Below, piece after piece: positions 1 through 41,015 of a DNA stretch of 41,015 bases; within the stretch, counting starts at the first letter, position 1; the number at the start of each line of letters is the position of its first letter. Source of the DNA: Candidatus Micrarchaeota archaeon. GTDB taxonomy: Archaea; Micrarchaeota; Micrarchaeia; Anstonellales; Bilamarchaeaceae. The stretch covers positions 1-41,015 of the forward strand of contig JAGVWJ010000016.1 in assembly GCA_018304385.1 (NCBI GenBank), written 5' to 3'. The notes under the pieces were generated by a model. It made no database searches and was not told the origin of the DNA. It was given only the letters and a program-made list of their open reading frames with translations. Both the position numbers and the translations under genes were made by a program.

Positions 1-255
1 TTAGACGAATTTAAAATTCATTTTGAAAATGGAAGATTGATAACGAAAAAACTTGGCGAATTATCTGGCGTAGAAATAGAGAGCAATGCGCATAGCGCAT
101 TAATTGAAGAAACAAAGAAAAATGGCGCTTTTGTCGCTAAGTTGCCAGGTGCAGGTGGTGGTGATAGCATAGTAGCATTATGTTTAACCGTTCGCGAAGC
201 TAACAAAGTTAAACGATTCTGGAAGAAAAGGGGATTGAATATTTTAAGAATTTAG
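1..255 (+). CDS. GHMP kinase C-terminus, probably phosphomevalonate/mevalonate kinase (5'-truncated by window)
   Basis: Frame 1 is open from base 1. AKLPGAGGGDSIVAL matches the GHMP C-terminal Gly loop (GAGGGD). Confidence 0.75.
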   Translation, partial: LDEFKIHFENGRLITKKLGELSGVEIESNAHSALIEETKKNGAFVAKLPGAGGGDSIVALCLTVREANKVKRFWKKRGLNILRI

Positions 256-1335
256 TCTTTCATTACCTTTCCTTATTACTTCTTTAACTTCTGGTAAATT
301 TTTATCAATGCTAGCTTTATCTATCTCTAAAAGAATCGCCCTAACATCTTTGTTTAATTTTTTATCCCAGTACGCCATTCTAAAAAAGTATTCTAATCCA
401 GAGGCACATCCTTTTCTAATGTTCTCATCTTTATTTTTCAAAAACTCTACGCATTTGCTCCACTGTTTATTATTTCCGTAGTAAATTGTTAATGCACCAG
501 CAACATGCGTTCTAACATTATCATTTTTATCATCCAAAATCTTGGTTAAATCAGAAACTGGCAATTCTATTTTTCTTATAGCAGCATGTTCTAATGCTTC
601 TGCAGTATTCTCTTTAACAGATTCATTAGAATCTCCTAAGGCACTGGTAAGAGCTGATATTAGTTCTTTTATATCATATTCTTCAAAGAATGCAAAATGT
701 GCTACAGATTCAGCAGCATCCAATCTAATCGTATCATCTTTATTTTTTAGTTCACTAGTAATCCTTTTTACATCAAAACCTCTACAAACCCAAATTGCAA
801 TCTTAACCTCTCTAATATTCCTGTCTAAGTTAGCTCTTTTTATCTCATCTAAAACTAATTTGGAGTTCTCTTTACTCTTTTTTGCGAATAGTCCTAAAAT
901 AGTTGATGTATCAACTCTAACAACATCATCTTCATCTGCTAGTTTTTTAATAACTAAAGACAGACTTTCTGGATCGCTCTCAAATTTTGTTTCTAAAGCG
1001 TGAATCGTGCCTAATTTAACACTCCTGCTTTCGCTGTTTAGTAATCCAGATATTTTTTTCTTATCATTTGTATTCTTGTAGTAAAACGCTTCGGTTTCTG
1101 CAATTGTGCTATCGACAGGGCAACCATGATCGCATCCATGATTATCCTTAGCTTTATTTAGAGCAGATAAAGCTGAAGAAATATCTCCACCAGATTTTGC
1201 AATTTCTAAAATATCCCAAACAATTGGTTGCACTCCGCCGATATATCCGCCATCTTTAATTGCTTCTTCAAGTTGGTCTATCAATTTTTTCAAATCTTTC
1301 ATAATTATTAATCCCAAGATAATCTTATATAACAT
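244..1335 (-). CDS. HEAT/PBS-lyase-like repeat protein
   Basis: 363 aa with repeated 'L.D.D..VR..AA.AL' units (LADEDDVVR, LKNKDDTIRLDAA, LGDSNESVKENTAEAL, LDDKNDNVR). Confidence 0.75.
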   Translation of the reverse strand: MLYKIILGLIIMKDLKKLIDQLEEAIKDGGYIGGVQPIVWDILEIAKSGGDISSALSALNKAKDNHGCDHGCPVDSTIAETEAFYYKNTNDKKKISGLLNSESRSVKLGTIHALETKFESDPESLSLVIKKLADEDDVVRVDTSTILGLFAKKSKENSKLVLDEIKRANLDRNIREVKIAIWVCRGFDVKRITSELKNKDDTIRLDAAESVAHFAFFEEYDIKELISALTSALGDSNESVKENTAEALEHAAIRKIELPVSDLTKILDDKNDNVRTHVAGALTIYYGNNKQWSKCVEFLKNKDENIRKGCASGLEYFFRMAYWDKKLNKDVRAILLEIDKASIDKNLPEVKEVIRKGNERLNS

Positions 1336-1352
1336 TCTTCATTAATCATATT

Positions 1353-1733
1353 ATGACAACCTACCAAAAAGGTTCCCGTGCTGAACGTGAGCTGATCGAA
1401 TATTTCTCTAACAAAGGTTATAGTGTGATTCGGGCAGCAGGCAGCGGCGTCAGCTCGCTTTCTCCAGACATTCTAGTTTTTAAAAGAGGTTTGCAGTTTG
1501 CAATAGAAAGCAAAGCGCATGAAAAAACAAGCTTGCAAATACCTAAGGATCAGTTTGAAGGATTAAGGAAATGGGAAGAGAACACAGGTATTAACTCTTT
1601 AATCGCGTGGCGCCGTAATCGCAAAGGATGGAGGTTTGTTCCTCTAACTTTGTTTGAAGAGAATACTAGCAGCTATTCTTTCTCTTGGGAAAAGGCAGAA
1701 ATGATTGGGAAGAAGTTAGAGGAGTTTATTTAA
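1353..1733 (+). CDS. hjc: Archaeal Holliday junction resolvase
   Basis: KGSRAERELIEYF...VIRAAGSG...PDILV...AIESK is the Hjc PD-(D/E)xK signature; 126 aa. Confidence 0.92.
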   Translation: MTTYQKGSRAERELIEYFSNKGYSVIRAAGSGVSSLSPDILVFKRGLQFAIESKAHEKTSLQIPKDQFEGLRKWEENTGINSLIAWRRNRKGWRFVPLTLFEENTSSYSFSWEKAEMIGKKLEEFI

Positions 1734-1756
1734 ATTGTTCTAAATATACTAATTTT

Positions 1757-2614
1757 ATGGTACTTGTTCATGCAGTTAATGCATTTGCAAAAAAGAGAAA
1801 CGGTGGGAATTCTGCAGGTGTATGCTTAGATGCAGATAGGCTTAATATACAGGAGATGCAACGAATCGCTGCAAGGGTTGGGTTTTCAGAAACTGCATTC
1901 GTACAAAAATCAGATAGAGCTGATTTTAAGGTTAGATTTTTCACCCCAGTAAACGAGGTTGCGCTTTGCGGCCATGCAACTATAGCGACATTCTATTTGC
2001 TTGCAAGCCTTGGTAGAATAGGCAAAGGAAGACACACACAAGAGACAAAGGCAGGGGTATTAGACATTGAAATTGCAGATGATAATCTAATATTCATGAA
2101 CCAAAACCCCCCTCAATTTCTTGGAACTGTTGATAAAGAAGAAATAATCAGATGCTTTGCCAACCTTCGATCAGGAGATATATCAATGCTTCCTATAGAA
2201 ATTGTATCAACAGGCTTGCCAGTAATGCTTGTTCCAGTTGTTTCTCTTAGAAGATTGCTTACTCTTGTACCAGATTTTCGTAAGATTACAGAGATAACTG
2301 AGCGTTATGGGCGTACTCTGATGTATGTTTTTACTATGCAAACAGAACTAAAAGGATCAACCGCGCATGGCCGTATGTTCGCTCCTTCACATGGAATACC
2401 TGAAGAATCTGCAACAGGTATGGCTAATGGCGCATTAGAATGTTATTTATTTAAACATAGCCTAACTAGTGATCCACTAAATCTAGTATTTGAACAAGGT
2501 TACTCGCTTGCTCGACCATCTGAAATTCTAGGTCGGCTTATTGTAGAAGCTGGCGAAATAAAACAAGTAATAATTGGCGGAAGAGCAATAGTTGCTGGAC
2601 AGATTGAGGTATAG
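1757..2614 (+). CDS. PhzF family isomerase/epimerase
   Basis: VNAF..GGNSAGV, GFSETAFV, RFFTPVNEVALCGHATIA, EESATGMANG. Start set at ATG 1757 rather than the track's 1685. Confidence 0.9.
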   Translation: MVLVHAVNAFAKKRNGGNSAGVCLDADRLNIQEMQRIAARVGFSETAFVQKSDRADFKVRFFTPVNEVALCGHATIATFYLLASLGRIGKGRHTQETKAGVLDIEIADDNLIFMNQNPPQFLGTVDKEEIIRCFANLRSGDISMLPIEIVSTGLPVMLVPVVSLRRLLTLVPDFRKITEITERYGRTLMYVFTMQTELKGSTAHGRMFAPSHGIPEESATGMANGALECYLFKHSLTSDPLNLVFEQGYSLARPSEILGRLIVEAGEIKQVIIGGRAIVAGQIEV

Positions 2615-2628
2615 CTAGGTTGAAAATA

Positions 2629-3180
2629 TTAAGCTACCTTTTCTGATTTAAATGTACCAAGAAATATACTCATAAACCAAAGAAATATTGAGTTTACTAT
2701 AATAAATCCAAGTACGCCTTCTAATAATCTTAGATAAAAAGCAACTAGTATAACTATCCCAATAATCTCTCCTAAAAGCAATGAAACTTGTTTCTTACGT
2801 TCTTCATTCGTGGTATTTGTGAATCTAAGGTAAAGATGTATAAACCCAAAGCTTAGGATAATTAATAATATTGATGCTATTTCTTCAGCTTTTTTAAATA
2901 CTGTTTTTAATGTTTCTATATTAAAATTTTGGGCTATCCTAGATAAAATTACAATAAGTATATATACAGGTGTTCCATATATCAAGATGAAGATCATTAT
3001 TGTAATCTCCAAACCAAATAACTTTACTTTTGTTATGCTATTTAGATATTCAAGGTCATCTTTAGTTAGCATAATACTACCAATCATCATTAGTAACAGA
3101 ATAGTAAGCATTGTGAGTACTGGGCCTTTTGTTTTTTGCTTTAGTATTTCAATTTTTTCTCTTTCTATCATTTCAACCAT
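2629..3180 (-). CDS. Hypothetical multi-pass membrane protein
   Basis: About five hydrophobic segments; overlaps the kae1 stop by 8 nt, suggesting an operon. Confidence 0.65.
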   Translation of the reverse strand: MVEMIEREKIEILKQKTKGPVLTMLTILLLMMIGSIMLTKDDLEYLNSITKVKLFGLEITIMIFILIYGTPVYILIVILSRIAQNFNIETLKTVFKKAEEIASILLIILSFGFIHLYLRFTNTTNEERKKQVSLLLGEIIGIVILVAFYLRLLEGVLGFIIVNSIFLWFMSIFLGTFKSEKVA

Positions 3181-4147
3181 ATATTTCCCTCATCCTATCA
3201 ATCCTATAATTAGTTATCGGCTTCCAATAATCCAAAGGCTTAGCTCCAAATTTCTTATAAAACACTTCACCAGCATAAGCAATCATCGCCCCATTGTCTC
3301 GATTAAATTCATCTGGAGCAACACCAAATTTAACATTATCCTCTTTACACATTATGCGAAGCATTTCCTGTAATCTTTTATTCTGTGCAACGCCCCCGCA
3401 AACAATTATCGCTTTCCTTTTTGTTAAAAATAACGCGCGTTCAAGCGCTTCGCAACTCATTGCAAAACTCGTTTCCATTAAAGAATAAGCTAAATCTTCT
3501 ATCTTTGCCCCATTTTTGTGCAATTTTTCCGTCTGAGTAAGCAGTCCAGAAAATACTAGATTCATTCCTTTAACTGTATAAGGCAATTCAATATATTTTC
3601 CATTTTTCGCAAGTTGCTCAAGCACTGATCCGTGCGCATATTCTAATCCAATCGCGCGTCCAAACGTATCAAATAAATTTCCAATACCAATATCCAGCGT
3701 TTCGCCTAATACATGATACCATTCCTTATCTTTAATTAAAATTTGTGAATTCCCACCGCTAACATATAGCACTAAAGCATCTCGCAAACTAGTTAAATGC
3801 TCAGTTATCTTTACGTGTGCGTAAGGATGGTTTACTCCAATTATTTTCTTATTAAATTTTGCAGCAAGGTATTTTGCACCCGCAATGCCAACTGCAAGCG
3901 GTGCACCAATACCCGGCCCTTGAGAAAAAGCAATCAAATCAATATCTCTCATTTCTAGTTTCGCTTTATCTAAATTTTCCTTTAGCACGCGCGCAAAAAC
4001 CTCAGCATGATGATCTGCTGCCTTTCTTGGTAGAATCCCTTCATTAATTGGTCTATATATATCATGAATATTACTAAGTATTTTATCATCTTCTACGATT
4101 CCAACGCCCAATGTGTGCGCGGTGAATTCGAAACCAATTGTTATCAT
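3173..4147 (-). CDS. kae1: tRNA N6-threonylcarbamoyladenosine synthase Kae1 (stand-alone, not fused to Bud32)
   Basis: GFEFTAHTLGVG, AADHH, FSQGPG, VNHPYAH, LYVSGGNSQ, ETLDIGIGNLFD, GGVAQN, DNGAMIA. Confidence 0.95.
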   Translation of the reverse strand: MITIGFEFTAHTLGVGIVEDDKILSNIHDIYRPINEGILPRKAADHHAEVFARVLKENLDKAKLEMRDIDLIAFSQGPGIGAPLAVGIAGAKYLAAKFNKKIIGVNHPYAHVKITEHLTSLRDALVLYVSGGNSQILIKDKEWYHVLGETLDIGIGNLFDTFGRAIGLEYAHGSVLEQLAKNGKYIELPYTVKGMNLVFSGLLTQTEKLHKNGAKIEDLAYSLMETSFAMSCEALERALFLTKRKAIIVCGGVAQNKRLQEMLRIMCKEDNVKFGVAPDEFNRDNGAMIAYAGEVFYKKFGAKPLDYWKPITNYRIDRMREIYG

Positions 4148-4771
4148 TTACATCCCAGTGCTTATCAAGACCGATAGCGCATTAGATATCATATGCGCAA
4201 TTATACCAGGTAGTACGCTATTAGATTTTTTATAGATGTAACCTAGAATTATTCCAACGAAGAAAGTCAATAATATCTGGATATAAGACCCATATCCAAT
4301 ATGCACCAATCCAAATAGTACTGCAGGCGCAACAATACCAATCGTAGTTCCAAATCTTTTAGATAATGCGCCTACCAGCAGCGCACGAAAGAAAAGCTCT
4401 TCGCTAATTGGTGCAAAAAACACTGCAAATATCAATACGTATGCTGGAAGCTGCTTAATTAAGTCATAGACCTGTTTTATATCCTCTTCTGCAGAAGGCG
4501 ATGACAATACAATACCTGTTAAAATCTGGGTAACTACTATCGCAGTTAGCCCAATAATCGCGTATATTATATTTTTCTTAGTATCCCCAGGTATTCCTAT
4601 CTTTTTTAGAGTAAAAGAGAGAGTTTTCTCATATAGAAAAAACATGGCTACAAAAAAAATAACAAAATGAGGTCCTAATATAAATATCGCTACGTTTCCG
4701 AGTATGCTAAGAATTCCAGCAGTAATTAAGATTATGAAAATAAATAAAAAGAACTTCTTTTCTTGGCTCAT
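4148..4771 (-). CDS. CPBP (CAAX protease-like) intramembrane glutamic endopeptidase
   Basis: APISEELFFRA, FGLVH, SVLPGIIAHMISN motifs in a polytopic membrane protein. Confidence 0.9.
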   Translation of the reverse strand: MSQEKKFFLFIFIILITAGILSILGNVAIFILGPHFVIFFVAMFFLYEKTLSFTLKKIGIPGDTKKNIIYAIIGLTAIVVTQILTGIVLSSPSAEEDIKQVYDLIKQLPAYVLIFAVFFAPISEELFFRALLVGALSKRFGTTIGIVAPAVLFGLVHIGYGSYIQILLTFFVGIILGYIYKKSNSVLPGIIAHMISNALSVLISTGM

Positions 4772-4804
4772 TGAACACGCTCCAGTTTTAGTTGCGCGGC
4801 CAAT

Positions 4805-4987
4805 TCACTTTTTCTCAAAATATCCACACTTTCCGCATGATCTGCGGTTTGCATGTTCAGCTAATCTTACACCAGTTCCGCATTTTGGACAATTTTTTCC
4901 TGGTTTATTATAAGGTTTAGTAATTCTTTCTTTTTTTACTGGCTTTCCAGCAGGTTTTGCATCTTTCTTTTTATCTTCAGGTGGCAT
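4805..4987 (-). CDS. rps27ae: 30S ribosomal protein S27ae
   Basis: CPKCG...[15 protein letters not shown] zinc ribbon; lies next to S24e. Confidence 0.95.
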
Positions 4988-4993
4988 ATTTTA

Positions 4994-5338
4994 TCACTTT
5001 GGTTCTTTCTTCTTTACTGTAGTTTTCTTTTCCTTTTTCTTCTTCTCTTTCTTTTGTGCTAGCCCATCTCTTACTAATATGTAGTATGGTTCAGTTTTCT
5101 TTAGTTTTTCTGCATCGTTATAAACATGAGCAAGAACTCTAATCTGTTTTTGTCCAAATTCATTTACTACCTCTCTTAATACTACATTTGCTGGATCAGC
5201 AGCAAGTTTTCCACCAATTCCTTCTCGTATCTCTTTTCGATTTGGCGTTTGAGCTGAAAATCCAACAAGTGCGTTTACCTCTTGTCTATCTAGTAGTTTA
5301 TTATCATTTTTTGATTTTATTTCAATATCAAGTGTCAT
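4994..5338 (-). CDS. rps24e: 30S ribosomal protein S24e
   Basis: NKLLDRQEV...TPNRKEIR...FGQ..AHVY. ATG at 5338 is preceded by AGGAGA. Confidence 0.92.
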   Translation of the reverse strand: MTLDIEIKSKNDNKLLDRQEVNALVGFSAQTPNRKEIREGIGGKLAADPANVVLREVVNEFGQKQIRVLAHVYNDAEKLKKTEPYYILVRDGLAQKKEKKKKEKKTTVKKKEPK

Positions 5339-5359
5339 AATATCTCCTGCCTTTAGCAA

Positions 5360-5752
5360 TTATCGTAATCTTTCTATCCTTCTCTTCCCCATAGCTGATA
5401 TAATCTCTGCTTCTTTGCCTGATGCTATCTGATCCTTCAGTTCCTCTGGTACTTCAATATCATACATTTCATATGTTTGTGAGTCCATAACCTGTGCAGT
5501 ATTTCCACTTACAGACATTACCTGCACGCTTTTTCTTTCGATTATAGGAACTTCAACATCCGCATCCCCTGGCGTTAGCATTGTTTTCTTTGCTCCGCCA
5601 AATACCCCAATTCCAGTAATACGCATCTTGGCTGCGCCATGCTTACCTGATTTTGATTTTTCTATTTCCATGATACGGCAAGGGATATCATCTATTAGTA
5701 GATAGTTTCCTTCTCTTAGATCTTTAGCTGTAGTAAAAATTTTATCACTCAA
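5360..5752 (-). CDS. eif5a: Translation factor aIF5A
   Basis: Hypusination motif KSGKHGAAK. TTG start with GGTGA 4 nt upstream. Confidence 0.95.
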   Translation of the reverse strand: MSDKIFTTAKDLREGNYLLIDDIPCRIMEIEKSKSGKHGAAKMRITGIGVFGGAKKTMLTPGDADVEVPIIERKSVQVMSVSGNTAQVMDSQTYEMYDIEVPEELKDQIASGKEAEIISAMGKRRIERLR

Positions 5753-5821
5753 GTTATCACCAAAATTAAATTAGGCAATTAGATATTTGGATTATAAATG
5801 ATTACCTTTTTAAATATCTCT

Positions 5822-6520
5822 ATGCTCGTAGACGCACACTGTCATTTAGATTCCATTAAAGAGTATAAGCTAAGTGATGAGGTTTTACCGGTTACAGTGG
5901 GTTATTCACATTCATCTAATATAAAAACTCTTGAAATCGCAAAGCGATTAAGGATTCCGTTTGTGCTTGGCATATCTCCTCAAGCAGCGCAAAAAGAGGG
6001 TTTGGTTAAATTGGATGAATGGACAGAATGGATAAAAAATACAAGGCCAAACGCTATTGGTGAAATTGGATTGGATTACCATTGGGCTAAAAATGAAGAA
6101 GATCGAAAAAGACAACACACCACATTTAAAAAAATGCTCGATCTAGCAGAAGAAATGAAATTGCCAATAGTTATTCATGCGCGCGAAACAATAAGCGAGA
6201 TTTTAGATATTTTAAAAGAGCGAAAGTTCCAGCACGGAATAATGATGCATTTTTTTTCTGGAAATGAACGAGAAGCAAAGCGAGCTGTTGAATTAGGCAG
6301 TTATATTTCTATTGTTCCGCTTCATTCAAAAGAACGAAGAAAGGTTATTAACGCTATTGAATTAGAATATCTATTAGTAGAAACAGATGCGCCAGCTATT
6401 GTGCGTTTACCAGAAGATGTTAAGAAATCTGTTGAATATATTAGTGAAGTCAAAGAACTAGATTTTGGTACTGTTGCAACACAAACTGCTAAAAACGCGA
6501 AAAAGTTTTTTAGAATTTAA
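5822..6520 (+). CDS. tatD: TatD family hydrolase/DNase
   Basis: DAHCHL, AIGEIGLDY, VIHAR, MHFFSG, LVETDAP. Start set at ATG 5822. Confidence 0.92.
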   Translation: MLVDAHCHLDSIKEYKLSDEVLPVTVGYSHSSNIKTLEIAKRLRIPFVLGISPQAAQKEGLVKLDEWTEWIKNTRPNAIGEIGLDYHWAKNEEDRKRQHTTFKKMLDLAEEMKLPIVIHARETISEILDILKERKFQHGIMMHFFSGNEREAKRAVELGSYISIVPLHSKERRKVINAIELEYLLVETDAPAIVRLPEDVKKSVEYISEVKELDFGTVATQTAKNAKKFFRI

Positions 6521-6530
6521 AGATGATTTT

Positions 6531-7031
6531 ATGTTCGACTTTATAAAAAATATATTTGGAGGCAATAAACCAGGAATTGCCGTTCTAGTTGATGGTCCAA
6601 ATATTTTACGAAAGGCATTCAACGTTGATTTAAAAGAAATAAAACAAGAGATATCCAAATACGGGGATATTCGCGTTGCTAAGATATACGTTGATCAATA
6701 CGCTGGAGATAAGTTGCTTGAGGCTATAACAAATCAGGGTTTCGAGTCAAAAACTACAACTGGCGATGTTGATGTTACAATGGCAATAGAGGCAATGGAA
6801 TATGTATTAGATCCAAGAATAGATACTATTGCGCTAGTGACAAGGGATACGGATTATCTTCCAGTGCTAGTCAAGGCAAGATACCGTGGAAAGAAAACAA
6901 TGATAGTTGCAACAGATGTAGCATTTAGCGCAGCGCTTAAAAACACTGCGGATATACTAATTATACTAAAAGAAAAGGGAAATGTAGAACATCGTTCTAA
7001 TGGTTCTGGTGACAACAAAGAAAAACTTTGA
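6531..7031 (+). CDS. NYN domain (PIN-like) protein, TIGR00288-like
   Basis: VLVDGPNI, DVDVTMAIEAM, LVTRDTDYLP, GKKT..FSAALKNTAD. Confidence 0.85.
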   Translation: MFDFIKNIFGGNKPGIAVLVDGPNILRKAFNVDLKEIKQEISKYGDIRVAKIYVDQYAGDKLLEAITNQGFESKTTTGDVDVTMAIEAMEYVLDPRIDTIALVTRDTDYLPVLVKARYRGKKTMIVATDVAFSAALKNTADILIILKEKGNVEHRSNGSGDNKEKL

Positions 7032-7073
7032 ACTTTGTTTTTTAAGTAATTTTAAACAAGGGAGGTTGAAAAT

Positions 7074-7298
7074 ATGGCAGAGAAAAGACCGTTTGATATA
7101 TTGAACAGCTCTTTAAACAATACTGTTATTGTAGGTTTAAAGGGAGGAGTAGAATTTCGAGGTTTAATGGTAGCGTATGATGTTCATATGAATATTGTAT
7201 TGGAAAACGCTGAGCAGCTCGCTAATGGCGAAGTGAAAAGAGGCGTTGGAACAATTTTGTTAAGAGGAGATTCAGTTACTTATATTAGTCCTTCTTAA
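7074..7298 (+). CDS. Sm/Lsm RNA-binding protein
   Basis: RPFDIL, GVEFRGLMVAYDVHMNIVL (Sm1), LLRGDSV (Sm2); GGAGG ribosome-binding site. Confidence 0.93.
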   Translation: MAEKRPFDILNSSLNNTVIVGLKGGVEFRGLMVAYDVHMNIVLENAEQLANGEVKRGVGTILLRGDSVTYISPS

Positions 7299-7318
7299 AA
7301 AAACAAGAAAATAAAGCA

Positions 7319-7472
7319 TGGACTCGGAGGGATTGACGACCTTGTCGTCAAATCTTGAACGATTTGTCGTTCAAGGTTATCGCACCCTCGGCCTCCCGCA
7401 CGCCAAGCGGGCGCTATATTAAGCTATCTCATTTTTAAATCTAAAAAGAGATAACTGCTTAGCTACGAGCCC
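7319..7472 (-). tRNA. tRNA-Ala(GGC) with two non-canonical introns (D-loop about 7419-7454; T-loop 59/60 about 7333-7378)
   Basis: Minus strand gives acceptor GGGCTCG/CGAGTCC with G3:U70, D-stem GCTA/TAGC, anticodon arm CCCGC-TTGGCGT-GCGGG and T-stem GAGGG/CCCTC. Removing the 36 nt and 46 nt BHB-like flanked inserts gives a 72-nt tRNA. CCA is not encoded. Exact D-loop junction is uncertain. Confidence 0.88.
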
Positions 7473-7512
7473 ATTTTATTAGATTTATAAAAGAAATGTT
7501 TATAATTAGAGA

Positions 7513-8388
7513 TCAACTTCTATCCAAATACCTAGCAACCTCATTCATAGTTTGCGCAATCACTAAGGCTGGTGCTTGAGCACCTTCCTCTCTAGTTAAT
7601 TTATGTAATGTTTTTTCATCAGCGCCCCTGCTTATATAAATGGAAGGAATTCCAAGTGCACGCGCAACAATTATCTCCAGCCCGTAGCTATCCCCAATAT
7701 AAATTGCTTCATGAGGATCGACTCGTTTTCTTTCTAATAGCCCGACCAGCACCTCAATCAATCCACTAGGCTTTTTACATAATTCATAAATTTTCTCAAA
7801 TTCATTATATACTCCAAGCATTTTCAGAATCTCCTCAGCAGTCTGGATTGTTGAATTTGTAGCAACAACCTTTGGCATTCTTCCTAAAAGCCTTAATACT
7901 TCGTAAACCTCATCATTTATCCCAGGCACCACAATTCCTCTATCTCTTAAGAACTCAATTTTCGCTTCGTGGTATACCCTATCTGCAAGTTTCCCCCCAA
8001 TCCCTGCTTTTATTAATGCTAATTTTATTAAAACTGGCTCATCTTCTATCACACTTAACATTCTAAGGTCTAAACTAGAAGTATCGCTTGTAGTCAATAA
8101 GTCTCCAGTTCTAAAATCTCCGTATGCAACACCAATTATTTGTTCACGTTGCATTTTCATTTTCAAATAAGCAGATTCAAAAGCAGTAAGCGCATCTTTA
8201 TCTAGTGATCTAAATATTTTTCTTAGGAAAATTCTAGTGAGAACACCATTACTTATACCAGGATAAAGCGTTCCATCAACATCAAAAATAGCTAATTTAA
8301 TTTTTTCGAGATGAATCTGTTTGGTTAAAAAGACTCTGCCCCTTATTGGGGTTGTGTGGCGTTCGCTTCGTGCATGGAGCACTTGCAT
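7513..8388 (-). CDS. HAD superfamily hydrolase
   Basis: FDVDGTLY (motif I), VATNS (II), KKP (III), YIGDSYGLE (IV). Start uncertain. Confidence 0.85.
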   Translation of the reverse strand: MQVLHARSERHTTPIRGRVFLTKQIHLEKIKLAIFDVDGTLYPGISNGVLTRIFLRKIFRSLDKDALTAFESAYLKMKMQREQIIGVAYGDFRTGDLLTTSDTSSLDLRMLSVIEDEPVLIKLALIKAGIGGKLADRVYHEAKIEFLRDRGIVVPGINDEVYEVLRLLGRMPKVVATNSTIQTAEEILKMLGVYNEFEKIYELCKKPSGLIEVLVGLLERKRVDPHEAIYIGDSYGLEIIVARALGIPSIYISRGADEKTLHKLTREEGAQAPALVIAQTMNEVARYLDRS

Positions 8389-8433
8389 ATTCTAAATAGA
8401 ATGAAAAAGTTTAAATAGGGATGTAAATTTATC

Positions 8434-8468
8434 TGCTTTCAGCATTGGGTAGTCAGCAATGAGTCAGC
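8434..8468. repeat. Degenerate tandem heptamer array upstream of smc
   Basis: TGCTTTC AGCATTG GGTAGTC AGCAATG AGTCAGC. Positions 8441-8465 match 23631-23655 at 21 of 25 nt. Confidence 0.6.
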
Positions 8469-8504
8469 CGAAATCTTTTTAATACTAAATTCAGAATAGC
8501 TCTT

Positions 8505-11500
8505 ATGATTTCCATCTCCCGCTTGAAGCTTAGAAACTTTAAATCATTTAAAATTATAGACATTCCAGTGCCAAGAACGTTCTTATGTTTTGCGGGCCCA
8601 AACGGATCTGGAAAAAGCAATATACAAGACGGAATCAGATTTGCATTAGGTGAAACAAGCCTTAAATCACTTCGTGCAAAACGCGCCCGCGATCTAATTC
8701 ATCATGGTTCAAATACAGCTGAGGTTACAATCCTATTTGATGGTGATGAGAAATATGAAATAAAACGCGCCATAAGGCAGGATGGCAAAATTCTATACAA
8801 AATAAATGGCAAAAAAGCAACAAGAACATCTGTTCATGATACGCTAAAGCAATACAATCTAGATGAAAGTGGCCGTAATATAATAGCGCAAGGCGAAGTG
8901 CAAAGAATAATAAGCATGGGCGGAAAAGAACGCCGTACTATTATAGATAGCGTTGCAGGCATAGCAAATTTTGAAGATAAGAAAAAAGAAGCGCTCCGTG
9001 AACTAGAAGTAGTGGAATCAAGGATAAAAGATGCAAACCTTGTTCTAGGCGAGCGTATTGCATTCTTAAACGAGTTAGAAAAAGAAAAAGAATCCGCATT
9101 AATCTATATTGAAAACAAGAAAAATCTTACTAATGCCAAGGCGACTTTACTTAAAAACGAGCTAGAACGCATTGAAAAAGAATTAAGAGAATTATTAGAA
9201 CTTGAAAAGAAGATCAGTTTTAATGCTTCAAATAAGCAGGCAGAATTTGCAGCATTAGAAAATCAAATATTAGAATTAGACAATAAACGATTAGACGTGA
9301 GCAAGCAACTTCAACAAAAGCAGCAAACTGCGCCATTAATTAGAAAGATTGAAGAGCTTAAGGCCTCGGTCAGCTCTAAGAAACAAATGGTGCTAGATCG
9401 AGAGGAATATCTAAAGAAGATTGAAGACGATGAAAACAGTCTTAAAAAAGAAACAAAGAAAGAAAACGATTCGCTCGCAGGCATTGAAAAAGAGTTGGAA
9501 CGATTAAAACAAGAACTAAAGTTAACTGAACAAGAAGCAACTAAATACGGGAAAGAAAAAACAAGTTCAGAAGTAGAACAATTAAGAACAAATATAAAAG
9601 AACTTGAAACAAAATTGTATTCAAACAGGGAAAAGCTTGTTGCAACTGAGGCAGAGCTTAATGCAAATACTAATTTAATAGATGTTAAGACAAATGAGCT
9701 CGATTCGATAAAGATTTCAAGCGATAGTAATGAAGCTACAATGCTAAATAAAGAAAAGGATTCAATAAAAAAGCAAATATCATCAATTGAAAAAGAAATT
9801 GAAGACTGTTTCAAAAGAACCAAGGAGATAAATGCGGAAGTTGCAGATATAGATAGAAAGTTACTAGAGTTTAAAGAAAAAGTATCCTTGTTGAGAGTGA
9901 GGGTTAGCCCCACGTATGCAAACCCTGCATTGAAATTTATCGCAGATATGCGAGAAAAAGGAGAGAAGGGAGTCCATGGTGTTGTTGCGGATATGATAAA
10001 ATTTGACAGTAAATATGCAACAGCAATAGAGGCAGCAGCTGGGAACCGTTTGCTTTATGTAATTGTAGATGATGCAAATGTTGCAGCCAAAACAATAGAG
10101 CGCTTGAAAAAAGCGAATGCAGGTCGCGCAACTTTCATCCCATTAAAAGAAATCAGGTCAAGTTCAACTAAGCCAACTAATGGTTGCGAGCCTTTGATAA
10201 ATTTTGTGAAATATTCTGATCCAGTAAGAAAAGCAGTTGAATTTGTTTTTGGCGACACTTTGTTAGTTAACAACATAGAAGAAGCAAAAAAGATTGGCAT
10301 AGGAACTGCCAGAATGGTCAGCCTAGAAGGCGAGATATTTGAACGCTCTGGTCTAATCACTGGAGGCAAGGTTGAAAGTAACATACTAGCAGCTGTTCAA
10401 CTTAAGAAACTTGATGCTGAGTTAGAAGAATTAAAGAAGAAAAAAGAGTCTCTTGTTAATGAGCTATTCTCTATTCGTGAAGAAGAATCGCAAAAGCGAT
10501 CGCAAAAATCCGAGTTTGAGATTAAGGCTAAAACAATAGAGCTTACTGTTAAACAAGATGAGCTAAGAAGAAAGGATGAGCAAGAACTTCTAAACCGCAG
10601 AAATGCAATTGTTGAATATATAGAGAAATTAAAATCTATTATAAAAGAGAAGCAGCAGCATAAAGAACAGCTTAATAACGAAATCTCTTCATTAGCAAAA
10701 AAACTTACTGATCTTGCTGGCATACTTGACAAAGCTGAGTTTAGAGCAAAGGAAACAAGCGATGCTGAGCAGACAAAGAGAACAGAAATCGCCTCACGTT
10801 TGTCATCGATTCGTGCGACATATGAAGGAAAATTAAATGAACTAGAAATAAGGAAACGTGAAGTATTCACAAAAGATGAGAAGATAAAGGAGATTGAAAA
10901 AGAAAAGAAAGAAATTGTTACAAAAATCGTTGAGTTTAAAAAACAGTTATCTAACGACAATGCAGAACTTGAAAAAAGCGAGCAGGATATTGCACATCAC
11001 AGTAGGGCAATAGAAAAACTATTTGAAGCTATGAAAAAATACGAAGAAGAGCTGCAGAATTTTGGCAAGCTAAGAGGAGAAAAAAGATTAGAGATCGATA
11101 AGCTAACTAAAGATGAAAATCAGCTTTCTGTTAAAAAAGCAACATACGAAACCAGATCTCAGGATCTTAAGGCAGAGTTCTCTAATTATAAAGAATTTGA
11201 AGAGTTAAAACTAGGTAAGGATGGTTTAACTGATTTAATCAAAAAATCAGAAGAAACAATAACTACTTTAGGAAACGTTAATATTGCTGCAATAGAGCTG
11301 TATGAAAAGAAGCATGCTGAGATAGGCGAGGTAAAAGAAAGAATAGAAAAGTTATCAGAAGAAAGAAATGCAGTACTGAACATGATTGCTGAGCTTGAAG
11401 AGAGGAAAAAAGAATCATTCTTTGAGACGTTTTACGCAGTAAGTGATAACTTCAAGAGAATGTTTAAGCATATCAACATAGGTGAAGGATTTTTATATCT

Positions 11501-11864
11501 AGACAAACCAAACGAACCATTTGAAAGCGGGCTTTATATAAAATTAAAACGAGGAGGCAAAGAGCATACACTTGATTCACTTTCAGGTGGCGAGAACTCT
11601 CTAGTTGCCTTAATGTTTATATTCGCATTGCAGTTTTTCAAACCAGCACCATTTTATATCTTAGATGAAGTAGATGCTGCGTTAGATAAAGAAAATAGTA
11701 AGAATCTTGCCCAGCTTATCTCAAACATGTCTCGTGATACTCAATTTTTAGTTGTTTCTCATAATGACATAGTTATGTCTTCTGCTGAGGCAGTAATAGG
11801 TGTTACTAAGGTTGATGGTACATCTAAGCTTGTTGGTGTGAAGTTAGAAGCAATGAATGCGTGA
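8505..11864 (+). CDS. smc: Chromosome segregation ATPase SMC
   Basis: Walker A GPNGSGKSN, long coiled coils, hinge (GVHGVVAD...GRATFIPL), LSGGE signature, DEVDAALD. Confidence 0.96.
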   Translation: MISISRLKLRNFKSFKIIDIPVPRTFLCFAGPNGSGKSNIQDGIRFALGETSLKSLRAKRARDLIHHGSNTAEVTILFDGDEKYEIKRAIRQDGKILYKINGKKATRTSVHDTLKQYNLDESGRNIIAQGEVQRIISMGGKERRTIIDSVAGIANFEDKKKEALRELEVVESRIKDANLVLGERIAFLNELEKEKESALIYIENKKNLTNAKATLLKNELERIEKELRELLELEKKISFNASNKQAEFAALENQILELDNKRLDVSKQLQQKQQTAPLIRKIEELKASVSSKKQMVLDREEYLKKIEDDENSLKKETKKENDSLAGIEKELERLKQELKLTEQEATKYGKEKTSSEVEQLRTNIKELETKLYSNREKLVATEAELNANTNLIDVKTNELDSIKISSDSNEATMLNKEKDSIKKQISSIEKEIEDCFKRTKEINAEVADIDRKLLEFKEKVSLLRVRVSPTYANPALKFIADMREKGEKGVHGVVADMIKFDSKYATAIEAAAGNRLLYVIVDDANVAAKTIERLKKANAGRATFIPLKEIRSSSTKPTNGCEPLINFVKYSDPVRKAVEFVFGDTLLVNNIEEAKKIGIGTARMVSLEGEIFERSGLITGGKVESNILAAVQLKKLDAELEELKKKKESLVNELFSIREEESQKRSQKSEFEIKAKTIELTVKQDELRRKDEQELLNRRNAIVEYIEKLKSIIKEKQQHKEQLNNEISSLAKKLTDLAGILDKAEFRAKETSDAEQTKRTEIASRLSSIRATYEGKLNELEIRKREVFTKDEKIKEIEKEKKEIVTKIVEFKKQLSNDNAELEKSEQDIAHHSRAIEKLFEAMKKYEEELQNFGKLRGEKRLEIDKLTKDENQLSVKKATYETRSQDLKAEFSNYKEFEELKLGKDGLTDLIKKSEETITTLGNVNIAAIELYEKKHAEIGEVKERIEKLSEERNAVLNMIAELEERKKESFFETFYAVSDNFKRMFKHINIGEGFLYLDKPNEPFESGLYIKLKRGGKEHTLDSLSGGENSLVALMFIFALQFFKPAPFYILDEVDAALDKENSKNLAQLISNMSRDTQFLVVSHNDIVMSSAEAVIGVTKVDGTSKLVGVKLEAMNA

Positions 11865-11871
11865 TTATTAT

Positions 11872-12381
11872 ATGGTATTAAAAAAACGCGCTCTATTTGT
11901 AGGTAGATTTCAACCTTTTCATAATGGCCATTACAAGGTTGTTAAAAAATTGCTTGCCAATTATGATGAATTAATTATCGTTATTGGTAGTGCGGAAAGC
12001 ACATTATCTTTAGAAAATCCGTTTAGCACTGGCGAGCGTATAGTTATGATTAGATCTTGCTTTTCAGGAAAAGAGCTATCTAGAATTATTATAATTCCGA
12101 TTAGGGATATTGGAGATCATAATAATTGGGTTGCACATCTTAATTCATATACCCCTAAATTTGACGTTGCCCATTCCAATAATGATTTAGTTAAAACACT
12201 ATTCTCAAAAGCAGGTATTCAAGTAAAACCAATAGATTTTTTTGATCGCGAGATATATGAAGGGAAAAAAATACGCGAGTTAATGGTAAGAGGAGATAGT
12301 TGGCGTTCGCTTGTGCCAAAGCAGGTTGCCAAATACATTGATTCTATAAATGGTTGCGAGCGGTTACGACGAATTAGTTAG
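11872..12381 (+). CDS. Nicotinamide-nucleotide adenylyltransferase
   Basis: FVGRFQPFHNGH, IGSAE, ENPFSTGER; archaeal NMNAT-like. Confidence 0.9.
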   Translation: MVLKKRALFVGRFQPFHNGHYKVVKKLLANYDELIIVIGSAESTLSLENPFSTGERIVMIRSCFSGKELSRIIIIPIRDIGDHNNWVAHLNSYTPKFDVAHSNNDLVKTLFSKAGIQVKPIDFFDREIYEGKKIRELMVRGDSWRSLVPKQVAKYIDSINGCERLRRIS

Positions 12382-13494
12382 TCTTATTGATAATATATTC
12401 TTTATTGCGCCAGATACTACCTCTGCATCTAAACTAATTGATATATTTTCTCCTATTTCATGTTTTTTATCGAAAACGAGTTCAATATCATTATGATCTA
12501 GTGTATAATTTTCTATTTCATTTATTCTAAGTTTGTATGTATACGTAGTTTCAGATCTATATGGTAATTCAACTGGTTTATTTGTTGAGATTGTTAATAT
12601 TGAATCTGGGAAGGTTACATTAAATCCTTCAAAGTCTTTCTTTATTATCTCCTTATCGTTAAAGCTTTTATTAATCGCCGCACTGTTTTCGCTTATAAAT
12701 GTTATATAAGTAAGTTTCTTTTTTTCTTTCATTTGATCTAGATTTAAGTTTGGCATAATAACTATAGAATCTCTTCTAGTATATACTACGCTGTTATTCC
12801 CGTGATCTTTCTCTAGTTTTAATACATCTATTTTATCTCTTTCTTCCCAAGGTACTGTAGCTTTAACATTTGAATTAGCCAATTCAGTTATTGTTGCAGT
12901 TCCATTAATAGAGATAAACGTTGGTGCAAGCCCAGCCTGGGCATAACCAGTTATAGCTTGCCCCTGTACCTGTGCTATCATTTGCATTTTTACCTTACTT
13001 CCAGGTTGAATTGTTGGCTCCAGGTCTAATCTTATTAATATGCCTTCATTTCCACTAGTTTCTATTACCCTTCCATCTGCCAATTTTACTTCAATATTTG
13101 ATGGTAATACAAAGTTAGCAACCCCTTTTGCGCTAACATTGTTTTCTTTTAAGTAAGTATAAACGTTTGGAACATCTTCCTTATTTTTAACCTCTACTAT
13201 ATATCCTTGTTGTGAATTTGTTACATCCAGTACCATGTTATTTTCTTTTATCTTATTTATTTTTTCTGCTGTTAGGCTTTCATTACTGATTAAGTATGAT
13301 TCATAATAGTTAAGGACCGCATCAAATTCTGCAATTCCTCTCTCTGTTGTCACAACCTGGGTACCTGGGTCTGCCCCGCCACCTTGAAACGGGTTAACAC
13401 CAGTTCTAAAGAAACCTAGAGAAAAACTTTCTAATAAAAATAGTCCTACTGTGAATATTGCAAACCCTGCTAGTATCATCTGCTTCTTGTCCAT
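12364..13494 (-). CDS. Hypothetical N-terminally membrane-anchored/secreted protein
   Basis: MDKKQMILAGFAIFTVGLFLL hydrophobic N-terminus followed by a beta-rich body; no recognised family. Confidence 0.7.
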   Translation of the reverse strand: MDKKQMILAGFAIFTVGLFLLESFSLGFFRTGVNPFQGGGADPGTQVVTTERGIAEFDAVLNYYESYLISNESLTAEKINKIKENNMVLDVTNSQQGYIVEVKNKEDVPNVYTYLKENNVSAKGVANFVLPSNIEVKLADGRVIETSGNEGILIRLDLEPTIQPGSKVKMQMIAQVQGQAITGYAQAGLAPTFISINGTATITELANSNVKATVPWEERDKIDVLKLEKDHGNNSVVYTRRDSIVIMPNLNLDQMKEKKKLTYITFISENSAAINKSFNDKEIIKKDFEGFNVTFPDSILTISTNKPVELPYRSETTYTYKLRINEIENYTLDHNDIELVFDKKHEIGENISISLDAEVVSGAIKNILSIRLTNSS

Positions 13495-13651
13495 TTGAAA
13501 CCCTTTTTTTCCTTTAGTCTTTCTTAGACAAAAGGTTTTCATCCCAAAATCAGTTTAACTAAGTAGATAACTGTATGTATTATAAACAATTCGTTAAAAA
13601 AGTTTAAAAATACACGTTTATTCTTTAGGTTAATCCCTAAAAGTGATAATT

Positions 13652-14293
13652 ATGAATAAAGGAGACTTTCTCAAATTAGAGTATACTGGATATGACGATA
13701 AAGGCAATGTATTCGATAGCACTAGCGGAGAAATTGCAAAGAAATTGCATAATAAAGAAGGGACTTTGCTTATTGTTTTCGGTTATGATAAGTTAGTTGT
13801 TGGATTAGAAGAAGTTCTTCCAAATATGAAAAAAGGAGAAACAAAAGAAATTGCATTGACGCCAGACAAGGCTTTTGGAGATCGCTTAAAAGAAATGGTC
13901 AAGGTAGTATCAGAAAGCGAACTACTAAGAAACAACATAAGACCAGAAGTTGGCCTTACATTACAATTAGAGACAGATCAAGGCTTGTTATTCGGAACGG
14001 TCAAATCCATTAATAGCGGTCGTGTTACTTTGGACTTTAATCATCCTCTTGCTGGAAAAAATGTTAGGTATTCAATAAAGCTAATTGATGTTGTTACTGA
14101 GAAAGATGGCAAACTGTCTACTTTACTAGATGATATGCAACTAAAAGCAAAATGGAAATTTACAAACGATAAGGTTGAGCTTGAACTAACGAAATCAGAT
14201 GACAAAGATTATGAAGGAAAAAAGCAATATATCTCGCAATTGCTTAAAATTCTAATTCCTGAGATAAAGGATGTTGAAATAAAGGAAGTTTAA
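13652..14293 (+). CDS. FKBP-type peptidyl-prolyl isomerase (SlyD-like, archaeal long type)
   Basis: GDFLKLEYTG..VFDST, GLEEVL, PDKAFG, LDFNHPLAGK. Confidence 0.92.
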   Translation: MNKGDFLKLEYTGYDDKGNVFDSTSGEIAKKLHNKEGTLLIVFGYDKLVVGLEEVLPNMKKGETKEIALTPDKAFGDRLKEMVKVVSESELLRNNIRPEVGLTLQLETDQGLLFGTVKSINSGRVTLDFNHPLAGKNVRYSIKLIDVVTEKDGKLSTLLDDMQLKAKWKFTNDKVELELTKSDDKDYEGKKQYISQLLKILIPEIKDVEIKEV

Positions 14294-15390
14294 TTAATTT
14301 TTGGTTCCTGCATAGTCACACAATGAATTCCGCCATACCCATAAACCAAATCTCGCGCATAAATTGGAACTACCTTTTTGTTTGGAAAGCATTCCTGCAG
14401 AGTATTGATTGCTTTCTCATCATTTTTGTCTTTAAAAACTGGCAAAAGAACGCAGTTATTCCCAATGTAAAAATTAGCATAACTAGCTGGTAAGCGCCTT
14501 TCTGGGATAGCAATTTTGGAAGGCATTGGCAGTTCAATTACATCTAAGCCATTTTTTTTAAGAATCTCAAGATTTTCCTTTAGTGGCTTATGATTCTTAT
14601 CGCTTTTATTCTCTTCAACCATTGTAATTACTGTATTCTCATTTACAAATCTAGTAATATCATCAACGTGCCCGTCCGTATCGTCTCCTTCTATACCCTC
14701 TTTAAGCCAAATAACAGTATCGATTCCTAAATAGTCCTTCAAATATTTTTCAATCTGCTTTTTTGTAAGTTGTGGATTTCTTTTTTTGTTCAATAGGCAT
14801 TGTTCAGTAGTAATTAGCTCACCAGCTCCATTTACATCAATAGATCCACCTTCTAATACGATTTTTGGTTCGGATACATCATAACCACTGGCCTTTGCAA
14901 TCTGTTCACCAGCGTAGCTATCATGCAAGAGTACATCATATTTATCGCCCCATGCATTGAAAATCCATTTTACTGCTGTAATTTTCTTATCTTTTTTATT
15001 TACAACAAAAATAGGTGCATAGTCGCGCGTCCACACATCAATACTCTTAATATGATAAAAAATTATATTTTCATCATTCATACCCTTGCTTTCAAATTTT
15101 TTCCGTACTTTATTTTCCCATTTTTCGTCATCCACCAGTATTTTTACTTTTTCCCCTTCTTGCAATGCAGCAATCATTTGGCAGTAAATATTCTCAACAT
15201 TATCAATAATATTTGGCGGAAACGTATCTGGGTCCTTTGGCCAGCTTAGCCATGTTGCTTCATGCTCGTGCCATTCGGCAGGCATGCGAAAGCCTTCGGC
15301 TTTCAAGGTTTTCATTTTCAGTTTGCCCTCTTTGGCAAATCTCTTTAACTCTCCCGAGTTCTCGATCCAGTTTTCAGTTTCTGGGTTCAT
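14290..15390 (-). CDS. aguA: Agmatine deiminase
   Basis: RMPAEW, WTRDYAP, LEGGSIDVNG, DTDGHVDD, ASYANF, GGIHCVT. Confidence 0.93.
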   Translation of the reverse strand: MNPETENWIENSGELKRFAKEGKLKMKTLKAEGFRMPAEWHEHEATWLSWPKDPDTFPPNIIDNVENIYCQMIAALQEGEKVKILVDDEKWENKVRKKFESKGMNDENIIFYHIKSIDVWTRDYAPIFVVNKKDKKITAVKWIFNAWGDKYDVLLHDSYAGEQIAKASGYDVSEPKIVLEGGSIDVNGAGELITTEQCLLNKKRNPQLTKKQIEKYLKDYLGIDTVIWLKEGIEGDDTDGHVDDITRFVNENTVITMVEENKSDKNHKPLKENLEILKKNGLDVIELPMPSKIAIPERRLPASYANFYIGNNCVLLPVFKDKNDEKAINTLQECFPNKKVVPIYARDLVYGYGGIHCVTMQEPKIN

Positions 15391-15394
15391 TCTA

Positions 15395-16657
15395 TCACTT
15401 TGTTTTTATTGGAACTATTCGCTTTAATTTTTTCCTCATTGCTTCAATATCTTGGGCGTACATAATTTCACCATCGAATTTTATCTTAGAGAAAAAGTCT
15501 AGATCACTTGGGGTTATCCCCGGTCTTGCCCTTTTGAAATCAGCCTTTGCATTTCTATCGCTTAGATCATCAAGCAAGCGTGCAAAGCATTCTCCTATCA
15601 ATAAATCAAAGGCAATGGTACGCCCACGTAGATCTACAAATCTCTTATATTGTTCTAAAGTCAGTCCGTGTTTTTCCATGATACTTTTTCTTGTTCTACT
15701 AAATGACAACGTATAGATTGTTCTATCCTTAGATTCAGAACTAATTGTAATTTCTAAACCATATCTTCCAGTTATATCTGCAACATCTTTGGTTTCTTCT
15801 CTAAGTTTTGATATTTCATTATCATCTAAATAGCTTTTTAGTGCTTCATATACTTCATTCAATTCTGGTTGCTTTCCTTTTTCTATTTCAAACATTTTAA
15901 CAATAATCGCAGGTTCATAATTATTATCTTCAATCATTTCTCTTAAAATATCGCTACCTTTTGGATGAATAGAAAGCGGGCTTGGGAGCATAAAAAATAC
16001 CTCGTTCAATTCTTTCACCCGTTCTTGGTGCTGGAGATTACTATAAACCAAAACTGGCAAGTATCTCTTTGCGATCTCATCAAGTATTCCTGCACTTTTT
16101 TTCATTCGTTTTGTGAGGTATGTGCTTACATCTTCATAAGAAACACTAAGATGAGGGTCTGCTTCTTTTATTATATGCAATATAAAATGCCCAATTTCAT
16201 GATCCATTGACTCCAGTATGCTGTTTTTCCTATCAGGGCTTTCCAAATCTATTCTCCATTTTTTTATTGCGATGTAAATCTCTCTTATCAGTTCGTCTGA
16301 TGCTTCATTTATGTTTCCCATTCTAGTAATTCTAAAATATTCTTCAATCAGTTTTTCTTTTTTACCAAGCCATTCTTTTGGATACGTTTGATCCCATCCA
16401 ATATGGTATTCTGGCAATTCTATTTGTCGTTTATCAATATTATAAGATGCATTGGTAGAATAACCTGTTTTTTCATAAACAAAATTAACCTTAGTAAACA
16501 AATGCTCTGCCCATTTCCTATCTGCGTATTTATTGCGGATAAAAGCTTTAGCTTCTTCAATAGTAACTGGCCTTATTATGTGCTCTTGCTTTATGAAATC
16601 TAACATCTCCTGGCGTGTTGGTTTTTTCTTTCCTACAACTACTTGAAAGATTATCAT
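15395..16657 (-). CDS. Hypothetical protein with zincin-like HExxH motif
   Basis: MDHEIGHFILH motif in a 420-aa ORF; otherwise unrecognised. Confidence 0.6.
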   Translation of the reverse strand: MIIFQVVVGKKKPTRQEMLDFIKQEHIIRPVTIEEAKAFIRNKYADRKWAEHLFTKVNFVYEKTGYSTNASYNIDKRQIELPEYHIGWDQTYPKEWLGKKEKLIEEYFRITRMGNINEASDELIREIYIAIKKWRIDLESPDRKNSILESMDHEIGHFILHIIKEADPHLSVSYEDVSTYLTKRMKKSAGILDEIAKRYLPVLVYSNLQHQERVKELNEVFFMLPSPLSIHPKGSDILREMIEDNNYEPAIIVKMFEIEKGKQPELNEVYEALKSYLDDNEISKLREETKDVADITGRYGLEITISSESKDRTIYTLSFSRTRKSIMEKHGLTLEQYKRFVDLRGRTIAFDLLIGECFARLLDDLSDRNAKADFKRARPGITPSDLDFFSKIKFDGEIMYAQDIEAMRKKLKRIVPIKTK

Positions 16658-16671
16658 ATTTTATCCAGTCG

Positions 16672-16878
16672 CTACTTTTTTATTAATTTATTTCCACACT
16701 TTGGGCAGATTGAGCTATCAAATTCAACACAGTCGCCAGTCTTTTGAATTTCATCTACATGTTTTAAGAATTCTTTTGTAGCTTTTTCATAATCTTTTTT
16801 ATTACATTTTGGACATTTATATTTATAGTAAGGGCCTTTACGAGCCTCTTCCATTAATTTTTGGAGTTTTGATTGCAT
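16672..16878 (-). CDS. Small zinc-ribbon protein
   Basis: Two CPKC knuckles. ATG at 16878 avoids overlap with aguB; 68 aa. Confidence 0.65.
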   Translation of the reverse strand: MQSKLQKLMEEARKGPYYKYKCPKCNKKDYEKATKEFLKHVDEIQKTGDCVEFDSSICPKCGNKLIKK

Positions 16879-16885
16879 ATTTGGT

Positions 16886-17788
16886 TCACTTCTTCTTCTC
16901 CAAGATTTTCTTATACGTCTCCGGCCTTCTATTATAAAAAAATCTCCAGCCTTCGCGCACTTGTTTAGAAAGCTCAAGATTACATTTAGCGATAATTATC
17001 TCTTCACGCACGCTTCCGTGGGCTAAAAGCTTACCAAACTGATCATAAACAAAGCTTCCACCCCAGAATGTCATTGAGGAATTATTATTCCGAGATATTT
17101 GTCCCGAAGGACAAATCATATCATTTTCAGTACCAACGCGATTAACAGTTGCAACTACGCAAGAGTTTGCAATTGCATGGCCACGTTGCACTGCTTCCCA
17201 CGCCTCTTGCCAATTGCCTTCTGTCTGTTCAATATTTTTAGACCAGCCTATTGCAGTTGGATAAAAGATTATTTCTGCACCTAAAAGCGCGTTTATACGC
17301 GCTGCTTCTGGGAACCATTGATCATAGCAGATAAGGGTTCCAAGTTTTGCGTATTGGGTCTTGAATACTTTATATCCAATATCTCCTTGTGCAAAATAAT
17401 GCTGTTCATAAAAATTTGGGTCATGTGGGATATGCATCTTTCTATATTTTCCAAGCATCTTGCCAGATTCATCAAAAACCATAGTGGTGTTATAGTGTTT
17501 CTTACCTGATTTTTCAAAGATAGATCCTGCGACCAGCACGACAAAATTCTCTTTGGCAACTTCAGATAGCGCTTTGCTTGTAAGACCAGGAATTTTCTCA
17601 GCATATTCACTAACATTAGCTTTCTCTTCCTGTGGAAAATAAGGAGAGGTAAAAAGCTCAGGTAAACAAACAATCTGCGCATCTTTTTTCGCTGCCAACT
17701 CAATTTTTTTAATTGCTTTTTCTAAGTTTTCACTTGCACTTTGAGTCATGCTCATTTGAATAAGCCCTAGAGTTACCTCTTTTCGCAT
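16886..17788 (-). CDS. aguB: N-carbamoylputrescine amidase (nitrilase superfamily)
   Basis: Catalytic E-K-C: CLPELF, YRKMHIP, ICYDQWFPE; also YPTAIGW and QRGHAIAN. Near aguA. Confidence 0.9.
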   Translation of the reverse strand: MRKEVTLGLIQMSMTQSASENLEKAIKKIELAAKKDAQIVCLPELFTSPYFPQEEKANVSEYAEKIPGLTSKALSEVAKENFVVLVAGSIFEKSGKKHYNTTMVFDESGKMLGKYRKMHIPHDPNFYEQHYFAQGDIGYKVFKTQYAKLGTLICYDQWFPEAARINALLGAEIIFYPTAIGWSKNIEQTEGNWQEAWEAVQRGHAIANSCVVATVNRVGTENDMICPSGQISRNNNSSMTFWGGSFVYDQFGKLLAHGSVREEIIIAKCNLELSKQVREGWRFFYNRRPETYKKILEKKK

Positions 17789-17795
17789 AAAATCA

Positions 17796-18080
17796 CTAGA
17801 CAAAATTTACATTATTTTTCTTTGCATAATCCTTTGCTTCTTTTTCTGTTTTAAATTTTTTTATAACACTGCTGTCGCACAAGTTAATCAGTTGGTCACC
17901 TATGGATCTTGAATAGTGAGGGTGTTGCATATAAGGTGTTTTGCATTCCTCTATTTTATATAATAAAAAATATGTTTCCTTCCCTGCTTCTTTACAGTCT
18001 TTGCATACTTTTGGCCCAAGTTTGCAGTGTACACCTGCTCTTTTTAGTATAACTTCAGAATCGATCTTAACCACCTTCAT
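17796..18080 (-). CDS. Small Cys/His-containing hypothetical protein
   Basis: Abuts its neighbours on the same strand; HC..C..C pattern. Confidence 0.55.
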   Translation of the reverse strand: MKVVKIDSEVILKRAGVHCKLGPKVCKDCKEAGKETYFLLYKIEECKTPYMQHPHYSRSIGDQLINLCDSSVIKKFKTEKEAKDYAKKNNVNFV

Positions 18081-19032
18081 TAATTAGTTTTTTCAATCTC
18101 TCCAAGCTTTCATGTGGTTTTTCTATAGTATTTAACAAATAGACTGGCGCTCTACTAAACAACTCATAGAAGAATTCTTTTCTTTCTTGTACTTTCTTCT
18201 TTGTTCTTACTAATTGATGCGGATTACAAAAATCATTCTTAATCATAAAGTTTAGAGCTTCATTAGCAGATAGTTTTTTTATTACATCCTTGCCCTGCTC
18301 TCGCATTAATAAAACAACTGCTTTTAATGTTGATTCATCCCTTATCCTGTCACTGCCGAAAATCCATTTTACATCAACTATTGCTCTACCGCGTGTGTCC
18401 TTCCTCATATTTACTAACTTTTCTTTGAATTGTGGCCAGTTTGCTGCAAGATCATCTCTTATATACGAATTTTTTTCAGAAGCGAAAATAAGTGTTTCAT
18501 TTCTTGCTAAACGAACAAAAAACCAGTCATCTGTAACAAAATTATTCTTATCATCAAGCAGCAGGCCATAAGTAAGTGTTGTTTTACCAGACCCGCTTGG
18601 ACCAATTATTCCTAAGCCACGGCCACTGCTGTCAACAAATGATCCGTGGATTGAATATCGTTTATGCTCTGAGGTAAAATCTTCAAAAAAATCAGCCACC
18701 AGTCCTAATGCAATACTTTTTACCCAACCATAATAGTCACAGTTTTTTATTATTACTGTTTTGGTAGTTGGGTCGTACAATACACGAAGCTTTTTGCTTG
18801 TATCGTTAATTGCAAAGACCCGTGCGTGCGGTCTGATGTCATCGCTTATTGGTTTAAAATTATCATCCCACATCTGTTTTATTTCTTCATTATTTGTAAA
18901 TAGCTTGACGCATGTACCATGAATATTTGCTTTTTTCTCGTAAAGATTGTCTTTATATATCTCAAACATTAGTTTGTTCTTTTCTTTTGTAGATATAATT
19001 TCGACTTTATAACTGTCTGCCATAACATTCAT
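18067..19032 (-). CDS. HPr kinase-like P-loop protein
   Basis: IHGSFVD..GLGIIGPSGSGKTT...FVTDD is the HprK/PEPCK-type P-loop arrangement. Confidence 0.75.
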   Translation of the reverse strand: MNVMADSYKVEIISTKEKNKLMFEIYKDNLYEKKANIHGTCVKLFTNNEEIKQMWDDNFKPISDDIRPHARVFAINDTSKKLRVLYDPTTKTVIIKNCDYYGWVKSIALGLVADFFEDFTSEHKRYSIHGSFVDSSGRGLGIIGPSGSGKTTLTYGLLLDDKNNFVTDDWFFVRLARNETLIFASEKNSYIRDDLAANWPQFKEKLVNMRKDTRGRAIVDVKWIFGSDRIRDESTLKAVVLLMREQGKDVIKKLSANEALNFMIKNDFCNPHQLVRTKKKVQERKEFFYELFSRAPVYLLNTIEKPHESLERLKKLINEGG

Positions 19033-19073
19033 ACTTCGATAAGCTTTTTTAATCTGAGTTTGTATCTTTAGAT

Positions 19074-19943
19074 ATGCAATTCTCAGATTTTTTTAAACTC
19101 GTTCGCTTTGAGCATGCAATAATGCTTGCAATCGCAGTTTTTATTGGAGAGACAGTAGTTCTTGGTCACATACCGGAATTCACAATTCTTATCCTGCTCT
19201 CATTATTAGTTCCTATATTTAGCGAAATGGGAAGTTTTGCATTAAATGATTATCTTGATGTTGATAGCGACAGATTAAATAAAAAAACTGAAAGGCCGCT
19301 TGTTCGCGGCGCAATTAAGCCTGATTTTGCATTTAAATTTGCATGGCTTGCTTTTATTGTTTCAACTGTGCTGGCGTTTTTTATTAATATTCCTACATTC
19401 GTAATAGCACTGATGTTTAACGCATTCGCAATTCTTTATAATTATAAGCTAAAGGATATGCCACTCCTTGGGAATATATACATTGCGAGTACAATGGCAA
19501 TACCATTCATCTTTGGAAATTTCGCTGTTTCTGCTAGATTAAGAGTAATCTCATTGGTTCTTGCAATGCTAGGATTTATTTCTGGTATAGCAAGAGAAAT
19601 CGTTAAAAGTATTCAGGATATGGAAGGCGATATGCTTGCAAGAAAGGCGCAAACACTGCCTATTCTAATTGGAAGGAAGAATGCAAGTATATTTGCAGTT
19701 ATTTTTTATATAATGTTTATTCCGCTTAGTTATACGCCATTTCTTTATGGATTAAAAATGTCTGCTATTCCGATGATTTTAATATTTATTGGAAACTTAG
19801 GTATCTTATATAATATACTTTTAGTATACAAGGCAATACATGAAAGCGATAAGTCGTCAAAACAATATCTAAAAAAAGCAAGGAATGTGACGCTTGCTGC
19901 ATTGTTTATTGGATTGGTTGGGTATTTAGCTGCGGTTATATAA
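19074..19943 (+). CDS. UbiA prenyltransferase, probably digeranylgeranylglyceryl phosphate synthase
   Basis: NDYLDVDSDRLNK..RPLVRG and AREIVKSIQDMEGD; polytopic membrane protein. Confidence 0.88.
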   Translation: MQFSDFFKLVRFEHAIMLAIAVFIGETVVLGHIPEFTILILLSLLVPIFSEMGSFALNDYLDVDSDRLNKKTERPLVRGAIKPDFAFKFAWLAFIVSTVLAFFINIPTFVIALMFNAFAILYNYKLKDMPLLGNIYIASTMAIPFIFGNFAVSARLRVISLVLAMLGFISGIAREIVKSIQDMEGDMLARKAQTLPILIGRKNASIFAVIFYIMFIPLSYTPFLYGLKMSAIPMILIFIGNLGILYNILLVYKAIHESDKSSKQYLKKARNVTLAALFIGLVGYLAAVI

Positions 19944-19945
19944 TA

Positions 19946-20197
19946 TGGGGTTGCCCAGAGTTTCAACTATTATTATACTTATAGGAAACCGCCGGCCTAA
20001 TCTAAGATATTTCTTAGAGACGGCCTTCCAGGTGTCACTTCGTTCCGCCGGCAGTCTAAGTATAAACTAAGGTCCACCTCACTTTTCTTTTGGAGTGAGA
20101 CCTCAGCCCTTTTCTTTTCGAAAAAGAAAAGGTCTAGGTTTGAACTGGGATCAATGCCTCCCGAAGGCACCAGTCTACCAGGTTAGCCCACAACCCC
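19946..20197 (-). tRNA. tRNA-Pro(CGG) with a 179-nt intron at position 59/60 (19960-20138)
   Basis: 5' exon GGGGTTG-TG-GGCTAACCTGGTAGACT-G-GTGCC-TTCGGGA-GGCAT-TGAT-CCCAG-TTCAAA (20197-20139); 3' exon T-CTGGG-CAACCCC-A (19959-19946). Splice motif is CCCAG/CTGGG + TTCA/TGAA + 3-nt bulges AA|C and AC|T. Spliced product is 73 nt. Confidence 0.9.
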
Positions 20198-20254
20198 ATT
20201 TGTTATTTACAATTAAAGGCAAATCTTTTTTAATATCCTTATAATAACTCCCTT

Positions 20255-20992
20255 ATGCAAAGCATGCTTGATTATCTGCTTACCCCAAAAAATCCGAAAG
20301 CGTTAATTGAGAAGTTCAAGGATTTTGCGACTGATACGTTTGGTGATGGTCTGGTAAGTATTGTTCTTTATGGCAGCGCAGCCTCTGGCGAATATAAAAA
20401 AGGAGTGAGCGATCTAAATCTTGTTATAGTGTTAAAACAGATTGATTTTGATATTTTGAAATTGTTCGCATATCGCATGACTAAACTGGGTCTTGGCAGT
20501 AACCTAATAAGAGCGCCACTTATTCTTACAGAAAAAGAGCTAAGCGATTTTTCAACTAACTTTCCTATGGAATTTTTAAGCATTTATAACAATCACATGT
20601 GCCTTTATGGAAAAGATCTATTTGAAAAGTTAAAAATAAACAAAGAAGCGCTAAAGCGCGAAGTACTTGCAGAATTGAATTCCAAGCTAATAAGATTCAG
20701 GCAGCTCTATTTAGATGCAAAAAGGGCAAAACGGCCAAAGTCATTTTTAATCTCCTCTGTATCAGCATTTTCTCAGATAATTAAGGCCTTGCTTTACCTA
20801 AAAGGCGTTACAGTACCTAAATCAAAAGAAGAAAGACTAGAAAAACTAGAAAAAGTGCTTAAAATTGATATTAAACCATTAGAGCTTGCTCACAGTATGA
20901 AATACAAAGACGCTAATCCAAATCAAGATGAAATTGATGAAGCACTATTGAAGATGCCTGGGATGATTAAAGGATTTATTGACTATTTATAA
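20255..20992 (+). CDS. Nucleotidyltransferase domain protein (Pol-beta superfamily) with helical C-domain
   Basis: SIVLYGSAASGEY....SDLNLVIV (GS...DxN/D motif). Confidence 0.8.
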   Translation: MQSMLDYLLTPKNPKALIEKFKDFATDTFGDGLVSIVLYGSAASGEYKKGVSDLNLVIVLKQIDFDILKLFAYRMTKLGLGSNLIRAPLILTEKELSDFSTNFPMEFLSIYNNHMCLYGKDLFEKLKINKEALKREVLAELNSKLIRFRQLYLDAKRAKRPKSFLISSVSAFSQIIKALLYLKGVTVPKSKEERLEKLEKVLKIDIKPLELAHSMKYKDANPNQDEIDEALLKMPGMIKGFIDYL

Positions 20993-21014
20993 TATTATTA
21001 GGTGAAATCTAATT

Positions 21015-22685
21015 ATGTCCAACGACCTAACCTCAATTATCCGCAAGCACGCTCTAAAGAATGCCTTAGACTTCGGCAAAGCAAATATTGGTTCGGTAGT
21101 TGGCAAGGTAATCGCTGAAATGCCTACGTGCAAAAGTGATATGAAAACAACAATGCAGAATATAAATGAGATTGTTAACGAAGTAAATAAAATGACTAAG
21201 GATAAGATAGAAAGCGAGCTAAAGAACTACTCATTTATAGAAAAACCAAAAGAAGAGAAGAAAGGTTTTGATATCCAAAATGCCGAAATGGGCGAAGTAA
21301 TCACTCGTTTTCCGCCAGAACCTTCAGGTTATCCGCACATTGGTCATGCAAAAGCTGCATTTTTAGATTATGAAATTGCGAAGCAATTTAATGGTAAATT
21401 TATCTTGCGCTTTGATGATACTAATCCAGAAAAAGAAGAGCAGAAATTTGTGGAAGCAATTAAAGAAGGTCTAGTGTGGCTTGGAATAAAGTGGGATGCG
21501 GAAACTTATACAAGCGATAATATCGAATCTATTTATGCCCATTGCTCAGGGCTCATTGCCAGAGGCTACGCATATATCTGTACTTGCAAACAGGAACAGA
21601 TAAGCGAACTACGCACTAGTATGAAAGAGTGCAGTTGTAGAAACAAATCAATAAATGAACAAGAACAAACTTGGGACACAATGATTCAAGGAAAAGTTAA
21701 AGAAGGCCAAGCAATTCTCCGCTTTAAAGGTGATATGAAATCTTTGAATACTGTTATGCGTGATCCAACGCTTGCGCGTATTATAACTAAGAAACATTAT
21801 CGTCAAGGAACGAAGTATAAGGTATGGCCAAGCTATGATTTAGCCGTAGTAGTTATGGATGCACTTGAATCTATAACCCACCCAGCAAGAACAAAGGAGT
21901 ATGAATTACGCGATGAATTATATTACGCATTATGTGTTGCATTAGGATTTAAACGACCAAATTTAATCGGTTTCTCGCGTTTGGAAATAAAGAACGCACC
22001 AATCAGCAAGCGATTGCTTAAGCCGCTAGTTGAAGAAGGCAAGGTTGATGGATGGGACGATCCAAGACTACCAACGCTTGCTGGCTTAAAGCGAAGAGGT
22101 GTTTTACCAGAAGCAATTCGTACATTCGTACTATCATTTGGATTAAGCAAAGTAGAAAGCGAACCAACCTGGGAGCGATTGCTCGTAGAGAATAAGAAGC
22201 TACTTGATCCTGTTGCAAAGCATTATTTCTTTGTTCCAGATCCAATTGAGCTTTCTACAGAACATAAAAATACTGTTTCTTATAGGATAAAAGGGGAAGA
22301 AAGAAAAGCTAAAATTAATGGAAAGATTTACATTTCCAAATCTGATTTCAAAAATTTGACAAAAGACGAAGTATTTGCGCTAAAGGATTTAGTATTCGTA
22401 AAATTTGATGGTAAAAAACTGATTGAAGTAAAGCAAAATGAAATCCCAGAAAAGAAATTTCAATGGGTAAGCGCTTCTGATAGTTTAAAATGCGAGGTTT
22501 GGATTCCACATGACTTGCTTGAAAATGGCGAATATAATAAAAACAGCTTAGAAATTGCTAAAGGATACTGCGAAAGCGCTTGTGCAAACATAAAAGAAGG
22601 AGAAATGATTCAATTCGAGCGCTTTGGATTCTGTAGATTGGATAAAAAAACTAAAGGAAAGCTTTATTTTGTTTATAGTTGTTAA
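21015..22685 (+). CDS. gltX: Glutamyl-tRNA synthetase, archaeal type
   Basis: RFPPEPSGYPHIGHAKA, LRFDDTNP, ISKR, GWDDPRLPTL, QFERFGF. Confidence 0.96.
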   Translation: MSNDLTSIIRKHALKNALDFGKANIGSVVGKVIAEMPTCKSDMKTTMQNINEIVNEVNKMTKDKIESELKNYSFIEKPKEEKKGFDIQNAEMGEVITRFPPEPSGYPHIGHAKAAFLDYEIAKQFNGKFILRFDDTNPEKEEQKFVEAIKEGLVWLGIKWDAETYTSDNIESIYAHCSGLIARGYAYICTCKQEQISELRTSMKECSCRNKSINEQEQTWDTMIQGKVKEGQAILRFKGDMKSLNTVMRDPTLARIITKKHYRQGTKYKVWPSYDLAVVVMDALESITHPARTKEYELRDELYYALCVALGFKRPNLIGFSRLEIKNAPISKRLLKPLVEEGKVDGWDDPRLPTLAGLKRRGVLPEAIRTFVLSFGLSKVESEPTWERLLVENKKLLDPVAKHYFFVPDPIELSTEHKNTVSYRIKGEERKAKINGKIYISKSDFKNLTKDEVFALKDLVFVKFDGKKLIEVKQNEIPEKKFQWVSASDSLKCEVWIPHDLLENGEYNKNSLEIAKGYCESACANIKEGEMIQFERFGFCRLDKKTKGKLYFVYSC

Positions 22686-22692
22686 TCTCTCA

Positions 22693-23142
22693 ATGCGCTG
22701 TCCATATTGCTCTTCTGCAAGAACAAGTGTACTTGATTCACGTGTAGCCGGAGGCAAAGAAGCAATACGTCGCAGACGCGAATGCAGAAAATGCAAAAAA
22801 AGATTCACTACTTACGAGCGCGTTGAGCTCTTGGATATCAAGGTGATTAAAAAAGACGGTCGCGTTGAGCCGTTCCACTATGAAAAACTATTCAAGGGTA
22901 TAATGGCAGCATGCGAAAAACGTTCTGTCAGTAGAGAACAAATAGAAAATATTGTAGATGACATAGAACGAGAGTTGCGAAAAAAAGAAAAAACAGAAAT
23001 AAAAAGCACAGATATTGGCGAAATGGTCATGTCCCGCTTAAAGAAGATAGATAAAGTAGCTTATGTGCGATTCGCAAGCGTTTATCATGAATTTGAAGAT
23101 GTTTCTGAATTTGCAAAGAAGGTTAAAGAACTGAAAAAATAA
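22693..23142 (+). CDS. nrdR: Transcriptional repressor NrdR
   Basis: MRCPYC...DSR...IRRRRECRKCKKRFTTYER zinc ribbon plus ATP-cone, ending DKVAYVRFASVY. Confidence 0.95.
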   Translation: MRCPYCSSARTSVLDSRVAGGKEAIRRRRECRKCKKRFTTYERVELLDIKVIKKDGRVEPFHYEKLFKGIMAACEKRSVSREQIENIVDDIERELRKKEKTEIKSTDIGEMVMSRLKKIDKVAYVRFASVYHEFEDVSEFAKKVKELKK

Positions 23143-23236
23143 ATATTTTCTTTAATTCTTTACATTTTTTCAACAATTTTACAAAATTTTTTCATGACGT
23201 CAAGACCTTTTTGCTTTCCAAACTACAACAGATCAA

Positions 23237-23252
23237 ACACAACTAATAGGTC
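23237..23252. promoter_or_regulatory. Putative NrdR box 1
   Basis: ACACAACTAATAGGTC resembles the NrdR box acaCwAtATaTwGtgt; starts 32 bp before box 2. Confidence 0.6.
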
Positions 23253-23268
23253 TATTTTCTTTTATATC

Positions 23269-23284
23269 ATACTACTAATAGTAT
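23269..23284. promoter_or_regulatory. Putative NrdR box 2
   Basis: ATACTA-CTAA-TAGTAT is a 16-bp palindrome-armed site upstream of redoxin-nrdJ. Confidence 0.68.
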
Positions 23285-23386
23285 ATTTTTTTGTAGCAAC
23301 CTTTTTATATCTTTTCGATTAAACTAATCCTGCGCAATTGTTTTTTCGAACGCACGCGATAAAATAAAAAAATAAGGTGACCAACC

Positions 23387-23632
23387 ATGACCGGAATAAA
23401 GTCTTATCTATTATTTACTACGCCGTTTTGTAAATTTTGTCCAACTGTAAAAGAATTTATGTCAACCGTTAGTCTAGCTGGTGCGAACGTTGATGCAACA
23501 AAAGAAGAGGATAAGGCAATTAATTTTGGCGTAAACAAAGTTCCAACAGTAGTTTTCTTAGATAATCTTGGAAAAGAAGTAACTAGAGCTCATAATGTTT
23601 CTGAAATTCGGGAAATACTAAACGACTATTAG
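23387..23632 (+). CDS. Thioredoxin/glutaredoxin-like redoxin (NrdH-like)
   Basis: CKFC active site and cis-Pro motif VNKVPT; GGTGA RBS; immediately upstream of nrdJ. Confidence 0.85.
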   Translation: MTGIKSYLLFTTPFCKFCPTVKEFMSTVSLAGANVDATKEEDKAINFGVNKVPTVVFLDNLGKEVTRAHNVSEIREILNDY

Positions 23633-23665
23633 CAGTGGGTCGTGAGCAATGAGCCTTGGGCATTG
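23631..23665. repeat. Degenerate tandem heptamer array between redoxin and nrdJ
   Basis: AGCAGTG GGTCGTG AGCAATG AGCCTTG GGCATTG (five units, consensus RGYMNTG). Confidence 0.62.
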
Positions 23666-23679
23666 GGGGATATGAGACG

Positions 23680-26600
23680 ATGGAAAAAGTAAAGGAAAGA
23701 AAGGTTATGAAACAGGTGGAATATGCAGAAGGAAAAGGTTTAGTAGTGACAAGACGGTTTACCAAAAAAGGTGTAGATCCATATAGTGGGATTGAATTTG
23801 AATTACGTAATAGCATTATTAGAAATCCAGATGGTTCAATTGTTTATGAAATAAAAGATGTTGAAGTTCCTAAGTTTTGGACACAAGTAGCAACTGATAT
23901 TCTAGCCCAAAAATATTTTAGAAAGGCTGGCGTACCCAATACTGGAACCGAAAAAAGTGTAAAACAAGTAATTGACAGGATGACAAAATGCTGGCGATAT
24001 TGGGGCGAGCGTTATGGCTATTTTGCAAGCGAGGATGATGCCCAAGCATTTGAAGATGAATTAAAGCATATGCTTGTTTATCAGATGGCAGCACCTAATT
24101 CTCCACAATGGTTTAACACTGGTTTAGCATTATCTTATGGAATTACTGGCACTCCCCAAGGTCATTGGTATGTTGATCCAGAAACTGCAGAGACAACGCT
24201 TGCACCAGATGCATATACACATAGTCAAGCTCATGCATGCTTTATCCAAACTGTTAATGATGATTTAGTAAGCGAAGGTGGCATATTTGACTTAGTACTG
24301 CGCGAAGCGCGTGTATTTAAGTATGGCTCAGGTACTGGCAGTAACTTTTCAAACTTGCGTGGGAAAGGTGAGAAACTTAGTGGGGGAGGAAGCAGCTCTG
24401 GTTTAATGAGCTTTTTGAAAATATTTGATAGAGCAGCAGGCGCTATAAAATGCCTTCATGAAGATACTGAGTTGGTTACAACGCGTGGAGTTACCAAAAT
24501 TAAAGATATGAAAAAAGGAGATTTTGTAATTACTAGGGATGGGTTTAAAGAAGTAACAAATATTTTTGACAATGGAGTTCAAGATCTTGTAACTGTTAGA
24601 ACTGGTTTAGGTTTTGAGATCAACTGTACCCAAGAACACAGATTCTGGGTAAGAACATCATCTGGTGAAGAGCTTTGGAAAGAAGCAAAGGAAATAACTC
24701 CTTATGATTTTGTATGCATTGATTTTTCTGGATATGATGGTTTCGGATATAAGGAATTAAAACCAATAAGTCTTGAGCATCATAATGAGAAAGAGGTTAA
24801 ATTCCCTAGATATCTTAATGAGAAATTTGCAGAATGGTTAGGTTGGATATTTGGCGATGGAAACGTTACAGATAGAAAGTATGCTGCTTATATAGGTGTT
24901 CAGATTGGCGATAGTGAGACAGACCTTGTCGATAAGTATACTACATTAGTAAAAGACCTTTTTGGAGTCCATGTTTTTCTGAACAGAAGGCACGATAAGA
25001 AAGATAAATCACTAAGTCTAAGAATTGCATCTAGACCTTTAATTAGATTTTTAAGAGAAAATGGCATTTGCAAAGGTAAAGCAAGAGATATTAGCATTCC
25101 AAAATATATAAAAGAATCGCCAAGCTCTGTTCGCGCAGCCTTTTTAAGAGGTTTTTTTGAGGCAGATGGTACAATCGAAAGAGGTCTTTATCCAGCATGT
25201 TCGTCAATAAGCAAGGATATGATCCAAGACATCCAATTATTACTTCAAAGTATCGGGGTGATTTCTAAATCATTTGTTTCAGAACACAGAGAAAATTCAT
25301 TTGGAAAAAATCCGCTTCATCGCATTATAGTAACCTCTTCATTTGGAATAAGGGAATTTTCGAATAGGGTTTCTTTCATTTCAAATAGAAAAAAATCAAT
25401 AGTTGCCAAGGCATTAAACTTTTTACAAGATAGACCATTTGAGCAACAATGGGTTCTACCTTACTTTGAAGAGCAATTTGAGGAGATGTATGCTAATCTT
25501 CCTGCTAATCTTAACAAACTTGGTGTTAGAAGATCAACAAGTAAATATTTCAGGGAAACCACAGGCAAAACAAATTTCAACAGGTTCAGAGCAAATATAC
25601 TTATAAAAATGTTTCCTGACCTGGAAGACACATTTATCGCAAAATTAGCTAAATCTAATATATATTACGATACAGTTACTGTAGAAAAAGCTAGCGAAGG
25701 GCGTGTTTATGATATAGAAGTTAACAATGGTCATCAGTATCTAGTGAATGGAGTTATAACCCATAATTCGGGCGGAACAACTCGTCGTGCCGCAAAGATG
25801 GTAATTATAGATGCGGATCATCCTGAAATAGAAAGTTTCATAAATTGGAAAGTAAATGAAGAGCAAAAAGTAGCTGACTTATACACTGGCAGCAGGATAA
25901 ATCAAAAATACTTAAATAAAATAATGAAAGTTGCGCATGAGCAAAAGACTACTGATTGGAAACAAAACAAAGAATTAAGGCGCGTAATTTTATCAGCGCT
26001 TACAAGAAACGTTCCATTTACATATATTACGCGCGCTCTTCAATTAGTAGAACAAGGAAAAGCAAATATTGATTTTCCAGTTTATGATACACATTATGAA
26101 GGTGAAGCATATATTACAGTAAGCGGTCAAAATAGTAATAATAGCATAAGAATTCCAAATAGATTTATGGATGCAGCAAAGAACAATGACAAGTGGCCAT
26201 TAATTGGGCGTACAACAGGATCAGTAATCAAGACATTGGATGCTCGTGATCTATGGAATAAGATTTCTTATGCAGCATGGTCATGTGCTGACCCAGGCAT
26301 ACAGTTTGATGATCATATAAATGAATGGCATACCTGCCCAACTGATGGAAAAATTTATGCAACGAACCCATGTAGTGAATATATTTTTCTTAACGATACA
26401 GCTTGTAATCTCGCAAGTATAAATCTAATGAAATTCCTAGATGAAGAAACTGGGAGATTTGATGTTGAGACATTTAAGCATGCAACACGATTATGGACAG
26501 TTGTATTAGAAATATCTGTATTAATGGCAGGATTTCCAAGCAAAGAAATTGCAACAAAAAGCTACGAGTTTAGAACACTAGGTTTAGGATATGCAAATCT

Positions 26601-28425
26601 AGGTACGCTATTAATGGTTTTAGGAATTCCTTATGATAGTGAAGAAGCACGGGCAATTGCCGGTACGCTAACTGCAATATTATGTGGTGAGAGCTATGCA
26701 ACAAGCGCAGAAATGTCAAAGTATTTTGGTTCATTCCCTGCGTATAATAGAAATGCAGAACATATGCTCCGCGTAATAAGAAACCATAGACGCGCTACGT
26801 ATAATGTGCCTACAGAAGAATATGAAGGATTAACAGTAAAACCAGTAGCAATAAATCCAAAATACTGCCCAGATTATTTATTACAAGCAGCACGTGAATG
26901 CTGGGATCGCGCTTTAAGCGAAGGAACTAAATACGGATATAGGAATGCGCAGGTTACAGTTATCGCGCCAACAGGCACTATCGGGCTCGTCATGAGTTGT
27001 GATACAACTGGAATAGAACCAGATTTTGCAACTGTTAAATTCAAAAAGTTAGCTGGCGGTGGTTATTTCAAAATAGTTAATGACGCAGTTTCAAAAGCGC
27101 TTAAGCGCTTTGGCTATTCCACACAGCAAATAAAAGAAATAGAAGAATATTGCCGTGGCCATGGTACGCTTGCTAATTGTCCTCATATAAATCCAGAAAC
27201 ACTTAGAGCAAAAGGGTTTACTGATGAAAAACTCCAGAATATTGAATCATTGTTATCAAATACATTTGACCTAAAATTTGTTTTTAATAAGCTCACACTT
27301 GGTGAAGAATTTTGTATAAATAAACTAGGAATAAAAAAAGAGCAATTGGATAATCCAGAGTTTGATCTTCTTGCTACTTTAGGATTTACGAGCGAGCAGA
27401 TCAGAATTGCAAATGATTATGTTTGCGGAACAATGACAATAGAGGGCTCGCCACATTTAAGACAAGAACATTATGCGATTTTTGATTGCGCAAATAGATG
27501 TGGAAAATATGGTAAGCGATTCATTGATTATATGGCACATGTTAAGATGATGGGTGCAGTCCAGCCATTTATTAGCGGGGGCATATCAAAAACCATAAAC
27601 ATGCCAAACGAGGCAACTGTTGATGATGTAAAAAATGTCTATGATCAGTCATACAATCTAATGGTAAAATGCATTGCGCTCTATCGCGATGGCAGCAAGC
27701 TTAGTCAACCACTTAATTCACAAGCAGAAGATGAAAATAAATTGCTATCATTAGTAGGAAATGTAGAGGAAGTAGATGAAACAGTTGGTGATAAGCAATT
27801 ACAAGAGGTTATAGTACGCGGTATGAGGAAAAAACTTCCATCAAAACGCGCAGGTTTTGTGCAAGAAGCGCGCGTAGGAGGGCAAAAGATATTTGTGCGC
27901 ACTGGTGAATATCCAGATGGAGCGCTTGGCGAAGTATTTATTGATACATATAAAGAAGGCGCAGGCTATCGTTCGCTGCTTAATTGCTTTGCAATTGCGG
28001 TTAGCAAAGGCTTACAATATGGTGTTCCGTTAGATGAGTTTGTTGAAACATTTACATTTACTAGGTTTGAGCCTTCTGGTGTTGTAAGCGGTCATTCCAA
28101 TGTAAAACAAGCATCTTCGATTATAGATTATGTATTTAGAGTACTTGGCTATGAGTATTTACATAGAACAGATTTGGTACACGTAATTGATGAAGATAAA
28201 AAAGAGCTTACAGTTAAACCAACAGTTCCACCAGAAAAAGACGAAATGCAGAAGATAAAAGTTGAAATACCAAAAATTGTAGATTCTGAGACTGGCAAAA
28301 TCTTAGAAGCAAAAACCCAAGGATTCACTGGTGAGCAATGCGGTAAATGCGGCAGCATGCGCGTAAAGCAGAATGGCGCTTGCGCTGTTTGTGTAGATTG
28401 TGGAGAGACGACTGGGTGTAGTTAA
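23680..28425 (+). CDS. nrdJ: Class II (adenosylcobalamin-dependent) ribonucleotide reductase containing an intein
   Basis: APNSPQWFN, HACFI, GSGTGSNFS, TNPCSEY (thiyl Cys), ACNLASINL, APTGTIG, ISKTINMP, TSCPD region and C-terminal CxxC..CxxC. Start uncertain (23656/23680/23710). Confidence 0.95.
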   Translation: MEKVKERKVMKQVEYAEGKGLVVTRRFTKKGVDPYSGIEFELRNSIIRNPDGSIVYEIKDVEVPKFWTQVATDILAQKYFRKAGVPNTGTEKSVKQVIDRMTKCWRYWGERYGYFASEDDAQAFEDELKHMLVYQMAAPNSPQWFNTGLALSYGITGTPQGHWYVDPETAETTLAPDAYTHSQAHACFIQTVNDDLVSEGGIFDLVLREARVFKYGSGTGSNFSNLRGKGEKLSGGGSSSGLMSFLKIFDRAAGAIKCLHEDTELVTTRGVTKIKDMKKGDFVITRDGFKEVTNIFDNGVQDLVTVRTGLGFEINCTQEHRFWVRTSSGEELWKEAKEITPYDFVCIDFSGYDGFGYKELKPISLEHHNEKEVKFPRYLNEKFAEWLGWIFGDGNVTDRKYAAYIGVQIGDSETDLVDKYTTLVKDLFGVHVFLNRRHDKKDKSLSLRIASRPLIRFLRENGICKGKARDISIPKYIKESPSSVRAAFLRGFFEADGTIERGLYPACSSISKDMIQDIQLLLQSIGVISKSFVSEHRENSFGKNPLHRIIVTSSFGIREFSNRVSFISNRKKSIVAKALNFLQDRPFEQQWVLPYFEEQFEEMYANLPANLNKLGVRRSTSKYFRETTGKTNFNRFRANILIKMFPDLEDTFIAKLAKSNIYYDTVTVEKASEGRVYDIEVNNGHQYLVNGVITHNSGGTTRRAAKMVIIDADHPEIESFINWKVNEEQKVADLYTGSRINQKYLNKIMKVAHEQKTTDWKQNKELRRVILSALTRNVPFTYITRALQLVEQGKANIDFPVYDTHYEGEAYITVSGQNSNNSIRIPNRFMDAAKNNDKWPLIGRTTGSVIKTLDARDLWNKISYAAWSCADPGIQFDDHINEWHTCPTDGKIYATNPCSEYIFLNDTACNLASINLMKFLDEETGRFDVETFKHATRLWTVVLEISVLMAGFPSKEIATKSYEFRTLGLGYANLGTLLMVLGIPYDSEEARAIAGTLTAILCGESYATSAEMSKYFGSFPAYNRNAEHMLRVIRNHRRATYNVPTEEYEGLTVKPVAINPKYCPDYLLQAARECWDRALSEGTKYGYRNAQVTVIAPTGTIGLVMSCDTTGIEPDFATVKFKKLAGGGYFKIVNDAVSKALKRFGYSTQQIKEIEEYCRGHGTLANCPHINPETLRAKGFTDEKLQNIESLLSNTFDLKFVFNKLTLGEEFCINKLGIKKEQLDNPEFDLLATLGFTSEQIRIANDYVCGTMTIEGSPHLRQEHYAIFDCANRCGKYGKRFIDYMAHVKMMGAVQPFISGGISKTINMPNEATVDDVKNVYDQSYNLMVKCIALYRDGSKLSQPLNSQAEDENKLLSLVGNVEEVDETVGDKQLQEVIVRGMRKKLPSKRAGFVQEARVGGQKIFVRTGEYPDGALGEVFIDTYKEGAGYRSLLNCFAIAVSKGLQYGVPLDEFVETFTFTRFEPSGVVSGHSNVKQASSIIDYVFRVLGYEYLHRTDLVHVIDEDKKELTVKPTVPPEKDEMQKIKVEIPKIVDSETGKILEAKTQGFTGEQCGKCGSMRVKQNGACAVCVDCGETTGCS
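24451..25767 (+). mobile_element. 439-aa intein with LAGLIDADG homing endonuclease in nrdJ
   Basis: Begins with C (CLHEDT) and ends THN with +1 Ser. WLGWIFGDG and FLRGFFEADG blocks are present. Removal restores AAGAIK/SGGTTRRAAKM. Confidence 0.95.
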
Positions 28426-28454
28426 ATTCTTGGGTGGATCAGATTGGTGAGGTT

Positions 28455-29261
28455 ATGCAATTCAATAAAAAACCAATAACATCAGTAAGAATTAGGGATT
28501 TCATTATAAGAAAAATGAGTTTCTATTGGTCCTTTTTTAATTATAGTAAATTCTCTATGTTATTATACCTAATCCAATATCCATTACGAAAGTTCGGGTT
28601 GCTAAAAAATGGTATTCTATTTGTAGAAAAGAGATTCATTCGTTGTCCGGAGATATGTATCCTAGATGAAATATTTTTTAGAAATGTTTATTGCAGGCTA
28701 AAAGATTTTGAGCCAGATGAACGTACGTTGGTTATTGATGCAGGGGCCAATGTTGGTTTTTTCTCATTAAAGCACCTAACATATGGATGCGACATAATAG
28801 TGATCGAGCCGGAATCAGAGAACTTTAAGCTTTTGACTTACAATCTTAAATCCTATGGAAAAGCAAGGTTTTTGGAAAAGGCGCTAATGAAGGAGAATGG
28901 AAAGGCAAGGATACTCTTGAGTAATTCCGTAACACACACAGTCGTAGATTCTTCTACTTCTAGGTCAGCCCAAAACGAAGCTGAGGTGGATGCAATAAGC
29001 CTGGATAGTCTAGGAGATTTAATAAGCAAGGGGCAAAGGGTCTTACTAAAAATAGATATCGAAGGAGCGGAATTGGATGCACTAAGGGGTGGCCTTAGTT
29101 TTATTAAAAAACATAACCCTCTTTTAATGGTAGAAACACATTCCTTGGAAATAGAAAAATCTGTAGATAAGCTTCTAGTCAAAGAGTGCGGATATAAAAG
29201 AGTAAACTCAGTAGACATGACTGAAGGGGGGCTTGTAAAGGTTATCTACTATTACAAATAA
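28455..29261 (+). CDS. FkbM family methyltransferase
   Basis: VIDAGANVGFFS, VIEPESENF, LKIDIEGAE..L.G; GGTGAGG RBS before ATG 28455. Confidence 0.88.
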   Translation: MQFNKKPITSVRIRDFIIRKMSFYWSFFNYSKFSMLLYLIQYPLRKFGLLKNGILFVEKRFIRCPEICILDEIFFRNVYCRLKDFEPDERTLVIDAGANVGFFSLKHLTYGCDIIVIEPESENFKLLTYNLKSYGKARFLEKALMKENGKARILLSNSVTHTVVDSSTSRSAQNEAEVDAISLDSLGDLISKGQRVLLKIDIEGAELDALRGGLSFIKKHNPLLMVETHSLEIEKSVDKLLVKECGYKRVNSVDMTEGGLVKVIYYYK

Positions 29262-29398
29262 ATTTGCTATTGAAATTAAATCTTATCCTTCATTCTTCTA
29301 TAAAACGTTTCACCATCAGGAATTTTTTCTCTTTCTAAGAACGCTCTAACATTATCCTCACCGAATTCGATTATGGCGGCGTACCTAGTTATGTATAC

Positions 29399-29662
29399 AT
29401 GGGTGGAAAGTCAGTTCCTATTAATGGTACTAACAAAGATGTTATTGTAGTTGGCAATGGTTATATTGCTTCTAGTACATTTGCTGCCGTTCCTGGTTCT
29501 GATTTTGAAGGATTGGACCAAAACAAGACCTACTTAGCAGATGCTCAACTAAGTTTTCAAAATCGTCGTCATGAATTACTAATACCTAAAGCAGATGGTA
29601 ATTGGAGACAAGATTCAATTGATAAGGCTACGATCAGCGTAAAATTTAAACTAAAAGAATAA
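29399..29662 (+). CDS. Hypothetical protein, possibly a 5'-truncated remnant
   Basis: Protein-like 87 aa. The frame stays open 20 codons upstream to a stop at 29336 and has no clear RBS. Confidence 0.4.
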   Translation: MGGKSVPINGTNKDVIVVGNGYIASSTFAAVPGSDFEGLDQNKTYLADAQLSFQNRRHELLIPKADGNWRQDSIDKATISVKFKLKE

Positions 29663-29748
29663 ATAATCATCAACCATCTATAGATGATAAAAGATTTTTT
29701 TTGTTTAGTTAGCAAAAGCTTAATAAAGCATTATTCTGTTCTCTATCT

Positions 29749-30756
29749 ATGGTCAAATTAATAATATTCATTCTATTCGTTACCTTGTTCTTATTAGGTT
29801 GTACAACAAATCAACCACAGGATAAAACACAAGACGAACCTCAAGAAAAATTCGATGACAAAATTGAAGGAACACTTTGCAATGCAGTAATCAGAAACCA
29901 TAACAAAGCAGATAACGATCGGGTTAATATCATATTTGTAGGATTTAATATTAGCAAAGATGATTTTGTTGAATTTTTGCCTAATGCAGTTGATTACGAC
30001 GCAACTGGTTTTACTACTTCTTTTAGACAGAAATATAAGTATATTACAGAATCAGGTGAACTTATAATTGTAGAACCTGGTCAGGAAATTAATTTTTATG
30101 GTTTTCTTGGTATGGAACCGTTTAAATCTAATAAAAATAAATTTAATTTCTGGTATGTTGATGAAATTCAATCAGTTAATATACCAAAGCCATCCAAAAA
30201 AGGCCTTCCTTCAAGTGCCTGCTCGTTCTTATGCAAAAGCGACATTGAACAAACATGCGGTCTGAAGAATGTTTTTGTTGCGAACATATGCCATGCAACT
30301 GGTTGCACGCCAAGCGCTGTTTTTAATTCAGATGAATTTTATATTACTAATACAGAACCAGCAAACATAAGGGTATTTATTCATGAATTTGGCCATAGTT
30401 TCGGCGGATTGGCAGATGAGTATGCACCTGCATGGCAAAAAAGAGAACCTGCTGAAGGGTTATCCAGATATCCAAATTGTGCACCTGATCTAGAAACAGC
30501 TAAGAGATGGTGGAGTGATCTTGAAGGCCAAGGAGAAGGGGATCTTAAGATTGGTTATTTCCCAGGATGTAGTTTTGTTGGAGAATATTTCAAGCCAACT
30601 AAATCTTCTTTTATGAGCGCTAGTATTATGCAAGGCTTTGGGCCAGTTAATGAACGACATCTTCTAGAGCTGTTAGACTATTTCAGTGGAGAAAAACCTT
30701 CAAGCGAAAAAGATATGACTGCGATTAGGAAGGAATTAGCGGATAAGAGAAGCTAG
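29749..30756 (+). CDS. Lipoprotein with peptidase M64-like zinc metalloprotease domain
   Basis: Lipobox-like LFLLGC; IHEFGHSFGGLADEY; NIIFVG and FNFWYV segments typical of M64-like proteins. Confidence 0.75.
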   Translation: MVKLIIFILFVTLFLLGCTTNQPQDKTQDEPQEKFDDKIEGTLCNAVIRNHNKADNDRVNIIFVGFNISKDDFVEFLPNAVDYDATGFTTSFRQKYKYITESGELIIVEPGQEINFYGFLGMEPFKSNKNKFNFWYVDEIQSVNIPKPSKKGLPSSACSFLCKSDIEQTCGLKNVFVANICHATGCTPSAVFNSDEFYITNTEPANIRVFIHEFGHSFGGLADEYAPAWQKREPAEGLSRYPNCAPDLETAKRWWSDLEGQGEGDLKIGYFPGCSFVGEYFKPTKSSFMSASIMQGFGPVNERHLLELLDYFSGEKPSSEKDMTAIRKELADKRS

Positions 30757-30773
30757 TGAATAATTATGCTTTT

Positions 30774-32489
30774 CTATCTTCTAAGCGCTAGTTCTGGATA
30801 TCTTCCTTTACATCTTCTTTGATAAGAAATATCAATAGCTCTTCTTAGTGCTGCTGCAACTTCTCTGGTTCTGCTATGAATCTCTTCTGGATGTTTTAAA
30901 CCATCTATTCTTTCATTAAAATGGCCAGCCCCTACTTTGTGGCGAAATTCTCTATTAGCAAATTCATCCATTCCAACACCAAGAACTCTTTCTAATGCTT
31001 CATAATCCATACAATAAGCTGGTGTTATTCTTCGTCCATTTTCAGCAAGTACAAATTCATCATATGCTTTTTTGAGTGCATCTACAAACGGATGCCTTTG
31101 TCCATTATTCACAAGGTATTTTTTTTCTGTTTCGCTTATTCTTCTTAAAAATAATGGTGTTGCTTCGGATTCTTCTGAGCGCAGCTCATTGCAACCCATC
31201 CAATCTTTTAATGCAGGATTATCAGTTATTGATCTTATATGTATTATCCCAACACCAGTTCCCATCATAACAACTGCTGATACCTCCCATACAGAATCAC
31301 CAGCAAGTGCATCTATCATAGCTTTCTTTTTTGGCGCTTTCATAACTAGTTTTACTTTCTTACCAGAAACCTCTAAGCCTTGTTCAAGAATTCTTAATAC
31401 CCTGTCTCTATTAGTTCCAGCAAGTATATTAGAGGATAGAGGCGGACAATAAGCTACCATCTCACCAGTTCTTTTATTAGTCATTAATACTACAATATTT
31501 TCTGCAGAGCCCTCAACAATCTCGCCTTTATGATTTGTTACTAATATCTCTCCAAAACCTAATCTCATTGCTATGTTTACATTTCTTGCACAGTTTACAT
31601 AATTGCCTGCTATCTTTTGTGTAACGGGCATTGACTCATCAATTCTTGGCAAAGGAGCAATAAGAACGTCTAGGCCTTCCCTATACCCTTTATCATCTAG
31701 ATACAGCCCCCAGGGCAAGGTAGCAATTGCAAAGTATAATGGTTTATCTAATAATGGGCTACCTTTTTCTCTTCTAAACAGTGTTGGAACCCTAAGGCCT
31801 TCTTCACCAGAAACCCAAAAAAATGGTCTAAAGTATCCGCCTAAAATAATCTCTAATTGATCTGCAGAAAATTCGCCTTCTCGAACTAAGTCATTAAGAA
31901 ATGCCAGACTGCATATTGCAGCTTCCATCTCTTTTAATGAGAATACCTTTTCTTCATTATCGAACCTAACTTTTAATCTAAAAGGAACCGTAACCTTTTC
32001 AGTACTGCCGTCCTTACGGAATATCGTTACACCCATTTTTATCTCGTCGCCTTCCCGAACTGCGCGCTCAGAATCTGCAAAAAATTCCCTAGGTATTCTT
32101 TGAAGATGTTCCACATGCTCAATATTTGGATCTTCTAAAAGTGCCTTTGTCTGGTTAACAAGCGAAAGATTAAACGCGAGTGATGAAAAAACGAATCTTG
32201 CAATATTGCTAGGTAGTTCAACAAACCCATCGCCATAGCGCGTTCGAACTGCCCTGATGCCTTCAAACCCCCCTGCGCCGTAATGAAGTGGATTTGTGAG
32301 TATTGTGTCAACTGCTACTTCTGGTGGAACAAATCCGCCCATTCTACTATAATAAATAGCCCTTGCCATCTGATCCTGTGGGAATTTTGGCCCTACCCAG
32401 ATTCGCCCGTCTCGATCCACTACCCTAATTCCTAATACCTCAGTAATCTCTCTTTCTGCACCTGGAGGAAAACCCGTTCTTTTAATCAT
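30774..32489 (-). CDS. Class IV aminotransferase (branched-chain aminotransferase-like), unusually long
   Basis: LHYGAGGFEGIRA, YFRP, QKIAGNY (PLP Lys), EGSAENI, ILAGTNRD, MGTGVGI; about 571 aa. Confidence 0.85.
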   Translation of the reverse strand: MIKRTGFPPGAEREITEVLGIRVVDRDGRIWVGPKFPQDQMARAIYYSRMGGFVPPEVAVDTILTNPLHYGAGGFEGIRAVRTRYGDGFVELPSNIARFVFSSLAFNLSLVNQTKALLEDPNIEHVEHLQRIPREFFADSERAVREGDEIKMGVTIFRKDGSTEKVTVPFRLKVRFDNEEKVFSLKEMEAAICSLAFLNDLVREGEFSADQLEIILGGYFRPFFWVSGEEGLRVPTLFRREKGSPLLDKPLYFAIATLPWGLYLDDKGYREGLDVLIAPLPRIDESMPVTQKIAGNYVNCARNVNIAMRLGFGEILVTNHKGEIVEGSAENIVVLMTNKRTGEMVAYCPPLSSNILAGTNRDRVLRILEQGLEVSGKKVKLVMKAPKKKAMIDALAGDSVWEVSAVVMMGTGVGIIHIRSITDNPALKDWMGCNELRSEESEATPLFLRRISETEKKYLVNNGQRHPFVDALKKAYDEFVLAENGRRITPAYCMDYEALERVLGVGMDEFANREFRHKVGAGHFNERIDGLKHPEEIHSRTREVAAALRRAIDISYQRRCKGRYPELALRR

Positions 32490-32571
32490 TTTATTCACTA
32501 ATAATTTAAAGATTAGAAATGTATTTAAACCATGTTACAGTTTATTAAAAAATTCGTTGATTGCCTTATTG

Positions 32572-33156
32572 TTACTTTGGCTTTTTCTTAGGTTCTTCTA
32601 GCTTTTCATATAGATATATAGCAAATATTACCACCATTATAAATGAGAAAATAGTAATAAGTGTGCCCTTTACGCTCTCTTCTTCATACTTTTCCTTTGT
32701 TTTTACCTCAACAAAAAATTCAGTTGTGATTATTTTGCCGTTATGCTCAAAGTTGCTTATTATTTTGTAAGTTCCAGGTTCACTGAATATATACCCAGCT
32801 ATTGTATTTGGCACTCTTTTCTTATTTTCGAAATATTTCTTAAAATCTTCATTATTATTAATTATCTTATCATCTTTTTTAATCTCAAATTCTTTTCCAG
32901 ATAAGTAGTATACTTCTTCTACGCCTTCTCTTTTTAACGTTTCAAAGTCATATCCAAAGAATACCTTACTTCCAACTATAGGCTGCTTTGTTGGGGAAGA
33001 TGATGTCCCAACTATAAATGTAACTACATAATCGCCAAATCTTTTCTCTCTTATTACAGTTGATTCTTTGTTCCTTGGTATAAATGCTGAGATTACAAAC
33101 TGGATGATAAATAGTATTACAATTAAAATAGCAATAGCCTTTCTAAAACGTTGCAA
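32572..33156 (-). CDS. Hypothetical protein with N- and C-terminal transmembrane helices
   Basis: Hydrophobic ends; beta-rich core (YIFSEPGTYKII); GGAGG RBS before TTG. Confidence 0.7.
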   Translation of the reverse strand: MQRFRKAIAILIVILFIIQFVISAFIPRNKESTVIREKRFGDYVVTFIVGTSSSPTKQPIVGSKVFFGYDFETLKREGVEEVYYLSGKEFEIKKDDKIINNNEDFKKYFENKKRVPNTIAGYIFSEPGTYKIISNFEHNGKIITTEFFVEVKTKEKYEEESVKGTLITIFSFIMVVIFAIYLYEKLEEPKKKPK

Positions 33157-33573
33157 CTATATCCTCCCCATGGTTTCTCATTATTTTAAAGTCGTAGTAC
33201 TACTTATGGTTTCTACAGTGACGCGGGTTATCTATCCTCTCATGCCGCGTCGTCAATCTAATGAAGCATACAGCATTTATAAGTATTTTGTTTTGGATGA
33301 AACCTTTTAGCATTAGAAATATACAGCAACATAAAAGGATTGTCAAAGTTGCAAAAAAACTTTGACAAATTTTGACATGTAACTACATGTCAAAGGTTTC
33401 AATTGAAAAGAGTATATTTAAGAAAATGATGGCTAAATAGAATATATGTTCTCTTTATTAGAATTACCTTTATCGGTATGGAGCATTTGATTGCATAAGA
33501 TTATATCTCCATAAAAAATAAAAGAGAAATGTCTTATCTTATAAAAATGTTTTTTTATAAGTTAATTACAGTT
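33157..33573. promoter_or_regulatory. Divergent promoter region with several palindromes
   Basis: Palindromes or inverted repeats at 33194-33203, 33220-33251, 33340-33368, 33371-33394 and 33538-33561; TATA-like TTTATAAG at 33273-33280 and 33554-33561. Confidence 0.55.
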
Positions 33574-33706
33574 GCCTCGGTAGCTCAGTAGGTAGAGCAC
33601 CTGACTGTTATCTTTTGTACTGGTAACCCCAAACTAACTATTTTGGGGTGCCTTTTTTCAAAAGGCACAAATCAGGGGGTCGTCTGTTCGAGTCAGACTC
33701 GGGGCG
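33574..33706 (+). tRNA. tRNA-Asn(GTT) with a 60-nt canonical 37/38 intron (33611-33670)
   Basis: GCCTCGG/TCGGGGC acceptor, GCTC/GAGC D-stem, CCTGA-CTGTTA|A-TCAGG anticodon arm, GTCTG-TTCGAGT-CAGAC T-arm, G73. Confidence 0.93.
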
Positions 33707-33746
33707 TTTTTATTTCTATCTATTTTAACTATTAACAGGTGATTAT

Positions 33747-33899
33747 GTGGCAGTTGAATTTAGTGAATATAAAGGAAACAAATTAATCGTCTTAAAAAGA
33801 GTAGACGATGACAAATATCCATTTAGTTTTGGTAAGAATAAGGCAAAGCTAATTGTTGAAAACTTTGAAGACATAAAGAAGTTTGCTGAAGAGGAATAA
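33747..33899 (+). CDS. Small (50 aa) hypothetical protein missed by the ORF track
   Basis: GGTGA RBS + GTG start; MAVEFSEYKGNKLIVLKRVDDDKYPFSFGKNKAKLIVENFEDIKKFAEEE. Fills the gap between tRNA-Asn and the peptidase gene. Confidence 0.78.
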   Translation: MAVEFSEYKGNKLIVLKRVDDDKYPFSFGKNKAKLIVENFEDIKKFAEEE

Positions 33900-33921
33900 T
33901 TAAAAAAAGAAAAACAGAGTA

Positions 33922-35553
33922 TTATTTTGTTTTGAGATCTCTATAAAATCTTGCAAGCAGGTTCGCACCATAACCAAGCGCAAAACCATCGCCGCGGAAC
34001 CTGGGATCTTTCTTGAGCGCACCTGAACCATCCATCATAGGTGCCATATCTACATGTGCGAATGGAACATGTACTTCTTTACCATCATCACCAACGTAGA
34101 ATGCAAGCTCACGCAAAAATCTCGCTGCAGTGATATGTCCTGCCTCTTTTCCTAAATTAGATATGTTAGCCAAATCTGCAAGATCCCCTCCTTTTATAGC
34201 TTCAAGAATTGCTGGGTCCATAAACGTATCAAAGAAGTGTACTCTTTCACCTGTTGCTTGTGCTGCTTGTACTAAATTAGCTTTTAATCTATCATCTGCA
34301 GTAAATGCAGCAGCACCCATACCTTTACTAAGTGCAATTATCGCAGCGCCTGTTAATGTCGCAATAGTTACCATATTGTCAGGTCTTAAATGTGCGCCTA
34401 AAGCTAGTCCATCACCTAATACGAGCCTTCCTTCTGCATCTGTATTTTTTATTAGTACTCTTCTTCTTCCAATTTGAATTGCAGAATTTAGAAGATAAGC
34501 ATTTTCACTAATTCTGTTCTCTGCTATGCATGCTAATGCAAGAATATTACTTTGCCACCCTAACTGCAAAATCGCTCTTATCGCATTTACAACAGCTGCT
34601 GAGCCTTCCATGTCCATATGCATGTCAAACATACCCTCAGCTGATTTTACGCTCATACCGCCACTATCAAAAGTAATTCCTTTTCCAACCATTACATGAA
34701 GTGGATCTGTTTCACTATCCATCTGCCCCAATAATATCAGAGATCCCGGATTTGGAGATGCTCTACCCACGTTTGCGATGCCTTCCAATCCCATTGCTAC
34801 TAATTCTTCAGGCATTAATCTTAAAAATTGCAAACCGAATCTATGTGCAAAGAGTTCCAAAAGTAAAGGGTAAGTTGCTGGATTCAATTCGTCAGGAGAC
34901 ATGTCACTTAGATACCTTGCAGTGTTTTGACATCCTGCAAGAGTGAGTGCTTTTTTTAATTGGAATCTGTTTACCTCGTTATCTTCCTCTACTAATAAAT
35001 ATAACTCTTTTACTGCAACTGGTCGGTCTTCTTCGCTAACTCCCAATCTTTGATCGTAACGATAGGAGGATAGCATTGCACCTAGTGTAATAGCTTCAAC
35101 TAATGCTGGCTCCTTTAATGTTACCCCAGAACCACTAGGTAAATCAATAGTCACTACATCAAATTTTGCATTTTCTGCGCTTCTTACTGCTAGTGCCCCA
35201 AAATTCCTGGCTCCTTCTTCATCGAATTTTTCTCTTTTTCCTAAACCAATTAGTATCGTATGCTGCCCAGGTGAAGGATCATTATATAATTCTAAAACCT
35301 CGCCTGTTTTCCCTCTAAAACGGGGCGGAACGCTTTCACTACTCATCTCTCTCATATTTCCAACATCTTCTTCAAACAACCCCTTTACTACTAATTTAGT
35401 ACTTTGCTCTGCAAGCCTCAAACCAACCGTTTGAATACTTGGTTGCAAAAATCTGTCAGCGTGATCTTGCAATCTTTTGTCAGAAATAGCTGGTTCTGCT
35501 TTTGGGACCACTAATCGTCTCATTAGATCTGCTCTAGTTAAAAGTTGACCCAT
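33922..35553 (-). CDS. Leucyl aminopeptidase (M17)
   Basis: VGKGITFDSGG..K, DMEGSAAV, NTDAEGRLVLGDG, IATLTGA; AGGAG RBS before ATG 35553. Confidence 0.92.
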   Translation of the reverse strand: MGQLLTRADLMRRLVVPKAEPAISDKRLQDHADRFLQPSIQTVGLRLAEQSTKLVVKGLFEEDVGNMREMSSESVPPRFRGKTGEVLELYNDPSPGQHTILIGLGKREKFDEEGARNFGALAVRSAENAKFDVVTIDLPSGSGVTLKEPALVEAITLGAMLSSYRYDQRLGVSEEDRPVAVKELYLLVEEDNEVNRFQLKKALTLAGCQNTARYLSDMSPDELNPATYPLLLELFAHRFGLQFLRLMPEELVAMGLEGIANVGRASPNPGSLILLGQMDSETDPLHVMVGKGITFDSGGMSVKSAEGMFDMHMDMEGSAAVVNAIRAILQLGWQSNILALACIAENRISENAYLLNSAIQIGRRRVLIKNTDAEGRLVLGDGLALGAHLRPDNMVTIATLTGAAIIALSKGMGAAAFTADDRLKANLVQAAQATGERVHFFDTFMDPAILEAIKGGDLADLANISNLGKEAGHITAARFLRELAFYVGDDGKEVHVPFAHVDMAPMMDGSGALKKDPRFRGDGFALGYGANLLARFYRDLKTK

Positions 35554-35673
35554 AATACACACCTCTCCTTTATACATTAAAATTAAATCTTTACAATTTT
35601 AGAATTAGTGATATTCTATGTTTAGTAAGCTTTAAAAAAGAAACTGTAGCCAACCACAAAATAGTTACGATTA

Positions 35674-36114
35674 TCAGATTTCCTCTTTAATAGTTTCAAA
35701 GCATGCAAGCGTAAACGTCTTTGCTACGCCCTCTATCTTTCTTATTCTTTCTAAAACAAGCTTACCTATTTCTTCTAGGTTTTTTCCTCTTACCTTTGCA
35801 ATCATATCCCATTCTCCTGCAATAAGATGTATTTCATATACATCTGGTACTTTTGCTATTTTTTCTGCTACCTCTTTTTGTATTAGTTTATTAGGCAGGT
35901 AAGATATGAGAACAAAAGCACTTGTCTCATTTCCAAGTTTTTTATAATCTGGGATAACTGTAAATTTTTTTATAATTTCTTTATCTACTAATTTTTTTAT
36001 CCTCTCATGAACTGTAACCCTAGGAATGCCTGTCTTTCTTGAGATATCTACTGTGGATGCCCTTGAATTTCGTTTTAATTCTTCTAATATTAATGTATCC
36101 TTTTCGTCTTGCAT
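35674..36114 (-). CDS. Lrp/AsnC family transcriptional regulator
   Basis: DEKDTLILEELKRNSRAS..ISRKTG..TVHERIKKL HTH; EIHLIAGEWDMI RAM domain. Confidence 0.93.
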   Translation of the reverse strand: MQDEKDTLILEELKRNSRASTVDISRKTGIPRVTVHERIKKLVDKEIIKKFTVIPDYKKLGNETSAFVLISYLPNKLIQKEVAEKIAKVPDVYEIHLIAGEWDMIAKVRGKNLEEIGKLVLERIRKIEGVAKTFTLACFETIKEEI

Positions 36115-36241
36115 GACTACATAATGTCAACTTAAAGCTTATAAATATATCATTTCTGTTCATTTTGTCGGTTTTTTTAGGATTAAATATAAATAATAGT
36201 TTTTTCACTTTCTTTCACAATAACTAACAACAGGTGGTCCC

Positions 36242-37273
36242 ATGTCAAGAAAAAAGACAATACTTTTGCTTAGAACAGGCGGAACGATTGAATCAGCATC
36301 TAATAAAGGAGGAAAAGTAGGGCCAAGTAAACACGGAACTATTGATCATGGTTTTTTAGATGCAATGAAATCAAAACTAAACCTAGATATAATAAACGAA
36401 AAACCACTAAAAGATGAAACTGGTGAAACTACGTTTGTTGATAGTTCAGTAATGGGGCTTAACGAGTGGAAACAAATCGGTTTAATGATTTCAGCTTATG
36501 TTAGAGATAGGATAATTGATGGGGTTGTAATTACCCATGGAACGGATACTATGGCGTATACTGCAAGCGCCCTTACATTTATGCTTGAAAACCTAGGCAT
36601 ACCTGTGCTTCTGACTGGTTCAGAGATAGAATGGGATAAACCTGAGTCAGATGGTCCTCGTAATTTAGCTAATTCACTTAGGGCAATAACCCATCTTGCA
36701 CCTGGAGTCTTTATTCTCTTTGGTTCAAGAATACTGCTAGGGTCCAGAGCTGAAAAAATATACTCTGGAAATGTCAATGGATTCGAAAGTCCGAACTATC
36801 CAAAGATAGGCGATGTTGGCGGTGCCGGAGATATCAGAATCTTTACTTTCCTTAATCCGGGTAAAACCTTAAGTTCTGCAGATCTTAATGTTTTTGATAA
36901 TCTTTCCTCAGGTTTATTTGTTACAGAAATTAGCCCAGATAGCTCCCCTGATTTTCTTCATTCTATTGTTGCACCTGGCGTAGTAGTTTCTGGATATGGG
37001 CTAGGTAATGTAAATAACGCGTGGAAAGAAACATTGCAAGAACTATCTAGAAGAATCCCAGTTGCAATAACTACCCAATGTATAAAAGGAGGGGTAAGAC
37101 CAAATGTTTATGAAGTTGGAGCACCCGAGACAACTATAACATGCGGTGATATGACTCTTGCTTGCAGCATTGTAAAATTAAGATGGGCTATAGGTAAGGC
37201 GAATGGTGATTTGAATGTGGTTCGTTTATCAATGTTAGAAAACTTTCATGGTGAGATATCTACTAGAATTTAA
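36242..37273 (+). CDS. Type I (cytoplasmic) L-asparaginase
   Basis: TGGTI, ITHGTDTMAYTASAL, LTGS, SRAEK, FESPN, GYGLGN; no GatD N-terminal domain. Confidence 0.88.
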   Translation: MSRKKTILLLRTGGTIESASNKGGKVGPSKHGTIDHGFLDAMKSKLNLDIINEKPLKDETGETTFVDSSVMGLNEWKQIGLMISAYVRDRIIDGVVITHGTDTMAYTASALTFMLENLGIPVLLTGSEIEWDKPESDGPRNLANSLRAITHLAPGVFILFGSRILLGSRAEKIYSGNVNGFESPNYPKIGDVGGAGDIRIFTFLNPGKTLSSADLNVFDNLSSGLFVTEISPDSSPDFLHSIVAPGVVVSGYGLGNVNNAWKETLQELSRRIPVAITTQCIKGGVRPNVYEVGAPETTITCGDMTLACSIVKLRWAIGKANGDLNVVRLSMLENFHGEISTRI

Positions 37274-37318
37274 TCATTCTCGCATGGATTTTAATTGGTT
37301 TTGGACTAAATTGGTATT

Positions 37319-37588
37319 ATGGATCATAGAGAATCATTAAAAAAAGCAGCAGCTATTGCTAGGATTAAACTTTCAGCGCAAGAAGAAGAACGCTTAGTTA
37401 GCGAGATTGATGAAGCGCTCAAAGTTTTTTCAAAAATAGACGCATTCAAAGATTATGTAGAAGAACCAAAATTTACAGGTGCGCGCAAACTTCGTTCTGA
37501 TTCTATTAAAAAATGCGACATTGATCCGTTTTCAAATTCTAAACTAATTAAAAATCGTAAATTTATTGGCCCAAAACTGGTTGATTAA
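37319..37588 (+). CDS. gatC: Asp/Glu-tRNA amidotransferase subunit C
   Basis: AAAIARIKLS..E....I..AL..F..I and LRSD; directly precedes gatA. Confidence 0.8.
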   Translation: MDHRESLKKAAAIARIKLSAQEEERLVSEIDEALKVFSKIDAFKDYVEEPKFTGARKLRSDSIKKCDIDPFSNSKLIKNRKFIGPKLVD

Positions 37589-38932
37589 ATGGATATTATT
37601 GAAACTACTGAAAAGGCTATTGAAGAAACAGAAAGGATTCATAAAAAATTAAATTGCTTCATTACTATTTGTGTAAAAGAAGCTAAAGCGCGAGCGAAAG
37701 AACTAAAGATGTCTAAGAAAAAAGGCAGATTATTTGGTAAATTTATTTCAGTAAAAGATGCTATATGCACACGCGGTATTCGAACAACTGCTGGAAGCGC
37801 GATTCTTGCTAATTATGTACCGCCATTTAACGCTACTGTAATTGATAAAATTGAGGCAGAAGGCGGAATAGTTATCGGAAAAACCACAATGGATGATTTT
37901 GGTTTTGGAACTTTCTGTACAAATGTAGGGAAAGGATTACCTGTACCAAAAAACCCGCATGATATTGGGCGTGCAACTGGCGGAAGCAGTGGAGGCGCTG
38001 GTGCTGCAACATTTGAGTTTAGCAAAGATCATTTAGCATTAGCAGAATCAACTGGCGGAAGTATAACTGCACCTGCTGCATTTTGTGGGGTTGTAGGGGT
38101 TACCCCTACCTATGGCAAGGTTTCACGCTATGGGTTAATAGATTATGCAAATAGCTTAGATAAAATTGGAACTATGGGCAAAAATGTAAGCGAAGCTGAA
38201 ATGCTTTCAAGAGTAATATTTGGAAAAGATAAACAAGATGAAACAAGCTGGACTCAAGAAGAAAAACCAGCTAAAAAAATTAAAAAAATAGGAGTAATCA
38301 AAGAAATGTTAAATGGCGTTGATGAAAAAATAAAAAAAGCATTTTGGAATGCGATCAACAAGTTAGGGGCAGAGTACGAAGAAATCTCCTTTCCATTAAT
38401 TGATTATTCTGTTGCAAGCTATTATATCATTGCAACAGCAGAAGCAAGCTCAAATTTAGCAAGATATTACGGTATGCGATATGGCGCACAAGAAGATATA
38501 AGTGGCAGCTTTAGCGAACATTTTGCAAGTATCAGATCAAAATACTTTTCTGATGAAGAAAAAAGAAGAATAATTCTTGGTACATTTGTAAGAACTGCAG
38601 GATATAAAGATAAATATTATCTAAAAGCTTTAAGGATTAGGGAGAAAATTAAACAAGAATTCGCTTTGCTATTTAAGAGATTTGATTCGCTTGTAACGCC
38701 AGCAATGCCAATTATCGCACCAAAATTTGACGAGATTACAAAATTAAAACCAATAGAGGTTTATGCATTAGATAGTTGTACAATTCCTCCGAATTTAGCT
38801 GGTTTGCCGCATCTTTCTATTCCTATGAGTAAAGTAAACAACATGCCAGTAGGTTTACAGATTATTTGTAACAGTTGGGAAGAAAATATGTTATTTGAAT
38901 TCGGGCGACAAGTTGAGAGTGTTCTAAAATGA
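37589..38932 (+). CDS. gatA: Asp/Glu-tRNA amidotransferase subunit A
   Basis: SVKD, GKTTMDDFGFG, GGSSGG, ESTGGSI, PTYGKVSRYGL, RRIILGT, NLAGLP. Confidence 0.95.
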   Translation: MDIIETTEKAIEETERIHKKLNCFITICVKEAKARAKELKMSKKKGRLFGKFISVKDAICTRGIRTTAGSAILANYVPPFNATVIDKIEAEGGIVIGKTTMDDFGFGTFCTNVGKGLPVPKNPHDIGRATGGSSGGAGAATFEFSKDHLALAESTGGSITAPAAFCGVVGVTPTYGKVSRYGLIDYANSLDKIGTMGKNVSEAEMLSRVIFGKDKQDETSWTQEEKPAKKIKKIGVIKEMLNGVDEKIKKAFWNAINKLGAEYEEISFPLIDYSVASYYIIATAEASSNLARYYGMRYGAQEDISGSFSEHFASIRSKYFSDEEKRRIILGTFVRTAGYKDKYYLKALRIREKIKQEFALLFKRFDSLVTPAMPIIAPKFDEITKLKPIEVYALDSCTIPPNLAGLPHLSIPMSKVNNMPVGLQIICNSWEENMLFEFGRQVESVLK

Positions 38933-40353
38933 TTGGTTCAAATGTAAAAGTAATGATTGGATTGGAAAGCCATATCCAATTAAAGACAGAAAGCAAGCTT
39001 TTTTGCAGCTGTAGCACTAATTCTACTAAATCAAAACCAAATGAAAATACATGTCAAATTTGTCTAGGTTTTCCTGGTTCAAAACCAACATTAAACGAAG
39101 AAGCAGTTAGAAAGGCAATTGCATTGGCAAAAATTCTTAATTGCAAGATCAACGAATATTCACGTTTTGCACGTAAGATTTATTTTTATCCAGATTTACC
39201 AAAGGGATTCCAAATAACCCAATATGATGAACCGCTTGCAGTAAAAGGAGAATTCTCAATTGAGCAAAATGGAAAGAAAAAAACAATCAATATCACTCGC
39301 GTGCATATAGAAGAAGACCCAGGAAAAATTGAATACATTGGAGGGCATATTGGCACAGCACAACAGGTACTTGTTGATTATAACAGAAGTGGGTTGCCTC
39401 TTTGCGAAGCTGTTACTGAACCTGATTTTGAAAATATTGATGAAGCGGTTACTTATGTAAGAAAGTTATTTCATCTACTCAGTTATCTAGATTTAATAGA
39501 TCCAAATCAGGAAGGCGTTATGCGTACTGATGCAAACATAAGCATAGATGGAGGCGAACGCGTTGAACTTAAAAATATTTCTGGAAGTGACGCAGTAGAA
39601 AAATCACTTAAAGCTGAACTAAATAGGCAGATGTTTCTAAAAGCACAAAGTAAGAAAGTAGAACGTGAAACACGCATGTACTCAGAAGAAACAGGAACAA
39701 CTATCCTTTTGCGTAAAAAAGAATATGAAGAAGAATATGGTTATATTCGTGAACCAGACCTATTACCAATAATAGTTAATGAATCACTAGTAAATGAAAT
39801 AAAAGGGCAGATGAAGAAACTTCCAGAAGAAGTTGAACATGAGATCTTAACTAAGTATAAATTGCCAAAGCAGATAGCACATCAACTTGCGTTTAAGCGA
39901 GGATTGTATGAATATTATATAGAATGCGCAAAGAAACTAAAAAATGTTGATTTGTTGGCAAGATGGCTTGTGGGCGATTTCCTAAAATGCGCAAACTGGC
40001 ATAATTATGAGATTGAGCACTGCCCAAGCGTAGAGAGATTTTTGGAACTTATGCAACTAATCGAAAAAGGAAAGATAACAGAGCGCGAAGGCAAGGAATT
40101 AATAAAGAAAATGTTTGATGAACCAAAAAAATCTCTAAAAGAATTGCAAACAAAAGGCGAAATTGATCTTGACTCTACGATAAAAACAGTTATAAAAGAA
40201 AATCAAAAAGCAGTTGACATGATTCGCAGCGGGGATGAAAAGTCTATTAATTTCTTAGTTGGCCAAACCTTGCGTAAAATTAATTTTAAGGGAGACCCGA
40301 ATGAAATAAGAAGGGTTATTCAAAAGGAACTAGAGAAAAAAAGTGAAAAATGA
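38929..40353 (+). CDS. gatB: Asp/Glu-tRNA amidotransferase subunit B
   Basis: IGLESHIQL, KLFCSC, RKIYFYPDLPK..QITQ, HIEEDPGK, DYNRSG.PL.E, MRTDANIS, Yqey-like tail. Confidence 0.96.
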   Translation: MIGSNVKVMIGLESHIQLKTESKLFCSCSTNSTKSKPNENTCQICLGFPGSKPTLNEEAVRKAIALAKILNCKINEYSRFARKIYFYPDLPKGFQITQYDEPLAVKGEFSIEQNGKKKTINITRVHIEEDPGKIEYIGGHIGTAQQVLVDYNRSGLPLCEAVTEPDFENIDEAVTYVRKLFHLLSYLDLIDPNQEGVMRTDANISIDGGERVELKNISGSDAVEKSLKAELNRQMFLKAQSKKVERETRMYSEETGTTILLRKKEYEEEYGYIREPDLLPIIVNESLVNEIKGQMKKLPEEVEHEILTKYKLPKQIAHQLAFKRGLYEYYIECAKKLKNVDLLARWLVGDFLKCANWHNYEIEHCPSVERFLELMQLIEKGKITEREGKELIKKMFDEPKKSLKELQTKGEIDLDSTIKTVIKENQKAVDMIRSGDEKSINFLVGQTLRKINFKGDPNEIRRVIQKELEKKSEK

Positions 40354-40388
40354 ACTATTAAAATCAGATATGTACAAATATATTGAAT

Positions 40389-40805
40389 ATGAGAAATATT
40401 AGATTTTCTAGCGCTAGTGTAAGATCAGTCGCAACAGTAATAGGGATAGCAGGGTTAGCTCTTTCACTGACAATGTTTCGTGCAGCCCATTCTAAACCTG
40501 CCCCAGAAAGTATAGCAAAACCCAGCTCTCTATCCCAACCTGTTACTTTTGGCATGGAAAGAGACTTGTTATGCAAACTGGGAGACGGTTCAATTGCATT
40601 AAGACGTGGCCCTCCTTCAGAAACTTTTTCGATTAAGGATGGTGCAAAGAGTCGTTGGGTAATTAAAAAGGGGCAACATTATTTAGAGGGTGAAACAACA
40701 GTTTCAATTATATCTGTTGATAATGGCGGTGCTATAGCTGTATTCTATGGTCAAGGTGACGGGCAGCCTATTGCAGTCAGGGTGCCTCGCTGCCCGATAT
40801 ACTAA
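40389..40805 (+). CDS. Hypothetical secreted/membrane-anchored protein
   Basis: Positively charged N-terminus plus hydrophobic helix (VATVIGIAGLALSLTMF). Confidence 0.6.
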   Translation: MRNIRFSSASVRSVATVIGIAGLALSLTMFRAAHSKPAPESIAKPSSLSQPVTFGMERDLLCKLGDGSIALRRGPPSETFSIKDGAKSRWVIKKGQHYLEGETTVSIISVDNGGAIAVFYGQGDGQPIAVRVPRCPIY

Positions 40806-40920
40806 CCAAATTAAGCTAGAACAAAAGCAATATCATTATAAAACTTTTTTGTTTATATCTAATTATCTAATTAATTTCTAGCTTACGGCCTAAGGCTTAT
40901 AACTTACAGTAGGTGATATT

Positions 40921-41015
40921 ATTCCCCTCGTACCTATGAAACAAATATTGGATGAAGCTGCCAAGCAGCAATACGGTGTTCCGCATTTTAATGTAAATAA
41001 TATGGAACAGGCACA
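40921..41015 (+). CDS. fba: Class II fructose-bisphosphate aldolase N-terminus (3'-truncated by window)
   Basis: (I/M)PLVPMKQILDEAAKQQYGVPHFNVNNMEQA matches the class II aldolase N-terminus. First ATG is at 40936; ATT at 40921 fits the RBS spacing. Confidence 0.85.
   Translation, partial: MPLVPMKQILDEAAKQQYGVPHFNVNNMEQA

Follow-up and report, generated by a model that had tools for sequence, protein, structure and literature searches.

Introduction

The tRNA-Trp genes of Euryarchaeota carry an intron at position 37/38 that has C/D boxes, a K-turn and a known guide function. In the Thermoproteales, Fujishima and colleagues reportedly described a large-scale transposition of tRNA introns in 2010, the introns being short.

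The lengths of archaeal tRNA introns range from 11 to 129 nt, the canonical splice motif consists of a 4-bp helix between two 3-nt bulges, and 59/60 is listed among the non-canonical positions (2014 review, PMC4090602). For ARMAN-2 (Candidatus Micrarchaeum acidiphilum), Fujishima et al. (2011, PMC3239211) give introns at 53/54 and 59/60 of pre-tRNA-Pro(GGG), an intron at 59/60 of pre-tRNA-Cys(GCA) with a relaxed hBH motif, a tRNA-Pro(CGG) with a single Watson-Crick pair in the D-stem, and an epsilon2 enzyme that cuts relaxed motifs; T-loop introns in Micrarchaeota are already known from the same source. The arrival of introns is treated as the central open problem in a 2026 preprint on Asgard tRNA introns (10.64898/2026.10.13.758758).

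The window analysed here is a whole stretch of 41,015 nt (positions 1 to 41,015 of contig JAGVWJ010000016.1, assembly GCA_018304385.1, Candidatus Micrarchaeota archaeon), which contains a tRNA-Pro(CGG) gene with an intron of three structural domains in the T-loop. Like the tRNA-Trp intron, it is a long archaeal tRNA intron that houses a distinct structured RNA also found in stand-alone form; unlike in that intron, the structured RNA (domain 3, D3) has no C/D boxes, K-turn or known guide function. As in the Thermoproteales, related introns were found in different tRNAs and at different positions, and the gains are recent. The case differs from theirs in that a whole composite of 175–240 nt appears to move between T-loops, and in that one of its modules also exists with TIRs and target duplications, pointing to a source at the DNA level. 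With ARMAN-2, the locus shares the phylum, the tRNA position, the relaxed motif class, a three-unit epsilon2 endonuclease and a tRNA-Pro with a one-pair D-stem. It departs from the ARMAN-2 introns in that the Pro intron is 179 nt long, modular and deeply structured, and the accessible text of Fujishima et al. (2011) holds no such description. The length of the intron, its modular build and its link to transposon-like elements are new; the position, the motif and the enzyme were known.

The reading that is favoured here, with a probability of roughly 0.7, is that of a working single-copy tRNA-Pro(CGG) gene with a protein-spliced intron of the bulge-helix-bulge type, the intron itself being a composite selfish element.

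The tRNA-Pro(CGG) gene and its exon junction

The minus strand of the gene opens with the ordinary 5' part of a tRNA and closes with the 3' strands of the T-stem and the acceptor (Table 1). Joining the first 59 and the last 14 bases gave a 73-nt tRNA-Pro(CGG) with a complete cloverleaf in ARAGORN. The unspliced gene was missed by ARAGORN and by Rfam at the gathering threshold, and the Rfam tRNA model at a permissive E-value aligned the 5' part of the gene alone, with 17 bits. The D-stem holds one Watson-Crick pair.

An uninterrupted tRNA-Pro(CGG) gene was found in a second genome of the same genus (G002, locus L032). Its T-loop is identical to that predicted by the 59 + 14 join, and compensatory changes separate its anticodon stem from that of the 5' exon. 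The exon junction is unique, since only this join reproduces the T-loop of the orthologue. The tRNA-Pro with a splice site at 59/60 that had been proposed in the preliminary description, made from the letters of the DNA, was therefore correct, as judged by ARAGORN on the joined exons and by the orthologous junction. An intact tRNA-Pro(CGG) elsewhere, which had been named there as a refutation, was searched for in the assembly (1.53 Mb, 36.5% G+C, 89% complete) and no second gene was found. The Pro UGG isoacceptor lies on contig C55, and its gene is likewise interrupted, by an intron in the D-loop; in long ORFs, 11% of the proline codons are CCG. Elsewhere in the window, a tRNA-Tyr gene with a 60-nt intron at the canonical position (33574-33706, plus strand) was the sole Rfam tRNA at gathering score.

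Table 1. Features of the interrupted tRNA-Pro(CGG) gene, its splice motif and its intron domains, with the stand-alone relatives of D3.
Feature	Position	Strand	Evidence and remarks
tRNA-Pro(CGG) gene with intron	19946-20197	−	Exons of 59 + 14 nt, intron of 179 nt at 59/60
5' exon, tRNA positions 1-59	20139..20197	−	ARAGORN on joined exons; 88% identity to uninterrupted orthologue L032; acceptor, weak D-arm, anticodon arm, T-stem 5' strand, six leading T-loop bases
179-nt intron at tRNA position 59/60	19960..20138	−	Ends set by intron-less orthologue; paralogues by blastn and nhmmer
3' exon, tRNA positions 60-73	19946..19959	−	ARAGORN on joined exons and orthologue L032
Splice motif, central 4-bp helix, 5' strand (T-loop bases 54-57)	20141..20144	−	Pairs with 19962-19965; constrained fold
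5' splice-site loop, 3 bases	20138-20140	−	Adjoins the central helix strand
3' half of splice motif	19959..19969	−	Constrained fold; same geometry in paralogous introns
3-nt bulge with 3' splice site	19959-19961	−	Between central helix and T-stem
Central helix, 3' strand	19962-19965	−	
Single unpaired base	19966	−	
Outer 3-bp helix strand	19967-19969	−	Pairs with 20135-20137
Domain 1 (H1), 11-bp pyrimidine/purine hairpin	20108..20132	−	Folds; cross-genus conservation
Domain 2 (H2), nested hairpin	20066..20107	−	Folds; loop repeats the H1 purine tract
Domain 3 with outer 9-bp stem (D3 extended)	19973..20065	−	Folds
D3 core, three-way junction	19984..20055	−	End-to-end match to covariance models R1 (78.5 bits) and R2 (73.7 bits)
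Stand-alone D3 elements with inverted ends and direct repeats	L055, L067, L073, L058, L083		Genomes G062, G069, G080

Fold of the intron and the splice motif

The minimum-energy fold of the pre-tRNA had −95.4 kcal/mol (z = −4.4), and none of 200 shuffled sequences folded as well. Enforcing the cloverleaf, the splice motif and the three domains together was feasible, at −83.7 kcal/mol against −95.4 kcal/mol for the unconstrained fold. All of the stems that had been listed for the three domains from the sequence were recovered, both in the minimum-energy fold of the pre-tRNA and in that of the intron alone. A stretch that had been taken as unpaired turned out to correspond to a hairpin that related copies form well and that has decayed here.

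In the constrained fold the 4-bp helix and the 3-nt bulge at the 3' site are canonical, and the 5' splice site, which is not a clean bulge, falls within a 3x1 internal loop that a 3-bp helix closes. As modelled, the junction is a relaxed bulge-helix-bulge, and the bulge-helix geometry suggested earlier for 59/60 holds in this relaxed form.

H1 occurs in two sequence subtypes across genera, with the stem paired in both. The idea that the H2 loop pairs alternatively, or forms a triplex, with H1 was considered and rejected; the tracts co-vary between the subtypes, yet only two haplotypes exist and the co-variation thus carries no weight. A box C/D RNA or K-turn was likewise rejected, as neither a C box nor a K-turn was seen on reading the intron sequence. 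No Rfam match of note to a snoRNA was obtained in the intron, even at E-values up to 10, and the comparison of the intron with Rfam gave noise only, at the gathering threshold and at E-values up to 10. The covariance models of Rfam thus assign the intron to none of their families, in agreement with what had been stated before.

Splicing enzymes and the tRNA genes of the genome

The genome encodes an EndA of 399 aa that matches the ARMAN-2 epsilon2 enzyme (PDB 4fz2) over its full length (E = 1e-129), and an RtcB ligase (contig C51). Relatives of the EndA in public genomes come almost all from Candidatus Micrarchaeota. A second EndA-like ORF, of 161 aa and with the catalytic domain, was noted on contig C53 of the same genome (L048:1465-1950, minus strand).

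With default settings, ARAGORN listed just 2–4 tRNAs in the assembly, which implies that nearly all tRNA genes of the genome are interrupted. A further hairpin module, formed by a T-run/A-run stem with conserved flanks, recurs in D-loop and T-loop introns of several tRNAs (contigs C62:26390-26700, C20:60150-60250, C33 and C55 of this genome; L002, L036 and L038); some tRNA genes have two or three long introns.

The most likely reading is that the tRNA-Pro(CGG) gene works and that its transcript is spliced by the epsilon2 endonuclease and RtcB. Splicing and circularization of the Pro intron would most likely proceed as follows. T-loop bases 54–57 of the transcript would pair with four bases close to the 3' end of the intron, the 3' splice site coming to lie in the canonical 3-nt bulge and the 5' site in the 3x1 loop closed by the 3-bp helix. 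Both splice sites would then be cut by the epsilon2-type endonuclease, and RtcB would ligate the exons and probably also circularize the intron.

A family of composite introns

Searches with blastn and nhmmer identified three full-length composite introns of 175–179 nt in this genome, of which the other two interrupt the T-loop of tRNA-Ala(UGC) and that of a third tRNA (contig C20), along with partial copies that comprise domains 1 and 2 only. In congeners the same three-domain build was found in Ala(UGC), Ala(CGC), Gly(GCC) and another tRNA, at lengths from 173 to 241 nt. The preliminary description was right about the length and the three domains of the Pro intron and overstated its singularity, with three such introns in the genome and introns of up to 241 nt in a congener.

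The closest relatives of the Pro intron sit in two different tRNAs of G002, with 84% and 80% identity, and its identity to the copies of its own genome is only 61–68%; within G002, the introns of Ala(CGC) and Ala(UGC) share 97% identity. Similarity between introns thus fails to track the identity of the tRNA, the mark of a transfer between tRNA genes. Related copies are present in several tRNAs and the syntenic Pro(CGG) gene of the congener lacks the intron, as in mobile tRNA introns. Three observations lend good support to the suggestion of a mini mobile element parked in a tRNA: this absence, the paralogues, and a third domain shared with transposon-like elements. A search for a phage or plasmid origin gave no blastn match.

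H1 and H2 together make up one widespread hairpin module that is separate from D3. Without D3, the H1-H2 module is much more widely distributed: genomes carry it at several loci, it reaches into other families of the order, and it occupies other positions in tRNAs as well as sites outside them. Sequence comparison thus presents the Pro intron as a composite of two modules, the H1-H2 hairpin and D3. D3 may have joined the hairpin module in the ancestor of the genus, and the composite would then have spread as a unit among the T-loops of several tRNAs; the route of this transfer between tRNAs is one that we infer. Two H1-H2 copies outside tRNAs (L006 1456-1600 and L014 1477-1583) were seen to have unusually long flanking direct repeats, with lengths of 37 and 23 nt and identities of 86% and 87%, respectively.

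Structure and distribution of D3

Copies of D3 from five genomes align to a three-way junction. Its parts are a closing helix and a variable hairpin, along with a short purine-ended joiner, a 4-bp helix and a terminal hairpin in which two bases form a bulge. In an alignment made with MAFFT, 84.5% of the cells were paired and the covariation score was 0.354, against 0.166 in shuffles. For 42 copies, 80.6% of the cells were paired (62.1% in shuffles) and the covariation score was 0.470 (0.178 in shuffles), a value reached by none of 500 shuffles; the 42-copy alignment was fitted to the model and leans toward the structure, and the MAFFT result agrees with it. Double changes were present in 9/9 pairs of the variable hairpin. 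The 4-bp helix was 99.4% paired, with an invariant closing pair, and the segment between its strands measured about 24 nt in nearly all copies. Some unpaired bases of D3 are invariant, and the three well-aligned helices hold 55 G.U pairs against 22 A.C pairs. The variable hairpin of the copy in the Pro intron is decayed.

The compensatory changes and the fixed 24-nt segment exceed the needs of a passive passenger and fit selection on the RNA, as does the excess of G.U over A.C pairs. A comparison of 15 loci with stand-alone copies against Rfam returned nothing except two ordinary tRNAs, and D3 is well supported as a conserved RNA structure without an Rfam family. A second splice motif at the 4-bp helix of D3 was considered and rejected; the unpaired bases lie 5' of both strands, which is the mirror image of a bulge-helix-bulge.

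D3 was detected with a covariance model in 14 of the 99 genomes of the family, distributed over 7 of its 23 genera, and a single genome held as many as 8 copies. A second covariance model, run on 77 genomes that represent 11 other families of the order, gave no match, and 123 genomes from elsewhere in the phylum, outside the family, yielded none either. Among the genomes sampled, D3 was found only in family f1.

D3 outside tRNA introns

In the genus of the analysed genome and in two others (G005, G017), most copies of D3 are located in T-loop introns, where they are combined with different upstream modules or stand alone; all 14 inspected intron copies had the sense orientation. In other genera D3 takes the form of intergenic elements of 130–145 nt with a conserved 13-bp terminal stem, for which an automatic scan returned inverted ends of 13–14 bp. 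Perfect direct repeats of 8–9 bp abut both ends in 5/8 of these elements (Table 1). A shared 8-mer was found in 0.3% of random same-locus pairs (P about 0.003 per element).

The stand-alone elements resemble MITEs in that they have TIRs and target duplications, are multi-copy and contain no ORF. D3 is unlike MITEs in that its internal junction is kept by compensatory changes and shows a strand bias in wobble pairs; a further difference is that the Pro-intron copy has no target duplication and that a parent transposon was not found. No ORF recurred among the 261 ORFs neighbouring D3, and an autonomous transposon sharing the ends of the elements was not found. One candidate for a parent transposon in G062 was rejected, since its solo terminal repeat adjoins an AAA_14/DUF4143 ATPase and not a transposase. 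A solo terminal-stem hairpin without the D3 core (L091, G062 contig C5, approximately 1720-1765) may be a deletion derivative or an empty form.

The D3 copy of the Pro intron has a 9-bp inverted repeat. No target-site duplication was detected there or at the other intron-borne copies scanned, so that insertion of the Pro-intron D3 at the DNA level is suggested by its relatives. In the sister genera the inverted repeats and the 8–9-bp target duplications indicate that D3 is probably the core of a mobile DNA element.

The D3 model also matched positions 472-535 of locus L085 (G021 contig C200), within a MiaB-like methylthiotransferase gene (391-1767, minus strand). D3 forms here an in-frame insertion of 87 nt (29 codons) in the C-terminal TRAM part, which is absent from 4 orthologues; it may either be an insertion that is tolerated or represent a rare intron in an mRNA. 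An orthologue of the D3-bearing gene was not found in the genome under study.

Gain of the intron

The uninterrupted Pro(CGG) gene of G002 lies between orthologues of the UbiA-family gene (19074-19943) and of the GluRS gene (21015-22685), and with the same two neighbours the locus is syntenic. Four genomes of four genera, G002 included, have an uninterrupted Pro(CGG) gene; in one genome it is interrupted by a different intron, of about 40 nt, at 53/54. Since the syntenic orthologue from the same genus is uninterrupted and has exactly the predicted junction, the sequences indicate a recent gain, and the intron most likely reached tRNA-Pro(CGG) after the species had split from its congener. The tRNA gene is inverted with respect to its UbiA and GluRS neighbours when compared with G002. 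The locus has therefore been rearranged, and a gain at the exact site is not the sole possible history. An ORF of 245 aa with a nucleotidyltransferase domain (20255-20992, plus strand) is situated beside the tRNA and is absent from the syntenic region of G002.

Discussion

Two other histories of the gene were weighed against a recent gain in a working tRNA gene. An intron that was ancestral at this site would have been lost precisely in the congener and in the other genera. Recombination with a reverse-transcribed copy of the spliced RNA makes such a loss conceivable, and the rearrangement of the locus means that its history is not simple. This explanation is nevertheless quite improbable in view of the uninterrupted genes in four genera, the congener among them, the different intron of the other interrupted Pro(CGG) gene, and the occurrence of the nearest relatives of the intron in other tRNAs of another species. 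Inactivation of tRNA-Pro(CGG) by the insertion, with CCG being read by tRNA-Pro(UGG), is considered very improbable: both exons are intact and form a full cloverleaf, the 3' end of the intron pairs better with its own T-loop than the donor-like copies do with theirs, the same splice geometry is present in apparently essential tRNAs such as Ala(UGC), and almost every tRNA gene of the genome is interrupted. The UGG isoacceptor, which could read CCG by wobble, the imperfect 5' splice site and the rearranged locus, with the nucleotidyltransferase ORF inserted alongside, are the points that speak for a dead gene.

The main rival to the selfish reading concerns D3, which could be a functional non-coding RNA that uses the tRNA intron as an expression vehicle, being released by splicing, probably as a circle, and being made from a small gene of its own in other genera. 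Several properties speak for a function: the junction kept through compensatory changes in 42 copies, the invariant unpaired bases and the 24-nt segment of fixed length, the preponderance of G.U over A.C pairs, the sense orientation of every inspected intron copy, and the A/T-rich boxes that were read from the flanks of stand-alone copies about 20–35 nt upstream. The rival is retained because the structure of D3 is strongly maintained and strand-biased. Its distribution argues against it, with D3 present in a small part of the family and in none of the genomes searched outside, and with as many as 8 diverged copies in a genome. Target-site duplications and inverted ends mark one subfamily, an ORF is disrupted by one of the copies, the hairpin has decayed in the very copy carried by the Pro intron, and D3 is without a box C/D motif, a K-turn or an Rfam match. 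Patchiness, copy number, target-site duplications and decay are typical of a mobile element and not of a housekeeping RNA, and a functional D3 is accordingly held to be rather doubtful. A selfish passenger is favoured for D3 because of this patchy, multi-copy and insertion-polymorphic distribution, and as such D3 would have no cellular function.

A wider proposal, that D3 stands for a new class of small structured mobile RNA/DNA elements that seed archaeal tRNA introns, is put forward tentatively, as possible and short of probable. According to this proposal D3 would insert into DNA as a miniature transposon and persist in T-loops, and perhaps in an mRNA, since the endonuclease of broad specificity can splice it out, and the intron-borne D3 would then spread between tRNAs.

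The locus illustrates why standard tRNA finders list almost no tRNAs in such genomes, and D3 is a candidate for a new Rfam family entry, whatever its role. The locus bears on where the sequences of the known non-canonical tRNA introns of archaea come from. It joins a dated gain, an intron beyond the published length range and a module whose relatives show the hallmarks of DNA transposition, and these three features together make the link between a miniature transposon and an endonuclease-spliced intron directly testable. If the seeding proposal is true, it would provide a concrete and observable route for the arrival of archaeal tRNA introns.
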